A stretch of 64,000 bases of DNA from an uncultured Dehalococcoidia bacterium. Its GTDB lineage: Bacteria > Chloroflexota > Dehalococcoidia > Lucifugimonadales > UBA1127. A program made the translations under genes and the position numbers. The stretch spans positions 202,542 to 266,541 of the forward strand of contig CAZVDP010000015.1 in the NCBI GenBank assembly GCA_964625945.1, read 5' to 3'. Under the pieces are notes generated by a model that did no database searches, was not told the origin of the DNA, and saw only the letters and a program-made list of their open reading frames with translations. This document shows positions 1 to 64,000 of the stretch, one piece after another. Positions within the stretch are counted from its first letter, which is position 1, and each line of letters begins with the position of its first letter.

Positions 1-668
1 TTCTAGACCTCATAAACAGGGAGCTCGGATCATGGGATTCGGGTAATGCCGTCCCGTATCCACCTGCAAATGACGACCAGGAAGCGGCTCACGTGCTGGT
101 CGAATTCAGGAAAACTGACCAAGCACACGTCTGCCTTGGGCTGCGAGGGCTTTCTTCAACGCATCCTCAACGCTACACGCTAGATCTGTTGAACGCAATC
201 TTGGGGCAAGGCGCCAGTAGTCGCCTATTTATGGAAATTCGTGAAAAGCGTGGCCTTGCCTATGCAATCAATAGCGGAACGAGCCACTTCAGTGACACAG
301 GAGCACTCGTGGTCTATTTTGCTGTGCATCCGAACAACGCAATCCCTGCCATCGAGGCAACTGTAGCTGAACTTTACCGCCTCGTTAGTGACCTGCCCGA
401 AGAGGAAGTTGAGAAAGCTAAAAACATGATCAAGGGGAGACTACACCTTAGAATGGAAGATACTCGCAGCGTTGCATTTTGGGGGGGGACACAGCAAAGC
501 TTGCTCAACCATGTGTTCTCTGTTGAAGATATCACAGACAAGATCGACGCAATTACTGCTGAAGACATCCGATCGCTCGCAGCATCATTAGTGTCTTCAG
601 ATAAGATGAATATAGCGGTAGTCGGCCCTTACTCCACGGACGCTGAATTTCACAGGGTGCTACGCTAA
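1..668 (+). CDS. M16 (insulinase/pitrilysin) family peptidase, C-terminal part; 5' end lies outside the window
   Basis: Frame 3 is open from nt 3, upstream of the tracked GTG at 93, so the gene enters from the left edge. The translation (HVCLGLRGLS, RLFMEIREKRGLAYAINS, VAFWGG, NIAVVGP) matches from memory the non-catalytic C-terminal half of M16 peptidases. Confidence 0.8.
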   Translation, partial: LDLINRELGSWDSGNAVPYPPANDDQEAAHVLVEFRKTDQAHVCLGLRGLSSTHPQRYTLDLLNAILGQGASSRLFMEIREKRGLAYAINSGTSHFSDTGALVVYFAVHPNNAIPAIEATVAELYRLVSDLPEEEVEKAKNMIKGRLHLRMEDTRSVAFWGGTQQSLLNHVFSVEDITDKIDAITAEDIRSLAASLVSSDKMNIAVVGPYSTDAEFHRVLR

Positions 669-681
669 GGAACTAGTCAAC

Positions 682-1473
682 CTACGTCAAGCTTTTTAAG
701 TCTTTCAGAAATCCTCGCGCTTTCAAGCGTTGCTCCAAGATAAATGTAGTATAACCGTGAATAATATCCTCTAATGCCCTCCCCAAATGCCGATCAATTT
801 TAAGGCGCTGGACATCATGGTAAGAATTGTTTTGGATGAATCGGAGAACCTTGATCGCACCAATAGGGAGATCAATTGAATACAGGTTCTCCTTTGTAAT
901 GGGATTCGCCTTAAATGGGAGATCCGTACAGTTGGCACATATCACTCCGCCCAAACTGAAGCTGAATCGATGCTGCCCTTGAGAAACACGATTCATGCAC
1001 GACACGCAGTCATAGAGTTCCGGCATATACCCCACCAACCCCAAGAGCCGGATTTCAAAATTCCAAATAGCCAAATCTCCCGCACCAGAGTCCAGTGTTT
1101 CTAATACTTGAATAAAGGATGCAAACAAACGACGGTTCTCCTGCCCCTCTGTAACAAACGCGTCAACAAGTTCGGCACACACCAAAGCTCGCCCCACTAA
1201 TCCCAGATCCTCGCGAATGTGTGAGAAGCTCCTGATTGTCTCAACACCCGACACAATATCAAGATCGCGTCCACGTGCAAGCATCAAACGACTGTAAACC
1301 AGAGGCTCCAAATGGCCAGCTAAGCGACTTTTAGGTTTCCGTGCCCCTCGGACCACGGCACGCAATTTCCCAAAAGCCGGAGTAAAGAGGCTTACGATGC
1401 GGTCTGCCTCCCCAATCGGTAGCTGCTTGAGAACCACAGCCTCCGTCTTATATGTCTTCGGCTTGGTAAGCAT
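682..1473 (-). CDS. recO: DNA repair protein RecO
   Basis: 263-aa ORF. It has the N-terminal OB-fold signature (KTEAVVLK, GEADRIVSLFT, GKLRAVVRGARK) and the central CxxC...CxxC zinc finger (CVSC...CANC) typical of RecO. Confidence 0.9.
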   Translation of the reverse strand: MLTKPKTYKTEAVVLKQLPIGEADRIVSLFTPAFGKLRAVVRGARKPKSRLAGHLEPLVYSRLMLARGRDLDIVSGVETIRSFSHIREDLGLVGRALVCAELVDAFVTEGQENRRLFASFIQVLETLDSGAGDLAIWNFEIRLLGLVGYMPELYDCVSCMNRVSQGQHRFSFSLGGVICANCTDLPFKANPITKENLYSIDLPIGAIKVLRFIQNNSYHDVQRLKIDRHLGRALEDIIHGYTTFILEQRLKARGFLKDLKSLT

Positions 1474-1482
1474 CTGCCCTTC

Positions 1483-3951
1483 TTACCGCAATCTTACTAA
1501 CGTTCCGGTATCTTCTCGCCCTTCGCCCGAGCGCTCCCAAACTAAGATTGACCCATGTCTCGTCAAATATTCCCTTACGGCTCGCCGTAGCGCCCCAGAA
1601 CCAACCCCATGAAGCACCCATAATTCGTCACGCCGTCCTCGCAGAAGAGTAGATTCGATAAAATCGTCAAGAAGCGTCATCGCCTCTTGCGCTTTGATCC
1701 CCCGAAGATCTAATTCAGTTTTCTTGCGATGATTCTTCTTTGAGCGTTCAGACAAGATATTGGCAGAGAGAGAATTAGTCGGCGTTTCCGAAACGGGGCC
1801 AGACGACGCTTCTCGACGTTTAACAGGTATCAGGTGTACATGCTCTTGGGCTATTCGTAGTCTAGAAGCTCCAGCAATCACCTCAATATACCCAGAAGTG
1901 TCGATGGGTTTAGTCACCTTAACAACCCCCGAGAGACCTCTTACCTCGACGGTATCTCCTACAGATAGAGATCCCAATTGTTTAGCTCGATTAACAGATG
2001 GCCGTCGAACCCCAGCCCGAAGCTTTTTTTGCAACTGTGTAATGTTTCTGGCCACAGACCGTAACTCAACAAGCCCATGTGACTCCTTAGCAGGGAATCG
2101 TTGAGCATGAAGGCCTCGCTCTAATTTTGCAACGCGGGTTCGGAGTTCTCCAATACTTTCGTCGACAAACTTTGTCAGTCGCGCTCGTTCCATACTGAGG
2201 TATGTTTCCATCTGATCACGCTCTTGATCTAGGGAAGCTTCTTTCTGGGTAATCCCCTCGAGCATTCTCTCTGCTTCTTCACGTTGCATAGAAATAAAAG
2301 ATCGTTCCCTAGTCAACCATTCGTGGAGCGCCACTGCTCGACTGTATGCTGGGCTCAAGAAGCTCCTAGCCTTGTCCAATATCATCGAGGATAAACCCAC
2401 CCGTTTTGCGATAGAAAGGGCATAGCTCCGTCCAGACCCCCCCAGATTCACTGTATAGGTAGGCTCTAAGGTAACTGGATTCAAATCCACGCTTGCGTTC
2501 ATAGCCCCCTTTAAGTCCTGGACCATAACGGCAAGATCCAGATGATGGGTTGTTGCAACGAACGGTATCTCATTTTCCGTAAATTCGAGGACTAGTGCCT
2601 TCGCTAGAGCTGCACCTTCATCCGGATCTGTACTTGAACCGATTTCATCCAACAGTACCAGCGTATCCGTCCTCATCACCTGAATCACGTTCTGTATCGA
2701 TAGCATTTGTGAACTAAATGTAGAAAGCCCTGTATCCAGTGCTTGGTGATCCCCTATAGAAGCGAAGATGCCGCCCCAGACAGGTAATTTAGTTCCTTCT
2801 GCGGCTGGGACTTGGAGTCCTGCCTGATACATCAGACACGTTAGTCCAATCGTTTTTAAAGCAACTGTTTTCCCGCCAGCATTCGGCCCAGTAATGAGTA
2901 GCGTCGTCCATCCACCCCGCTTCTCACTACGATTGCCAAGCCCGAGCGACATAGGGACTGCTTGTTCAAGCAAGAGTGGGTGACGGGCCTGTTCCAACCA
3001 TAAACGTGGTGGATCTAGATCGATTGGTTCAGGTGTAACCCCATCCACCGCGAGGCCATAGCGTCCTCTTGCCATAGCTAGGTCCAATCGGATCATGATC
3101 TTTGTCGTGAGTCGCAAATCTGTATCGTGTTCCCCGACCATAAGCGACAGTCGGCCGAGAACTTTTCCTTCTTCTCTAATACAGCGAAGCTTCGCTTGAT
3201 GCCACTGATTCGCTATCGAGACCACTGAGAGTGGTTCCACAAACAACGTGGATCCACTATCCGAGACATCATGCACTAACCCTGGGATGTGCCGTCTCAT
3301 ACCTATCTTCACAGGCACAACGAAGCGTCCACTCCTTTCGGTGATCAACCGTTCTTGGAGCGCTATCCGCCCGACATCAGAGTCAATAAGTCGTGTAAGA
3401 GCATGGTTCAAACGCTGATAATGTGTATTGGCTCGATCCCGCGCTTGTTTCAAACCGAGTGACGCGGCATCTTCGATATTCCCAATTCTATCTATACACA
3501 AACCAATATCATTCTCAACAAAAGACAGGTCGGGAATCTGCTTCACAAGGCTACTTAAACAAGGTATTTCACCGCCTCGACGTTGAAGAGCTAAAGAGGT
3601 TAAGCGCTGTTGTCTCAGTGTTTCATAGATCTGACGCAATTCAACGCCATACAGAACTCCTTCTCTACCCACTCGATCTAGCAAATCCCGAAAATCGACG
3701 GATTCCGAGAGGTCGAACTCCCCGTTCTTCTCTAGAAAGTGTCTAGCGTCACTGGTTTCCTGCTGGAGTTTAGTGACTTCGGTTCGTTCCCATGAGGGAA
3801 CCAGCTCGAACGCTTTATCTCTTGCCGGCCCAAAGCTAGTATATGAAGCCAACTGCGCGAGGACCTTCGGGAATTCAAGTGACACAAGTGCGACGGCACA
3901 CGCTTGGTGTTCCAATTTAGTTAAGTCATGCTCTGATGTACTAGATGTCAT
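1483..3951 (-). CDS. mutS2: Endonuclease MutS2 (MutS-family ATPase with C-terminal Smr domain)
   Basis: Walker A GPNAGGKTVALKT, DEIGSSTDPDEG motif, and a C-terminal Smr-like segment (LDLRGIKAQEA...LWVLHGVGSGALRRAV). The tracked ORF runs to 4032, which overlaps the upstream LLM gene by 56 nt. ATG at 3951 (MTSSTSEHDL) removes the overlap. The start is not certain. Confidence 0.88.
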   Translation of the reverse strand: MTSSTSEHDLTKLEHQACAVALVSLEFPKVLAQLASYTSFGPARDKAFELVPSWERTEVTKLQQETSDARHFLEKNGEFDLSESVDFRDLLDRVGREGVLYGVELRQIYETLRQQRLTSLALQRRGGEIPCLSSLVKQIPDLSFVENDIGLCIDRIGNIEDAASLGLKQARDRANTHYQRLNHALTRLIDSDVGRIALQERLITERSGRFVVPVKIGMRRHIPGLVHDVSDSGSTLFVEPLSVVSIANQWHQAKLRCIREEGKVLGRLSLMVGEHDTDLRLTTKIMIRLDLAMARGRYGLAVDGVTPEPIDLDPPRLWLEQARHPLLLEQAVPMSLGLGNRSEKRGGWTTLLITGPNAGGKTVALKTIGLTCLMYQAGLQVPAAEGTKLPVWGGIFASIGDHQALDTGLSTFSSQMLSIQNVIQVMRTDTLVLLDEIGSSTDPDEGAALAKALVLEFTENEIPFVATTHHLDLAVMVQDLKGAMNASVDLNPVTLEPTYTVNLGGSGRSYALSIAKRVGLSSMILDKARSFLSPAYSRAVALHEWLTRERSFISMQREEAERMLEGITQKEASLDQERDQMETYLSMERARLTKFVDESIGELRTRVAKLERGLHAQRFPAKESHGLVELRSVARNITQLQKKLRAGVRRPSVNRAKQLGSLSVGDTVEVRGLSGVVKVTKPIDTSGYIEVIAGASRLRIAQEHVHLIPVKRREASSGPVSETPTNSLSANILSERSKKNHRKKTELDLRGIKAQEAMTLLDDFIESTLLRGRRDELWVLHGVGSGALRRAVREYLTRHGSILVWERSGEGREDTGTLVRLR

Positions 3952-3976
3952 TGTTTTGGAGGATTCACAATAGGCC

Positions 3977-4891
3977 TTAAGAGAAATTCGGGAGTACTTC
4001 TTCAACAAATGCCTGAATAGCCTCCCAATCAAAGGGGGCTCCTCTCAATGCGATATTCACCTCTTGAGCACCTGCATCAGCATAGCGCTCGATCTGTTCA
4101 AGGACGTCGGCCGGTTTCCCAGTAAGGGCCCCATCAATCTGGCCTCGATCGATCGCCTCTTGACGCTTCCTGTTCGCAGATTCGTCATCAATGCCCATAA
4201 GAAAGTGAAGATTCACACTTCGCATAATGTCGTCCGGATCTCTCCCTTCTTTAGCACACCATTCGTCTAAAACGTCCATTTTGTGCTTGTAGACGGACGG
4301 AGAAACATACGCCGCGTTCCAGCCATCAGCATACTTCGCGGCGATCCGAAGAGTTCGCCGTTCGCCTCCTCCGCCAATCCAGATCCGCGGGGACCGCTGC
4401 ACTGGCCTCGGCCTACAATAGGCATCTTGAATATCAAATTGTTGGCCCGAAAAGTTTGTTTTCTCTTCATGCAACATAGATCGAATCACCTGCACCCCTT
4501 CGTCAAGAATATCAAGGCGATACTTGGTGGGAGTGAATGGAATCCCAAAAGCGGTATACTCCATCTGGTACCAGCCAGCGCCTAGCCCGAGTTCCAAGCG
4601 CCCGTTACTGATATGATCAATCGTAACAGCAGCCTTTGCCAGTACCGCTGGATGTCGAAACCCCATACAGAAGACCAAACTTCCGACCCTGACATTCTTC
4701 GTCTCAAGCGCTAATGCCGTAAGAGCGGTCACTCCTTCAAAACACGCTCCACTTCCATCCGTTGACGGACTGGCAAAGAAATGATCCCATATGTGGACGG
4801 AGTAGAAGCCAGAATCGTCAGCTAGCCGCCACAACCGACGTAATTCATCATAAGAACAGTTTTGTGGACCTGAAAGCACTCCTAACTTCAC
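3977..4891 (-). CDS. LLM-class (luciferase-like) F420-dependent oxidoreductase
   Basis: 304 aa. MKLGV..., DSGFYSVHIWDHF and LELGLGAGWYQMEYTAFGIPF match the luciferase-like monooxygenase/F420 oxidoreductase pattern as I remember it. Confidence 0.75.
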   Translation of the reverse strand: MKLGVLSGPQNCSYDELRRLWRLADDSGFYSVHIWDHFFASPSTDGSGACFEGVTALTALALETKNVRVGSLVFCMGFRHPAVLAKAAVTIDHISNGRLELGLGAGWYQMEYTAFGIPFTPTKYRLDILDEGVQVIRSMLHEEKTNFSGQQFDIQDAYCRPRPVQRSPRIWIGGGGERRTLRIAAKYADGWNAAYVSPSVYKHKMDVLDEWCAKEGRDPDDIMRSVNLHFLMGIDDESANRKRQEAIDRGQIDGALTGKPADVLEQIERYADAGAQEVNIALRGAPFDWEAIQAFVEEVLPNFS

Positions 4892-5028
4892 TGAACCGCC
4901 TCCTCCAACTATTTTGGAAACCGATCGCCATGGGAATTAGGCCCCCAAAAACTTCACCATGTGAAGATTAACTTCGTGTCAGCAAGTCTCTCGTTCGAGA
5001 AATGATACCTGTGTCACACTGATTCTGA

Positions 5029-6213
5029 TCAGGGAGTCTCCAAAACGTCTAAGTATTTCAATCCTGTGCCAGTGTTCAACAGCACGATTTTTTCGTCCGG
5101 GTCAATCGTTCCCATTTCAAGCAACTTCTGGAGTGCTACTAATGTGGCAGCGCCCTCCGGGCATACGAAAACCCCTTCAAGCTCAGCGATGTCTTTAATC
5201 GCTGGGTAGAGTTCTTCATCCCCAACGGTTAACGCCGTGCCACCGCTCTCACGCACTGTCTGCAAGATTAAATCATCGGCGAATGGCGTGGGGACTCGTA
5301 GCCCTGAGGCGATCGTAATTGGATCCACCCACGGCTCTGACCGATCTTTTCCTTCCAAGTATGCTCGCGTTATAGGCGCACAACCTTCTGATTGTACACA
5401 GATCATGCGAGGCATCTTCGCCTCTTCCAACCACCCAAGTTGGGTCATCTCCTCAAACGCTTTCCAAATTCCGAGAAGCCCCGTTCCACCACCAGTCGGA
5501 TAAACGACTACATCCGGTACTGTCCAATTGAAGTCTGCAGCCAATTCATATCCCATGGTCTTTTTTCCTTCGACCCTGTACGGCTCTTTCATTGTAGATA
5601 AGTCAAACAGTCCCTCAATTCCTGCCCGTTCCCGCGCAATACGACCGGCATCGCCAATATGTCCAGCAACAAGCTCCAATCTGGAACCATAAAGCCGAAC
5701 CTCAGTAACAGCAGCTTGAGGAGTTTCCTCTGGGATCGTGATAAAACAATCAATCCCTGCCCTCGAACCGTACGCCGCTAGTGCGCCTCCAGCGTTCCCA
5801 GCGGACGGCATTGCAACACGTCTTTGTCCCAATTCAACGGCACGGGATACTGCAGCCGAAAGACCCCGGGCCTTGAAACTGCCCGTCGGATTCATGCCTT
5901 CATCTTTCAGAAAAAGCTGACTGCAGCCTAGTTTGCGGCCAAGTTTGTCCGCTCTCAACAGAGGAGTAACACCTTCTCCCAGGGTTACTACGTTATCCGG
6001 AGAACGAACTGGCATCATCTCGAAAAATCGCCACATGTTGGCAGGTCGACCCAAGAGATCTATCTTTGAGACCGCTCTTCGCGCCCCTTCAAGATCGTAG
6101 ACGGGATACAACACTCGCCCACATTCATCACAAAAATTCTGCACCAGATCGGCATCGTGGTACTTCCCACAAACAGTACATTCTAGATGGCTCAAAAAAC
6201 TTTTCATTGTCAA
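5029..6213 (-). CDS. Threonine synthase family PLP enzyme with N-terminal zinc ribbon
   Basis: N-terminal CxxC...CxxC (CTVCG...CDECG), PLP-lysine motif NPTGSFKARG, glycine loop YPTGGGTGL. The size (394 aa) fits short ThrC-type enzymes. True substrate specificity (ThrC or a related synthase) cannot be decided from the sequence alone. Confidence 0.8.
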   Translation of the reverse strand: MTMKSFLSHLECTVCGKYHDADLVQNFCDECGRVLYPVYDLEGARRAVSKIDLLGRPANMWRFFEMMPVRSPDNVVTLGEGVTPLLRADKLGRKLGCSQLFLKDEGMNPTGSFKARGLSAAVSRAVELGQRRVAMPSAGNAGGALAAYGSRAGIDCFITIPEETPQAAVTEVRLYGSRLELVAGHIGDAGRIARERAGIEGLFDLSTMKEPYRVEGKKTMGYELAADFNWTVPDVVVYPTGGGTGLLGIWKAFEEMTQLGWLEEAKMPRMICVQSEGCAPITRAYLEGKDRSEPWVDPITIASGLRVPTPFADDLILQTVRESGGTALTVGDEELYPAIKDIAELEGVFVCPEGAATLVALQKLLEMGTIDPDEKIVLLNTGTGLKYLDVLETP

Positions 6214-6300
6214 CCCGCAGCTATAACATTATCGTGCGCGTCATCATAGCATAGAGTTGCATCGCGACGACCAACAGCTAAAATAGAGTCACGCTCGGAA

Positions 6301-7662
6301 TTGTCACCGGCAAAGGGAGGCATCTTGTCCAACATCATAGATCAATATCGCTCCAAGCACCCACGTTCAGAAGAGTTAGCTATAGAAGCACGGACTTTAT
6401 TTCCTGACGGGGTTACACATGATACGCGTTATGTCACCCCGTTCGGCCTCACAATCACCCATGCTAATGGCCCGCGCAAATGGGACATTGATGGTAACGA
6501 ATATATCGATTACGTTATGGGCCATGGCGCGTTGCTACTCGGTCACGCACATCCATCAATAGTTTCAGCTGTGTCAAAGCAAGTTTCACAGGGAACTCAC
6601 CTTGGGGGAAACCACCTCTTAGAGGCTGAATGGGCAAAACTTGTCATCAAACTGATCCCCTCTGCTGAAAAGGTCCGGTTCACATCTTCTGGTACAGAGT
6701 CAACCTTACTGGCAGCAAGACTAGCCCGAGCTTATACCGAGCGTTCAACAATTATTAAGTTCCAGGAACACTTCCACGGCTGGAATGACTACATGATGGC
6801 TGGATCAGGAAGAGGAAGCGGTGGCATACCTGAAGCAACTTTCGGCAGCATGCACATACTGCCCCCAAACGACATACAGAAAGTTGAAGATGTGCTCGCA
6901 TCAAGTGACGATATCGCAGCGATTATCCTAGAACCCACCGGAGCACATATGGGAACCCTCCCAATCTATCCCTCATTCCTCAAAGAATTACGCGAACTAG
7001 CAACGAAATACAATGTGGTGCTAATTTTTGATGAGGTAGTGACGGGGTTTCGGGTCTCACCCGGAGGAGCGCAGGAAAGCTTTGGAGTGACACCAGACCT
7101 AACGACCCTAGCAAAGATTCTGGGCGGGGGACTACCTGGAGGGGCAGTGGCTGGTAAAGCAGATATCCTTGACATGATTGCCCATCAAGAAGACCCGGAT
7201 TGGGATGATATCCGAAGGGTCGCTCATCCTGGGACGTTTAACGCTAACCCTGTTTCCGCAGCAGCAGGCATTCAAGCCCTAGAACTCGTTGCTGCAGGCG
7301 AAGCTAACGAACAAGCCAATCAAGCAGCTGCCAGTATCCGGAGAGGGATCAATGACTTACTAGCACGGATGGAGATTCCTGGTTGCGCATACGGGATCGC
7401 CTCGTTCTTCCACCTTCAGTTTGGCAACCCCTGCGTATGTCCGGACCGAGGTATCTGCACGCGCCCTCATAGGGAAATTAGCGCAGGAATGACCGGAGCG
7501 ATTTCCACTAACCTCAAACGGGCGATGCTAAACGCGGGGATTGACTTGATGGGAGGCAGAATGGGTATCGTTTCAGCTGTACACACAGACATGGAGGTTG
7601 ACCAAACAATTGCAGCGTTTGAACAGGGACTAGATGCCTTGCGACGAGAAGGGCATATCTAG
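6301..7662 (+). CDS. Class III (GSA-aminomutase-like) PLP aminotransferase family protein
   Basis: GHGALLLGHAHP, FDEVVTGFR, and the PLP-lysine context DLTTLAKILGGGLPGGA. An alternative in-frame TTG start at 6325 lies 4 nt after GGGAGG (6315-6320). Confidence 0.85.
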   Translation: MSPAKGGILSNIIDQYRSKHPRSEELAIEARTLFPDGVTHDTRYVTPFGLTITHANGPRKWDIDGNEYIDYVMGHGALLLGHAHPSIVSAVSKQVSQGTHLGGNHLLEAEWAKLVIKLIPSAEKVRFTSSGTESTLLAARLARAYTERSTIIKFQEHFHGWNDYMMAGSGRGSGGIPEATFGSMHILPPNDIQKVEDVLASSDDIAAIILEPTGAHMGTLPIYPSFLKELRELATKYNVVLIFDEVVTGFRVSPGGAQESFGVTPDLTTLAKILGGGLPGGAVAGKADILDMIAHQEDPDWDDIRRVAHPGTFNANPVSAAAGIQALELVAAGEANEQANQAAASIRRGINDLLARMEIPGCAYGIASFFHLQFGNPCVCPDRGICTRPHREISAGMTGAISTNLKRAMLNAGIDLMGGRMGIVSAVHTDMEVDQTIAAFEQGLDALRREGHI

Positions 7663-9083
7663 ACTCCCCTCTCGTCTTCCTTCTCTTTTACGTTAGGTAA
7701 AGCATTTTCCTTATCTTCCAAGACCGGATTAATCGCTTTCGCCAGTTCGCTTGCTTTAATATCATCGATACGCTTCATGCCAAATCGCACCTGATCAAAA
7801 GCCTCAGTAAGAGCGGCTATCGGGAGAGATGGGAACACGCGTTGGAGCCGCGCAGAATACTCTAACGGAGTCTCAGCTACTGACCGAGCTTCTCCTTGCC
7901 GTGTCGCGACATTAAGAAGCTGATAATACAACCGACACACGATAACTCCGGGATCAACTCCGGCTGGTAAAGGATAATAATAGATAGGAAGGACCGTCTT
8001 CCAGCGTGGAAGCAATCCAGCAAGGAGTCCGCCTATATCCTTAGAACCGTCCTCGTCACGAGCGGATTCCCTCGTCATAAACTCATCCTCGTTACGTTTC
8101 ATGAGATGTACAGCCAACACCCAATAAAGAAACCCAAGAATGGTCGCTCCCGTGACCGCAATAAATAACCATTTGATTACTGCTACTAGAACGCCTGGGA
8201 TTCCCTCTCCAGCCTGAACAGCTTCTCGAGCACCGACAATGCCACTAGCATTAAGAGTTCTAGGCTCGAGGCTTTCGCTTCCAAACAAGTCAACCAACAC
8301 CCCCATGACCCACAGCAGCACACGTAATACATATTCCGCGATAAATAGGAAAACGATCAAAAACGCTTCGGCAATCACCTTGGCGATTCCAAGCAAGCCC
8401 TGGGCAACGTTCCCCATGAAAGTCCCAGGCAGGAAGCTCACAACAAATCCACAAGCTAATACCACGCCTGTAATTCCGATGAATGTCCTCGCCCATGCGG
8501 TCGGGGGCGTCCCTTCATCAAGATTGGCGAGAGCCAACCCCCCAAGCGAGACTGCAAAAAACAGAAATGTCATGGGCGCTACCTTGAGATCCATACCGGT
8601 CGCAACCTCAAGTAGCGCTGCCGCTATCAGACACGCTAATCCCCACGGGAACACGCGGCCAAGCGTCTCTCCAGGCTTAAGACGAGAGCCAATCCATAAT
8701 CCACGCCACCACAAAAATAGAGCGGCTAAGGCTCCGAGCATTGTGCGACTCGTTTGGATGCCCTCCATCTTTGAGGTCAGAAGCTGGACCAGCCAATTTA
8801 GACCGGCCTCATCAAAGCCGATAGTTATGTAAATAACAGTCACGGCCGTCCACAACCCGATACTTCGTGTCCAAGCCTCAGAAAGTTTTAGTCGTAAAAC
8901 CCACCGTTGTACAAGTATCGCAACCGCCAAAAGAGCGACTATTCCATACCACGACAGAATCGAATTACCGTTGCCAATGGGGCTTCCCAAGGCTGATAGG
9001 ACGACATACAGACATGCAGTTTCCACGATGAGCAAAGACGTCCTAACCAGACGATCAGTTAAGAGAGGCATCATCACGCTCAC
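7659..9083 (-). CDS. Polytopic membrane protein with C-terminal DUF4129-like domain (MoxR operon, last gene)
   Basis: Many hydrophobic helices are followed by a soluble tail (RLYYQLLNVATRQGEARSVAETPLEYSARLQ...AFDQVRFG) that I recognise as the DUF4129 pattern. No transglutaminase core (Cys-His-Asp) is evident. It overlaps the DUF58 gene by 17-29 nt depending on the start (GTG 9083, ATG 9074 or 9071). Confidence 0.65.
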   Translation of the reverse strand: MSVMMPLLTDRLVRTSLLIVETACLYVVLSALGSPIGNGNSILSWYGIVALLAVAILVQRWVLRLKLSEAWTRSIGLWTAVTVIYITIGFDEAGLNWLVQLLTSKMEGIQTSRTMLGALAALFLWWRGLWIGSRLKPGETLGRVFPWGLACLIAAALLEVATGMDLKVAPMTFLFFAVSLGGLALANLDEGTPPTAWARTFIGITGVVLACGFVVSFLPGTFMGNVAQGLLGIAKVIAEAFLIVFLFIAEYVLRVLLWVMGVLVDLFGSESLEPRTLNASGIVGAREAVQAGEGIPGVLVAVIKWLFIAVTGATILGFLYWVLAVHLMKRNEDEFMTRESARDEDGSKDIGGLLAGLLPRWKTVLPIYYYPLPAGVDPGVIVCRLYYQLLNVATRQGEARSVAETPLEYSARLQRVFPSLPIAALTEAFDQVRFGMKRIDDIKASELAKAINPVLEDKENALPNVKEKEDERGV

Positions 9084-10290
9084 ATAACGCTAAATACTCG
9101 GCCAAATTTTGGCATTCAACCCCAACGGGGATGCCTTGCGGCTCGAAATCAGCAACCCATATCACGCTTGGTGCTTTACCTTCACGCAAAAGTACCTGCA
9201 GCGCTTGTCTTAAACCTACCGTAACAATACCCGTGATGAGTATCAGGCTAGTTCCCCTTGGCAAGCGACGCGATGCTAATAGAAGCTGCTCTTCAATTGC
9301 AGAGCCGACGTACGCACTGACCATGGCCAACGCCTCAAAGATCAAATCCAATTGGTACCTGCTACGACCCGGCGAGACACTCATTGGGTGATCATAAAGA
9401 GAGGATTTGCCGTTTGTTATAAGACCTACATTGAGACCGCGTGAAAGTGCTTCTTGTGTTAACGAAGCGGCGACAGAGACCACCCTTTCCAAGTGATGCG
9501 GAATCGAGCCCCCGTATGACACCCCAACCGTATCAACATTCACGACCGGGACAGCGACCACTGAAGCGCCAGGCTCGTAAATCTTTACTTGGAGAGCCAT
9601 CCGTCTTGCCGTGGCTTTCCAATCAATGCTTTTCATCGGATCACCAGATTGGTAGCTTCGAACTCCTGCTGGACGTAACGGATCACTGTTGAGTGGCAAC
9701 ACGGAGTGCCGATCGCCTACAGGCCGTCGCGCCGGCACGAACAAGTTCGGCAATGGAATAGTTTTCGGATACACCAAGATCGATTCTTGCTGAGGCAAAT
9801 CAATACGCCTTGGGAAGAATCCAAAAGGATCTCCAGTATGGAGACTGGCTGGTCCTAACTGAAAAAGACCCCTTTTAACGCAACGCACACGATAAACCCA
9901 ACGAACACGTTCATACGACCCCAAAGAGGTACGATGTACCATGCTCTGAACCATCTCTTTTGGATCCCATTCCACAGACCGGTCTAGAATTTCCAATCCC
10001 GGAGGGAGAGAATCAAATAGCCTTACCCAAGCCAACGGAAGGGGCTTTCGATTGGTGAGTGTAACGGATAAGATGATCTCATCACCCGCAAATGCCCGCT
10101 CCTGAGATAATGTTCGAAGGAACACTAGTTCATCGATCGCCAATCGACTCCACAGCCATGCGCCACAAGCCACAAGAAGCCCCATCCCTCCAAGCGCGAC
10201 GAAAACCGGAAAGTCACCGGCAAGTCCTACTATCACCAACAACCCAAACAGAAATGCCCAAACAGACCCTAACATCCGACTAGGACTCAA
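9055..10290 (-). CDS. DUF58 domain-containing protein (VWA-like partner of MoxR)
   Basis: Two N-terminal TM helices, then a DUF58-type core that includes GDPMKSIDWKATARR. It sits directly downstream of, and overlaps, a MoxR ATPase gene, the usual arrangement. Confidence 0.8.
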   Translation of the reverse strand: MSPSRMLGSVWAFLFGLLVIVGLAGDFPVFVALGGMGLLVACGAWLWSRLAIDELVFLRTLSQERAFAGDEIILSVTLTNRKPLPLAWVRLFDSLPPGLEILDRSVEWDPKEMVQSMVHRTSLGSYERVRWVYRVRCVKRGLFQLGPASLHTGDPFGFFPRRIDLPQQESILVYPKTIPLPNLFVPARRPVGDRHSVLPLNSDPLRPAGVRSYQSGDPMKSIDWKATARRMALQVKIYEPGASVVAVPVVNVDTVGVSYGGSIPHHLERVVSVAASLTQEALSRGLNVGLITNGKSSLYDHPMSVSPGRSRYQLDLIFEALAMVSAYVGSAIEEQLLLASRRLPRGTSLILITGIVTVGLRQALQVLLREGKAPSVIWVADFEPQGIPVGVECQNLAEYLALCERDDASLN

Positions 10291-11239
10291 CCGGCACTGG
10301 GACCGAGCCCAGCACTTCCTCTATCACCTGTTCAACAGTAATCCCTCGAAGCCGGGCTTGTGGAGCGAGCACAAGCCGATGTGCCAAAATCGGTTCGACT
10401 AACTCCTTGATGTCGTCTGGCAACACGTACGACCGATCGGACACTGCAGCTAATGCCTTCGCGCCTCGGTAAAGAAACAGAGCTGCCCTAGGGCTAGCAC
10501 CAAGTTCTAAGAGCTTATGAGATCGAGTTTCTTGAACGATCTTTACTAGGTACTCAGCTACTGACGCTTCTATGCTCACTGACTCTACAAGACGCTGGGA
10601 TGCTAATAGATCCTCTTGGGTCACCGAAGGGCTTGGCAAGGCGCCTGGTCCAGACACTGCCTGATACCGCCTGAGTATCTCCAATTCATCGGCTAATGAA
10701 GGATATCCCAAACGAATACGTAGCATAAACCGGTCCGTCTGAGCCTCTGGTAACGGAAATGTCCCTTCCAATTCAATTGGGTTCTGCGTCGCGATCACTA
10801 TGAAGGGGTTCGGGAGTGAGCGAGTTACGCCATCAATCGTAACTTGGCTCTCCTGCATCGCCTCTAGTAACGCGGATTGCGTTCTCGGTGTAGCCCGGTT
10901 GATCTCATCTGCCAGCAAAACTTGTGTGAACACAGGGCCAGGATAGAATTCGAAGTCAGTAGTTTGCTGATTAAATATGTTGGTCCCTACTACATCAACC
11001 GGGGTCAGATCTGGGGTAAACTGGATCCTCTTAAATGTAAGACCCAGCGAAGACGATAACGCCCGAGCCAGAGTGGTTTTCCCTATTCCAGGTATATCCT
11101 CTACAAGTAAATGTCCATTACACAATAGGGCCACGAGAACAAGATTGAGCGCAGACTCTTTGCCAACAACAGCCTCCGCTACACTATTCCGTAACCGTTG
11201 AGCAAGATCAGAAACGGGTGAGACCACGGTGTCAGTCAT
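10280..11239 (-). CDS. MoxR-family AAA+ ATPase
   Basis: Walker A DIPGIGKTTLARALS and Walker B with downstream motif VLLADEINRATPRTQSALLEAMQE. At 319 aa it is typical of MoxR (AAA_3). Confidence 0.92.
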   Translation of the reverse strand: MTDTVVSPVSDLAQRLRNSVAEAVVGKESALNLVLVALLCNGHLLVEDIPGIGKTTLARALSSSLGLTFKRIQFTPDLTPVDVVGTNIFNQQTTDFEFYPGPVFTQVLLADEINRATPRTQSALLEAMQESQVTIDGVTRSLPNPFIVIATQNPIELEGTFPLPEAQTDRFMLRIRLGYPSLADELEILRRYQAVSGPGALPSPSVTQEDLLASQRLVESVSIEASVAEYLVKIVQETRSHKLLELGASPRAALFLYRGAKALAAVSDRSYVLPDDIKELVEPILAHRLVLAPQARLRGITVEQVIEEVLGSVPVPVES

Positions 11240-12501
11240 TCGGATACTCCATTCAATACGATCAATCTCTTATCAGGGTTTCCCGGATACTTGCCAGTTT
11301 CCACAACTTGACGGTGTGCCGTCACAAACCCGTGAAATCCAACGCCTCTGGCTGTTTCAAGGACTTGTTCCACAGCCATGCCGCCTCGCGTTTCTAGTAT
11401 CGTCTCAAGTTCCTCAGATCGGACAGTAGTCCCAATTAGGGCGAGAGGTACTGCGCCACCGGTCGAAATATCTGTCGTCAAGCCCCGCCAATGCTCTTTC
11501 TTCCTAGAAAGAGCCTCATTGTCACCTTCGGAAGCCTCTGCCTGAAATCCTGTCGCTACCTCGGCCAACAGATCGGTATTCCCCAGCACGATCATGCTAA
11601 CCCGAGAACTCGCACCGACAATCTCCGGTATCAAGTCTAATACTGCCTCTGTTTCAAGGAGAACCACCACCTCTACGGTCCGGGGAATGTTTCGAGTCTC
11701 CTCCAGAGAAGCCAGCAGCCCATCCAGTTCACGGATCTGCATAGGGGATTCGACCGCAATCAATACCCCCCATAGGCCTGGCCATACGCAAGCTTTTAGA
11801 TCACATTCAAGGCTTCCAGAACTAACTCGCGCGATTGGAAGACTGTTCGATCTAGAGGCTGCTACAATCTCGCTCCATACCAACTCTCGCGCTACGTCTG
11901 AGTCGACAGGCACCAGAGTCCCCACGAGATCGACACACAGCATGTCTGCCTCATCCTCGAACGCCCGCGTAACTGCGCTCGGATTATCGGCTGGGACCAC
12001 AACTATAGAAAAAAGTTTAGTGTTATGTTTCGCGTCATCCACGCTGTCGCTTATCGGGTTCAGAGTCCATTTCGCGTGTTCGGCACGGAGAACATTGATA
12101 AAACTTCGCTCGTATGTATAGCGATTGCGGGCAAGGCGCCACCTACGGCGTGCGCGCTTCCCCCAACCAGAACTTTGAAACTGATAATAATTTCTGGGAT
12201 AAAGGAAACCTACCGCCACTCCTACTGCACCTAACATAAAACATCCAGCACGAATTAATCCATCCGGACCGACAAGAACAGTCAACAAGATCACCAGCAA
12301 ACTAAGCCCGATCGTCTGGATGCGTGGGACAGAGAGATTTTCAACAGAATCCAGTTCTCGGTAAGCAATTGACTCCAAGATCTCACTGCCCGACCTACGA
12401 CCGACACGAATTACCCTTTTGTCTGTGGCATGAAACGAGCCACAAGACATTAAAAGTGCCTCATCATGATTCAGGAGCAATGGATCAGATGACTGTGTCA
12501 T
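11236..12501 (-). CDS. Membrane protein: N-terminal PH-like segment, two TM helices, C-terminal degenerate HpcH/CitE-like domain
   Basis: Its TGA stop overlaps the MoxR ATG (ATGA at 11236-11239). Residues from about 160 onward (VVVPADNPSAVTRAFEDEADMLCVDLVG...ARVSSG...VVLLETEAVLDLIPEIVGASSRVSMIVLGNTDLLAEV) follow the CitE/HpcH aldolase-lyase layout, but the DLED and GAED-type motifs are not conserved. The domain assignment is from memory and was not searched. Confidence 0.5.
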   Translation of the reverse strand: MTQSSDPLLLNHDEALLMSCGSFHATDKRVIRVGRRSGSEILESIAYRELDSVENLSVPRIQTIGLSLLVILLTVLVGPDGLIRAGCFMLGAVGVAVGFLYPRNYYQFQSSGWGKRARRRWRLARNRYTYERSFINVLRAEHAKWTLNPISDSVDDAKHNTKLFSIVVVPADNPSAVTRAFEDEADMLCVDLVGTLVPVDSDVARELVWSEIVAASRSNSLPIARVSSGSLECDLKACVWPGLWGVLIAVESPMQIRELDGLLASLEETRNIPRTVEVVVLLETEAVLDLIPEIVGASSRVSMIVLGNTDLLAEVATGFQAEASEGDNEALSRKKEHWRGLTTDISTGGAVPLALIGTTVRSEELETILETRGGMAVEQVLETARGVGFHGFVTAHRQVVETGKYPGNPDKRLIVLNGVSE

Positions 12502-12822
12502 TTGGGCTCTTAACTATTTGTAATCAAAGACCAAGCTGTAGATAGTCCAGCAGGCTAAAACAACGCCACGGTTGTTGAAAATGGCGAGAGTATGCTTGAA
12601 TCTGTCCTGCTAGCCAGGATCCCAAGTTACTTCCGCAAATGCGAAAGAAACTGATACCTCCCAATCCTACCTACCAAAAAATAATACGAGACTGCCAAGC
12701 CTGACAAGTGTGTCTACCGCGAGAATACCATGAGGACAAAAGCATGTAAATTCTTACGGTTTCTGAATCCTTTACAGTCAACTCACAGTCTCCTACCATG
12801 AATATGTACTGTTAGGATTCTC

Positions 12823-13494
12823 ATGGAGGAACATATTTTGGACACTAGGACCATTGCACTTATTGGAGGAACAGGGGCAGAAGGTAAAGGGCTAGGACTA
12901 CGCTGGGCGGTAGCTGGGCACCGCATCTTAATCGGATCGCGTGATATTGAGCGTGCAGCCACAGCAGTGACTGAACTGCGTGCGACGCGACCCGGAGTGC
13001 ATATAGAGGCAATGACAAATAAAGAGGCCGCTCGGCAAGCGGACTTAGCCATTGTCGCAATCCCTTACGAAGGTCTCACCGACACACTAACTGACCTCCA
13101 ATCAGAACTAGCGGGAAAGATCGTTGTCAGCGTCGTTGCGCCACTGGTTTTTGGCAAGGACGGGGTAGGCTCCATACAAGTTGCGGCAGGATCAGCTGCC
13201 TTAGAATGCCAAACCCTCTTACCAGAGTCGATCGTGATAGCAGCATTCCATACAATTAGTGCCCAAGACCTTCTACACCTTGAAAGGACTATCGATTGTG
13301 ACGTAGTAGTCTGCGGGAACAATCTGGAAGCTAAACAAGAAGTAATGGATTTGGCCACAAAGATCCCCGGCGTGAGACCGCTAGACGGAAGTACTTTGGA
13401 CTGTGCTCGCTACATTGAAGACTTAACCGCATTGATTCTGAATCTCAACCGCAAATACAAAGGTCACGCGATGGTCAAATTCATCGGAATTTGA
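12823..13494 (+). CDS. npdG: NADPH-dependent F420 reductase
   Basis: Rossmann motif IALIGGTGAEGKGLGLRWA...IGSR. Size (223 aa) and overall pattern match the F420-dependent NADP oxidoreductase family. A possibly better start is in-frame TTG 12838, 7 nt after GGAGGA (12825-12830). Confidence 0.8.
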   Translation: MEEHILDTRTIALIGGTGAEGKGLGLRWAVAGHRILIGSRDIERAATAVTELRATRPGVHIEAMTNKEAARQADLAIVAIPYEGLTDTLTDLQSELAGKIVVSVVAPLVFGKDGVGSIQVAAGSAALECQTLLPESIVIAAFHTISAQDLLHLERTIDCDVVVCGNNLEAKQEVMDLATKIPGVRPLDGSTLDCARYIEDLTALILNLNRKYKGHAMVKFIGI

Positions 13495-13652
13495 CCGGAC
13501 TCCGCTGAAGTCATAGGATTGCATGCTGACCATCTATAGACGGATGATGCCTTAATGTCTCGATAGGCTCACCTTTTGGCCTTACCAGACAAACCACCAA
13601 GATATGCTATGATGTGAAGAATTCCTAAATTCCAGCTAGGAGCCCATCCACC

Positions 13653-14342
13653 TTGAGTACATTCCCCACAAGTGAATCGCGTTCATCATTGTACATCCTA
13701 ATAAGCGCCGTTTTCATTTCTGCGTTAATAAGTGCAAACCTCATTGCGGTCAAGTTGGTCGTAATAGCAGGGCAAGTACTTCCCGCTGCGATAGTGATCT
13801 TTCCGATCAGCTATATCGCCGGCGATATATTGACTGAAGTCTACGGTTTCAAGCGTACTCGATCCGTAATATGGCTGGGATTCTTATGCAATCTTCTAGT
13901 CGTTCTGGCCATATGGATAGGCTCATTGCTGCCTCCTGCAGAATTCTGGAAAGATAATGTAGACGCATATGAGACTATCCTCGGATACACGCCGCGGCTC
14001 CTTATGGGGTCGTTCCTCGCCTACTTAGCAGGGGAAATGGCAAATTCAATCGTCCTTTCAAGAATGAAACAGGCAACTAAGGGGAAATGGCTATGGAGCC
14101 GCACGATCGGCTCCACTCTTGTCGGGCAGGGGCTTGATTCTGCCATCTTCATCACCATCGCATTCGCCGGGGAAGTCCCAGAGTTATGGCGACTAATTTG
14201 GATCCAATGGGCAGCCAAGGTCCTTTATGAAATCGTCGCGACTCCCATAACATATGGCGTGGTTACAACAGTGAAGAGACGGGAGCGCCTAGACTCATAC
14301 GACTGGGGTATCCAACTTAACCCAATCAAATTCTGGAAATAG
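13653..14342 (+). CDS. Queuosine-precursor transporter family protein (YhhQ/VUT, DUF165)
   Basis: 229 aa with about 6 TM helices. Motifs FPISYIAGDILTEVYG and VGQGLDSAIF are typical of this family. Confidence 0.8.
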   Translation: MSTFPTSESRSSLYILISAVFISALISANLIAVKLVVIAGQVLPAAIVIFPISYIAGDILTEVYGFKRTRSVIWLGFLCNLLVVLAIWIGSLLPPAEFWKDNVDAYETILGYTPRLLMGSFLAYLAGEMANSIVLSRMKQATKGKWLWSRTIGSTLVGQGLDSAIFITIAFAGEVPELWRLIWIQWAAKVLYEIVATPITYGVVTTVKRRERLDSYDWGIQLNPIKFWK

Positions 14343-14355
14343 AAGTTTCAGGAGT

Positions 14356-14664
14356 TCAACGACCTACGAGAATGTCATTGCCCAAGATGCGTACGTTGTA
14401 TCTGCAAAGATTTTCCATGGCCGGCCCTGTGAGCACTTCTCCGGTTGTGACGTCGAACTGACTACCATGAACCGGACACTCAACATTTGACCCCTCAAGA
14501 ATACCCTCCGAAAGTGGCGCATCGGCATGAGGGCATACTTCATCCACAACAAAATATTGGCCTTCTAAATTCACTAAGAGCCTTGGCGGATTAAAGGTAT
14601 CTAGCAGCTTCATTTCTCCCGGCTGCAATTCCCCCAAACTCGCGACTTTGATGAAATCTTCCAC
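14356..14664 (-). CDS. Rieske [2Fe-2S] ferredoxin-like protein
   Basis: CPHADAPLSEG...CPVHGSQFD supplies the CxH...CxxH Rieske ligands in a 102-aa protein. Confidence 0.88.
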   Translation of the reverse strand: MEDFIKVASLGELQPGEMKLLDTFNPPRLLVNLEGQYFVVDEVCPHADAPLSEGILEGSNVECPVHGSQFDVTTGEVLTGPAMENLCRYNVRILGNDILVGR

Positions 14665-14740
14665 GGAACTCCTCCTAATCGGATCTTGAAGTAAGCTGAT
14701 TATAGAAAGCGTTTGTAAGCAAGCAAACCTAAGGCTTAAT

Positions 14741-15436
14741 CTACGGTCTCATTAGAAACTGATCGCCTCCAGTGCCAAAGGTCCAGTAGTACGTGATGTA
14801 AAGACCCGACCCCAAGAGAATCAAGTTTCCTGTCCATCCCATATGAGGGAGAGCTCGTCTCATTATCGCTCGCGCACCGTGCTGCGAGAAGCTCACAACA
14901 ACTGTAATGAGTATTAGCATGGTCCCCATGCCCAAAGCATAACTTAAGAATCCAGTCAAGCCAGTGAATATCCCCCCTAGATTGATACTAGTCAGCACGA
15001 CCACAAGAAAAATCGGCAATGCACAACTCAGGGATGCTAGCGCGTAGCCGACACCAAACAAGAAGAGCCCAAACATACCACGGTCGCCTCCCAGTGAAAT
15101 TCTGCTAGCAAAAATGATTCCAAAATGTCCACGGGTGATCAATAGCCACATGGCTAAGAGGCTGACTCCGATTCCGGTTGTTAGTCCCGCGTAAGGCATC
15201 GCGGTAATGATGCCACGCCCCCCGAAGGCGATTACTGTGCCGATCGTCCCAAACACCGCTATAAATCCCATCGTGGTAACTACTCCAAATACCACCCCTC
15301 TCCAAGCCAAGAACATTGGAGAACTCCCCTTCGGATTCACGTCGCGCGACAATTGATACCCGATATAGGCGGGAAGCATTGCAGCCCCACACGGGTTGAT
15401 CAGCGCAATCATTCCTGCAGTGAATCCATACAACAT
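14741..15436 (-). CDS. CcdA/DsbD-family thiol-disulfide transfer membrane protein
   Basis: Polytopic protein with a Cys in the first helix (LINPCGAAMLPAY) and a second membrane Cys (LSCALPIF). The tracked ORF extends to 15556. I chose ATG 15436 (MLYGFTAG...) because family members have about 15-20 residues before the PC motif. The start is uncertain. Confidence 0.65.
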   Translation of the reverse strand: MLYGFTAGMIALINPCGAAMLPAYIGYQLSRDVNPKGSSPMFLAWRGVVFGVVTTMGFIAVFGTIGTVIAFGGRGIITAMPYAGLTTGIGVSLLAMWLLITRGHFGIIFASRISLGGDRGMFGLFLFGVGYALASLSCALPIFLVVVLTSINLGGIFTGLTGFLSYALGMGTMLILITVVVSFSQHGARAIMRRALPHMGWTGNLILLGSGLYITYYWTFGTGGDQFLMRP

Positions 15437-15570
15437 CGGCACATCAAAGACAGACAACTTCTCACCTTTCTCTGCGAACCAATCAACCTCGACGATGCAC
15501 AACAACATCCTGAGGGATAAGACCATCTGTACGCGTTCGTTATACTCATTGTACAAGCTCTCACAATCCC

Positions 15571-16770
15571 TTGACGTATCGTGACGCCCCTTGGTACACT
15601 CGTCAGAAGCTCGGGGGTGCTAACGGTATGGGGGTCCCACCATTTAAGGACGTCCGCCGCACTTACGGGTTCGACGAAGTGGCCATAGTCCCCGGAGGAG
15701 TCACCACTAATCCCGACCAGACTAACATCGACTTCACCGTTGATGGTCACACCCTTGCTCTTCCCGTTCTTGCATCTGCAATGGACGCAGTAGTTTCTCC
15801 ACAATTCGCAGTTGCATTAGGGCGCTTGGGAGGACTTGGAGTACTGAACCTGGAAGGCGTTTGGACTCGATATGACGATGCCGAGGCGATCTTGGAACAG
15901 ATCGCCGAGACTCCCTATGAACAAGTAACTCCTCTGCTCCAAAAGATTTATACAGCACCGATCAATCCTGATTTGGTGTCGAAACGGGTAGAAGAGATCA
16001 AATCCGGCGGGGTCACCTGTTCGGTCGCTGTCACCCCACAAAACACTAAGGCATTGGCACCTCAGGCAGTCGAGGCTGGAGCAGATCTCTTGGTTGTTCA
16101 GTCGACAGTTACTACTGCGCGCCATATTTCAAGCAGCTATCGCGGACTCGTGTTTTCCGAATTGGTTGAGCAAATAGGAATCCCAGTCATCGTCGGTAAC
16201 TGCGTATCCACAAACGTTGCTCTCGAGCTTATGGAAACCGGGATTCAAGGCCTGTTGGTGGGCGTTGGCCCTGGTGCTGCTTGCACATCACGAGAGGTAA
16301 TAGGGATGGGCGTCCCTCAAGTCACCGCTACGATGGACTGCGCAGCAGCCCGAGAAGAATATCTTCGTCGGACCGGTCGATATGTATCGATCATCACGGA
16401 CGGAGGGATACGCACGGGCGGTGATGTATGTAAATCATTTGCGTCAGGTGCTGATGCCGTCATGTTGGGAACCCCTTTGGCGCAGACAACGGAGGCACCA
16501 GGACGTGGAGCAAATTGGGGTATGGCAACCCCACATCCGGCGCTTCCTAGAGGAACTCGTATTAAGGTGGGTACAAAAGGTAGTCTGGAACAAATGCTAC
16601 TGGGTCCCTCAATCGTCACCGATGGGACCATGAACCTAATGGGAGCACTTAGGGTTGGGATGAGTTTAGCCGGAGCCTTCACCATTCGCGATATGCAGCA
16701 GGCAGAAATTGTGTACGCACCCGATATAAAGTCTGAAGGAAAGATTTTCCAAGGGCTAGCGAGCCGCTAA
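15571..16770 (+). CDS. guaB3: GuaB3-type IMP dehydrogenase-related protein (no CBS insert)
   Basis: IMPDH-like TIM-barrel motifs: FDEVAIVPG, LASAMDAVVSP, GVGPGAACTSREV, ITDGGIRTGGDV. The length and the lack of a CBS pair fit the GuaB3 subgroup. TTG start at 15571; alternative ATG at 15628. Confidence 0.8.
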   Translation: MTYRDAPWYTRQKLGGANGMGVPPFKDVRRTYGFDEVAIVPGGVTTNPDQTNIDFTVDGHTLALPVLASAMDAVVSPQFAVALGRLGGLGVLNLEGVWTRYDDAEAILEQIAETPYEQVTPLLQKIYTAPINPDLVSKRVEEIKSGGVTCSVAVTPQNTKALAPQAVEAGADLLVVQSTVTTARHISSSYRGLVFSELVEQIGIPVIVGNCVSTNVALELMETGIQGLLVGVGPGAACTSREVIGMGVPQVTATMDCAAAREEYLRRTGRYVSIITDGGIRTGGDVCKSFASGADAVMLGTPLAQTTEAPGRGANWGMATPHPALPRGTRIKVGTKGSLEQMLLGPSIVTDGTMNLMGALRVGMSLAGAFTIRDMQQAEIVYAPDIKSEGKIFQGLASR

Positions 16771-16843
16771 ACCATTGTGAGGCCCCGTGTACGTGCTAAG
16801 CCTATACCCCTGTTTGATTAGTTACTTCTAACCACCTTACGGC

Positions 16844-17826
16844 ATGGATTCTTCCCCACCGATATCCTAAAGGAGCGTTCCGCCATACAGCAATCTAATA
16901 TAAGCTCGGACTCTGACCCGTCCCTTCCAGGATATATCGCCGGCAAGGTCGCACTTGTTGGAAGTCCCAACACGGGCAAATCTACACTTCTCAATGCGCT
17001 CCTCGAGTTCAAGCTCGCGATCACTTCTCGTAGACCACATACCTCTCGGCATAGACTCTTGGGCGTCCGATCGGGTTCAGGCTATCAAGTTGCTTTCCTA
17101 GATACCCCGGGGTTTATGAGGAAGCCCAAGGATCTTCTTGATCGACACATGCATAGCCGCCTCCGAGACGCCCTAGATGAGGCCGATCTAATTATTCTGG
17201 TTGTTGAAACTGGCCACCGGGACCCAATTGAGGAGAGGTTAATACATCTCCTCAGAGAATCGACCCAACCAACAATTCTCGTCATTAACAAAATTGATCT
17301 TATACGTAAACCTTCAATCCTCCCAATTATCGAAAGATATATGGCCTACGGTTTCTTCCAAGAAATAATACCAGTAAGCGCGAAATCTACTGACGGGACG
17401 GACATCCTTCTAGAACGAATCATTTCTTACTTGCCACGAAGATCCGAAATTTATGCTTTAGATACCCTGACAGATAGACCCGAACGTTTTCTAGTAGAAG
17501 AATTAGTTCTTGAGCAACTGTTCCGCCTTTACGGTCAAGAAATCCCCTACGATACTGCCGTGGAAGTGCAAGATTTCGTAGAAGGCCATGCTGCTGACGG
17601 CGGAAAAGACTTAATACGAGTACTGATCTACGTAAACAAAGCATCGCAGAAACGAATCCTGATCGGCCATAAAGGTAACGCCCTCAAACAGGTCGGCATG
17701 GAGTCACGACGACACATTGAGGTGATGCTAGACCGGCCGGTTTTCCTAGAACTCTGGGTGAAAGTCCGTAACGATTGGCGACAAGATGAAGAATTCTTGC
17801 GCGAACTAGGATACCAGACGTTCTAA
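16844..17826 (+). CDS. era: GTPase Era, with an unresolved start (non-canonical start codon or a 1-nt indel)
   Basis: The tracked ORF (17059) begins after the G1 motif. The same frame is open from 16822 and encodes GYIAGKVALVGSPNTGKSTLLNAL (P-loop) and then DTPG. The C-terminal KH region is present (LIYVNKASQKRILIGHKG). There is no in-frame ATG/GTG/TTG before the P-loop; see the finding. Confidence 0.85.
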
Positions 17827-18053
17827 CCTCCACGAACACTTCTCCAGAGAGTTGGCAGGCGAGATCAGCAATAGTTGACAAAGACAAAACCGTAGACAAC
17901 AATAGTGGCCTAGAGTAGAATATATGTTCTATTCCAATTGAGCAGGGCCACTGATGCAGAAGGGGGCAAAAGTGGCCCCTCCATAGTTCACACTTTTGTT
18001 ATCCTGGAGTAGTCCAGCTGTCGAGACTCTGATCTGCTGTTCTGATTAGGGCA

Positions 18054-18704
18054 TTACGACTCATTAATGGTCGCCGAGATAATTACCACTTCCTCCAGCG
18101 GCTTCGAAGGTTCGCCGCTCGGGCCATACGTTACGGGGGTGTTTGCAATCGCATCAACGACATCTAGCCCTTTGCTCACCATCCCAAAAATTGTGTAGTT
18201 CTTTGGGAGTGCGTAATCCTGATGCATAATGAAGAACTGGCTCCCATTCGTATTCGGGCCCGAATTTGCCATAGCCACTATCCCACGGAGATAATCTCTG
18301 GTCACCGACTCGTCATCAAATTTGTACCCTGGGCCACCTCTTCCGGTTCCAGTTGGGTCCCCGGTCTGAATCATGAAGTTCACCACAATACGGTGAACTG
18401 GAACACCGTCGTAATAACCTTCCCGAGCTAGAAATACGAAATTGTTCGCCGTGACTGGAACTTCCGATGCAAACAGATCAATATGAACTTCACCTTTACT
18501 CGTCTGTAAAACAGCAGAATACTCTTTAGCTGGGTCAATGCTCATTGCGGGCTGTGTTGGCCATTGCATGTTCACCTCTTGTGTGCTTAATTTCGACTCG
18601 ACAGGGAGTGGCACCTCTACGTCTTCTGTATTACAGTTTGCGAGGACAGATATACCCATCAAGGTAAGAAATGCCACGCTAAGCCTCAATTTTACAACAT
18701 CCAT
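18054..18704 (-). CDS. Cyclophilin-type peptidyl-prolyl cis-trans isomerase, secreted/lipoprotein-like
   Basis: Core motifs HRIVVNFMIQTGDPTGTGRGGPGYKFDDE and MANSGPNTNGSQFFI. N-terminal signal peptide ends in LANC. Confidence 0.9.
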   Translation of the reverse strand: MDVVKLRLSVAFLTLMGISVLANCNTEDVEVPLPVESKLSTQEVNMQWPTQPAMSIDPAKEYSAVLQTSKGEVHIDLFASEVPVTANNFVFLAREGYYDGVPVHRIVVNFMIQTGDPTGTGRGGPGYKFDDESVTRDYLRGIVAMANSGPNTNGSQFFIMHQDYALPKNYTIFGMVSKGLDVVDAIANTPVTYGPSGEPSKPLEEVVIISATINES

Positions 18705-18947
18705 TCGTTAGCTCCTAAATTAACGACCTTCTGAAAGCTTTTAACACAAAAACCAGTAATTAGCTGCCACGTCAATTCCGTCAACACTTGCACTCAATAC
18801 TACTAAAAAAAGTTTAATAGGATAACCACATGAGCCAACAATTTTCGCAACAAACGATCGACTTTAAGCTGTCCGATATTGTGTACTTTCTGTTTAAGCC
18901 AGTAGAATAAATGTAATGGGTTAATCAACAAGTGGAGGATCCACTAG

Positions 18948-20792
18948 GTGTCGAAATCAATCCCGCTAAAACCGTTCCTGATCATCGTAGCGCTTCTTTT
19001 TCTGATCACGTTAGCTTGTGATACTACCAACCCCCCAGTTGAATCAGAGCCAATATCGGTTGCATCTCCCTCTAGCGTAACAACAGCTGCTGCTCAAGCA
19101 GCTCCTAAACCGACACCAATATCGAAAGCTCCTCCCCTTAACACAAGAACTGATGATGCCCAAGCAACTGCTAAGCCGACACCAATATCGAAGGCTGCTC
19201 CCTCTAAAACAACAACTGATACCGCTCGACTACCCCAAACCGGAGGGATTCTAAAACGCACCCATCCCACCGATCCCGCAGGCTTCGACCCAGTACAAGA
19301 TAGTTCTATCAACACCGTCTTCCTGATTGCTCCCATCTACTCTCAACTCCTCCGATTTAGCACCAGTGAAGACGACAATCCTGGTAGTAACCACCTGGTC
19401 CCTGAATTAGCCAAAGAATGGAAACTAGACCAAGGAGGAAAACGACTACAATTCCTCCTGCGGGATGATGTTCTCTGGCATGATGCTGAACCGCTCGACT
19501 CCGAAGACATCTTGACCCACTTCAACCGAGTCATCTCGCCCCCGAAGGGACTATTCAGTAGTGAAAAATCCCCGTTCCTACACGTTTCGAGCATCTCGAC
19601 GCCTGACCCGCATACTGTGGTTTTTGACACAGAGTTCGCAACCTCAAGTTTCCTTGAAAGCTTCGGTGCTGGCCACTACATGATTGTCGCTAAGCATGTC
19701 ATGGAGAGAGAAACCCAGGAAGATCCGAGAGGGCTGCGAAAGAACGCGGAAGCCCTCATCGGCACGGGTCCATTTGTTTTCGATAGTTACGAGCCGGGAG
19801 TCGCCTTCAGAGTACGTCGAAACCCCCACTATTGGGATGCAGGGAAACCTTACTTAGATGGCATCGACTTTCTGGTTATCCGGGACCCGGCGATGCGTTT
19901 TGCTGCTCTGGTGGCCGGTCAAGTCCATATGTCAGCCCACGGTAGTCCAAGCCTAACGGCGACGCAAGCGGCAGAAATTCGTCAAAAGCATTCAGATAAC
20001 ATCACGTTAGAACGCGTCAGAGGCCCATTCTGGTTAGGTGCCCTTTTCAATTCCACTCGTGAGCCATTCAACAATCGACTTGTTCGCCAAGCTCTGAATC
20101 TTGCAGTGGACCGCCAAGCCTATCTAAACACAGTGACGGGCGGCGAAGATGGGATCGGCATTCTTGGCGGATTCACTCCCCCAGGAACCGAGTTCGCACT
20201 TAGAGACGAGATCCTTACAACCCTAGACGGATATCGCCAACCCAAACAAAACGATATGGTCAAAGCACGCGATCTTCTTAACCAAGCGGGATTTCCAGAC
20301 GGCTTACAGACGTCAATCACGGTCCGCGGAGATGTTCCTCTCTGGGTAGATGCTGCTCTATTCTTCCAATCCCAATGGAAAGACCTCGGCGTCGATGTGC
20401 AGATAGACACGGTAGAATTCGGTTCAAGTATCCAGCGCATGCTAAAAGGGGATTTTGACATCCGGCTCGGAGGTATCGCCTCCAACCTAACTAACCCGGA
20501 CAGGGTGTTGTATGCGTCATTCCATAGTCAAGGACCGAATGGTCTGTATTATCCGGAAGACACCGAATTGGACGCCTTACTGGAAGGGCAACGCAGGGAG
20601 ACGAATCCAGAACGCCGTGCGGACCTTTCAAATCAAGCAGAGACCCGGCTAATCGAGAAAATCGTCCCAGGCGTAGTAGGTCACTACAGCATGTACTACT
20701 ATGGATCAAGAAAAGAAGTCTCTGGATGGCGAGCTCGGGACTATATGCTGTACAACCAATATCGTATGGACAATGTCTGGTTAACCCGCTAG
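18948..20792 (+). CDS. ABC transporter substrate-binding protein, family 5 (peptide/nickel type)
   Basis: GTG start 9 nt after GGAGG (18934-18938). Signal peptide with a lipobox-like TLAC, a low-complexity linker, then a body of about 500 aa resembling DppA/OppA-type SBPs (from memory). Confidence 0.8.
   Translation: MSKSIPLKPFLIIVALLFLITLACDTTNPPVESEPISVASPSSVTTAAAQAAPKPTPISKAPPLNTRTDDAQATAKPTPISKAAPSKTTTDTARLPQTGGILKRTHPTDPAGFDPVQDSSINTVFLIAPIYSQLLRFSTSEDDNPGSNHLVPELAKEWKLDQGGKRLQFLLRDDVLWHDAEPLDSEDILTHFNRVISPPKGLFSSEKSPFLHVSSISTPDPHTVVFDTEFATSSFLESFGAGHYMIVAKHVMERETQEDPRGLRKNAEALIGTGPFVFDSYEPGVAFRVRRNPHYWDAGKPYLDGIDFLVIRDPAMRFAALVAGQVHMSAHGSPSLTATQAAEIRQKHSDNITLERVRGPFWLGALFNSTREPFNNRLVRQALNLAVDRQAYLNTVTGGEDGIGILGGFTPPGTEFALRDEILTTLDGYRQPKQNDMVKARDLLNQAGFPDGLQTSITVRGDVPLWVDAALFFQSQWKDLGVDVQIDTVEFGSSIQRMLKGDFDIRLGGIASNLTNPDRVLYASFHSQGPNGLYYPEDTELDALLEGQRRETNPERRADLSNQAETRLIEKIVPGVVGHYSMYYYGSRKEVSGWRARDYMLYNQYRMDNVWLTR
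19092..19223 (+). repeat. Tandem 66-bp (22-aa) duplication in the SBP linker
   Basis: Unit 1 (19092-19157) encodes AQAAPKPTPISKAPPLNTRTDD. Unit 2 (19158-19223) encodes AQATAKPTPISKAAPSKTTTDT. The core CCGACACCAATATCGAA is identical at 19110 and 19176. Confidence 0.9.
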
Positions 20793-20827
20793 CAATCCTG
20801 ACTAAATTGGCAGGATCAGGCCTAAGG

Positions 20828-21970
20828 TCATTCGTAGCTTGTCAGCATAATGGGCTCTTTCACGCCAAACCCAGTCAGAGGAATAAGCACTCGGTCTCCT
20901 TTTGAAACGACCCCCCGCCTGAGTAGCTCCTCAAGCCCCGCAAGGACTAGAGCTGATGTCGGTTCAATCAAGATTCCTTCTCGCAAGGCGATTTCGTGTT
21001 GCCAAGCGAGCGTCGATGAGTCTGGGACTGAAACTGGAACCCCTTCGGCTTCCCTGCAAATCTCAACGAGGCGCGCAAGCCGGGGAGGAGAAGCAATTGA
21101 CACTCCTATTGCCATCGTTTGCGCATCAGGCTCGGGGCTCCATGAATCTCCATTGTAAGCAGATTCAATTGCTTGAAAGGCTGTAGACTGGACAGGATGC
21201 ATCCGAGGCAACCGCGAAATGTATCCTGCTGCAAGCATCTCGTTGAAACCTCGCCAAAGCGCTAGTAACAGCGATCCATTCCCTGAAGGCAGAATTACAT
21301 GATCAGGCATATCAATCATGTCTTCGGCAATTTCATATGCCACAGTCTTCTGCCCTTCAACGAAATAGACATTTTTCCCATAGTCAAAAAATAGAACGTT
21401 ATTGACTTTAGCGAACTTGCGTGCCGCTTCTCGACGTGCGGTCCGGTCTCCTTGCACCCAGTGCAGTTCCGTCCCATGGTAAGCAATAGCCCGCATCTTA
21501 ATATCATTTAGGTCATGTTCAGCAAAACCGATATACCTTATTCCCGCTTTAGCGCAGTACGCGGCCGTCGAGTGTCCTGCATTACCAACCGCGCTGTCGA
21601 CGATTGCGTCAACCCCGTTCTCTAACAAGACACTGACCTGAACAGCGTTTCCACGATCCTTGAAGGAGCCGGTCGGGTTCAAGTATTCTAACTTCGCGAA
21701 TAGTTCTATATCCAATCGATCTCCTAATCGATGGAGTGGGATCAGTGGAGTACCACCCTCACCCAACGTTATGAGCTTTGCCGAAGACCTAATTGGAAGC
21801 CTGTATGAGAATCGAGCTAACCGAGAAGCACTGTTCGACGAAGGCTGGTTAAATGAGAATTCCTTCGCGTACTCTACCTCTAACAAACCGTGGCATGCAT
21901 CACACACCAGACGATAGCCTAATCCGTCATATTGTTCCCCGCAATCAAGGCAGAATAATCGAAACTCCAA
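20828..21970 (-). CDS. Threonine synthase-like PLP enzyme with N-terminal zinc ribbon (second paralogue)
   Basis: TTG start 5 nt after AAGGAGG on the minus strand. CLDCG...CDAC zinc ribbon, and PLP-lysine motif NPTGSFKDRG. Encoded antisense, between the SBP and the permease genes. Confidence 0.75.
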   Translation of the reverse strand: MEFRLFCLDCGEQYDGLGYRLVCDACHGLLEVEYAKEFSFNQPSSNSASRLARFSYRLPIRSSAKLITLGEGGTPLIPLHRLGDRLDIELFAKLEYLNPTGSFKDRGNAVQVSVLLENGVDAIVDSAVGNAGHSTAAYCAKAGIRYIGFAEHDLNDIKMRAIAYHGTELHWVQGDRTARREAARKFAKVNNVLFFDYGKNVYFVEGQKTVAYEIAEDMIDMPDHVILPSGNGSLLLALWRGFNEMLAAGYISRLPRMHPVQSTAFQAIESAYNGDSWSPEPDAQTMAIGVSIASPPRLARLVEICREAEGVPVSVPDSSTLAWQHEIALREGILIEPTSALVLAGLEELLRRGVVSKGDRVLIPLTGFGVKEPIMLTSYE

Positions 21971-22100
21971 GGCGTCCTCCTTCTATGTCCAGAACTTCGA
22001 CAATGCGCTCACCTGTGGAAACTGAGTCTAAACGATCGCCCAAATTTTCGGAGACAACGCTCGCAAACGCAAACCTCAATCATCCGAATGGGAGTGTTTA

Positions 22101-23078
22101 GTGCTTCAGGTCTACATTATCCGACGGCTTGCCCAATTACCACCCACCCTAGTAGTAATCTCCATCGTCGTGTTTATCGCGGTACGGATGTTGCCTGGCG
22201 ACACAGCTCTCTTACTGTCACTTAACCACCAAACAGGCCAAGAGGCCACTAGCATAGCACAGGCCGAGATCGACGAATTACGATCCTCGCTAGGCTTAAA
22301 CGATCCATGGCACATTCAATATGTTCGATGGTCACGCGATATGCTAACTCTAGACCTCGGGCGTTCCCCAATCTCAGGGCGAGATATCCTATCGGAGATT
22401 CTCCGAAAAGCACCAGTGACTCTCGAGCTGGCGAGTTTCGCAACGTTGTTCGCACTCGTGACGGGATTGCCAGCAGGCATCGTGTCAGCTGTAAAACGCG
22501 ATACTCGGACCGACTACCTCATCAGGATTGTCAGCCTAGCCGGTGTCGCTCTCCCACACTTCTGGCTTGGTACAATCATAATCCTTGTCGGACTGATCCT
22601 TTTCACGTGGGCACCTCCGATAGAGTACATGGACTTCACTCGGTCCCCTATCGACCATCTCACTCAATTGTCCATCCCCGCGGTCATATTAGGATATTCT
22701 GCAGGAGCGATTGTAGCGCGTGTGACCCGTTCTTCTCTCCTTGAAGTCCTTGGGGAAGACTACATCCGTACAGCACACGCAAAAGGCCTTAAAACTAGCA
22801 CAATCCTACACCGCCATGCGCTCCGGAATGCTCTTCTCCCCGTGGTCACGATCACAGGTCTGGTTTTCACAGGATTGATCAGCGGATCGATAATTATGGA
22901 ACAACTGTTCGGACTCCCAGGGCTCGGCCTCTATCTGCTCGACGGGATTCGTTTACGGGATTACGGTGTCATTCAAGCACTTGTACTCTTGTTCTCTATA
23001 TCCATCATGTTAATCAATCTTGTCGTCGACATATCTTACGTCTTGATCGATCCGAGAATCAGTAGAACACTCAAATAG
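22101..23078 (+). CDS. ABC transporter permease (DppB/OppB-like)
   Basis: 325 aa, 6 TM helices, conserved cytoplasmic loop YIRTAHAKGL...LRNALLP. Confidence 0.88.
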   Translation: MLQVYIIRRLAQLPPTLVVISIVVFIAVRMLPGDTALLLSLNHQTGQEATSIAQAEIDELRSSLGLNDPWHIQYVRWSRDMLTLDLGRSPISGRDILSEILRKAPVTLELASFATLFALVTGLPAGIVSAVKRDTRTDYLIRIVSLAGVALPHFWLGTIIILVGLILFTWAPPIEYMDFTRSPIDHLTQLSIPAVILGYSAGAIVARVTRSSLLEVLGEDYIRTAHAKGLKTSTILHRHALRNALLPVVTITGLVFTGLISGSIIMEQLFGLPGLGLYLLDGIRLRDYGVIQALVLLFSISIMLINLVVDISYVLIDPRISRTLK

Positions 23079-23102
23079 TAACCTAGGAGGCTATTACCTC
23101 TC

Positions 23103-23975
23103 TTGATCCGAAAAACGCATCTCAATATTAGCAATATTAAGGGGATAATACTTAAGAGGCCCTTGGGAGTGATCGGCGGGATTCTAATTGCAGGGATGGC
23201 ACTGTTCAGTGTCTCTGCGCCCCTCCTGACACCCTACGACCCGTTGAAGATCGACCCGACCCAACCGCTCTCACCTCCCGGCTTATCACACCCACTAGGC
23301 ACCGATCAACTCGGCCGAGACATCCTAAGCCGAACGGCGTATGGCGGGAGGATATCTCTTGGCATCGGAAGCATGGTAGTCATACTCGGAGCTTCGATAG
23401 GCGGGATCATAGGTTTGCTTAGCGCATATAGCGGGGGCATAGTAGATACGATACTTCAACGCATCGTAGATTCCTTGCTAGCCTTTCCGACATTACTCCT
23501 CGCACTCGTACTTATCGTCGCTTGGGAACCTTCAGTCACTTCGTTGGTCTTAGCAATAGGGGTCACGCAAGCGCCATGGGTGGCTCGCATGGTACGATCA
23601 GCGGCACTGACCGTAATGCTCACAGACTACGTGCAAGCAGCAGTCGCACTTGGATGCAGTCCCTCCAGAGTGGTAGTCTTCCATATCTTGCCACAATGCG
23701 TCGCGCCGTTCCTCGTAGTTTCGACCGCTGGGCTCGGTGTGGCCATTGTTCTCGAAGCGTCCCTTAGCTTTCTTGGCCTTGGAGTGCAACCACCCACACC
23801 AAGCTGGGGGGGAATGCTATCTGGATCCGCTCGAGACTACGCTCGGGCAGCCCCATGGATGGTTTTAACTCCCGGCGTAGCTCTGTCTTTGACAGTCTAC
23901 GGCGTCAACCTCTTAGGAGACACATTGCGTGACATGATGGACCCTCGGATTCGGAACTTCCATCATTCACCTTAA
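23103..23975 (+). CDS. ABC transporter permease (DppC/OppC-like)
   Basis: 290 aa, N-terminal anchor helix, loop DYVQAAVALGCSPSRVVVFHILPQC. Follows the DppB-like gene after a 24-nt gap. Confidence 0.88.
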   Translation: MIRKTHLNISNIKGIILKRPLGVIGGILIAGMALFSVSAPLLTPYDPLKIDPTQPLSPPGLSHPLGTDQLGRDILSRTAYGGRISLGIGSMVVILGASIGGIIGLLSAYSGGIVDTILQRIVDSLLAFPTLLLALVLIVAWEPSVTSLVLAIGVTQAPWVARMVRSAALTVMLTDYVQAAVALGCSPSRVVVFHILPQCVAPFLVVSTAGLGVAIVLEASLSFLGLGVQPPTPSWGGMLSGSARDYARAAPWMVLTPGVALSLTVYGVNLLGDTLRDMMDPRIRNFHHSP

Positions 23976-24003
23976 CTAGTAAAGCCACCTGATATTAGAG
24001 GGA

Positions 24004-24444
24004 TCAGGCGTCATCCTGAGGCGTTAAGTCCAAGTCAGGCGGGGCCTGTTCTGGTAGTTTCCAGACAATCATTCCCTTTTTGTTGGATTTATGATAATCA
24101 TTCGCATTCCGAACACCTTGATGGTACGCGACCTCAAACTTTTCCCAATCTTTCGATTCGATAGCTGACTTAAGTGCCTTCCCATCGTTATTGATAAATG
24201 TCTCAAGATCTTCCGTGTATTTCGGCCGGGTAATCATGCCGAATTCCATCAACTCTTCAATTTCGCCCCACTGGAATTTTGCGAGTGGCCAGTTCCCAGC
24301 TTGCGCCGCATAGTAAAGCTTCCAGTAACGCTGACCTACTTCAGGCATAACCCGGGCGAGCCCGGGCTGCATGGCAGCGAGGTCGTCTATACTAAAATGA
24401 GCATGACCACTAAACCCAGAAGGCTTGGCAGTGTCATCAACCAT
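24004..24444 (-). CDS. Hypothetical soluble protein (146 aa), no family recognised
   Basis: ATG 24444 is preceded by GGGGAGG with a 5-nt spacer on the minus strand. The tracked longer start (24522) lacks this. The sequence (GHAHFSIDDLAAMQPGLARVMPEVGQRYWKLYYAAQAGNWPLAKFQWGEIEEL...) has no TM helix and no motif I can name. Confidence 0.5.
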   Translation of the reverse strand: MVDDTAKPSGFSGHAHFSIDDLAAMQPGLARVMPEVGQRYWKLYYAAQAGNWPLAKFQWGEIEELMEFGMITRPKYTEDLETFINNDGKALKSAIESKDWEKFEVAYHQGVRNANDYHKSNKKGMIVWKLPEQAPPDLDLTPQDDA

Positions 24445-24600
24445 AGTGTCCTCCCCGAACGTAATGGTGGCGAACAGTAGCGTCGCCGAATATTCACGAT
24501 ACCTTTGACAAGCGCATATCATAACTGTTCTACTCTGTTGTGTCTAGAAATCACACCCTTCGAGAATCAGAGGTCGCGTAGTCTAAAAGTGCCCTTGAGA

Positions 24601-25878
24601 ATGTCTGCCTCGTCAAAACCCAGAAATAGCATTTATTTCGGCTGGTGGATAGTATTAGCCGGAAGCCTTCTCTCAGCCCTAAACGGGATGCTGTTTATGA
24701 ACAGCTCCGGAGCATATTTCGTCCTGCTCAAGAACCAATTCCAATGGAGTGGGACAGTATTGTCTGGAGCGTTCTCTCTTTCACGCGTCGAAAGCGGGAT
24801 CTTGGGGCCGCTTCAAGGGTGGCTGATTGTCAAAGCAGGGCCTCGCGCGGTGGCAAGGCTGGGGATTCTCCTTTTTGGATCAGGGTTTATTTTCCTTAGT
24901 ACCGTAAACTCCGTGACAGCGTTTTACCTAGCTTTCGCCCTCATGGCGCTGGGATCAGGACTGGGGGGATTCCTAACGCTAGTTACGACCCTTGTTAACT
25001 GGTTCGAGGAGCGGAGGGCCTTAGCTATCGGGCTAGCAACCGCTGGAATGGGGGTGGGAGGTCTGGCAACACCGATCGTCGCTTGGTCACTTACCACATT
25101 CGGATGGCAAGATACTTCTTTCTGGTCCGGGGTAGTAATGTTACTCATCGGACTCCCCTTAACACAATTCTACCGACGCTCTCCGGAAGAGTATATCCAC
25201 CAATCAGAGCCAGAGATAAATTCGAACGGAATCGCTCAAACAGAGGCCGTTTCCACAAAGCTCATGGCGTTTACGACTAGGCAAGCCTTGCGCACGCAAG
25301 CATTCTGGCTCATTTCTCTAGGACACGCGGCAGCCCTAACCGTTGTATCGGCCATCACAGTGCACCTCGTACCACACCTCGTACAAGAACTCGACTTCAC
25401 CGTTAAAGAAGCAACGATCGTCATAGCAGTCATGAACATAGTAATGATCGGGAGCCAGGTTGTCGGTGGCCTTCTAGGCGATCGCTTTAATAAGCTCGTT
25501 ATAGCCGCAGCCTGCATGGGACTCCATAGCGCGGCTCTATTGCTATTGGCGCATACTACGACTGGCTGGATTGCCTATTTGGCAGCATCGATCCACGGGA
25601 TGGCGTGGGGAGTAAGGGGGCCGCAGATGACAGCGATACGAGCAGACTTCTTTGGGCGTGCCTCTTTCGGCACAATAATGGGATTCTCTAATGTAATCAT
25701 CATGATGGGAATGGTGTCCGGTCCTCTCTTGTCAGGTATCATTGAAGATACCCTAGGAAGCTACAATATGGCATTCAATGTCCTCGCCGTCCTAACAGCC
25801 GCTGGCGGAGCGTTATTCCTAATGACCCGTCGCCCACGCGCCCCCTACGAAGGAAGCTACTCAACAGAGACCCAGTAA
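24601..25878 (+). CDS. MFS transporter
   Basis: About 12 hydrophobic helices. ATG 24601 (MSASSKPRNS) is preferred over the tracked 24505 start, which overlaps the divergent gene. Confidence 0.8.
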   Translation: MSASSKPRNSIYFGWWIVLAGSLLSALNGMLFMNSSGAYFVLLKNQFQWSGTVLSGAFSLSRVESGILGPLQGWLIVKAGPRAVARLGILLFGSGFIFLSTVNSVTAFYLAFALMALGSGLGGFLTLVTTLVNWFEERRALAIGLATAGMGVGGLATPIVAWSLTTFGWQDTSFWSGVVMLLIGLPLTQFYRRSPEEYIHQSEPEINSNGIAQTEAVSTKLMAFTTRQALRTQAFWLISLGHAAALTVVSAITVHLVPHLVQELDFTVKEATIVIAVMNIVMIGSQVVGGLLGDRFNKLVIAAACMGLHSAALLLLAHTTTGWIAYLAASIHGMAWGVRGPQMTAIRADFFGRASFGTIMGFSNVIIMMGMVSGPLLSGIIEDTLGSYNMAFNVLAVLTAAGGALFLMTRRPRAPYEGSYSTETQ

Positions 25879-25918
25879 ACAGTAAGCTTAAAAAGACCAA
25901 GCCCACACCCAAAAAGGC

Positions 25919-27889
25919 TCAAGAATCCAACGCAACATACCCTTGCTGTTCGAGGCCACGAAAGAGCGTCAATACATGTTTGGGATCTAGATCGAACCCG
26001 AACTCGGCTCCAATAGCGAACGCTATATCATTAACAGTCCGTTGACCGTTCGTGAAATTCCACACCTCATCACCGATGATGCGGAGGGAATCATAGTTCA
26101 TTTTAGGGTCCAACGACTGCATTTCCTCAGCCATATTCAAGAGAGTCCAATAATCGGTACCTGCTAGACCAGGGCTATCCCGCTCAACTAGCCGACGAGG
26201 AACAGTTCGCCCAACAGGATTGTCATCATCACGTTCAGATTCTGGAAGCCACCCCAAAACATTGTTAAGGCCCGAGAGGATTTCCTCTTGTACGTTCGTT
26301 ACTGTCGAAACCAACTTAGGATCCCCTTTCTTCTCCTCATCTGTAACTAGTTTTAAGGTGGTTGCGACGGCCTCCTGGTCGCGCCGAGCGATAATCTTAA
26401 GGCGACGACGTGCAATGCCAGGATTGGTGCCACGTCGCGCGTCCAAGGCAATTTGAGTGAGTCGAAATTGGCTGCGAGCACCTACCTCACGCATAATCTC
26501 CTGAGCCTCTTTGGGCCCCGCATTTGCCAGTTCAAGTGCTGCAAGCGCAGTGGTAACACCGCAACGCTTAAAAACGTCGGGGTCCAGATTATCAGCACTA
26601 AGTAAGTCGGAATGGAAATAGAGATCTGGCCAAGACATCAACAACGGCGAAGGGATCCCAAAAGCCGGGTAGTACTTATTATCGCTCCACGGCGTATAAG
26701 GAAGATCGGTGAAATTTACCAGCGGGATCACATTTTTCGTACTAAACACCCATCGAGTTTCCTTAGGCGTCGCGTCCATCAGCCCCACAAAGTAGTCGTT
26801 AATGAATGTGGGCACTGAGTCTGGTGAGTGGTAGAACAACAGGGCAGATTTCAGCTTTCGCTGATCGTGGCCAACGCTATCGAGTGCTATTGCTACAATA
26901 GTCTTATCCAGCCAGTCTCTATGGCTGTGAATATAATGTTTCGTTCCATGCCCCTCGACATTGATAAGAAATCGTATACTCCGACGCGGCCGAGGCACGT
27001 GACCTTCGTTAATTAAGGTCATAATCGTTCGCGCAATTTCTGACTGCAGACCTGGACCCGAAGCACAATTTGCCCCAGGCTTAGTCCCCGCGGTGGAATG
27101 GGAGACAAACAAAATTGACTCTTGCGCGAGGTCGGTCCCAGTCACTTCCCCATAAAGATTCTGAGCCTCACCTTTAAACGTGCTAGCTTCGATATTCGCC
27201 CATAGCTTCGCGTTACCGTCGCGTGCTAATGCTGCGATCTCCTCAGCAGCATGATAATTGACTGCAAACGCCCATGCGGTTGGTTGATTGTTGGGCATTC
27301 GCAACAGTTGGACAGGATCTGGCAGTGACTCACGGGTACGAAACGGTGCGGTTTGATATAAAAGATAGTCTGTAATTATCCCTACTACCCCGTGTTTCAT
27401 GGCAAGGTTAGCAGCATGGGCGAATCCGGATGGCCGAACCGTTCCCCTAATAAGAACCGCTTTTCCTTTGACATCTCGGCGTAAATAATCTTCATCTCGC
27501 TCGCCGGTACCCACGTCTATTACTTCGACAACAACCCCACCTTGGGGTGTGCTCGGTGTCCACCACGGAAGGCACGACGGGGAATCTTCGTAAGAAACGA
27601 GCAAGCGTCCGGTCGGAGAAGCCACACGTAGCTCACTGCTGATGGGCTCCCATGCGAGAGGCATTTTTTGACTGAGTAACTGGGTTTCCCCATCCAATGG
27701 GAATCGCTCCGTCCAGACCTTATCTAGACCGTTCGCCCGAAAAAGAGCAGCGATAAACTCTGTAGAGCGATGATAGCCTGACGCACCTGGCGATCGATAG
27801 TATCTAGTCATCTCGGTTGCAGCTTCCAAGGCGCGATCCCCAGAAAGTTCTTCATCCACTAGTGTTATAAGGGAGTTACGCTCCATCAT
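25919..27889 (-). CDS. M28-like (PA-domain) aminopeptidase homologue with C-terminal winged-helix-like tail; metal site appears altered
   Basis: The layout resembles M28/DUF4910-type proteins: a PA-like insert (GKAVLIRGT), SHSTAG...GANCASG, VEGHGTKHY, IALDSVG, YFHSDLLSADNLD, and a final segment of about 70 aa (NGQRTVNDIAFAIG...LFRGLEQQGYVAL). Assigned from memory. Confidence 0.5.
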   Translation of the reverse strand: MMERNSLITLVDEELSGDRALEAATEMTRYYRSPGASGYHRSTEFIAALFRANGLDKVWTERFPLDGETQLLSQKMPLAWEPISSELRVASPTGRLLVSYEDSPSCLPWWTPSTPQGGVVVEVIDVGTGERDEDYLRRDVKGKAVLIRGTVRPSGFAHAANLAMKHGVVGIITDYLLYQTAPFRTRESLPDPVQLLRMPNNQPTAWAFAVNYHAAEEIAALARDGNAKLWANIEASTFKGEAQNLYGEVTGTDLAQESILFVSHSTAGTKPGANCASGPGLQSEIARTIMTLINEGHVPRPRRSIRFLINVEGHGTKHYIHSHRDWLDKTIVAIALDSVGHDQRKLKSALLFYHSPDSVPTFINDYFVGLMDATPKETRWVFSTKNVIPLVNFTDLPYTPWSDNKYYPAFGIPSPLLMSWPDLYFHSDLLSADNLDPDVFKRCGVTTALAALELANAGPKEAQEIMREVGARSQFRLTQIALDARRGTNPGIARRRLKIIARRDQEAVATTLKLVTDEEKKGDPKLVSTVTNVQEEILSGLNNVLGWLPESERDDDNPVGRTVPRRLVERDSPGLAGTDYWTLLNMAEEMQSLDPKMNYDSLRIIGDEVWNFTNGQRTVNDIAFAIGAEFGFDLDPKHVLTLFRGLEQQGYVALDS

Positions 27890-27894
27890 TCCTC

Positions 27895-29028
27895 CTATTT
27901 CGGCGCCGCGAAGGCAAGCACACGAGACGGGTTATCTATTAACAGCATCCTGATGTGCTTCTCACTGACGCCTCGATTCCTCAAAAAGGGTACAAATTTC
28001 TCTAGTATGAAACTATATCCGGTCCCTCCGTATGTCTTTAGGTCGATCTTGGTATAAACATCCTGAGAGAGCAAGATTCGATCACCAAACCCTGCGTCAA
28101 TTAACTTTGGTACTGCTTCCCCGACTAATATTGTTGTAGCACCCTGTGGCTTAGTTGGACCAGGCCCACGAACCGGCGGGATTCGTGAGATCGGAGCACC
28201 TACCCTACCTAAAAGATCAAACTGAATGTAAGCCCCCATCTCAAGCTGTTCGATTAGGAATGGAATATCGTCAGCGTACCCGTCGCTATGACCAAAGATC
28301 ACACGATCCATGTTCACGCCTTCTTCTCCAAGAATCGCTGCGACCTGGAGTCGCTCCCGATCTGTTCCTCCATAGTGAAGAGAGATTGCCGCACCGGTAG
28401 AAAGACTTGCCCAAGCAGACGCTTTCAAACTCTTTAACTCATTGCTAGTTAAAGGCCCACCGTCAATACCTATCTCCCCGATTATTCCCGAACGAACTCC
28501 CGTCTCTCCGACACCAACCGTAATATCCCGAACGATCTCGTCCGTAAGACCTTCTACTGTCCTCTGATCCATATCAGGCGGGTGGAAGCGCTTCGCATAC
28601 CATCCCGACCCCATGACCAAGTTGACTCCTGTTTCGACCGCCACCCTTCTCAACGCCAGAGGATCACGCCCAATTCCAATATTGGTGACATCAACAATCG
28701 TATTGCCGCCCCAACTCTTGAAATCAAACACTTCTTTCACTGCAATTCGTATATCCGAGATGATCGCACTGTCCTTATTTCTAAGGCCCCTTTCTCGAAC
28801 GAGATGAACATTTTCAAGCGTCAATTTTTCATCCCAGAACGCCACTTCAGTAGCTGGCGTGTTGTAGGGGGGGCCCATGGTCAAGCCATTAGTAAAATCT
28901 ATAAAAATATGCTCATGCATGACAGTTGCCCCTAGTTGCGCGGCGTCTATTGGTCCAGTCACTGTCATAGCCTTCCCTACCATATCGACCCTTTCAAGGG
29001 CTTCTGAATCCGATGGGGTCTTTCCCAT
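27895..29028 (-). CDS. Phosphotriesterase-related (PTE/PLL family) amidohydrolase-fold protein
   Basis: First metal motif VMHEHIFIDF (HxH), later FGHSDGY and LLSQDV. Size fits the PTE family. Confidence 0.75.
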   Translation of the reverse strand: MGKTPSDSEALERVDMVGKAMTVTGPIDAAQLGATVMHEHIFIDFTNGLTMGPPYNTPATEVAFWDEKLTLENVHLVRERGLRNKDSAIISDIRIAVKEVFDFKSWGGNTIVDVTNIGIGRDPLALRRVAVETGVNLVMGSGWYAKRFHPPDMDQRTVEGLTDEIVRDITVGVGETGVRSGIIGEIGIDGGPLTSNELKSLKASAWASLSTGAAISLHYGGTDRERLQVAAILGEEGVNMDRVIFGHSDGYADDIPFLIEQLEMGAYIQFDLLGRVGAPISRIPPVRGPGPTKPQGATTILVGEAVPKLIDAGFGDRILLSQDVYTKIDLKTYGGTGYSFILEKFVPFLRNRGVSEKHIRMLLIDNPSRVLAFAAPK

Positions 29029-29145
29029 TACACTAACCTCCTATCGACACATCAATTTTACGCAAGCACCATTCAACGATACTACCGAGTAAGCAAATCC
29101 CTGTCTTCCGCTGTCATGCTCCCTGGATAAGGCACAGTGTATTAA

Positions 29146-30594
29146 CTAGGCGACTTTTTTCGCATAAGCTTTCAGCATGTGTACGTGTGAAAGTTCGCAT
29201 TCAATCAACCCTCCAACAACATCTGATCCATCTATAACGAAGTATTCATCCCCAGACGGACCGACGCCGCCGCCGCCCACACCAACACTACGAACCATCG
29301 GTAATCCAAGGTCATTCTTATACAGAGACCAAGGGCCGCCGCCGCCACTATAGGGAGCGATAATCAACGGGACTTCCATTTCCTCGAAAGCCTCTACAAC
29401 TGCCTGGACTAATTCGCTTTCAGTGCCGGTCTGTGAAGAGTCGTTTGCAGCTAAAACCTCCAACTCGAGATCTCCAAAACCTTCGGCCTCCAAGTGATCC
29501 CGAATTTGCTTAATTACCTTGTCTACACTGAACCCACGCGGCACTCTTATGTCGAATCTAGCGGCCGCAGTATTGGGCAATGTAAACGGCATGGTTCCTA
29601 CACCCATGAGTCCAGCCCTCAGGCTATTGATGTTGAAACTAGGCCCATAAAAATAGTTGAGCACTGTCTCGTCTTCACCAAGATCGCCTGCTGGAGCTTT
29701 GATAGCAGCAACCCCAGGTAGCACTTGATTCCAACTGCCTCCACCCATCGCACTCCGGAAATCAAACGCAGCCTTTCTTTCCTCTTCATTAGGAGGGATC
29801 AGATCATCGTAAAAGCCTTTAATGGTTATATCATTCCCATTTTTACCAGTTAACGTAGCCAAAGCCTGAACTAATCGCCAAGACGGACTGTCTACAACGG
29901 ATTTAGTCATTCCGTGAGCAGGCGCTCCTTGAGGACCCCTACCCCATTTTTCGCCGCTACAAATTAAATCCGCATATATCATCCCTTTGAATCCAAGGCT
30001 CATGAGAGCACGTCCTTGTCCATCCTGAGAAGCTCCCGGGCTGAAGCTAGCTTTAGCCGTGGCCAACCTTGGGCGATACTCCTCATACATCTGTGGCCAT
30101 GTTGGACTACCCAAGATCTCATCACCTTCTAACAGAAACATGACGTTGAAAGGAAGCTCGCCTTCAACAGCGTTGATAGCCTCCAGAGCGTTTAGCCATG
30201 CAATATAAGAACCTTTCGAAGGCGCACCTCTGCCAACTAGAACTCTAGAAAACGGTCCCATTGGAGTCAGAGCCCCGCTCCAAGGCGAGTGGTCCCATTT
30301 TTCATGCGGTGCGACTGGCCTTGTATCAAAATTCCCGTATACAACGATGGTATCTTCCGCACCGGCATCGTAATAAGCCCAAACACCGGGAAGATCAGGG
30401 TCTCCTACAAGCTTCGCCTCCGTGCAACCCATCTCCTTGTGTATCTCAACCAGTAACTCGGCACATTCCCTTACTCCATTGTTCTCCGTAGATACACTCG
30501 GCCGCTGAACTACACTTTGTATACGCTGAATATGCCTATCTTTGTTTTCTTCTAGATAAGCCCTAATTTTCTCTAAGCCCGTTCCTATACGCAT
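29146..30594 (-). CDS. M20-family peptidase/deacylase homologue (metal ligands partly substituted)
   Basis: IVVYGNFDTRP, VGRGAPSKGS and LLEGDEILGS line up with the M20 motifs GHxDvxP, GRGasDDKG and EGeEEiGS. Confidence 0.65.
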   Translation of the reverse strand: MRIGTGLEKIRAYLEENKDRHIQRIQSVVQRPSVSTENNGVRECAELLVEIHKEMGCTEAKLVGDPDLPGVWAYYDAGAEDTIVVYGNFDTRPVAPHEKWDHSPWSGALTPMGPFSRVLVGRGAPSKGSYIAWLNALEAINAVEGELPFNVMFLLEGDEILGSPTWPQMYEEYRPRLATAKASFSPGASQDGQGRALMSLGFKGMIYADLICSGEKWGRGPQGAPAHGMTKSVVDSPSWRLVQALATLTGKNGNDITIKGFYDDLIPPNEEERKAAFDFRSAMGGGSWNQVLPGVAAIKAPAGDLGEDETVLNYFYGPSFNINSLRAGLMGVGTMPFTLPNTAAARFDIRVPRGFSVDKVIKQIRDHLEAEGFGDLELEVLAANDSSQTGTESELVQAVVEAFEEMEVPLIIAPYSGGGGPWSLYKNDLGLPMVRSVGVGGGGVGPSGDEYFVIDGSDVVGGLIECELSHVHMLKAYAKKVA

Positions 30595-30605
30595 ATCTCT
30601 CCCCT

Positions 30606-31877
30606 TTAATCAGATTCTGCCATAGCCGGAACCGCCGGAACAATTTGGCCTTTCTTGATGACCACCCTCATATCCCGCAAAGCCCGAATATCCTTGAGTG
30701 GATCTTGATCAACAACCACAATATCTGCTTCTTTTCCTGGTTCTATGGTCCCCACAACGTCTCCTAGTCCTACTGAACGTGCAGCTTCAACTGTCGCAGA
30801 ACGTATCACATCCATAGGAGACATCCCAGCTTCCACTTGAAGCTCAAGACCCAAACAGTAATCACCGAATGCTTGAATCGCATCGGTCCCCGCAACTATA
30901 GTGACTCCCCAGTCCGACCATAATTTTCCTAGAAACTCTATCTGACTCTCACATTTCGCGTGCGTGCTCTCAAGGCGACGTTCCTCGGATTTGCTCAAAA
31001 AACCATCCCGTTCCTTTAATGCTAGCAGTTTCTCTCGGCGTCGATACCCGGTTTGGACTGTAGGGCTAATGACCACCCCTTGCCTAGCAATCCGCTCAGC
31101 AACCCGCGGCTCGAACTTGTAAGAACCGCTCATATCAATAAATGATGCGTGTTCAATCGAATCCACCCCTGCATCCAAAGCATTTACTATGCTCTGCGTA
31201 GCCAAACAATGCGCAGTAGTAGGCTTCCCTAAACTGTGTGCCTCATCCACGATCGCGCGTAATTCTTCCACAGTATAGGATGGCAATCGATTATCTGTTC
31301 CTGCGGTCCCCCCTCCCGAAGCCATGATCTTGATGAAATCCGCTCCATCTCTAACAAGTTGACGTACGGCCTTTCGTACTGCATCAACTCCGTCCGCCTC
31401 TTGATTGCACCACCAAAAATGGCCTCCCGTCATAGTGACTGGTCTACCACTGAGGAGGAGGCGCGGAGCAACCGATAGGCCTTGCTCGACGCCTCTTCGC
31501 AAATCAAAGGTAATATTGTTCCGAGCTCCGCAATCTCTTAGCGCTGTGACACCTGCATTAAGGTGAACGTGCGCGTTGCGTGCCGCCCGTAGTAGCATCG
31601 TTTCATCTGAGTCTCTTTCTATTACCTCTTCATAAGTTCCTTCACCATGACCAAACATTAAATGCGTATGCGCATCAATAAGCCCTGGAAGCACGTACGC
31701 GTCCCCGTAGTCGATTTCCCGTACGTCAGGTCCCCGCGGCACTTCCATTTCTTCAGCAGTGCCTACAGCTACAATGAGTGGCCCTTTAAGTACGACTACA
31801 GCATTTCGTATCGGAGAAGCACTTTTCCCATCAATAAGTGAGTTAGATCGAATAACGGTGGTTCCCGGATTGTTCAT
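30606..31877 (-). CDS. Metal-dependent amidohydrolase (imidazolonepropionase/prolidase-like subgroup)
   Basis: GLIDAHTHL (HxH), TAHC, VAGTDA. Its ATG shares one nucleotide with the upstream amidase stop (TAATG at 31875-31879). Confidence 0.8.
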   Translation of the reverse strand: MNNPGTTVIRSNSLIDGKSASPIRNAVVVLKGPLIVAVGTAEEMEVPRGPDVREIDYGDAYVLPGLIDAHTHLMFGHGEGTYEEVIERDSDETMLLRAARNAHVHLNAGVTALRDCGARNNITFDLRRGVEQGLSVAPRLLLSGRPVTMTGGHFWWCNQEADGVDAVRKAVRQLVRDGADFIKIMASGGGTAGTDNRLPSYTVEELRAIVDEAHSLGKPTTAHCLATQSIVNALDAGVDSIEHASFIDMSGSYKFEPRVAERIARQGVVISPTVQTGYRRREKLLALKERDGFLSKSEERRLESTHAKCESQIEFLGKLWSDWGVTIVAGTDAIQAFGDYCLGLELQVEAGMSPMDVIRSATVEAARSVGLGDVVGTIEPGKEADIVVVDQDPLKDIRALRDMRVVIKKGQIVPAVPAMAESD

Positions 31878-33316
31878 TAGCCTACCTCCAATTTGCCCTG
31901 AAGCAGATTTGGCTTAAACTGTCTCCAGTTTGTCATCCCTTCGTATGCGTAAGCTGCGCGTAAGACAGCGCCGTCGTCCAGATATCTGCCAGCTAGTTGT
32001 ATGCCTGTGGGAAGTCCTTCCCGACTGAAACCGGCAGGCAGAGAGATTGCGGGAGACCCTGTAAGATTGAATAGACCCGTGTGCCTCGTTAAGACGTTCC
32101 CAACCGGAACTTCTCGTTCTTTGATCAGTATCGTATCTTGGGAGATTAGTGGCGCAGGGATAGCAACCATCGGAAGCACGAGCAGATCAACATCCAGGAA
32201 AGTTGCAACCAATCTCTGAGCCAAAACTCGACGAACTTGTTGTGCTCTGATATATTCGCCCGCTCCTATCAATATTCCCGAAGCCAAACGAGAGAATACC
32301 CCACTACTATAAGCATTGCTCTGCGTCTTGATAGCCTCACGGTGTATGACCGCGGCCTCTGCAGAAATTATCGCCGTATTCACGGCCTGAGCATACTCGC
32401 CTCCGGGAATCACAATCTCTCTTTTTAGGATCGCTCCCAATTCTTCAAATACCTTTAACGCCTGATGAAAATTCTCGTGAACATCGTCGTCCAGATTACG
32501 TAACCAAGCCCCACCCAAGACACCGATCTTCCAACCCTTCAGACTCTTCCCTAAGTCATCCAAGTAGTTACGAGATCGAACTTTGATTGAACCAGGGTCT
32601 AATGGGTCGTGCCCAGCAATCTCTTGAAGCACTAGAGCAGCGTCAGCTACGGTCTTAGTCATCGGCCCAGCATGATCCAGAGACCATGACAAAGGATATA
32701 CACCCCTTCGGCTAACCAAGCCAAAACTGGGCTTAAATCCAATGATGCCGCAGAGACACGCCGGGATCCGAATTGATCCGCCGGAGTCTGAACCCAGTGC
32801 AGCCAGGCAAAGATCAGCTGCCACTGCCACACCCGAACCTCCGCTCGATCCTCCTGGGATTCGATTCACTTCCCAAGGGTTACGAGCCGCCCCAAAAAAC
32901 GGGTTAACATTGGTCACGCCAAAGGCATACTCATGTAAGTTAAGTTTTCCAGTAAAAATCGCCCCTGCTCGGCGAAGTCTATGGACTACCATCGAATCTT
33001 CCTCAGCGTCCAAGGATTTCCGCAGGTTGCCGCCAGCAGTTGTAGGGATTCCGCTCACGTTAAATAGGTCTTTGAGCGCTATAGGAACACCGTGTAATGC
33101 GCTACGATAACGACCTCGCATTATCTCTGATTCAGCAAAACGAGCTTGTGCACGTGCTTCATCTTCGGTGACTGAAATGTACGCGTTGAGGGAGCCATCT
33201 AACAGCCGAATCCGCTGCAAGATTTCGTCTGTCAATTCCACAGGAGACAGTCGGCGAGTGGCAATCTCTTGCGCGGCTTCCATCACTGTCAGAACTGACA
33301 GATCCTTGTCCACCAT
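31877..33316 (-). CDS. Amidase-signature (GatA-like) amidase
   Basis: Amidase signature GGSSGGSGVAVAA...GSDSGGSIRIPA, with the upstream Lys in IALKDL. 479 aa. Confidence 0.88.
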   Translation of the reverse strand: MVDKDLSVLTVMEAAQEIATRRLSPVELTDEILQRIRLLDGSLNAYISVTEDEARAQARFAESEIMRGRYRSALHGVPIALKDLFNVSGIPTTAGGNLRKSLDAEEDSMVVHRLRRAGAIFTGKLNLHEYAFGVTNVNPFFGAARNPWEVNRIPGGSSGGSGVAVAADLCLAALGSDSGGSIRIPACLCGIIGFKPSFGLVSRRGVYPLSWSLDHAGPMTKTVADAALVLQEIAGHDPLDPGSIKVRSRNYLDDLGKSLKGWKIGVLGGAWLRNLDDDVHENFHQALKVFEELGAILKREIVIPGGEYAQAVNTAIISAEAAVIHREAIKTQSNAYSSGVFSRLASGILIGAGEYIRAQQVRRVLAQRLVATFLDVDLLVLPMVAIPAPLISQDTILIKEREVPVGNVLTRHTGLFNLTGSPAISLPAGFSREGLPTGIQLAGRYLDDGAVLRAAYAYEGMTNWRQFKPNLLQGKLEVG

Positions 33317-33470
33317 ACGTTACCTCTCTCCTAATCTCTGTATCACGCCATCCCTATCGGATAAGAGGCCCGAGCATCGATCTGTGATCGACTATCAACA
33401 CATCGCTAGTCCGAAGTATCGTCCAAATACTACTTAGATAGGACAGGCCTCACCAAGGAAAACTCCCGCT

Positions 33471-35222
33471 TTAGTCCTCATCCTCTAACGTTGATGTATC
33501 CCCCAGGGGGAGCCCGAGTTCTTGAGCCTTAAGTAATCGACGCATGATTTTGCCGCTCCTCGTCTTCGGGAGAGATGGTCGGAATTCTAGAGCACGTGGG
33601 GCTATGCTCTGTAAGCGGTCTCTCCCAAACCGAATTAGTTCCCTGCGTAGTTCCGGAGATTCCTGGTATCCATCCTTAAGACTCACAAATGCCTTCACTA
33701 TCTCCATGGCGATCGGATCTGGCACACCAATTACAGCAGCTTCAGCGACAGCGGGATGCTCAACGAGCATGCTCTCGACTTCGAACGGACCAACCAGATG
33801 ACCTGCGGTGTTAATGACATCATCGATGCGTCCAACAAACCAGAAATATCCGTCTTCATCCTGCCGAGCCTGATCTCCTGAGATATACCAGCCCTTACGA
33901 AATCGCGAATTGTAGAGCTCTTCATTTTTCCAATATGTATGGAACATTGAAGGCCAGCCCGGGCGAACGGCAAGACTCCCTTCTACTCCAGTCGAAATAC
34001 GGTTATAGTCTGCGTCAAGAATCGCAGCCTCAATGCCTGGCAAGGGTCGTCCCATAGAACCAGGCCGAACATCCATCGAAGCATAGTTCGCGATGAGTAT
34101 CGCTCCTGTCTCTGTCTGCCACCAATTGTCATGAATCGCTTGATCGAATACCCTAGTCCCCCAAATTACTGCCTCAGGATTTAACGGCTCTCCAACACTA
34201 TTAATATGGCGCAGACTAGATAAGTCAAACCGGCCAGGAATCTCATCGCCTGCTTTCATCAACATCCGGATCGCGGTAGGGGCGGTATACCATACAGTAA
34301 CCTTGTGCTTCTGTATTTGCTCATACCATGCTTGTGCCCCGAATCCTCCCTCATATATCAACTGCGTAACTCCATTCGACCAGGGAGCGAACATCCCGTA
34401 AGATGTCCCCGTGACCCACCCAGGATCGGCGGTACACCAGTAAATATCATCCTCATGGAAATCCAAGACCCACTTCCCTGTTAGGTATTGCTGAAGAATA
34501 GCAAGATGTCGGTGGACAGCGCCTTTGGGTTTACCGGTTGTGCCGGAGGTATAGTGCATGATCGAGTAATCGTTCATGGAAGTCGCAGTAGTTTCATGAT
34601 CAACAGACGCACTAACCATAAGCTCGTCATAACTTAAGTCACCTTCAACAATGGGATCTTGATACCGACCCAACTTATTTATAACAATGATGTGCTTGAG
34701 TTCAGGCAATTCACCAAGGACTCCTTCAATTTTTCGACGAAGATCAGGCTGAGTCACCAAAGCAACAGCCCCACTGTCCGAAAGTCGATCTCTCACGGGA
34801 TCAGCGCCAAAAGCAGAGAACAACGGACCGGCGATACCGCCCATCTTCAGGACTCCGAACAGAGCAAAATACAACTCCGGAATCCGCTCCAAAAAAAGAA
34901 ATACCCGATCTCCTTTGCAGATACCTAATCCTTCGAGAACGTTCGCAAACTTGTTGCTCTGATCCCGGAACTCCGAGAACGTATAGCTTTCTTGTTCTCC
35001 GTTCTTTCCTTCCCATATGAAAGCCACCTTGTCACCTTTACCCTCTGCACAATGCCGATCAATGCACTCATGCGCCTTATTTAGGTGTCCTTCAGGCAGC
35101 CAGTCCAACTGATCATAAACATCTCCCCAATCAAAATTTTTCCTGACTTGCTCGACATCAAGCAAATTCGGTTTCACAGTCATCTGATCAGTATGTTTCT
35201 TTCTAATAGTTTCGTGTGCCAT
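33471..35222 (-). CDS. AMP-forming acetyl/acyl-CoA synthetase
   Basis: YTSGTTGKPKG, GYFWFVGRIDDVIN, PKTRSGKIMRR. ATG 35222 (MAHETIRKK) is preceded by GGGAGG with a 4-nt spacer. The tracked start at 35318 is probably over-extended. Confidence 0.85.
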   Translation of the reverse strand: MAHETIRKKHTDQMTVKPNLLDVEQVRKNFDWGDVYDQLDWLPEGHLNKAHECIDRHCAEGKGDKVAFIWEGKNGEQESYTFSEFRDQSNKFANVLEGLGICKGDRVFLFLERIPELYFALFGVLKMGGIAGPLFSAFGADPVRDRLSDSGAVALVTQPDLRRKIEGVLGELPELKHIIVINKLGRYQDPIVEGDLSYDELMVSASVDHETTATSMNDYSIMHYTSGTTGKPKGAVHRHLAILQQYLTGKWVLDFHEDDIYWCTADPGWVTGTSYGMFAPWSNGVTQLIYEGGFGAQAWYEQIQKHKVTVWYTAPTAIRMLMKAGDEIPGRFDLSSLRHINSVGEPLNPEAVIWGTRVFDQAIHDNWWQTETGAILIANYASMDVRPGSMGRPLPGIEAAILDADYNRISTGVEGSLAVRPGWPSMFHTYWKNEELYNSRFRKGWYISGDQARQDEDGYFWFVGRIDDVINTAGHLVGPFEVESMLVEHPAVAEAAVIGVPDPIAMEIVKAFVSLKDGYQESPELRRELIRFGRDRLQSIAPRALEFRPSLPKTRSGKIMRRLLKAQELGLPLGDTSTLEDED

Positions 35223-35326
35223 TCTGCCTCCCAATAGATCGAAAATTGCGCATATCTGGCTCGGCACCTTAAATCTAGCGATGGACGCGGCAGCCGTCAA
35301 CAGCTTTAATATCACCACTATCCAGA

Positions 35327-35355
35327 TTGACGATGATCGTCACGCATGATAAATT
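35327..35355 (+). promoter_or_regulatory. Putative sigma70-type promoter of the pyrophosphatase gene, with an overlapping palindrome
   Basis: TTGACG (35327-35332), a 17-nt spacer, TGa-TAAATT (extended -10, hexamer 35350-35355), about 40 nt upstream of TTG 35395. GACGATgATCGTC (35329-35341) is a perfect 6-1-6 inverted repeat overlapping the -35 element. Confidence 0.35.
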
Positions 35356-35394
35356 GCCTGAAGGTTTTCGTATTTTCATGCCTGAGGTGCTACC

Positions 35395-37413
35395 TTGACC
35401 ACCATTACGTTATCCATAGCTGCTTCGGCACTAGCACTACTGAGCGCAATACTTCTTACCGTCCGAGTTATCAAGGCGGACCAAGGAGATAGCGCCATGC
35501 GTGAGATCGCAGTGGCCATTCAAGAAGGTGCAAATGCCTTCCTCCGAAGAGAATACGTAACCTTAGCTATCTTCGTGACCATCATCGCCATCATCCTCGC
35601 ACTAATCCCAAGCATCGGGTGGGAAACGTCGATAGCATACTTAATAGGAGCCGCAGCATCAGCCTTAGCAGGATTCCTAGGAATGAACGTGGCAGTCAGA
35701 GCGAACGTACGTACTACCGCAGCCGCGCACCATGGACTAAACCCAGCATTGAGAGTCGCATTTTCTAGTGGTGCCGTCATGGGTCTCACTGTCGTTGGTT
35801 TAGGTCTTCTCGGTGTAACCGTCCTTTACGTCGTCTTCGATGATTTCAGTGTCCAATTCCTTCCTGGATTTAGTTTTGGCGCATCAAGCATCGCTCTTTT
35901 CGCACGCGTTGGGGGAGGCATTTTCACCAAAGCGGCGGACGTTGGTGCCGATCTGGTTGGGAAAGTTGAACAGGGAATCCCTGAAGACGATCCGAGGAAC
36001 CCTGCTACGATCGCAGACAACGTCGGGGATAACGTTGGAGACGTCGCCGGTATGGGGGCAGACCTCTTCGAATCTTATGTAGGCTCAATCATTGCTGCTA
36101 TGGCGATCGCAGTCGGTTCGGCTGCTATTGTAGTAAGCGACGTCGGCAACGCGTATCTGGTTCTCCCTCTCGCATTAGCAGCAACAGGGATTGTCGCCTC
36201 CATCCTAGGAACCTTTGCTGTCAGGACTTCTGAGCAAGCTACGTTTAGCAATCTTCTTTGGGCTTTACGTAGAGGGATCTTCGCTGCGGCAATTTTAGTC
36301 GCGGTCGCCGCATGGTTCCTCGTACAATCCTTGAACGTAGATGTTCATATCTATTGGGCCATCATCGTTGGACTCGCTTCAGGGGTGGTCATCGGGTTAG
36401 TAACAGAATTTTTCACCTCTTACGATTATTTCCCCACTAAGCGGATAGCAGAGTCTGCACAAACAGGTCCCGCAACAGTCATCATTGCAGGAATTGCTAC
36501 TGGAATGCAAAGTACGCTGGTTCCTACATTCGTGGTGGTCCTAGCCATCATTGCGGGATTCACGCTTGGAGCAGAAGTAGGCCCAGGGATGGGTTTCTAT
36601 GGAGTCGCAATCGCTGCCGTAGGGATGCTCTCCACATTGGGTATCACTCTGGCAACTGCTGCCTATGGGCCCGTCGCTGACAATGCAGGTGGGATTGCCG
36701 AACAAGCCCATCGCCCATCAGAAGTACGAGACCGGACCGACGCCTTAGATGCTCTTGGCAATACTACTGCAGCCACAGGTAAGGGGTTTGCGATCGGATC
36801 GGCCGCATTGACGGCTCTTGCGTTGATGGCCGCCTACTCTCAAGCAGCCGATCTGGAGATTATCAACTTACTCGAATACAACACTCTAGCAGGGGCCCTC
36901 ATTGGAGCAATGCTACCCTTTATTTTCTGTGCTTTGACCATGCAAGCAGTTGGAAGAGCAGCTTACGCCATCGTAAATGAAGTGCGCCGCCAATTCCGGG
37001 AAATCCCAGGGATAATGGACGGAACAACGAAGCCCGAATACGCGCTATGTGTAGACCTTAGCACTCGAGGTGCTCTGCGTGAAATGATCCTGCCAGGAGT
37101 AATGGCGGTAGCCGCACCAATATTAGTTGGCCTGTTCCTTGGAGCAGAAGCTTTAGGGGGCTTACTTATAGGTGCCATTATCACCGGTTTTCTTGTAGCG
37201 ATAACTATGGCAAATGCCGGTGGAGCTTGGGATAACGCGAAGAAATTCATAGAACGTGGCGAGTACGGAGGCAAGGGATCCGATTCACACAAGGCGGCCG
37301 TGGTAGGAGATACTGTCGGCGATCCATTCAAGGACACTTCAGGACCGTCGCTGAACATCCTGCTCAAGCTGATGTCGATAGTGGCTCTCGTCTTTGCACC
37401 ACTATTCAGTTAG
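35395..37413 (+). CDS. hppA: Membrane-bound H+/Na+-translocating pyrophosphatase
   Basis: 672 aa and polytopic. Signature motifs [20 protein letters not shown] and [26 protein letters not shown] lies 5 nt before the TTG start. Confidence 0.93.
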
Positions 37414-37533
37414 ACAACTTATCCACACACCTAGTTACCTGATACCTCCTGAAGAGGGTAGCGTATTCTCCCGTCCTCCAACAGGTCTCGCCGTTTAATG
37501 ATTCATTCTCAAGCATCAGGGTGAGACAGAAAT

Positions 37534-38343
37534 CTAACCTAACGAGACTTCTTCACGGTGCAGATCAGTAATGAACATGCTGCCAGGCGCATGCGTAATC
37601 ATAAGATCAACCCCTGATGCCAATGCAACTGCCTGAGGAGTAATGCCGCACCCCCAGAAAAGAGGAAGCTCACCAGGACGAACATCCACTGGGTCGCCAA
37701 AATCGGGTTTCTGAAGGTCCTTAATGCCTATCTGAGATGGATCACCCATGTGCACTGGAGCGCCGTGAACACGCGGATACCGACTTGTAACTTGGACAGC
37801 TTGCACCGCTTGAGCTGGTTCCATTGGACGCATTGTGACAACCATCGGACCATGGAAGATCCCCGCAGGAACACATTCTATGCTAGTTACAAACGCCGTA
37901 AAGGTTGGCGTATCACTTTCGAGCCCTCTAACTGGCAATCCTGCATCGACCATTGCGCCCTCAAAGGTGAAACTACACCCAAGTAGGAATCCAACAAAGT
38001 CGTCCTTCCAGTGGTTGGTGATATCTGTTACCTCTTCTACTAGCTTCCCGCGCTTGAATATCCGATATCGAGGAACATCAGTCCTTAGGTCCGCCCCAGG
38101 AGTAGTCAGTTTTGGTTCCGGATCGCCAACATCCGTTACTTCAAGTAGCGGGCATGGCTTCGGGTTACGCATACAAAAACGGAGGAAATCAAAAGCATAA
38201 GCCTTCGGAAGGATGACAACGTTAGTCTGCGTATACTTCGGGACTAAGTTCGCTGTATACCCCGTCCAATTGCCCTCACGGATCACTCGCCTGACTTCAC
38301 GAGGATCGCGTTCTTGATACAGTGGATGATCCTGTTGAGACAT
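37534..38343 (-). CDS. DUF1445 / UPF0317 putative hydro-lyase (D-glutamate cyclase-like)
   Basis: The translation from ATG 38343 (MSQQDHPLYQ...GNWTGYTANLVPKYTQTNVVILP...FCMRNPKPCPLLEV...VHGAPVHMGDP...FWGCGITPQ) matches this family closely from memory. The tracked 5' extension to 38520 looks non-coding. Confidence 0.82.
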   Translation of the reverse strand: MSQQDHPLYQERDPREVRRVIREGNWTGYTANLVPKYTQTNVVILPKAYAFDFLRFCMRNPKPCPLLEVTDVGDPEPKLTTPGADLRTDVPRYRIFKRGKLVEEVTDITNHWKDDFVGFLLGCSFTFEGAMVDAGLPVRGLESDTPTFTAFVTSIECVPAGIFHGPMVVTMRPMEPAQAVQAVQVTSRYPRVHGAPVHMGDPSQIGIKDLQKPDFGDPVDVRPGELPLFWGCGITPQAVALASGVDLMITHAPGSMFITDLHREEVSLG

Positions 38344-38573
38344 CCCCACACCTTCTCGAGCTCCAATTTTTGTACTCAAAGCCCCTCCTATTGCTAATCT
38401 CCCAGATTTAGTTAAAGTTTCACTGCTAATAGTAGAAAATATCAACAGATCTGCTTTGAAGTTTCTCATGCCAATGCTAAAATTGCTTTGACAAGCTGTC
38501 AACGTTGACTTAATGGCCAAGGCAAATTCGACGCCATCAATCTAGTCCCACTCCCGGCACTAGGCACAGAAGA

Positions 38574-40961
38574 ATGATATCTCTCTTATTCCGACAAATA
38601 GCCGCACTAATCATACTGATGACTCTCTTGACAGTGACGTGTCAAAAGTCAAACTCACCCGAACAGGCTGAAGTGATTTCCGAGCCACCCGCCAGACCGG
38701 CAACCAGCAGCGAACCAGTAACACCCAGAGGAGATTCCAACGTTGCGCACAGTGAGCCACCGGCACCAATACCAGAAACCCCGAACCCTTCCGTCAATGC
38801 ACCCCCTCCTGCAAAAGCCCCTAATCTCCAAGCCTTCGTACCACCCGGGTGGTACGGGCCATTGCTTATAACCAATCAACGAGATGCGTTTACCAGCACA
38901 TTGCTTTCAAGCGAAGATTCCGTGTACATCAGTTGGGCGATAAGCAATCAGGGTGAAATGTCCTCGGATCCATTCTTCGTTGACTTATTGCTCGATGGGG
39001 TTCCCATAGAGAGGTGGAGCACCGAAGGATTAGAACGTGGAGGGGCTCGACTCACGAGAGAATGGGAGAAAATCCACTTGCGTTCTCGCATTAGCGCTGG
39101 GAATCATCTGTTACAGATTATGGTCGATCCAACGAACCTCGTGAGTGAGTCCGACGAGAATGATAATTTATATTCTATCAAGTTTAACTGGCCACAAACA
39201 CCAGAAGATCGAAACACATCTAGTATTAGGGATTCCCGCCTACCGAACATAGTTCCTTACACCCCGCCAGGATGGGATTCCCCTATCCAAATTTCCTATC
39301 CTCCCTCCTCATCACCAGATGCCCCAAGAATCCGCATCGCCTATCGTAATAACGGTCTTTCCAGTGCCGTTCAACTGGTCCAGGTCCATCTCTATGTAGA
39401 TGGAATGTTGGTCGCAACCTTCCGGCAGCGTGACCTAATCGCTGGAGAAGCGGTGCTGACTCCGGCCTGGGCCGGCCTTGGCGAAATTATCCGTTACTCT
39501 CCTGGACGACACACGTTTAAAGTAGTGGTGGATCCAACCGATCTGGTATATGAAGCTGTTGAACAGGACAACGTATTTTCGACCATTAGTTCTCCAAACG
39601 ACCCCATGCCTGTACCTGCAACGACGGCTAAAACCTCGGATTCGATCTATTCAGCGTTTTCACCACCAGGCTGGAGTGGACCATTAGTTGTCACAAATAC
39701 CCCCGAGGCATTTCATAACATCGGACCACTAAATACATCCCTACAGGCTTATGTGCATTGGGCGATCCGAACGCCCACCACTCAAGCCTCGCCATCCCCG
39801 TACACCATCGAACTTTCTTTCAACAACGATATTATCAAAACGTGGTCACGGTTTGGAGAAGAAAGCAACTCCCTCGATTTCGAATTGGGTTGGCCGATAC
39901 CCTTAGATATTCCTTCCGGAACACACACATTTTCTCTGGCGGCTCGATATAGGAATGACTCCGGAAGAGAGACTTCCACCACAATAGCACGAACTGACCT
40001 ATTAGCGACTAACCGTCCCGCTCAGCCAAAAGTACAATCGTATTCAGCTCAAGAAATCCGTTCAAGGCTTGCGCTCTTAACACCATTACTGTCATCAAGT
40101 TCCGCGGACTCTAGTCAGGCCGACCAAGCACTAGGTGACGAGATCATCGATATCGTTGACGCTGTGTATTATTCCCTGTACGGCAAGAGTCTCGTTACGG
40201 AGCCGTTATCAATACACATTCTGTCCGATACGGACTACACATCCTGGACTCGTATCCACTGTATAGATTTATTACGGGATGCACCCGCTTCTCTTCTCAC
40301 GTACTATCAAGACAGTTGTCTGAATCTACAGAATATTATTGGGTTCACCCTTAAATGGAGAGGACAATATCATATTGTTGTACGCGGTGAACGCCCTCCC
40401 ATCCAAGTTCTCTCGACAATCTCACATGAACTTGGACATTTTCGGCAGGAAGTCATTAACCCGGACAAGACTATAGGGGTGCCCTCACACAATAGGATTG
40501 CGTTCCGTGAGGCTCAGGCTTACGCTTACCAAGTTTTCTTTCTCCGGACATTAGCAGATCTCACGGCGCAAGACCTTTTGTCATACCCTCTGCTAAATGG
40601 ATACAGCGATTTCATCGACCGCCAAATGGCCTCTTGGTTAACGAACATGCAATCTGACGAACACTCTGCAGGGCATATTATCCAGTGGTTAGCAGTACTT
40701 ACGGATCCCAACCTGCGGGCTGCAAGAACCGTTCTGCTAGAGAACCGAGCATTGACGACCGCAGCGGCTCAAGAGGTTTCCCAATACCTCGCTTTGTTCA
40801 CCGAAGGAGAAATTGATCAGTACGTGGCCGAATTGCTTGAAGGCGCTAGAATGCAACTATCGGCGATGTCATCCATAGCTCGATCTCGCCTCATTTCCGG
40901 ACTACCCTATTGGAATGAGGGTTCACCATATTTACGTGAAGTGGGATTGCTTATACCGTAA
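38574..40961 (+). CDS. Secreted/lipoprotein-like protein: three CARDB-like domains plus a C-terminal HExxH zincin-like domain
   Basis: Signal peptide ends in LLTVTC, followed by a Pro-rich linker. Three repeats of about 115-120 aa begin PPGWYGPLLITN, PPGWDSPIQISY and PPGWSGPLVVTN. The first two end VDPTNLVSESDENDN and VDPTDLVYEAVEQDN (CARDB-type ending). HELGH at 40425-40439 has a candidate third ligand in FREAQAY. Confidence 0.6.
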   Translation: MISLLFRQIAALIILMTLLTVTCQKSNSPEQAEVISEPPARPATSSEPVTPRGDSNVAHSEPPAPIPETPNPSVNAPPPAKAPNLQAFVPPGWYGPLLITNQRDAFTSTLLSSEDSVYISWAISNQGEMSSDPFFVDLLLDGVPIERWSTEGLERGGARLTREWEKIHLRSRISAGNHLLQIMVDPTNLVSESDENDNLYSIKFNWPQTPEDRNTSSIRDSRLPNIVPYTPPGWDSPIQISYPPSSSPDAPRIRIAYRNNGLSSAVQLVQVHLYVDGMLVATFRQRDLIAGEAVLTPAWAGLGEIIRYSPGRHTFKVVVDPTDLVYEAVEQDNVFSTISSPNDPMPVPATTAKTSDSIYSAFSPPGWSGPLVVTNTPEAFHNIGPLNTSLQAYVHWAIRTPTTQASPSPYTIELSFNNDIIKTWSRFGEESNSLDFELGWPIPLDIPSGTHTFSLAARYRNDSGRETSTTIARTDLLATNRPAQPKVQSYSAQEIRSRLALLTPLLSSSSADSSQADQALGDEIIDIVDAVYYSLYGKSLVTEPLSIHILSDTDYTSWTRIHCIDLLRDAPASLLTYYQDSCLNLQNIIGFTLKWRGQYHIVVRGERPPIQVLSTISHELGHFRQEVINPDKTIGVPSHNRIAFREAQAYAYQVFFLRTLADLTAQDLLSYPLLNGYSDFIDRQMASWLTNMQSDEHSAGHIIQWLAVLTDPNLRAARTVLLENRALTTAAAQEVSQYLALFTEGEIDQYVAELLEGARMQLSAMSSIARSRLISGLPYWNEGSPYLREVGLLIP

Positions 40962-40973
40962 CTGTCTCAATAA

Positions 40974-41456
40974 CTATTCAGAACTTTTCTCTCTCTGTCG
41001 ATGCCAATATTCCATACCCAGCCCGATAGCTACAAATATACCAGCGAAGACGATGTCACCGAGGTGCATAAATCCTATTCCAAGCCCGATTACTATTCCG
41101 TTGAGAAGCGCCCTAGTACGATGCCTCTTGATTAATCCGAAAACAGGAACCTGTGGAGCGTCGTTCACGTCACCCTCCCTAGTCGCAAGAGTGGTTTTAA
41201 TGTTGTACTCCCCTGGAGTTTGTGTCTCGCCAGGAGATACCTTTATGACTGAAACACTCGATTTTCTGACTCTCGAAAACCAGATGAAGCCGATTCTGGC
41301 GATTCCGACCACGATAACGCTGTAGATAATTACTTCAATCACGATACGCCTCGCTGACGGTGACTTGTAGGAGCATCTTACACTAACTGCATCACCGAGG
41401 AGAAACCGAATGACAGGCAATTCAAACCGAATAGATGTCGAGTGCACCGCGCACAC
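40974..41456 (-). CDS. Hypothetical small membrane protein downstream of the oadB-like gene
   Basis: GTG start 33 nt after the OadB-like stop. Two clear hydrophobic stretches (IVIEVIIYSVIVVGIARIGFIWF and LLNGIVIGLGIGFMHLGDIVFAGIFVAIGLGM). The overlapping plus-strand ORF 40915..41325 is Ser/Pro/Cys-rich junk. Confidence 0.45.
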   Translation of the reverse strand: MCAVHSTSIRFELPVIRFLLGDAVSVRCSYKSPSARRIVIEVIIYSVIVVGIARIGFIWFSRVRKSSVSVIKVSPGETQTPGEYNIKTTLATREGDVNDAPQVPVFGLIKRHRTRALLNGIVIGLGIGFMHLGDIVFAGIFVAIGLGMEYWHRQREKSSE

Positions 41457-41488
41457 ATAACTTCAACTCGTTCTCGAAGCATCTCTCC

Positions 41489-42607
41489 TCAAGAGAGTAA
41501 GCTTAACAATACCCCGGCAGCAACCGCTGATCCAATTACCCCAGCAACATTTGGCCCCATAGCATGCATAACCAAAAAGTTATCAGGATCAGCCTCTTGA
41601 GCTACCTTATGGACCGCCCTTGCGGACATTGGAACTGCTGAAACGCCCGCTGCCCCCAGCAAGGGATTAACGGTCTTTCCACTAACCACGTAGATAATCT
41701 TTCCAAATAAGACCCCCCCAGTAGTTGCCATAATAAACGCAAGCAAACCTACAGCAAATACCTTTAACGTCTCTATTTCTAGAAAGGTGTCCCCGGCCAT
41801 TGTGCTTCCAACAGTTAGGCCGAGTAGTATCGTTACAATGTTAATCATCTCATTCTGCGCAGATCCTGCGAGTCGCTCTGTAACTCCGCTTTCGCGGAGC
41901 AAATTCCCAAACATCATCAGTCCAACTAGGGGAACTGCCTGTGGCGCAAGAACACCAATAAGTAAGGTCGCCATGATTGGAAACATTATTCTTATTTCCC
42001 GCCTAACAGGTGCTAACTGACCCATCCGTACGCGTCGCTCTCCTTCAGTGGTAAGCAATCGCATGATCGGCGGCTGAATGATGGGCACCAAAGCCATATA
42101 GGAATATGCTGAAACCGCGATCGGTCCCCAGAGACTCTCGGGGGCCAGAAGGGTTGATACATAGCTCGCCGTAGGTCCGTCAGCCCCACCAATGACTGCG
42201 ATCCCAGCAGCTGTAGACAGATCAAAGCCTAACATTACGGCACCAATAAGTGCGCCGAAGATACCAATTTGGGCTGCGGCGGCTAGGAAGGCCACATAAG
42301 GCCTTTGTAGGAGACCGGAAAAGTCGGTGAGAGCTCCCAAACCGAGAAACATTAATAACGGGAAGGCCTTGGTTTCCATTCCTATTTTCTTTAAGAGATA
42401 AAATAACCCTCCATCCTCTACCAACCCCGAAAATAGATTTGCCAGAACAATCCCTGAGCCGATTGGGATAAGTAGCAGCGGCTCCATGCCTCTACTGACC
42501 GCGAGGTATATAAGAGCTAGCCCAATTACAATCATCCCAATCGTAGGCCAAATAAGGTGTATTTGGCCTAGCAAATCGGGGCCGAGGTTGATTTCACCGG
42601 TCAACAT
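41489..42607 (-). CDS. Na+-translocating decarboxylase beta subunit (OadB/GcdB/MmdB family)
   Basis: 372-aa polytopic protein with IGGADGPTASYV and MFGNLLRESGVTERL, as in this family. Preceded by an OadG-like gene. Confidence 0.82.
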   Translation of the reverse strand: MLTGEINLGPDLLGQIHLIWPTIGMIVIGLALIYLAVSRGMEPLLLIPIGSGIVLANLFSGLVEDGGLFYLLKKIGMETKAFPLLMFLGLGALTDFSGLLQRPYVAFLAAAAQIGIFGALIGAVMLGFDLSTAAGIAVIGGADGPTASYVSTLLAPESLWGPIAVSAYSYMALVPIIQPPIMRLLTTEGERRVRMGQLAPVRREIRIMFPIMATLLIGVLAPQAVPLVGLMMFGNLLRESGVTERLAGSAQNEMINIVTILLGLTVGSTMAGDTFLEIETLKVFAVGLLAFIMATTGGVLFGKIIYVVSGKTVNPLLGAAGVSAVPMSARAVHKVAQEADPDNFLVMHAMGPNVAGVIGSAVAAGVLLSLLS

Positions 42608-42646
42608 AATGGGAATCTCACATTGGAGAGGTTAATAAATTTTGCG

Positions 42647-43051
42647 TTACCGTCTCCACCCAATTCTGAAACTACCTTGTGTAGCCATAAGATCTCGCCT
42701 GCCTTGGACTCGCCAGAGAATTGAATCGGAGGCGGGTAGCGGCAGATTGATCCTTAAACCCATACTCGCAGCAGGTTCCATCGCCAAATACATCGTTGCC
42801 GCCAGAACAGCTATCTCCTCTAGCAAGTCATCTTCGTGCGGGGCCACCACTGCAGGGACTGTAGTCATAGGCTTGTCGATCGCCTCTATCTTTTGAATTT
42901 CGTATTTCTGATCAACAATTTTCTTCCGGTTACCCAATAACACAGTATAATCTAAAATTTTTATGACAATGAACAGAAGCAACAGGGCAACAAATACGAC
43001 ACCTAGACCAATGAACGATACCAACGCAGATTCTGCTAACGAGTCCACCAC
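42647..43051 (-). CDS. OadG-family decarboxylase gamma subunit-like protein
   Basis: Single N-terminal TM helix (LVSFIGLGVVFVALLLLFIVIKIL) and a later EEIAVLAATMYLAM segment typical of OadG. AGGAG lies upstream of the start. Confidence 0.65.
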   Translation of the reverse strand: MVDSLAESALVSFIGLGVVFVALLLLFIVIKILDYTVLLGNRKKIVDQKYEIQKIEAIDKPMTTVPAVVAPHEDDLLEEIAVLAATMYLAMEPAASMGLRINLPLPASDSILWRVQGRRDLMATQGSFRIGWRR

Positions 43052-43227
43052 GTCTCCTCTTGCTTCGGTCGTTGGCCACCGAAAGATCGTTTAGGCTGCC
43101 GAACGCCCCTGTAAAAGGGTAGCACGATCAGCAGGATCGGCATAGTTCAAGTGAATCAGGCTAACCACACGCCCTTATCCCATTCGTTAGAACAAAATCC
43201 AGTGGCCCGATAGATAGGTGAACGCAA

Positions 43228-44484
43228 TCACCGTCCCCAAGGCCACCACGCTCCAAGCTCGATATCCTGATCGGGGTAGAGACCGGAAAAAATTGGCGTA
43301 TGCTCATTCTTAATACGAGGCACCCCCTGGCCAGACACCTGAAGCTCCAAACGGCGGTCCCAATTTTCGTTCGGACTCAGTCCTTGAAGTTCCGTTTCCA
43401 AGGGTTCGATTCCTTTAGCTTGGACCAACACTTTGAAGGCGCCAAGTCCGTCCGGATTGAGCAGATTTAACATCCCAGAGCGATTCTTGAGATACTCCTG
43501 TTGCGTAAGTCTGGACACACCAGGTTGCCTCGCCGCGGACGATAATGCCCGCAAAAAGACTTTCGCTCCCAGATTCTCCAAAAAACAATGCTGCGACACG
43601 AGCCCAAGAGCTTTCAAGCCAACACGCTCTCCCGCTTCGGCAAGAGCAGAAAAATCAACGTGGGCGGTGATATCTTGCCGTCCCAAGCGTAGATATGGGT
43701 TATTGACTGTAGTATGCCTGTAATGACACTGTAAGGTTCCATTCGATCGATTGGCCCGATACAACTCTTGCTTCGTATCACCATAATCAACTGTCAAGAC
43801 AAACCCTTCACTCAGTACCGCTCCTAAAGAGTTGCTCCAAGCGTCTATGCCCAAGTTCACCTCCCCGCGGAATCCCTCCGGAAGATTGGCAGGTAGGCGT
43901 GAAATGAGTTTCGGGGTCGATGGTTTTTCAAGAATCTCGGTAAATGTATCGCTGCCTCGCTCATAGGTCACAAAAATTTCCTGAACTCTCCCTTCCTGCA
44001 CTTGGAATCTATGCACTGGAAACGCGTCAACCAGTTCGTTAGAGAGAATACATCCAACAAGTCTCTTAAATGGCAGACCAGAAGCCAACACTTTGTCGAA
44101 ATTTCCACCTTGTTTCGTCATGGCAGTGCCAATGTCGACAGCCACGTATCTCATTGCTTTCTGAAACTCACCGGGCAAATTGCCAACATAATCCAAGATT
44201 GAGCGTGCCAACAATCCGTTACCAGCTCCAACTTCGATAACCCAAAACTGTAGTGGCTTACCTAGGACCCCCCACATTTGCTCTAATTGCAGGCAGATGA
44301 GAGAACCGAACAATGGATGCGCGCTTGGGCTTGTATAAAAGTCCCCGCCCGCCCCGATGGGATCTGTCGAGGAATAATAACCAATTTTCGGAGAGAACAG
44401 AACGCGCGACATGAATTGTTCAAACGTGATTGGGCCTTCCTTAGTAATAACCTTTTGGATTAAGGATCCCATCTCATTCATCAA
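43228..44484 (-). CDS. MidA/NDUFAF7-like class I SAM-dependent methyltransferase (DUF185)
   Basis: ITFEQFMSRVLFSPKIGYY, GDFYTSPSAHPLFG, VIEVGAGNGLLARSIL. Confidence 0.8.
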   Translation of the reverse strand: MMNEMGSLIQKVITKEGPITFEQFMSRVLFSPKIGYYSSTDPIGAGGDFYTSPSAHPLFGSLICLQLEQMWGVLGKPLQFWVIEVGAGNGLLARSILDYVGNLPGEFQKAMRYVAVDIGTAMTKQGGNFDKVLASGLPFKRLVGCILSNELVDAFPVHRFQVQEGRVQEIFVTYERGSDTFTEILEKPSTPKLISRLPANLPEGFRGEVNLGIDAWSNSLGAVLSEGFVLTVDYGDTKQELYRANRSNGTLQCHYRHTTVNNPYLRLGRQDITAHVDFSALAEAGERVGLKALGLVSQHCFLENLGAKVFLRALSSAARQPGVSRLTQQEYLKNRSGMLNLLNPDGLGAFKVLVQAKGIEPLETELQGLSPNENWDRRLELQVSGQGVPRIKNEHTPIFSGLYPDQDIELGAWWPWGR

Positions 44485-44651
44485 TCTTAACCTCAGCTAA
44501 GTTTGCCAATGTGCATGGCGCCAAGGGCACAAAATTGCACGCGTTTAACTGTATCAACAACTAAATCGGAGTTCATGACCTTGAAAGGTGGTACCTCAAA
44601 CATGGTTACGCTATAATACACGTTTGTGCAATTTGCCATGGAGGACGGTGA

Positions 44652-45023
44652 TTGAATGCTCTAGGGGTACATCTCGTATTAGAACTTAAGGATTGTCCGG
44701 CCGACCTCCTAGACAATCTACATTTTGTTCAGCAGACACTATTGGATACAGCTCACTCAATGGGCGCTACTGTTGTCGGAGAAACCTTCCACAAGTTCGC
44801 TCCCCAAGGTGTCACCGGCGTAGTTGCTATCGCAGAGTCTCATATCTGCATTCATACTTGGCCAGAATACAACTATGCGGCCGTCGATATATTCTGCTGC
44901 GGAGATAGGGTAGACCCTCATATAGGGGCCCAGAACCTTATAACTAGGTTCGCTGCAGGCGACTCCTCAATCATAGAGTTAAAGAGGGGAGTACTTACAA
45001 CCACAGCCGACATCGTAAGGTAG
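44652..45023 (+). CDS. speH: S-adenosylmethionine decarboxylase proenzyme (small, pyruvoyl type)
   Basis: 123 aa. Self-cleavage/active-site motif AIAESHICIHTWPE. TTG start 6 nt after GGAGGA (44640-44645). Followed by speE. Confidence 0.9.
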   Translation: MNALGVHLVLELKDCPADLLDNLHFVQQTLLDTAHSMGATVVGETFHKFAPQGVTGVVAIAESHICIHTWPEYNYAAVDIFCCGDRVDPHIGAQNLITRFAAGDSSIIELKRGVLTTTADIVR

Positions 45024-45039
45024 TTCTAGAGAACCGCAA

Positions 45040-45972
45040 ATGAGTTCAAGCCACGTAGATGACCACGACAGCGATTGGCGTTACGAAGGCCTAAATGAAA
45101 ACCTGTATGTAGCTACCAAGGTCTCATCAACAATTTTTTCCGGAATAAGTCCTTTTCAACAGATTGAAGTCCTAGACACCCCCGGGCTAGGGCGTTGTCT
45201 GATTCTAGATGGCAAGACTCAGTCGGCGGAAGTGGACGAATTCATCTATCACGAGAGCCTCGTACATCCTGCTTTGCTTACACACCCCCATCCATCATCT
45301 GTATGTATCGCAGGCGGTGGAGAAGGCGCAACAGCAAGAGAGATCCTAAAACATTCTACAGTTGAAAATTTACTTATGGTTGATCTTGACCCAACAGTAG
45401 TAGAAGTTTGCCGCACGCACTTAGTTAACCTGCACCAAGGAGCATTCGAAGATGCCCGGCTGACGCTTCACTTTGGAGACGCGAGGGAATTCTTCGAAAA
45501 CTCAGACTATAAGTTCGACGTAATAGTGCTAGACCTTGCTGATCCCACTGAATCTGGACCAGCCGGCAAGTTGTACACTAAGGAGTTCTACACTCTTCTT
45601 GCCAAACGGTTAAACGCGGGAGGGGTGATAGTCACTCAAGCTGGTCCAGCTAGCGTAGTGAACCAACGGGAGGTATTCACCGCCATCTGCAATACTCTAA
45701 AACAAGTTTTTCCTGTTGTGTGCCCCTATACCGTTTCTGTCCAATCATTTGGAGAGAATTGGGGCTTCGCATTAGCCTTCTCGGAAACATCCATGACCAC
45801 AATCGCCCCGAAAGCCGTAGATGAACGCCTCGAATTCCGTAACGTGTTTGGCCTACGGTCATACGATAGCATCTCACACGGATCTCTTTTCGGCCTCCCG
45901 CCTTTCCTGCGTCAAGCGCTTGAGAGCGAAATGCGGATCATCACGGATGCCTCCCCCTTATTTATTTATTAA
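45040..45972 (+). CDS. speE: Spermidine synthase (polyamine aminopropyltransferase)
   Basis: LILDGKTQSAEVDEFIYHE, GGGEGATAREILKH, DLADP. 16-nt gap after speH. Confidence 0.9.
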   Translation: MSSSHVDDHDSDWRYEGLNENLYVATKVSSTIFSGISPFQQIEVLDTPGLGRCLILDGKTQSAEVDEFIYHESLVHPALLTHPHPSSVCIAGGGEGATAREILKHSTVENLLMVDLDPTVVEVCRTHLVNLHQGAFEDARLTLHFGDAREFFENSDYKFDVIVLDLADPTESGPAGKLYTKEFYTLLAKRLNAGGVIVTQAGPASVVNQREVFTAICNTLKQVFPVVCPYTVSVQSFGENWGFALAFSETSMTTIAPKAVDERLEFRNVFGLRSYDSISHGSLFGLPPFLRQALESEMRIITDASPLFIY

Positions 45973-46053
45973 TGGAAACTTCCTTTCCCTTTAGTGCTTT
46001 ATAATGTTTGCTGATAGGTGGAACCTGTTAGTTAAGCTAGAATCCCGCAGATT

Positions 46054-48243
46054 ATGAACGACGAACGTTTTCTTAATGGTCTAAATCCGGCTCAGCGAGA
46101 AGCTGTATCGCATATCGATAACCCTCTGCTAATCGTTGCCGGGCCCGGGAGCGGTAAAACCAGAGTCATCGTGCATCGAATCGCTTATCTCGTACAAACG
46201 GTCGGGATAAGCCCCTGGAGGATTTGTGCCGTCACCTTCACGAATAAAGCAGCCCGCGAACTAAAAACGAGGCTATCGCTACTACTGGGTCCGACGCAAA
46301 GTGGCCAGGTCGTTGCAAGTACATTTCATGCCCTCTGTTCCCGTATGTTAAGGGAGACCGGAACGGCTATAGGGCTAAGTCCCAATTTCACTATTTACGA
46401 TGATGATGATCAGATCGCCCTCATAAAACGCGCGTTCGAAGAGAATGACCTAGATCGACAACGTTTTTCTCTTCGCGCAACTCTCGCCGCTATATCACGT
46501 GCAAAGGCACAGCTCATCGACGTAGAAGGATATAAAGCCCAAGCGACTGCCTACTTCGAGCTTACAGTCGCGAAAATTTACGATACGTACCAACAGCTCC
46601 TAACCCGCAACAGCGCTGTAGACTTTGATGATCTTCTTGCGAAAACCTATCAATTGCTCAAGGATCACCCCGAGGTGCTCCAATCGTATCAAAAACGATT
46701 CCTGCATTTTCTCGTGGATGAATTCCAGGACACCAACATGGCACAATACTCCATCGCCAGACAATTAGCAGGCCACTGGCGGAATATCTGTGTAGTAGGG
46801 GATCCGGATCAATCTATCTATGCTTGGCGTAACGCCGACCTTCGTAATATCCTCAGTTTTCAGAACGATTACCCGGATGCCCACCTTATAACACTAGAAG
46901 AGAATTATCGGTCGACCCAAAACATACTAGACGCCGCCCAGGGGGTAATTGCAGCTAACACACAACGTATCGAGAAACGGCTGCTTTCAAACAAACCCAC
47001 TGGAGCACCCATAATAATCCATGAATCTTACACAGAAGGAGAAGAGGCGGCTTGGGTGATAGAAGAGGCAGAACGTCTGCGAACCCTGGAAGGACATCCT
47101 TATGGTGATATCGCAATTACTTATCGAGTAAACGCGCAATCAAGATCAGTAGAAGAAGCCTGCATTCGCTACGGAATTCCTTACCGACTAATCGGAACGA
47201 CACGATTTTACCATCGGCGCGAAATCAAGGATTTGATGGCGTACCTGAGGTTACTTGAGAACCCATCAGACGATGTAAGTGTGACTCGCATTATCAATGT
47301 GCCCCCTCGCCGTATCGGAAAACGAACTATCTATGAACTCACACAATGGGCACGCACACATAATACGCCTTTGTTACAGGCGATTAACCTTATTGCAGCG
47401 GATCGTACAATCAGTCCTACCATCCCCGATCAAGGTATATCGGCGCTTATTGAATTCTCTAAATTACTCAAGTCTCTCGCCGACAAGGCGAGAGACACGA
47501 CTGTCGCTGAACTAGTAGATTTCACAATCGAGCAAACCAAATACAGAACATTACTAGAAACACGAGATCAAGGAGAGGAACGCCTAGACAATATTTCAGA
47601 GCTACGTTCAGCCGCCAAAGAATTTGATCATTTCCCGATTGGAGAGGGTCTCTCAGCATTTTTGGAACGTGCAGCGCTGGTTTCTGAGATCGATAGCCTC
47701 GAAGAGGACGGTCAAGGCGTAACTCTAATCACTCTCCACCAAGCTAAAGGTCTCGAATTCCCTGTAGTGTTTATGATTGGCATGGAGGAAGGGTTGCTTC
47801 CCCATTTTCGCTCCCTCGACACCTCGGCAGAAATCGAAGAGGAACGTCGCTTATGTTACGTCGGCATGACACGAGCAAAGGAACGACTTTATCTCGTACG
47901 GGCATTTCGCAGATCTCTCATGGGAGTTTCTGGAGCCACTGTCCCTTCAAGATTCCTCGAAGAAATCCCCAAACAACTAATAATGGGTGCACCGCACGAG
48001 AGACGCCAGGCTCCAACTACCACGCCTGCTCATAGACTGGCAAGCCATACGAAACCTCAGCAGTACCCGCAGGATGGCGACCGAGTGATGCACCAAGCCT
48101 TCGGTGAAGGGGTTGTAATGAGATGTATCCCACGAGGACAAGACTGGGAAATAACTGTGGCATTCAAAACAAGCGGAGTAAAGAGACTATTGGGCTCTAT
48201 CGCAGGCTTAGAGAGGATCGCCGAAGACAAGGATAATTCATAG
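46054..48243 (+). CDS. pcrA: ATP-dependent DNA helicase PcrA/UvrD (SF1)
   Basis: Motif I AGPGSGKTRV, motif II VDEFQDTN, GDPDQSIYAWRNA, LEENYRS, ITLHQAKGLEF, CYVGMTRAKERL. Confidence 0.92.
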   Translation: MNDERFLNGLNPAQREAVSHIDNPLLIVAGPGSGKTRVIVHRIAYLVQTVGISPWRICAVTFTNKAARELKTRLSLLLGPTQSGQVVASTFHALCSRMLRETGTAIGLSPNFTIYDDDDQIALIKRAFEENDLDRQRFSLRATLAAISRAKAQLIDVEGYKAQATAYFELTVAKIYDTYQQLLTRNSAVDFDDLLAKTYQLLKDHPEVLQSYQKRFLHFLVDEFQDTNMAQYSIARQLAGHWRNICVVGDPDQSIYAWRNADLRNILSFQNDYPDAHLITLEENYRSTQNILDAAQGVIAANTQRIEKRLLSNKPTGAPIIIHESYTEGEEAAWVIEEAERLRTLEGHPYGDIAITYRVNAQSRSVEEACIRYGIPYRLIGTTRFYHRREIKDLMAYLRLLENPSDDVSVTRIINVPPRRIGKRTIYELTQWARTHNTPLLQAINLIAADRTISPTIPDQGISALIEFSKLLKSLADKARDTTVAELVDFTIEQTKYRTLLETRDQGEERLDNISELRSAAKEFDHFPIGEGLSAFLERAALVSEIDSLEEDGQGVTLITLHQAKGLEFPVVFMIGMEEGLLPHFRSLDTSAEIEEERRLCYVGMTRAKERLYLVRAFRRSLMGVSGATVPSRFLEEIPKQLIMGAPHERRQAPTTTPAHRLASHTKPQQYPQDGDRVMHQAFGEGVVMRCIPRGQDWEITVAFKTSGVKRLLGSIAGLERIAEDKDNS

Positions 48244-48251
48244 TCATAATA

Positions 48252-49403
48252 CTAGCTGGCAGCTACAACGCCTTTATCTTTCACAACCTGATCCACTTCT
48301 TCCATGAGCGCAGCAATCATTTGTGACGCCTCCACTACACGAGCTTTTTGACCTTTACGGAAGATCACGGCGCGCCCCGCACCAGCCGCAATTCCAACGT
48401 CCGCGTCTTTAGCTTCACCAGGACCATTCACTTCGCAACCCATTACCGCAACTTTCACAGGAACTTCTAGCCCTTTAACGAGTTCCTCAACGTCTTTCGC
48501 CAATTGAATGACATCAACATCCGCGCGTCCGCAAGAAGGACACGCAACTAACGTAGCGCCTTTCTCTCGGAGATTCAACGCTTTCAGAATATCAAAACCT
48601 GTTTTGACTTCATCTCGAGAATCACCATTGAGTGAAACTCGTATCGTATCCCCGATACCTTCATAGAGAAGATACCCCAATCCGACAGAGCTACGTATCG
48701 ACCCTGACATTAATGTCCCGGCTTCAGTAATCCCCAAATGTAAAGGGTAAGGGACCATTGAAGCCAAGCGACGGTACGCTTCAACCGTCGTAGGAACATC
48801 AAACGCCTTAAGAGAAATTTTAATCAAATCGAAATCCATATCTTCGAGAATTGTAATTTCCCATAAAGCCGTAGCCACCATGTGATCTACGATACTGTAC
48901 TCACCCTCAGCAACACTTCCCTCCTTGGGAAGCTGGTTCACCATGTCGTAGACCCTCGAGAATCCCCCCGTTTTTCCTATCCCACCAACTGGAGGGAGAC
49001 TTCCGAAGTTCACCCCAATTCGGATAGGTATCCCTCGCTCTTTCGCGGCCGAAACCACCTGCCTAACCTGATCTGGATTCCGCAAATTACCTGGGTTAAG
49101 CCGAAGACAGTCTACCCCTTGAGAAATTGCTTCCAGAGCTAGCTTATAGTGAAAATGAATATCCGCTATCAGAGGAATCCTAATCCGGCGCCTAATATCG
49201 CCCAAAGCCTGAGCAGCCTGCATATCAGGAACAGCGCATCTAATAATTTCACACCCCTCAGCCTCAAGAGCATGTATCTGTTTTACTGTAGCCTCGACAT
49301 CACGAGTATCAGTTTTGGTCATAGACTGCACCGTTATAGGCGCATCACCGCCAACTTTGACATTTCCGACATACACCGGCTTAGTAACGCGACGCTGCCT
49401 CAT
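48252..49403 (-). CDS. ispG: 4-hydroxy-3-methylbut-2-enyl diphosphate synthase
   Basis: VGNVKVGGDAPITVQSMTKTDT, the Cys ligand context ACPSCGR, and MGCEVNGPGEA. Confidence 0.93.
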   Translation of the reverse strand: MRQRRVTKPVYVGNVKVGGDAPITVQSMTKTDTRDVEATVKQIHALEAEGCEIIRCAVPDMQAAQALGDIRRRIRIPLIADIHFHYKLALEAISQGVDCLRLNPGNLRNPDQVRQVVSAAKERGIPIRIGVNFGSLPPVGGIGKTGGFSRVYDMVNQLPKEGSVAEGEYSIVDHMVATALWEITILEDMDFDLIKISLKAFDVPTTVEAYRRLASMVPYPLHLGITEAGTLMSGSIRSSVGLGYLLYEGIGDTIRVSLNGDSRDEVKTGFDILKALNLREKGATLVACPSCGRADVDVIQLAKDVEELVKGLEVPVKVAVMGCEVNGPGEAKDADVGIAAGAGRAVIFRKGQKARVVEASQMIAALMEEVDQVVKDKGVVAAS

Positions 49404-49417
49404 CTTTTCACCCCAAA

Positions 49418-50542
49418 CTATCCTAGCAGACTCTCTCCACGAACAATCCGCAAAACATCAAAATACGTTATCACTATAATAATACTAACTAGGACAACAA
49501 ATCCGACAAGATGGACAAATCCCTCTCTCTCAGGCTTTATGCGCTTACCCCTACGAACCCACTCTAAAAGCACAAAGATAAGTCGCCCTCCATCTAGAGC
49601 CGGTATCGGGAGGATATTTATTATCGCTAAATTTAGACTTAATAGGGCAGTTAACTCAAGAAGCGGCCTAAGACCGGCTTTCGCAACTTCACCACTGACC
49701 TGAGCGATCCCGACCGGCCCGGCAAATTGGGCTTTTTGGCTCCCAATGATCAACCCAAGCATCTCGTTACGAAACAATTTTAAGGTATCTAGGACTTTGC
49801 CGGCAGCTTGGGGAATAGCTTGCCAGATCGGTTCCGATCGAGTAACAAGACTGGGAGAGATAGTGGATATGACCACGCCAACATTCCCTTCGCCTTCCGG
49901 GGGATTCCAGCGCGGCTTCAGATACGTTGTTATCGCCTTTGTTTCAACAGGAGCCATCCGGGGAGTCAAGCCAGGATCCCCTCCCGAACCAACATTCCCA
50001 GTCATCCGATATTTTTCGCGCGTAATATCCCACTTTATCTCTTTCCCTAGATTTAAATGGATGCGTTGGGATAGCTGAGGAATATTCTTAATATCGGCTC
50101 CATCAACACGATTTACGAAGTCTCCTTCTCGCAATCCAGCCTGAGATGCTGGGGAATTTGGAGCAACCTCAATAACCTGTACTCGACCTTCAACTACTTT
50201 ATACGGTATAGACAGCATTAAAGTAAAAATAACCAAGGGCAGTAACACATTCATAAACGAACCAGCACTCAGAACAACAACCCTAGGAATAATCCCTCGA
50301 CTCGCGAGACTTCTTGGATCTGTAGGATCTTCCTCACCTAAAAGCCGGACGAACCCCCCTAGCGGTATGGCGTTAACTGAATATACGGTTTCTCCTTTAC
50401 GGATCGAGAAAAGCCGGGGGGGGAATCCTAGTCCAAATTCTAGGACTTTAACTCCATAGGCCTTCGCCGTCAGGAAATGTCCCAGCTCGTGCACCAAGAT
50501 AAGCGTGGTCAAAACACCAAGGAAAATCAGGGCTGTAATCAC
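49418..50542 (-). CDS. rseP: RseP/RIP M50 site-2 zinc metalloprotease
   Basis: HELGHF in the first TM helix, a PDZ-like middle region, and NILPIPALDGG. I placed the start at GTG 50542, which forms a GTGA overlap with the dxr stop (50539-50541). The tracked start at 50584 overlaps dxr by 46 nt. Confidence 0.88.
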   Translation of the reverse strand: MITALIFLGVLTTLILVHELGHFLTAKAYGVKVLEFGLGFPPRLFSIRKGETVYSVNAIPLGGFVRLLGEEDPTDPRSLASRGIIPRVVVLSAGSFMNVLLPLVIFTLMLSIPYKVVEGRVQVIEVAPNSPASQAGLREGDFVNRVDGADIKNIPQLSQRIHLNLGKEIKWDITREKYRMTGNVGSGGDPGLTPRMAPVETKAITTYLKPRWNPPEGEGNVGVVISTISPSLVTRSEPIWQAIPQAAGKVLDTLKLFRNEMLGLIIGSQKAQFAGPVGIAQVSGEVAKAGLRPLLELTALLSLNLAIINILPIPALDGGRLIFVLLEWVRRGKRIKPEREGFVHLVGFVVLVSIIIVITYFDVLRIVRGESLLG

Positions 50543-51678
50543 GTTATACTCAGTGCCACTTCTTGGGCGATCCTGCGGGCCCAAGAATCGGTCTCTAAGA
50601 TTTGCTCCAAAGTAGGATGCGAATACGCGAGATGGCGGTCGATAACAGCATCCACGATCCGATGGATGTCGGTGAACCCCACCCGCTTCTGGAGAAACAG
50701 ATCGACAGCAATTTCATCGGCAGCACTGAGCACTGCTGGATATGTTCCGCCCTTCTTACCCGCAGCCAGAGCCAAGCTGAAACATGGGTATCGTGCAGAA
50801 TCCATCGGCTCAAACGTTAACGTTCCAAATTCAGCAGGATTAAACGGTTTAAATCCCAGACTTTCTGGCCTCCGCGGGTAGAACATCGCATATTGAATCG
50901 GCAGCCGCATATCCGGCCAACCAAGCTGGGCTTTTACAGACCCATCGTTAAACTCCACCATGGCATGCACGATACTTTGCGGGTGAATAACAACATCCAA
51001 TTTGTCCCACGGTACTCCGAACAGCCAATGGGCTTCGATTACCTCAAACCCTTTGTTCATTAAAGTGGCAGAATCGATCGTGATTTTATTCCCCATGCGC
51101 CATGTCGGATGACGAAGCGCTTCCTCTAATGTCACTGACTCTAGCTCTTCTATAGGTCGCTCACGAAAAGGGCCACCAGAAGCAGTTATGATTAGACGAC
51201 GTATAGCTGTATCAGCATCTTCTCCTCTGAGGCACTGCCAGACAGCACTGGGTTCACTATCTACAGGGAGAAGTTGGCCTCCGTGATCTTCACAAGCTTG
51301 CATAATCAATCCGCCAGCCATGACGATAGGCTCTTTGTTTGCTAAGGCGACCTGCTTACCAGCTCGAAGAGCCTTGATTGTGGGATTTAGGCCTGTACCG
51401 CCGACCAAGCCCTGAACGACTAAGTCTACCTCGTTGTGCACGACCATCTCATCTAGCTGTTCGACGTAGTGTGCGTCCGAAGGGAGACTCGGAATAAAGT
51501 CATTGGACCGGCAGAAAACCATCTTGGGCTTGAATTCCTTGACTTGCTCGTGCAAACGCTCCAGGTTGTTCCACGCAGAAAGCCCAATCACCTCAAATTC
51601 CCCTGGGAATGCCCGAACCACATTCAGCGTTTGTGTGCCGATCGAGCCCGTGGATCCAAGAATGACTATTCGTTTCAT
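50539..51678 (-). CDS. dxr: 1-deoxy-D-xylulose 5-phosphate reductoisomerase
   Basis: MKRIVILGSTGSIGTQTL, LANKE, HPTWRMG, IHPQSIVH. Confidence 0.95.
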   Translation of the reverse strand: MKRIVILGSTGSIGTQTLNVVRAFPGEFEVIGLSAWNNLERLHEQVKEFKPKMVFCRSNDFIPSLPSDAHYVEQLDEMVVHNEVDLVVQGLVGGTGLNPTIKALRAGKQVALANKEPIVMAGGLIMQACEDHGGQLLPVDSEPSAVWQCLRGEDADTAIRRLIITASGGPFRERPIEELESVTLEEALRHPTWRMGNKITIDSATLMNKGFEVIEAHWLFGVPWDKLDVVIHPQSIVHAMVEFNDGSVKAQLGWPDMRLPIQYAMFYPRRPESLGFKPFNPAEFGTLTFEPMDSARYPCFSLALAAGKKGGTYPAVLSAADEIAVDLFLQKRVGFTDIHRIVDAVIDRHLAYSHPTLEQILETDSWARRIAQEVALSIT

Positions 51679-51706
51679 GATCGATCAGGAAGATTCGTTG
51701 CGAATT

Positions 51707-52492
51707 TCAGTCCAGCCATACCGCGAAATAGTATAGCACCACTAATACGAACACAATGGAGTCAAGTCGATCTAACACCCCTCCGTGACCTGGGAGAAGA
51801 CGCCCCGATTGCTTGACGCCGACTGCACGTTTCATTGACGACTCCACCAGATCGCCAATCTGGCTGACAAATCCTATAGTAACTCCGATCATGACAGCCT
51901 CCCATGAGACTAGAGGTAAACCAAGCACCAGCGAAAGAATCACGCACGCCCCTACACCTGCCAAGCCACCACCGATCGCGCCTTCCCAAGTTTTACCTGG
52001 GCTGATGTTTGGAGCTAAGCTACGTCGACCAAATGCTTTTCCTACCAAGAATGCCCCAGAATCCACCGCGAAAGTCGTAAGTAGAGCCATCAGAAGCCAT
52101 TCAGAGCCATTTTCCAAGCTACGCATCAATAGAGCGTACGATAGTGGAATCCCAAGATAGAGTGGGCCAATTATTGAAACCACGAATATGGGAGTCAAGT
52201 CAGTTCGATACCCACGGAATAATATTAACCCCAACGTCGCTAATAGGCCGAAACTCACAACCGGGAGCGTGTAAACGCCATCAAAATGTCCGTTGACAAG
52301 AATCGCCGTTAGCCATACCAAACTGAATCCGAAGAGAGAGATGTCTAAACGGGCCAAGAAGAGGCGATAAAACTCCCAAAGTGCGCACGCCGCCAGTGCC
52401 ACCACCATTATGACAAGTAGAGGAGCCCCCAAGATTACGGATATCAGAATCAGCGGAAGCCCGATTAATGTTGTCCCTAGACGTAGAGCCAC
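51707..52492 (-). CDS. cdsA: Phosphatidate cytidylyltransferase
   Basis: 261-aa polytopic protein with the C-terminal CDS signature SMKRAVGVKQSGRLLPGHGGVLDRLDS. Confidence 0.9.
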   Translation of the reverse strand: MALRLGTTLIGLPLILISVILGAPLLVIMVVALAACALWEFYRLFLARLDISLFGFSLVWLTAILVNGHFDGVYTLPVVSFGLLATLGLILFRGYRTDLTPIFVVSIIGPLYLGIPLSYALLMRSLENGSEWLLMALLTTFAVDSGAFLVGKAFGRRSLAPNISPGKTWEGAIGGGLAGVGACVILSLVLGLPLVSWEAVMIGVTIGFVSQIGDLVESSMKRAVGVKQSGRLLPGHGGVLDRLDSIVFVLVVLYYFAVWLD

Positions 52493-52518
52493 AAATCTCC
52501 AGTTAAATCGACTTCGAC

Positions 52519-53232
52519 CTATATGCCTCCGAAGCGACGCTGTCTCCTTTTGTAATCGTTGATCGCTTGACTGACCTCAGTATCATCAAAGTCTGGCCAA
52601 AGAACGGAGGTAAAATAGTACTCACTATATGCGGCCTGCCATAAAAGAAAGTTGCTAAGCCTTTGCTCTCCGCCCGTGCGTATAATTAGATCAGGGTCTG
52701 GTATATGCTCAGTATAGAGATAATTGGCAAACATACTGACATTCAAACTCTCAGGCCTAACTCCCTCAGCAAGGATGCGAGCTATCGCAGCGAGAATTTC
52801 GTCTCGACTGCCGTAATCGAAAGCAATGCTTAAAGTCAATCCATCGTTATTTTGGGTGAGACAAATTGCTTCTTCAACCGAACGCCTCAGTGCTGTTCCC
52901 AAGTGATCCAATCGCCCTAAATGCCTCAACCGTATGTTGTCATTATGTAGACCAAGAAGTTCTCGATCTAAAACGTCCCGCAGAATCCCCAAGATCCCAC
53001 GCACTTCCGCGGAAGGCCTCCGCCAATTCTCCGTAGAAAACGCGTAGAGCGTTAAATACCGTACCCCTTCTTCAGCCATTTGCCTAGCGACCATTCGGAT
53101 GTTCTCTGTTCCTGCTTTGTGCCCTTCCCGCCGCTTAAGCCCACGCTGCTTAGCCCAGCGTCCATTCCCATCCATTATAATCGCGACATGCCCAGGGGTA
53201 GAAGAACTCGACGGATGTTTTGAAAGCTTCAC
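52519..53232 (-). CDS. uppS: Isoprenyl transferase (undecaprenyl diphosphate synthase family)
   Basis: HVAIIMDGNGRWA, LTLYAFSTENWRRP, IRTGGEQRLSNFLLWQAAYSE. Confidence 0.93.
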   Translation of the reverse strand: MKLSKHPSSSSTPGHVAIIMDGNGRWAKQRGLKRREGHKAGTENIRMVARQMAEEGVRYLTLYAFSTENWRRPSAEVRGILGILRDVLDRELLGLHNDNIRLRHLGRLDHLGTALRRSVEEAICLTQNNDGLTLSIAFDYGSRDEILAAIARILAEGVRPESLNVSMFANYLYTEHIPDPDLIIRTGGEQRLSNFLLWQAAYSEYYFTSVLWPDFDDTEVSQAINDYKRRQRRFGGI

Positions 53233-53259
53233 CTTGGATTCCTTAGCGCGGTTTCCGAA

Positions 53260-53829
53260 TTAAACCTCTAGAACTTCGGTCTCTTTGGCGACACCGATAG
53301 CATTGATCTGTTCTATCCACGCATCAGTTACCCGCTGTAGGGCCTCCTGCGCGCGCCTTCCATCATCTTGTGAAAGCGCTTTCTCACGTTCCATCGAACG
53401 CAATTTGTCCAAAACATCACGCCGGACGTTTCTGATGGATAGTCGGGCGTCTTCCACTCTCCTCTTGACTACTCGAACTAGCTCTTTGCGTCGTTCTTCT
53501 GTAGGAATAGGGAGAGTGATTCGGATAACCGTACCGTCATTATTGGGAGTGATCCCCAACTCAGACTTTAAGAGTGCTTTTTCGATCGCCGCTATCGCGC
53601 TCTTATCCCAAGGCTGGATCACAAGGAGCCTAGCCTCAGGACTACTAACTGCTGCGACATGAGTTATCGGGGTTGGCGTCCCATAATAGTCCACTAGGAT
53701 GTTCTCGACCAGCGCTGGACTCGCTCGACCCGTCCTTATAGCATTCAAATCCCTCCGTAGTGCTTCCCGAGACTGGCCCATTAGCCCTTCTCCCTCGTTA
53801 ATTACTACTTGGGTATCCACTACATTCAC
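53260..53829 (-). CDS. frr: Ribosome recycling factor
   Basis: LNAIRTGRASPALVENILVDYYG, and a size of 189 aa. Confidence 0.93.
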   Translation of the reverse strand: MNVVDTQVVINEGEGLMGQSREALRRDLNAIRTGRASPALVENILVDYYGTPTPITHVAAVSSPEARLLVIQPWDKSAIAAIEKALLKSELGITPNNDGTVIRITLPIPTEERRKELVRVVKRRVEDARLSIRNVRRDVLDKLRSMEREKALSQDDGRRAQEALQRVTDAWIEQINAIGVAKETEVLEV

Positions 53830-53836
53830 TCCTAAA

Positions 53837-54589
<753 letters not shown>

Positions 54590-55096
54590 CTATTCTTCGC
54601 CCAAAGCGAATCGCACGAAGCGTTTGACTTGGATATTTTCACCGATTTTCCCACGTGCATCGTTAATCAGGTCGTTGATTGTCCGACCTTGATCCTTAAT
54701 AAACGGCTGGTACAGCAGGGAATCCTGTGCAGGCGTCAATGAAGCATCATCCCCGAATTGGTCGGGGGAAATGTACCGTGGAGACATCGCGGCCACTTGC
54801 ATGGCTAAGTCATGAGCGAGAGATCTAAACTCGTCTGTCCGAGCAACAAAGTCCGTCTCACAATTTAACTCTACGATCGCACCAATTCGGCCACCACCGT
54901 GGATATAAGCTTCTATGATCCCCTCGTTAGTCGTTTTCTCACTTCGCTTGGTCGCCGCTTCAAAACCCTTTGTGCGGAGAATCTTATGTGCCTCCTCGAT
55001 ATCTCCCCCGCTATCCTCCAAAGCTGTTCGACAATCCATAACGCCTGCGCCCGATAGCTCACGGAGTGCCTTAATCGATTCAACATTCACAGTCAT
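54590..55096 (-). CDS. tsf: Translation elongation factor Ts (short form, 168 aa)
   Basis: N-terminal UBA-like IKALRELSGAGVMDCRTALE, GRIGAIVELNCETDFVARTDEF. Sits between rpsB and pyrH. Confidence 0.9.
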   Translation of the reverse strand: MTVNVESIKALRELSGAGVMDCRTALEDSGGDIEEAHKILRTKGFEAATKRSEKTTNEGIIEAYIHGGGRIGAIVELNCETDFVARTDEFRSLAHDLAMQVAAMSPRYISPDQFGDDASLTPAQDSLLYQPFIKDQGRTINDLINDARGKIGENIQVKRFVRFALGEE

Positions 55097-55227
55097 ATTT
55101 CGCCCCTCAAGTTAGTGCCTACCCTACAGGGAAATCGAAAATTGCGATTTATGGGAAATTTACTTACTCAGCGGTCGGACTCTAGTGCCTGCTCGCCTAT
55201 GCCTTCGATTCCGTACAGAAACCGCCC

Positions 55228-56049
55228 TTAATAGGACTCCGACGGCTCATCCGACAAATCTGCCGCGATTGCCTCTTCCTCAAGCGATTCCAATTGAAGT
55301 TGCTGTTCTTTTTCTTTACGCAAGTGCTTTCCATAGATTACAGCATCTCCAATACGGCTAGCGACCAAGCGGATAGATCGAATTGCATCGTCATTGCCAG
55401 GAATCGGATAGTCAACTATCGAAGGATCACAATCTGTATCGACCAAAGCCACGGTCGGAATCCTCATCTTTCGTGCTTCAGCAACTGCTATATTTTCACG
55501 ACCTAAGTCTATAATTACGAGGACGCTGGGGAGCGTTGAAAGCCCTTGAACACCTCTCAAGTATTTTTGCAATCGATGAAGCTCGTCACTTACACGTAAA
55601 GCATCTTTTTTAGGCAAATTCTGGAATCCATCCCGATCAAACTGCTGTTGCAGGCTGTTCAGACGATCAATGCGTGGCTTGATGGTCTGCCAATTGGTGA
55701 GGGTCCCACCAAGCCATCTCTGGTTAATATAAAACATGCCACACCGTATCGCCTCAGCTTCAACAGTTTCCTGGGCTTGCTTCTTGGTTCCTACAAATAA
55801 GACCGTCCCACCATTACTAACCAATTCAGTAATATACTCGGCACTACGCTCGAGTCGCGCCAATGTTTGTTGAAGGTCAATGATATGAATGCCGTTGCGC
55901 TGCGTGAAAATAAATCGCTTCATTCTCGGCTGCCACCGTCGGGTTTGATGACCGAAGTGAACACCGGCTTCAAGCAATGATTTCATACTCGTCGGCTCAG
56001 GACGTTTCCCTAGCTCTTCGGTTACTTCCACAATCGTCGTTTGCTCCAT
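55228..56049 (-). CDS. rpsB: 30S ribosomal protein S2
   Basis: [33 protein letters not shown] 56049 (MEQTT) is preceded by a GGAAGG-like SD with an 8-nt spacer. The tracked GTG 56067 has none. The start is uncertain within 18 nt. Confidence 0.92.
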
Positions 56050-56164
56050 GGGTACTGCCTTCCGCACGTTTTATATCCGCGCATCAACACTGCTCGTCAT
56101 CAAGCAGTTTCGGACCAAGGCGGAGTATAGCATACGCTTCGAATACGGAGCAACGATGGGCGTA

Positions 56165-56173
56165 TGTTAGAAT
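56165..56173 (+). promoter_or_regulatory. Possible extended -10 element (TGtTAGAAT) upstream of the methyltransferase-copA unit
   Basis: TG at 56165-56166, one nt, then TAGAAT at 56168-56173, 30 nt upstream of ATG 56204. No convincing -35 element. Confidence 0.25.
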
Positions 56174-56203
56174 CGAATAATTCCCAACAGCGGACAATGT
56201 CAT

Positions 56204-57001
56204 ATGGATGATTGTGGCGGTTACCAAGACAATGAGTTCGTGCCAGAGTTCTATGACCATATTCTGGCTTATCAAGACCCCCTCAACCTAGCATTTTATA
56301 AAGGGCTAGCGAGATCAGCCGAGGGGGCGGTTTTAGAATTAGGATGCGGCACCGGCCGGTTAATGATCCCGATGGCCCCCTACTGCCAGTCAATAACTGG
56401 CCTAGATCTGTCTAGTCGTATGCTAGATATTTGCAGAAAGAAAATCCTCCAACTACCTGACGATATCCGACAAAAAATTCAATTGGTTCACGGCGACATG
56501 CGTAATTTCAATATTGATTCATCATTTTCACTAATTACTATCCCATTCTTGACTTTCATGCATCTCCTTGAGGTTGACGATCAGATTGCCTGCCTTGAAC
56601 GGGCGCATTCACATCTGACGTCAGGGGGAAAGCTAGTAGTCGACATGTTCAACCCCGATCTTCAGCGCCTCACCGATCACAGAATCGGCCAAGAGGGAGC
56701 CCGAGAGCCGCCCTTTCTCTTGCCTGACGGAAGGGAAATAGTAAGGCAATTCAGAGACGTGTCAATTGACCTACATGGCCAAATCTTACAAGCAGAAATC
56801 ATCTATAATGTCTCGCACCGGAGCGGACTGACCGAGAGATTAGTACACTCGTTTCCTTACCGCTACTTCTTCCGCTATGAGTTGGAGCATCTCTTAGCTC
56901 GATGCGGTTTTGAAGTGGAAAGTGTTTATAGCGATTTTGACGGGAGTCCATACGGTGCCGGATACCCAGGCGAATTGATTGTCTCATCCAGAAAAGTGTA
57001 A
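56204..57001 (+). CDS. Class I SAM-dependent methyltransferase
   Basis: Motif I VLELGCGTGRL, followed by GLDLS and HGDMRNF. Confidence 0.8.
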   Translation: MDDCGGYQDNEFVPEFYDHILAYQDPLNLAFYKGLARSAEGAVLELGCGTGRLMIPMAPYCQSITGLDLSSRMLDICRKKILQLPDDIRQKIQLVHGDMRNFNIDSSFSLITIPFLTFMHLLEVDDQIACLERAHSHLTSGGKLVVDMFNPDLQRLTDHRIGQEGAREPPFLLPDGREIVRQFRDVSIDLHGQILQAEIIYNVSHRSGLTERLVHSFPYRYFFRYELEHLLARCGFEVESVYSDFDGSPYGAGYPGELIVSSRKV

Positions 57002-57042
57002 CCGGAACCATTAAATTTACGTAGACCCGTATCACCTAAAAT

Positions 57043-59361
57043 ATGTCTACCACAACAAACATTGACAGACTCAGTTTACGAATCGGCGGAATGACGTGCG
57101 CAGCCTGCGTCTATCATGTGGAAAAGGCACTATTCGCGGTCGACGGTGTGCATACCGTCAGCGTTAACCTCGCTACTGAAAAAGCGTTAGTCGAGTTCGA
57201 TGTAAATTCTGCTTCTGTTTCACAGTTCACTCGAGCTATTGAGGATGCTGGATATTCAATACCAGAAGAACTTTCCTTCGAAGAACATGAGGCAGCTTCA
57301 AAAAGAAATCGTTTCGAGATCAAGGTTAAATGGGTTTTTAGCTTAGCTACAGCGGCCGTCATCATGTTGAGCATGTTTACTTTAGGAGTGAACCAAGCTT
57401 ATGGCTCCCAAATAAATTTCCTCTTTTGGTTCTTGGCAACTCCGGTCCAATTTTGGGCTGGAAAGCAATTTTATCAACATGCTTGGTCAGCACTCAAACG
57501 AAAGTCCTCCGATATGAACACCCTCGTCGTTATAGGAACGTCGGTGGCATATTTTTACAGTGTCGCTGCAACCCTCTTCTATAACGCGGTTTTCTTTGCC
57601 GAAGCACGGTCCTTCCACGGGCACAGCTTCTTCGATCACGGAACAGGAACTTATTTCGACATCTCTTCAACACTTATAGGACTCATTCTGTTTGGGAGAT
57701 GGCTTGAGGCCAGAGCAAAGAGCCGAACAACTAGCTCGATTCGGGAACTCATTCAAGATGAAGCGGCGATTGTGCGCGTTTCTCGTCATGATATCCAACT
57801 GGACGTCCCAGTATCTGAAATCACCCTCGAAGATGTGGTCATGATCCGTCCAGGAGAACAAGTCCCTGTCGATGGGGTCATAATTGAGGGAGCATCGGCG
57901 ATCGACGAGTCGATGCTGACCGGCGAGAGCATTCCCGTTGCAAAAGATCCGGGAGATAGGGTGTACGGTAGAACCATCAATCAGAACGGTAGTTTCTGGT
58001 TCCGTGTCACACAAGTCGGGCAAGACACCGTCATAGCACGAATACTCCGCATGGTAGAAGAGGCTCAGGGTTCCAAAGCTCCAATCCAGCGCTATGTAGA
58101 CATTGTAGCGTCCTACTTCGTTCCAGCCGTAATGCTAGTGGCAACGGCATCTTTTCTGGCTTGGTACGCTTACGGACCTCCGCCTGCTATAACATATGGG
58201 TTGCTAAGCTCAGTTGCTGTCCTAATAATCGCTTGCCCTTGCGCACTAGGCTTGGCAACGCCAACGGCAATCATGGTAGGAATGGGAAAGGGAGCAGACT
58301 ACGGAATATTGATCAGCAACGCGGAGACTCTAGAAAAGGCCAATCATGTGACAACGATTGTTCTCGACAAAACTGGAACATTGACCTATGGAAGGCCCGT
58401 CGTCACCGACATAATCGGCACAGTCAGTGACGATATTCTACTTAAGCTTGCAGCATCTGTAGAGCTCGTATCAGAACACCCTATTGGAAAAGCAATCATC
58501 GATAAAGCAGAAGCACGCGGATTAGTGGTTGACAACCCCACTAGCTTTGAAGCCTTCCCAGGTCTCGGGGTGACGGCTTATCTCAATGGTGAAGAAATCA
58601 TTGTCGGGAATAGCCGCTTGCTAGAAGTTCGTGGGATTAACTTTGCACATATGTTGCCAACTTGGGAAAAGCTTACGCTTGAGGGAAAAACCCCCGTGTT
58701 TGTCTCACGCGACAATGCCATCATAGGCATTGTCGCCGTTTCAGACACGCTGAAACCCGAAGCAGAATCAGTCGTAAACCTCCTAAAACGAACTGGACGC
58801 CAAGTTAACATCATTACCGGGGATAATTGGGGAACCGCAACCGCGTTAGCCAAACGCCTAGACATCTCAAATTACCGAGCGGAAGTACTTCCCATGGAGA
58901 AAGCTGAATTTATAAGACAACTCCAAACCGAGGGTGAAATCGTCGCTATGGTTGGCGACGGGATTAACGATGCTCCTGCGCTTGCCCAAGCAGACGTTGG
59001 AATAGCAATGAGCAACGGGACTGATATTGCTATCGAGGCGTCAACCGTCACCCTTCTGAACGGCGACCTAAAAGGTATCCATACAACCTTCAGGCTTAGC
59101 TCAGCAACACTATCCACGATCCGCTGGAACCTTTTCTGGGCTTTCGTCTACAATGTGGCACTTATTCCAATAGCAGCTGGAGTTTTGTATCCTGTTTTCC
59201 TGGAACTTGGTGGAGTGCCTTGGACACTACGCCCATTTCTAGGCGACATGGGATTCTTGAACCCCGTCCTAGCCGCTCTCGCGATGGCATTCAGTTCTGT
59301 CTCCGTCGTGAGTAATTCACTGCGATTAAGACACTTTTCTGTAACACACGATCGCCATTAA
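57043..59361 (+). CDS. copA: Copper-translocating P1B-type ATPase
   Basis: N-terminal HMA domain [20 protein letters not shown] motif ([13 protein letters not shown]), [15 protein letters not shown]. Confidence 0.93.
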
Positions 59362-59373
59362 AGGAGGTGCGCC

Positions 59374-59586
59374 TTGATCGGAAGAATCATAGGATTGATA
59401 CACCAAAAAGAGAGAGCAGAGGATCCTGTTTGCCACATGCTCGTTGATCCAAGCAAGCCTCCCGGAGGATCTTATACTTATCAAGACAACACCTACTATT
59501 TTTGCGGCGCTGGATGTCGAGTAGCCTTCTCCAAAGAACCCGATTCTTACCTTTCTGGCGAAAAGCGTATCGATATGGGAAGTTAA
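59374..59586 (+). CDS. YHS/TRASH-domain metal-binding protein
   Basis: 70 aa. DPVCHMLVD...YYFCGAGCRVAF fits the YHS/TRASH pattern. 12-nt gap after copA. Confidence 0.75.
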   Translation: MIGRIIGLIHQKERAEDPVCHMLVDPSKPPGGSYTYQDNTYYFCGAGCRVAFSKEPDSYLSGEKRIDMGS

Positions 59587-59685
59587 CGATTATATGCCAG
59601 TAAGTCGCGAGTAACGATCCACGCACGGTCATCCCCAACAAACTGATGGGTTTACGGAACCGATCGGTGCGGGTACACTAAGCCA

Positions 59686-59943
59686 TTGGTATCGATGAGA
59701 GGTGTTAATTTGGCTGAGCCCACCACGCTAACTATCTACACCCATCCTGAATGCGACTACTCCCAAGCGGCAAAAGCTGATATGGAGCGTGACGGCATCC
59801 CTTTTACTGAAATTGATGTAACTGTGTCGCCAGGCGCCATTGCTGAACTTGAACGACTGACGGGCGGTGAACGAATCACTCCAGTGATCGTTGAAGGAGA
59901 ATTGGTAACGGTAGGCTATGGCGGCGTAGGCTGAGGCTTCTAG
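59686..59943 (+). CDS. Glutaredoxin-like selenoprotein candidate ending U-G-F-stop (Uxx-star type); TGA 59932-59934 read as Sec
   Basis: Grx/NrdH-like fold with a CxxS motif (IYTHPECDYS), IPFTEIDV and TPVIVEGELVTVGYGG. In-frame TGA, then GGC TTC TAG. A SECIS-like hairpin starts 1 nt after the TAG. The start is uncertain (TTG 59686, ATG 59695, or TTG 59710 after AGAGGTG). Confidence 0.72.
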
Positions 59944-59944
59944 C

Positions 59945-59961
59945 CAGAGCCGTCGGCTCTG
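59945..59961 (+). promoter_or_regulatory. SECIS-like stem-loop for the Uxx-star gene
   Basis: Perfect 7-bp stem CAGAGCC/GGCTCTG with apical GUC. The loop G (59952) is 20 nt downstream of the U of UGA (59932). Confidence 0.6.
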
Positions 59962-60090
59962 CGCACTCACCATCAAATCCATAAAAGGACGTTCAGGAAG
60001 GATTTTAGAACTCTCATATAAAAGGATAGAAGACTTCACGTCGTTCTATATGACGCTAGTATCGAGATAACGTAGTTTTCAGGAGCAAGC

Positions 60091-60798
60091 ATGAGTATAA
60101 ATCAGCAGAAAGGATTAGTCATAGGCGACCGCTTAGAAGGGATCATTCTCCCTATGCTAGATCAAGGCACAGTTAACATTGACGACTATCGGGGCAAACG
60201 ATTGATCCTCTTCATGTGGGGCTCTTGGTGAGCATGCCGTGAACAACTGCCAGTATGGCAGGATTATTACAGCCGCCTTCGAGAACATAACATTGACATC
60301 CTATCTGTAGCCGTCGACGCACAAGGGCCCGTCCTTGCTCGCCCCTATGTCGAGATGGCTGGGTTACAGTTCCCTACCGTCATCGACTCGGAAAATACCC
60401 TAGGGCATATGTTCAACTTTAAGGCCATCCCGAACGTTGTCCTCATCGATCCTTCCGGTGTGATACGGTATATCCGGCGCGGGTTCGATATCAGAAAGCC
60501 AGAGTTCGCGGAAATTGTAGAGAACTGGGCACAAGGCGATTCTGAACCAAGCGATCGACTGGATCACCAGGACGCGACAGTGACAGCTGAGGCAATGGAA
60601 CATTTTAGAGAGGGACTAGCTCTGTATCAAGATAACAAACCAGAAGAAGCCATAGCTGCTTGGAGACGCGGTGTCGCTATTGAACCGGATAACTATATAA
60701 TCAGGAAACAAATTTGGGCAGTTGAGAATCCCGATCGGTTTTATGACGGCCCAGTGGACTATGCATGGCAGAAGGAACAGTTGGACAAAGGGCGATAA
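60091..60798 (+). CDS. TlpA/redoxin-like thioredoxin-fold selenoprotein candidate with C-terminal TPR-like tail; TGA 60229-60231 read as Sec
   Basis: ATG 60091 lies 5 nt after AGGAG (60081-60085). One frame is open from 60091 to 60798 apart from a single TGA. The product reads ...DDYRGKRLILFMWGSW-U-ACREQLP...AIPNVVLIDPSGVIRYI..., then EAMEHFREGLALYQDNKPEEAIAAWRRGVAIEPDN. The track shows only the part from ATG 60355. Confidence 0.75.
60247..60261 (+). promoter_or_regulatory. SECIS-like stem-loop inside the TlpA-like gene
   Basis: Perfect 6-bp stem CTGCCA/TGGCAG with apical GUA. The loop G (60253) is 24 nt downstream of the U of UGA (60229). Confidence 0.55.
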
Positions 60799-60837
60799 CC
60801 TCTCCAACTGGAAAAAGACTTAACGTGTGGAATACAC

Positions 60838-60914
60838 GGCCCGGTGGTGTAGTGGCCTAACATACTGCCCTGTCACGGCAGAGATCGGGGGTTCGAATCC
60901 CCTCCGGGTCGCCA
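60838..60914 (+). tRNA. tRNA-Asp (anticodon GUC), CCA encoded
   Basis: 77 nt folded by hand. Acceptor GGCCCGG/CCGGGTC (one G-U pair), D stem GTGT/ACAT, anticodon stem CTGCC/GGCAG with loop CT-GTC-AC, T arm GGGGG-TTCGAAT-CCCCT, discriminator G, CCA. Confidence 0.93.
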
Positions 60915-60932
60915 TTAGTTCTCTCATCCACG

Positions 60933-61748
60933 CTATCTACCCGGCTCTAACAGATAAACTAAAGATTTATCTTCTCTAACCAAGGTGACGTCCACGACAC
61001 CAAGTTCTCCAAAGTCGGCCACGAATCGGTCCCCCGGACTCGCCTGGATGAGCCCTGTACATGTTCCCGTCGTGACGACCTCACCACTGAGGATTGGTTC
61101 TCCCATCTTTGAAAGATGATTGGCAGTCCATTCAAGAACCGCTATAGGATCTCCAAGAACGTTCGCACCTGTTCCTTCAGCGACGATGCGATTATTCTTT
61201 CGAAGCACCACATGGTGTAATCGTAAATCCATATCTTTCCACACCCGTGTCGGCTGGCCTCTAACAAATGCGCTATGAGCGGTCATATCCGCCACCAGTT
61301 GCATCGCTCCTAACTGTTCGAAGCCCCCTTCGAAACGGCAGCTAACGATTTCAATGGCTGGAATTACCGCTGCAACAGCAGACAAGATCTCCTCACGATC
61401 ATAGAAGAGGTTTCGTGGTGGCAAATCATCACCGAACTGAAAGGCAAATTCAGCCTCAACATTAGTGTGTTGATCCATTAACATAGGCACCGTCTTCGGA
61501 GAGATAAAGCAGAAAGGCTTAAACATTGGTGCCGTCGCCGGTTCATCAATGCCAAATAGTGCTTGCACGGAGCTGCTGGTCGCACCGACCTTCCATCCCA
61601 CTCTCGGGAGATGAGCCAATCTCTCACTTTGCCGCTGGACTGCATAGCCTTCATCAACAGCAGTCGAATTTGGGCGAGTCACACGAGGCACCTTCCCACC
61701 GTGAATCCGAGCATGCCAAAGCGATGCAGCTAGATCTTCAATTCTCAT
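60933..61748 (-). CDS. 2-keto-4-pentenoate hydratase / FAH-fold hydratase-decarboxylase family protein
   Basis: DEGYAVQRQ, VGWKVGATSS, VEAEFAF, IPAIEIVSCRF and VVTTGTC follow the MhpD/HpcG-type pattern. Confidence 0.75.
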   Translation of the reverse strand: MRIEDLAASLWHARIHGGKVPRVTRPNSTAVDEGYAVQRQSERLAHLPRVGWKVGATSSSVQALFGIDEPATAPMFKPFCFISPKTVPMLMDQHTNVEAEFAFQFGDDLPPRNLFYDREEILSAVAAVIPAIEIVSCRFEGGFEQLGAMQLVADMTAHSAFVRGQPTRVWKDMDLRLHHVVLRKNNRIVAEGTGANVLGDPIAVLEWTANHLSKMGEPILSGEVVTTGTCTGLIQASPGDRFVADFGELGVVDVTLVREDKSLVYLLEPGR

Positions 61749-61832
61749 TGGCCTAATGCAGGCCCCTGAAACATCGAAGCTGGGCCGGTAAACGCCAAGT
61801 CTTGTCGGGGTTCAGTGAAATCCGTAATCAAT

Positions 61833-63059
61833 TTATCGAACATTTCCTTTAGTCTGATTTTCTCGGACCAACGGTACTACAAATATCATCACCACGGCGA
61901 CAGCAACCAATGACAACACCCCAAGATCAAGGGAGCCACTCATATCTCTTGTCACTCCTAGAACAAGTGGGCCACCCACACCACCAATCTCCGCCGCGGA
62001 GAAAAAGAGACCTGCAGCCGCGCCCATAAACACCGAGCCTACCCCCGGGGTTTCCATCAATATCAAGATCAAAAGGGGCATGAGGGGAGCGCGAGCGATA
62101 TTAGAAAGTATTAAAGCACCTACCAAGGCCGACCCTCGGAGCATAATCAAGCCAAGATTACTGGTAGCGCTGACTACGAAGAGCAGCCGCAACATTTGGG
62201 GTCTGGAGATATATCTCCCCGCCAATGGTAAGAGAATTAATCCGACCGCCCCGGCGGCCGTCCCTGCTGCTGACCACCAACCGGCTTGCGATAGTGTCAT
62301 TCCGCGTTCTTGCAATACAGAGGGAGTCCATGCCATAAGTCCGTGGCTCATGAAGAACGATCCGACAGCTAATACCAGCACGACACGAACAGTTGGAATT
62401 TTGGCTATACGCCTGAAGATCTGGTAGCCGGAATGTTTAGGCTTCGGTGTCGAGGACGGTTGGTTTATATCTTTCGCTAATATCCACCAAGCAGCCATTA
62501 CTAGGAACACTATCGTGCCGTAAACTGGTGCGATACCACGCCAGCTTCCGGTAAGTGGTAACACTAAGCTTGCTGCGGTAGCTAATGCGATAGCGCTTCC
62601 AGCTAAAGGACCTGTAGTATATATCCCTGCTGCAAGGCCGCGATCTTCAGACCGGAACCACATAGACACAACTTTGGGTGCCCCAATGGAGATGATAGGA
62701 CCCCCTATCCCAAAAAGCGCCACAGCAAAGAGTAGCACGGTAAAGCTTGGAGCCAAACCACGGAGGCACAAGGAAAACCAGACAAAAAGGATGCCAATTC
62801 CCAAGGAACGGCGAACCCCAAGTCTGTCGACCAAATGTCCAAGTGGCAGAGAGGTGCCAATATAGACTAACTGCCAAAAACCAAGTACTAGCCCCATTTG
62901 ACTGTAAGTGATTCCCAGATCGTCGATTACAAGGCCGGCCACCGGCGGGATACTTCCCTGTGTGATCCCAAACGACGCATATAGGAGCCAAACAAGTGCG
63001 AGCATTAGCCATCGACTTGCCTGATTACCTTGCTCAAATTGGTATGTAGACTCGTTCAC
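61833..63059 (-). CDS. MFS transporter
   Basis: 408 aa with about 12 hydrophobic helices and the MFS loop-like motif GHLVDRLGVRRS. Confidence 0.8.
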   Translation of the reverse strand: MNESTYQFEQGNQASRWLMLALVWLLYASFGITQGSIPPVAGLVIDDLGITYSQMGLVLGFWQLVYIGTSLPLGHLVDRLGVRRSLGIGILFVWFSLCLRGLAPSFTVLLFAVALFGIGGPIISIGAPKVVSMWFRSEDRGLAAGIYTTGPLAGSAIALATAASLVLPLTGSWRGIAPVYGTIVFLVMAAWWILAKDINQPSSTPKPKHSGYQIFRRIAKIPTVRVVLVLAVGSFFMSHGLMAWTPSVLQERGMTLSQAGWWSAAGTAAGAVGLILLPLAGRYISRPQMLRLLFVVSATSNLGLIMLRGSALVGALILSNIARAPLMPLLILILMETPGVGSVFMGAAAGLFFSAAEIGGVGGPLVLGVTRDMSGSLDLGVLSLVAVAVVMIFVVPLVRENQTKGNVR

Positions 63060-63238
63060 GTCAATCCATCCAGTATTTTCCCGGCTGCTAGGGCACCCGT
63101 AAAAACTTTACTCCGATCCCTACTCTACCTGTTGGGGGACGATTATTACTTGTTTCCGGCTCTTTGATAACCCTCTTCGCACCAAATTATTGTATACTCG
63201 CTGACGCATTGATCTCCATAATTCTACGGGAGGAATAG

Positions 63239-63946
63239 ATGTACCAACTTGGGCGAGAAACAAATACCTTCACTGCGATAGGTCGCTGCCCCAAAACTGG
63301 CTCGCTCGGGATCGCGGTGACTACGAGCGAAATCGGAACAGGGGGCCGCGTTCCTTCTATCAAGGCAGGTGTTGGAGCGATAGCCACGCAAGCGTCTACT
63401 GATCCACGGCTTGGCCCATTAGGGATAAAACTTTTGGAGCTCGGTTACCCGTCCCAACGGGTAATTGCAGAACTCGAACAAAGCGACCCATTTATAGAAA
63501 ACCGTCAGCTAGGAATCATTGATCGGTGGGGACACACAACCGTACGGACCGGGTCTAAAAACCGGGACTGGGCTGGTCATGCAACGGGTGCTGGTTGGAT
63601 CACTATGGGCAACTATCTCGTCGGAGCACACGTTGTGGAGGCAATGGCGGACGCAATGAATAACTCAGTAGATGAAGAACTCTCAGAGCGGCTGATACGG
63701 TCAATTGAAGCTGGGACCGCCGCGGGAGGCCAACCCAACGGCCAGCGTTCCGCTGCAATCCTTGTGTACGAGAATGATGTATACCCATTAGTAACGCTAC
63801 GCGTTGATGACCACGAAACCCCAATGGCTGAACTGCGAAGAATCTGGGACGCTTTTCGCCCCTTGATGCCATTCTATCGAGAACGGCCTGACAACCCGAC
63901 TATTGGGTCTGTCCATGACTGGGCAGTCGCTCGAGGGCTAAGGTAG
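63239..63946 (+). CDS. DUF1028 family (Ntn-hydrolase-like) protein
   Basis: TFTAIGRCPKTGSLGIAVTTSEIGTGGRVPSIKAGVGAIATQASTDPRLG matches the N-terminal pattern of DUF1028 proteins. GGGAGG lies 5 nt before the ATG. Confidence 0.75.
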   Translation: MYQLGRETNTFTAIGRCPKTGSLGIAVTTSEIGTGGRVPSIKAGVGAIATQASTDPRLGPLGIKLLELGYPSQRVIAELEQSDPFIENRQLGIIDRWGHTTVRTGSKNRDWAGHATGAGWITMGNYLVGAHVVEAMADAMNNSVDEELSERLIRSIEAGTAAGGQPNGQRSAAILVYENDVYPLVTLRVDDHETPMAELRRIWDAFRPLMPFYRERPDNPTIGSVHDWAVARGLR

Positions 63947-64000
63947 CGGGCAGCACGTCGAGTTTGTGATAGCCTATCCTTTCCTTACCTCGTTCACAGT

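What the first reader, a model, noticed from the sequence alone, without database searches (positions are those of the whole stretch)
57043..60914. Co-directional copA - YHS - Sec-Grx-like - Sec-TlpA-like cluster: candidate selenium-dependent thiol/copper redox module
Four same-strand genes lie in a row. They are a Cu(I) P1B-ATPase, a YHS/TRASH metal-binding protein (12-nt gap), and then two small thiol-redox proteins that both appear to use selenocysteine (gaps of about 100 and 147 nt).

TlpA-type reductases are known to keep copper-chaperone and Cu-site cysteines reduced. Grx-like proteins can deliver the electrons.

I am not aware of a described pairing of two Sec-containing Trx-fold proteins beside a copper exporter. 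Two independent UGA recodings within 300 nt of each other argue against a chance stop codon or a sequencing error.
Basis: inference. Interest (0 to 1): 0.75.

Follow-up and report, generated by a model that had tools for sequence, protein, structure and literature searches.

The report
Two selenoproteins tied to copper export
Two small selenium-containing redox proteins sit just after a copper-export pump gene, and both are found next to copper-export operons in many related marine Chloroflexota, which suggests an untested role for selenocysteine in handling copper stress.

Summary
copA (57043-59361), a YHS/TRASH gene (59374-59586), a UXX-star family 2 glutaredoxin-like gene (59695-59943, UGA at 59932) and a ResA/TlpA-fold gene with a C-terminal helical domain (60091-60798, UGA at 60229) lie on one strand, with gaps of 12, 108 and 147 nt.

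Both UGAs are real Sec codons. The TlpA-like UGA is conserved in 80/80 related genomes, and the UXX-star UGA in 34 of 36. Both are followed by hairpins that show compensatory changes, and Cys homologues exist for both.

UXX-star sits directly upstream of the TlpA-like gene in 36/80 species. copA, usually csoR-copA, lies upstream in 21/80, with none downstream. In metagenomes the top neighbours of UXX-star are the TlpA-like gene, YHS and copA, and some csoR-copA-YHS-UXX-star operons lack the TlpA-like gene.

Both selenoproteins lack signal peptides. The "TlpA-like" motif is U-x-C, not CxxC, so it is not a TlpA/ResA member.

Both families were already catalogued. The link to the copper operon is not in any literature I could search, but the key 2025 paper was not readable. 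The function is inferred: most likely a cytoplasmic selenol/thiol relay that protects or services the copper-export path.

The parts
57043..59361 (+). copA, a Cu(I)-exporting P1B-1 ATPase (772 aa) with one N-terminal HMA domain (GMTCAAC)
   Evidence: TIGR01511 scores 571 bits (cut-off 397) and TIGR01525 scores 609. PF00403, PF00122 and PF00702 all hit. The motifs CPC, YN, MxxSS and DKTGT can be read directly in the translation.
59374..59586 (+). Small YHS/TRASH-type metal-binding protein (70 aa; Cys pattern C-x23-C-x3-C), 12 nt after copA
   Evidence: PF04945 scores 33.3 bits (cut-off 30.3). The same gene follows copA in L001, L003-5, L017, L081, L082, L089, L111 and L164-166.
59695..59943 (+). 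UXX-star family 2 glutaredoxin-like selenoprotein. The active site is C-D-Y-S and the tail is G-V-G-U-G-F-stop. UGA is at 59932-59934 and the TAG stop at 59941-59943.
   Evidence: NF041211 scores 113.3 bits (cut-off 100) and PF00462 scores 39.5. The tail G-x-G-U-x-x-stop is conserved in 34 genome loci, and L067 and L080 carry Cys homologues (GIGCSFYE-stop).
59945..59961 (+). SECIS hairpin of the UXX-star gene (CAGAGCCG / CGGCTCTG, apical G-U). It lies entirely after the stop codon.
   Evidence: The inverted repeat is 8+8 nt and 100% complementary. In 35 aligned homologues the stem has 6 pairs, 5 of them with compensatory changes.
60091..60798 (+). Cytoplasmic ResA/TlpA-fold selenoprotein (235 aa). 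It has a W-G-S-W-U-A-C motif (UGA 60229-60231) and a conserved C-terminal helical/TPR domain ending in IRKQIWAxExPxxFYxGxxDxxWQ.
   Evidence: PF00578 scores 59 bits and PF08534 scores 47. NF041054 scores 126 bits, below its cut-off of 300. ResA gives E about 1e-13 with a one-residue gap in the CxxC. The AF2 model of homologue P0006 has pLDDT 89 and pTM 0.86, and Foldseek matches the Trx domain only. The TGA is at the same site in 80/80 loci.
60247..60261 (+). SECIS hairpin of the TlpA-like gene (CUGCCA-GUA-UGGCAG), 18 nt after the UGA and inside the codons for L-P-V-W-Q
   Evidence: In the 78-sequence alignment, pair 19-33 is CG 65 / UA 7 / UG 6 with none broken. Loop-closing pair 24-27, made of two synonymous third codon positions, is GC 23 / UA 20 / AU 13 / CG 9. 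The covariation score is 0.209 against 0.064 in shuffles.

Best explanation
The two selenoprotein genes form an accessory module of a copper-export operon. In the window's own clade the full set is (csoR)-copA-YHS-UXXstar-TlpAlike.

Both selenoproteins are cytoplasmic thioredoxin-fold proteins.
- One is a Grx-like protein with a single active-site Cys (C-x-x-S) and a mobile C-terminal G-U-x-x tail.
- The other has a ResA-like fold with a U-x-C centre and a conserved helical partner-binding domain.

I propose that they act as a selenol/thiol exchange relay that is made together with CopA when copper rises. In this model they reduce, or strip copper from, cysteines that Cu(I)/Cu(II) chemistry has oxidised or bridged. 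Their first targets would be the Cys ligands of the export path itself: the CopA HMA CxxC and the YHS/TRASH cysteines.

What is shown:
- gene order;
- Sec decoding;
- the folds;
- the absence of export signals;
- recurrent linkage of each selenoprotein to the other and, separately, to csoR-copA(-YHS).

What is inferred:
- co-transcription;
- induction by copper;
- the direction of electron flow;
- the identity of the substrates.
For: Sec decoding is supported as follows.
- The TGA is conserved in 80/80 TlpA-like loci and in 34/36 UXX-star genes next to them; the other two carry Cys.
- Both SECIS hairpins covary.
- Wider relatives carry C-x-C where this protein has U-x-C.

Linkage seen from the TlpA-like side (80 species genomes):
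- UXX-star lies directly upstream on the same strand in 36 loci.
- copA lies upstream in 21 loci, and a PF02583 CsoR repressor precedes copA in 15 of them.
- There are 21 copA genes in 667 kb of upstream flank and none in 698 kb of downstream flank.

Linkage seen from the UXX-star side (80 metagenome loci):
- 24 of 62 loci have the TlpA-like gene just downstream.
- 15 of 59 loci have YHS/copA just upstream.
- The three commonest real neighbours are the TlpA-like gene (23 loci), YHS (12) and copA (12).

Other points:
- Operons of the form csoR-copA-YHS-UXXstar exist without the TlpA-like gene (L089, L111; L164-166 with recQ inserted).
- Operons of the form csoR-copA-TlpAlike exist without UXX-star (L022, L031, L055, L071).
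- The linkage survives insertions of unrelated genes.
- The nearest relatives L081 and L082 (96% and 93% identity) keep the window's arrangement.
- The family has no N-terminal signal or anchor.
- No promoter-like or terminator-like site lies in the three intergenic gaps on the + strand.
- P0294 fuses a C-Y-C family member to a second AhpC/TSA CxxC domain, which fits a relay between two Trx-fold proteins.

Precedents:
- TlpA forms mixed disulfides with the copper chaperone ScoI and with CoxB (PDB 4txo, 4txv).
- Copper induces the Scs Trx-fold proteins, which both bind Cu+ and act as oxidoreductases (PMC10907172).
- GRX1 acts on the metal-binding domains of ATP7A/B (PMC3750203).
Against: - No expression or biochemical data exist.
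- 59 of 80 TlpA-like loci have no copA within 10 kb, and about 27 have neither copA nor UXX-star.
- The contexts follow clades of the TlpA-like tree. Part of the signal is therefore shared ancestry, not independent events.
- The window itself has no csoR. A SAM methyltransferase sits 41 nt upstream of copA, and I saw no operator-like palindrome there.
- Dehalococcoidia carry about 45-50 selenoproteins (PMC13326102), so two neighbouring selenoprotein genes are less remarkable there than elsewhere.
- No reductant, such as a thioredoxin reductase, is encoded nearby.
Confidence: 0.5

Rival explanations
1. The selenoproteins are copper carriers, not redox enzymes. The selenolate of U-x-C, and/or the Cys plus C-terminal Sec of UXX-star, binds Cu(I) directly and hands it to or takes it from the YHS protein or the CopA HMA domain. 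They would act as CopZ-like chaperones of very high affinity.
For: - Most csoR-copA loci that contain these genes have no separate CopZ. Only L018 and L022 show an extra HMA protein.
- Among copA-linked genome loci, YHS and UXX-star co-occur: both present in 6 loci, neither in 14, YHS alone in 2, UXX-star alone in 0.
- C-x-C / U-x-C spacing is unusual for Trx-fold reductases. It is known in Cu(I) sites such as Cox11 CFCF, the CCS CxC and metallothioneins (my own knowledge).
- The review PMC13188914 says UXX-star Sec residues may serve as metal ligands.
- ScsC and ScsB bind and transfer Cu+ (PMC10907172).
Against: - Most family members are not next to any copper gene.
- The Trx domain has no conserved His or Met to complete a copper site.
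- The P0294 fusion to a CxxC AhpC/TSA domain points to redox chemistry.
- No binding data exist.
Confidence: 0.2
2. The pair is a general cytoplasmic redox or peroxide-defence couple, with a Prx-like selenoenzyme recycled by a Grx-like selenoprotein. It has no specific tie to copper, and its position beside copA is inherited gene order in one part of the Dehalococcoidia.
For: - The best Pfam hit of the second protein is AhpC/TSA (59 bits), and it was first catalogued as 'Prx-like (UGC-containing)' (PMC2398784).
- The UXX-star/TlpA-like pair is the commonest arrangement, and most pairs lie far from copA.
- The copA-linked loci cluster in the tree.
Against: - Each selenoprotein is linked to csoR-copA on its own when the other is absent.
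- The linkage persists through varied insertions and changing outer flanks.
- copA counts are 21 upstream and 0 downstream.
- The peroxiredoxin P-x-x-x-T/S-x-x-C motif is absent. The sequence reads L-F-M-W-G-S-W-U, which is the ResA/TlpA type.
Confidence: 0.25
3. One or both TGAs are ordinary stops or errors. On this reading the Grx-like protein simply ends at ...GVG, and the TlpA-like gene is a pseudogene or two separate ORFs.
For: Public gene callers treat them this way. Nearly all database entries are cut at the UGA.
Against: - The TGA is at the same codon in 80/80 species, with protein conservation on both sides.
- The x-x-stop after the UXX-star TGA is conserved, and Cys homologues exist.
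- Both downstream hairpins show compensatory changes.
- NF041211 is met above its cut-off.
Confidence: 0.02

Closest known systems
UXX-star (seleno)protein family 2 (NCBIfam NF041211; Haft & Tolstoy 2025, as listed in PMC13188914)
   Same: The Grx-like gene is a member. It scores above the cut-off, has a Grx fold, and carries Sec three residues from the C-terminus.
   Different: Nothing differs at the protein level. I could not confirm from readable literature that its recurrent position after csoR-copA-YHS and before the U-x-C protein has been described.
'Prx-like (UGC-containing)' selenoproteins of the GOS survey (PMC2398784), 'UGC-containing TlpA family' (PMC13188914), and NCBIfam NF041054 ResA-like WAxxUGC
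   Same: It has the same W-[AG]-x-x-U-x-C motif on an AhpC/TSA-type Trx fold.
   Different: It scores 126 bits against the NF041054 cut-off of 300. It lacks that model's first 86 positions. It carries its own C-terminal helical domain, and the middle residue of the motif is A, G, V or S.
TlpA / ResA / CcmG extracytoplasmic thiol-disulfide reductases (e.g. TlpA-ScoI and TlpA-CoxB complexes, PDB 4txo and 4txv)
   Same: The fold matches (Foldseek TM about 0.83 over roughly 140 residues to DsbE/ResA). There is a thematic link between a Trx-fold reductase and copper-site cysteines.
   Different: It is cytoplasmic, with no signal peptide or anchor. It has U-x-C, not C-x-x-C. It carries an extra C-terminal domain. 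All ResA/TlpA model cut-offs are missed.
Scs (suppressor of copper sensitivity) system of Salmonella, Proteus and Caulobacter (PMC10907172, PMC5524982)
   Same: Several Trx-fold proteins, one of them TlpA/DsbE-like, are encoded together and tied to copper stress. Redox activity and Cu+ binding are combined in that system.
   Different: Scs is periplasmic, uses CxxC, depends on Cpx and on the membrane protein ScsB, and contains no selenium. There is no homology beyond the fold.
GRX1 acting on the N-terminal metal-binding domains of ATP7A/ATP7B (PMC3750203, citing Lim 2006 and Singleton 2010)
   Same: A cytoplasmic glutaredoxin services the CxxC domains of a Cu(I) P1B ATPase.
   Different: That system is eukaryotic, depends on glutathione, contains no Sec, and involves no gene clustering.
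CopM (TRASH-domain) with CopA in Sulfolobus cop clusters, and the C-terminal GCUG tail of mammalian thioredoxin reductase (my own knowledge, not checked here)
   Same: A small TRASH/YHS protein sits next to copA. A mobile C-terminal Sec acts as a shuttle between a buried redox centre and its substrates.
   Different: These are analogies only. No homology was tested.

Membership tests
UXX-star (seleno)protein family 2 (NF041211) | HMM score at or above the curated cut-off | tested here: met
   113.3 bits against a cut-off of 100.
UXX-star (seleno)protein family 2 (NF041211) | UGA followed by two sense codons and a stop; Grx fold | tested here: met
   G-U-G-F-stop. PF00462 scores 39.5 bits. The same tail is present in 34 homologues.
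Bacterial selenoprotein genes (both genes) | SECIS hairpin shortly after the UGA, maintained by selection | tested here: met
   Both hairpins show compensatory changes. No Rfam family reached its gathering score here, so the evidence is my own alignments.
Bacterial selenoprotein genes (both genes) | Cys-containing homologues aligned at the UGA | tested here: met
   For UXX-star, L067 and L080 read GIGC. For the TlpA-like protein, P0270 has CIC, P0300 has CHC, P0294 has CYC and P0249 has CGC.
Bacterial selenoprotein genes (both genes) | The genome encodes selA, selB, selD and tRNA-Sec | not testable with these tools
   None of these is in the 64 kb window. The rest of the genome is not available.
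TlpA/ResA/CcmG thiol-disulfide oxidoreductases | Trx fold of the ResA/DsbE type | tested here: met
   Foldseek gives TMt 0.83-0.85 to 3gl3, 1st9 and 4nmu. phmmer against ResA gives E about 1e-13.
TlpA/ResA/CcmG thiol-disulfide oxidoreductases | W-C-x-x-C active site | tested here: not met
   The site is W-U-A-C. HMMER has to open a one-residue gap against ResA WCEPC. U-x-C is found in all 80 loci.
TlpA/ResA/CcmG thiol-disulfide oxidoreductases | Extracytoplasmic location (signal peptide or membrane anchor) | tested here: not met
   There is a stop 18 nt upstream of the ATG and an RBS at 60081. Sec is residue 47. The modal distance from start to Sec across loci is 46 codons, and no hydrophobic stretch lies upstream.
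TlpA/ResA/CcmG thiol-disulfide oxidoreductases | NCBIfam ResA, TlpA or DsbE model cut-offs | tested here: not met
   ResA scores 70 against 170, TlpA 32 against 230, and DsbE 24 against 123.
ResA-like WAxxUGC protein (NF041054) | HMM cut-off and full-length architecture (354 positions) | tested here: not met
   126 bits against a cut-off of 300. Only profile positions 87-194 are matched by the best stretch.
Peroxiredoxin (AhpC/TSA) | P-x-x-x-T/S-x-x-C(U) peroxidatic motif | tested here: not met
   The sequence before U is L-I-L-F-M-W-G-S-W, with no Pro at -7 and no Thr/Ser at -3. The Pfam domain PF00578 itself is matched at 59 bits.
Cu(I) P1B-1 ATPase CopA | TIGR01511 cut-off; CPC, YN and MxxSS transmembrane motifs; HMA CxxC domain | tested here: met
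   571 bits against a cut-off of 397. The motifs were read in the translation. PF00403 scores 63.7 bits.
CsoR-regulated cop operon | csoR (PF02583, with C...H-x-x-x-C ligands) adjacent to copA | tested here: not met
   No csoR is present in the window. It is present directly upstream of copA in 15 related genome loci and in L089, L111 and L164-166.
Scs copper-sensitivity suppressor system | Periplasmic CxxC proteins in an scsABCD operon with the membrane reductase ScsB | tested here: not met
   The proteins here are cytoplasmic. No ScsB/DsbD-like gene is among the neighbours.

The most novel reading that the evidence does not exclude
Selenocysteine is used here as a direct Cu(I) ligand. On this reading the U-x-C protein and the C-terminal Sec of UXX-star form a CsoR-controlled, selenium-based copper relay with the YHS protein and CopA. 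This would be the first selenoprotein metallochaperones for copper, and they would couple selenium and copper economies in abundant deep-ocean SAR202 bacteria.
Probability: 0.2. Interest if true: 0.85.

Novelty: new variant of a known kind. Interest (0 to 1): 0.6.

Why it matters
Copper toxicity in the cytoplasm is largely thiol chemistry. All known bacterial helpers of Cu(I) export (CopZ, CupA, CsoR) use cysteine.

The operon described here adds two selenocysteine proteins to the export genes. It recurs in many uncultured marine Chloroflexota, a selenoprotein-rich group that is abundant in the dark ocean.

If the link is functional, three things follow.
- Two orphan selenoprotein families, one catalogued since 2008, would get a first physiological context.
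- It would be a cytoplasmic, selenium-based counterpart of the periplasmic Scs and TlpA systems.
- It would yield a directly testable case of Sec being chosen over Cys for metal stress.

There is also a practical point. Almost every public protein entry for the second family is truncated at the UGA or mistranslated with Trp there.

Tried and rejected
- **Rfam at gathering thresholds.** It found only the tRNA and no curated SECIS model. I relied on my own alignments for the SECIS evidence.
- **Single-sequence folding.** The z-scores were weak to moderate (-2.7 and -1.2). The case for the hairpins rests on covariation.
- **Promoter and terminator scan.** Nothing turned up in the intergenic gaps. 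It is uninformative for a Chloroflexota genome.
- **csoR, copZ or an operator palindrome in the window.** None was found.
- **AlphaFold of the window protein with U replaced by C.** I modelled homologue P0006, which has Trp at the Sec position, so the active-site geometry cannot be read from the model. Coordinates are not returned, so I could not inspect how the domains pack.
- **Foldseek on the C-terminal domain.** No informative match.
- **Fusions of UXX-star to metal domains.** None was found. All 105 hits are 45-122 aa.
- **Peroxiredoxin reading.** Rejected because the motif does not fit (see the membership test).
- **Other neighbours.** DEAD helicase, SDR, amidohydrolases, RidA and 2-hydroxyacid dehydrogenase recur only within sub-lineages and share no theme.
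- **Further in-frame-TGA genes in the window.** The scan gave no convincing candidate other than 60229.
- **Literature.** Searches for a selenoprotein/CopA/YHS/CsoR/SAR202 link returned nothing relevant. Haft & Tolstoy 2025 could not be opened.

Full report
**1. What is in the window**

Four genes run on the + strand.

- copA spans 57043-59361 (772 aa). It passes the copper-ATPase model TIGR01511 (571 bits, cut-off 397). It has one N-terminal HMA domain and the CPC, YN, MxxSS and DKTGT motifs, which can be read directly in the translation.
- Twelve bases later comes a 70-aa YHS/TRASH protein (59374-59586; PF04945, 33.3 bits against 30.3).
- After 108 nt comes a glutaredoxin-like gene (ATG 59695). 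Its frame reads ...V-G-Y-G-G-V-G-UGA-G-F-TAG.
- After another 147 nt comes a 235-codon frame (60091-60798) with a UGA at 60229 inside W-G-S-W-U-A-C-R.
- A tRNA-Asp(GTC) at 60838-60914 closes the interval and explains the finding's end coordinate.
- Upstream of copA, 41 nt away, lies a SAM-dependent methyltransferase (56204-57001).
- Downstream on the other strand lie an FAA-hydrolase-family gene and an MFS transporter gene.

**2. Are the two UGAs selenocysteine codons?**

Yes, on four independent grounds.

- *Family models.* The first protein exceeds the curated cut-off of NCBIfam NF041211, "UXX-star (seleno)protein family 2" (113.3 against 100).
- *Conservation of the TGA.* A scan of one genome per species found 162 relatives of the second protein. 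In the 80 best loci (43-60% identity, all Chloroflexota, mostly Dehalococcoidia/SAR202) the TGA sits at the same codon in every one. The protein is well conserved on both sides, and the motif is W-A-S-W-U-[A/G/V/S]-C-R. Of the 36 UXX-star genes next to them, 34 end G-x-G-U-x-[F/M/Y]-stop. Two (L067, L080) have Cys there and a CxxC active site in place of CxxS.
- *RNA structure of the second gene.* The ungapped 78-sequence alignment has a hairpin 18 nt after the UGA. Stem pair 19-33 is CG 65 / UA 7 / UG 6 and never broken. Positions 24 and 27 are the third bases of a Pro codon and a Val/Gly codon, so they are free at the protein level. They co-vary through all four Watson-Crick types (GC 23, UA 20, AU 13, CG 9). 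No shuffle of 500 reached the observed covariation score.
- *RNA structure of the UXX-star gene.* Its hairpin has six pairs, five of them with compensatory changes. It lies wholly after the stop codon.
- *Cys forms in wider relatives.* Relatives of the second protein carry C-I-C, C-H-C, C-Y-C or C-G-C at the same place.

The Sec-insertion machinery itself is not in the window and could not be checked.

**3. What the proteins are**

The second protein is ResA/TlpA-like in fold only.

- phmmer finds ResA at E about 1e-13 but must delete one residue from the CxxC.
- An AlphaFold model of a 54%-identical homologue is confident (pLDDT 89, pTM 0.86). It shows a Trx domain (residues 1-147), a short linker and a helical domain (164-233).
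- Foldseek matches only the Trx domain, to DsbE, ResA and TlpA, including the TlpA-ScoI and TlpA-CoxB complexes.
- The C-terminal domain ends in the near-invariant IRKQIWAxExPxxFYxGxxDxxWQ. It is kept even in relatives that have lost both redox residues, so it probably binds a partner.
- No room or hydrophobic segment for a signal peptide or anchor exists. Sec is residue 47, and the modal start-to-Sec distance across loci is 46 codons.
- The peroxiredoxin active-site motif is absent.

The protein is therefore a cytoplasmic U-x-C member of the group catalogued in 2008 as "Prx-like (UGC-containing)" (PMC2398784). It falls below the cut-off of the nearest NCBIfam model, NF041054 (126 against 300).

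The UXX-star protein is a minimal Grx fold with C-x-x-S and a glycine-rich tail bearing Sec. In glutaredoxins the loop after the last strand lines the active site (established knowledge of the fold). A Cys-Sec selenenylsulfide is therefore plausible, but it has not been shown.

**4. Is the neighbourhood conserved?**

*From the TlpA-like side (80 species):*
- UXX-star lies directly upstream on the same strand in 36 loci.
- copA lies upstream in 21 loci.
- In 15 of those, copA is preceded by an 88-aa PF02583 CsoR-type repressor with the C...H-x-x-x-C copper ligands.
- As an internal control, the 667 kb of upstream flank holds 21 copA genes and the 698 kb of downstream flank holds none.
- The architectures vary:
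  - csoR-copA-TlpAlike directly adjacent (L022, L031, L055, L071);
  - the same with toxin-antitoxin-like or other genes inserted (L018, L021, L024, L036, L048 and others);
  - csoR-copA-YHS-x-UXXstar-TlpAlike (L003-5, L017);
  - copA, then two unrelated genes, then YHS-UXXstar-TlpAlike in the closest genome, L001;
  - divergent YHS-copA <> TlpAlike (L040, L041).

*From the UXX-star side (80 metagenome loci):*
- 24 of 62 loci with enough downstream sequence have the TlpA-like gene next.
- 15 of 59 loci with enough upstream sequence have YHS/copA next.
- These are the three commonest genuine neighbours.
- L089 and L111 are csoR-copA-YHS-UXXstar with no TlpA-like gene within 4-6 kb.
- L164-166, with independent gene calls and Pfam labels, are CsoR-CopA-YHS-RecQ-UXXstar.
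- L081 and L082 (96% and 93% identity) repeat the window's order.

Each selenoprotein is thus linked to the other and, independently, to the copper operon.

*Caveats:*
- The contexts follow clades of the TlpA-like tree.
- 59 of 80 loci have no copA nearby.
- The window lacks csoR.

**5. How it most likely works**

The best-supported reading (about 0.5) is a cytoplasmic selenol/thiol exchange relay. It would be expressed with CopA and would keep the cysteine ligands of the export path, and perhaps other copper-damaged thiols, reduced and copper-free.

The folds, the location and the linkage are shown. Co-transcription, copper induction, electron flow and substrates are inferred.

There are three precedents for the logic:
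- TlpA with ScoI/CoxB (PDB 4txo, 4txv);
- the copper-induced Scs proteins, which both bind Cu+ and act as oxidoreductases (PMC10907172);
- GRX1 acting on ATP7A/B (PMC3750203).

One relative fuses the C-x-C protein to a second CxxC AhpC/TSA domain (P0294). That fits a two-protein Trx-fold relay.

The rivals are:
- direct Cu(I) chaperoning by Sec (0.2). This is favoured by the scarcity of CopZ in these operons, by the co-occurrence of YHS with UXX-star, and by the copper-like C-x-C spacing;
- a general redox or peroxide couple whose position is inherited (0.25);
- artefact (0.02).

**6. Novelty**

Both protein families are already in catalogues. UXX-star family 2 was defined by Haft & Tolstoy 2025 (cited in PMC13188914), and that review already suggests metal-ligand roles for UXX-star Sec.

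I found no paper in the searchable library that links either family to CsoR, CopA or YHS. I could not open the 2025 paper, so prior description of the neighbourhood cannot be excluded.

I rate it a new variant of a known kind, namely Trx-fold helpers of copper homeostasis that are here cytoplasmic and selenium-dependent. Interest is 0.6.

Noticed in passing
window 60838-60914: A tRNA-Asp(GTC) lies 40 nt after the TlpA-like stop codon. It probably marks the end of the transcription unit.
   Followed up: partly
L072:10115-10123 (Dehalococcoidia MAG CBDCXW010000001.1): The motif reads W-U-G-U-R. A second TGA replaces the Cys codon of U-x-C. This is either a double-Sec centre or a long-read assembly error.
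   Followed up: no
window 59945-59961, and alignment A3: The SECIS of the UXX-star gene lies entirely downstream of the stop codon, in the intergenic spacer before the next gene. That is unusual for bacteria, where the SECIS normally lies in coding sequence.
   Followed up: partly
alignment A2, columns 24 and 27 (window 60252 and 60255): Two synonymous third-codon positions in the apical loop of the TlpA-like SECIS co-vary through all four Watson-Crick pairs. This gives N-G-K-N' loops such as GGUC. The window's own copy is A.A and probably closes with A24-U28.
   Followed up: partly
P0270, P0300, P0294, P0249, P0228, P0256: The wider family includes several variants:
- Cys forms with C-x-C;
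- a fusion to a second AhpC/TSA CxxC domain (P0294);
- secreted long forms with an extra N-terminal domain (P0249, P0306);
- forms that have lost both redox residues but keep the C-terminal IRKQIWA...WQ domain.
   Followed up: partly
genome loci L001-L080 with copA: Within copA-linked loci, YHS and UXX-star tend to be present or absent together: both in 6 loci, neither in 14, YHS only in 2, UXX-star only in 0. This hints that the YHS protein is the partner of UXX-star. The counts are not corrected for phylogeny.
   Followed up: partly
window 56204-57001: A SAM-dependent methyltransferase (PF13649) ends 41 nt before copA, in the place where relatives carry csoR. No csoR, copZ or operator-like palindrome is present in the window.
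   Followed up: partly
L021, L036, L048, about 0.3-1.1 kb upstream of the TlpA-like gene: Small toxin-antitoxin-like gene pairs are inserted between copA and the TlpA-like gene. I judged this by eye from six-frame translations, as HicAB/HigBA-like. The insertions do not break the linkage.
   Followed up: no
database entries P0001-P0120: Nearly all public protein predictions for the TlpA-like family start after the UGA or stop at it. A few carry Trp at the Sec position because TGA was translated with another genetic code. The family is therefore systematically mis-annotated.
   Followed up: yes
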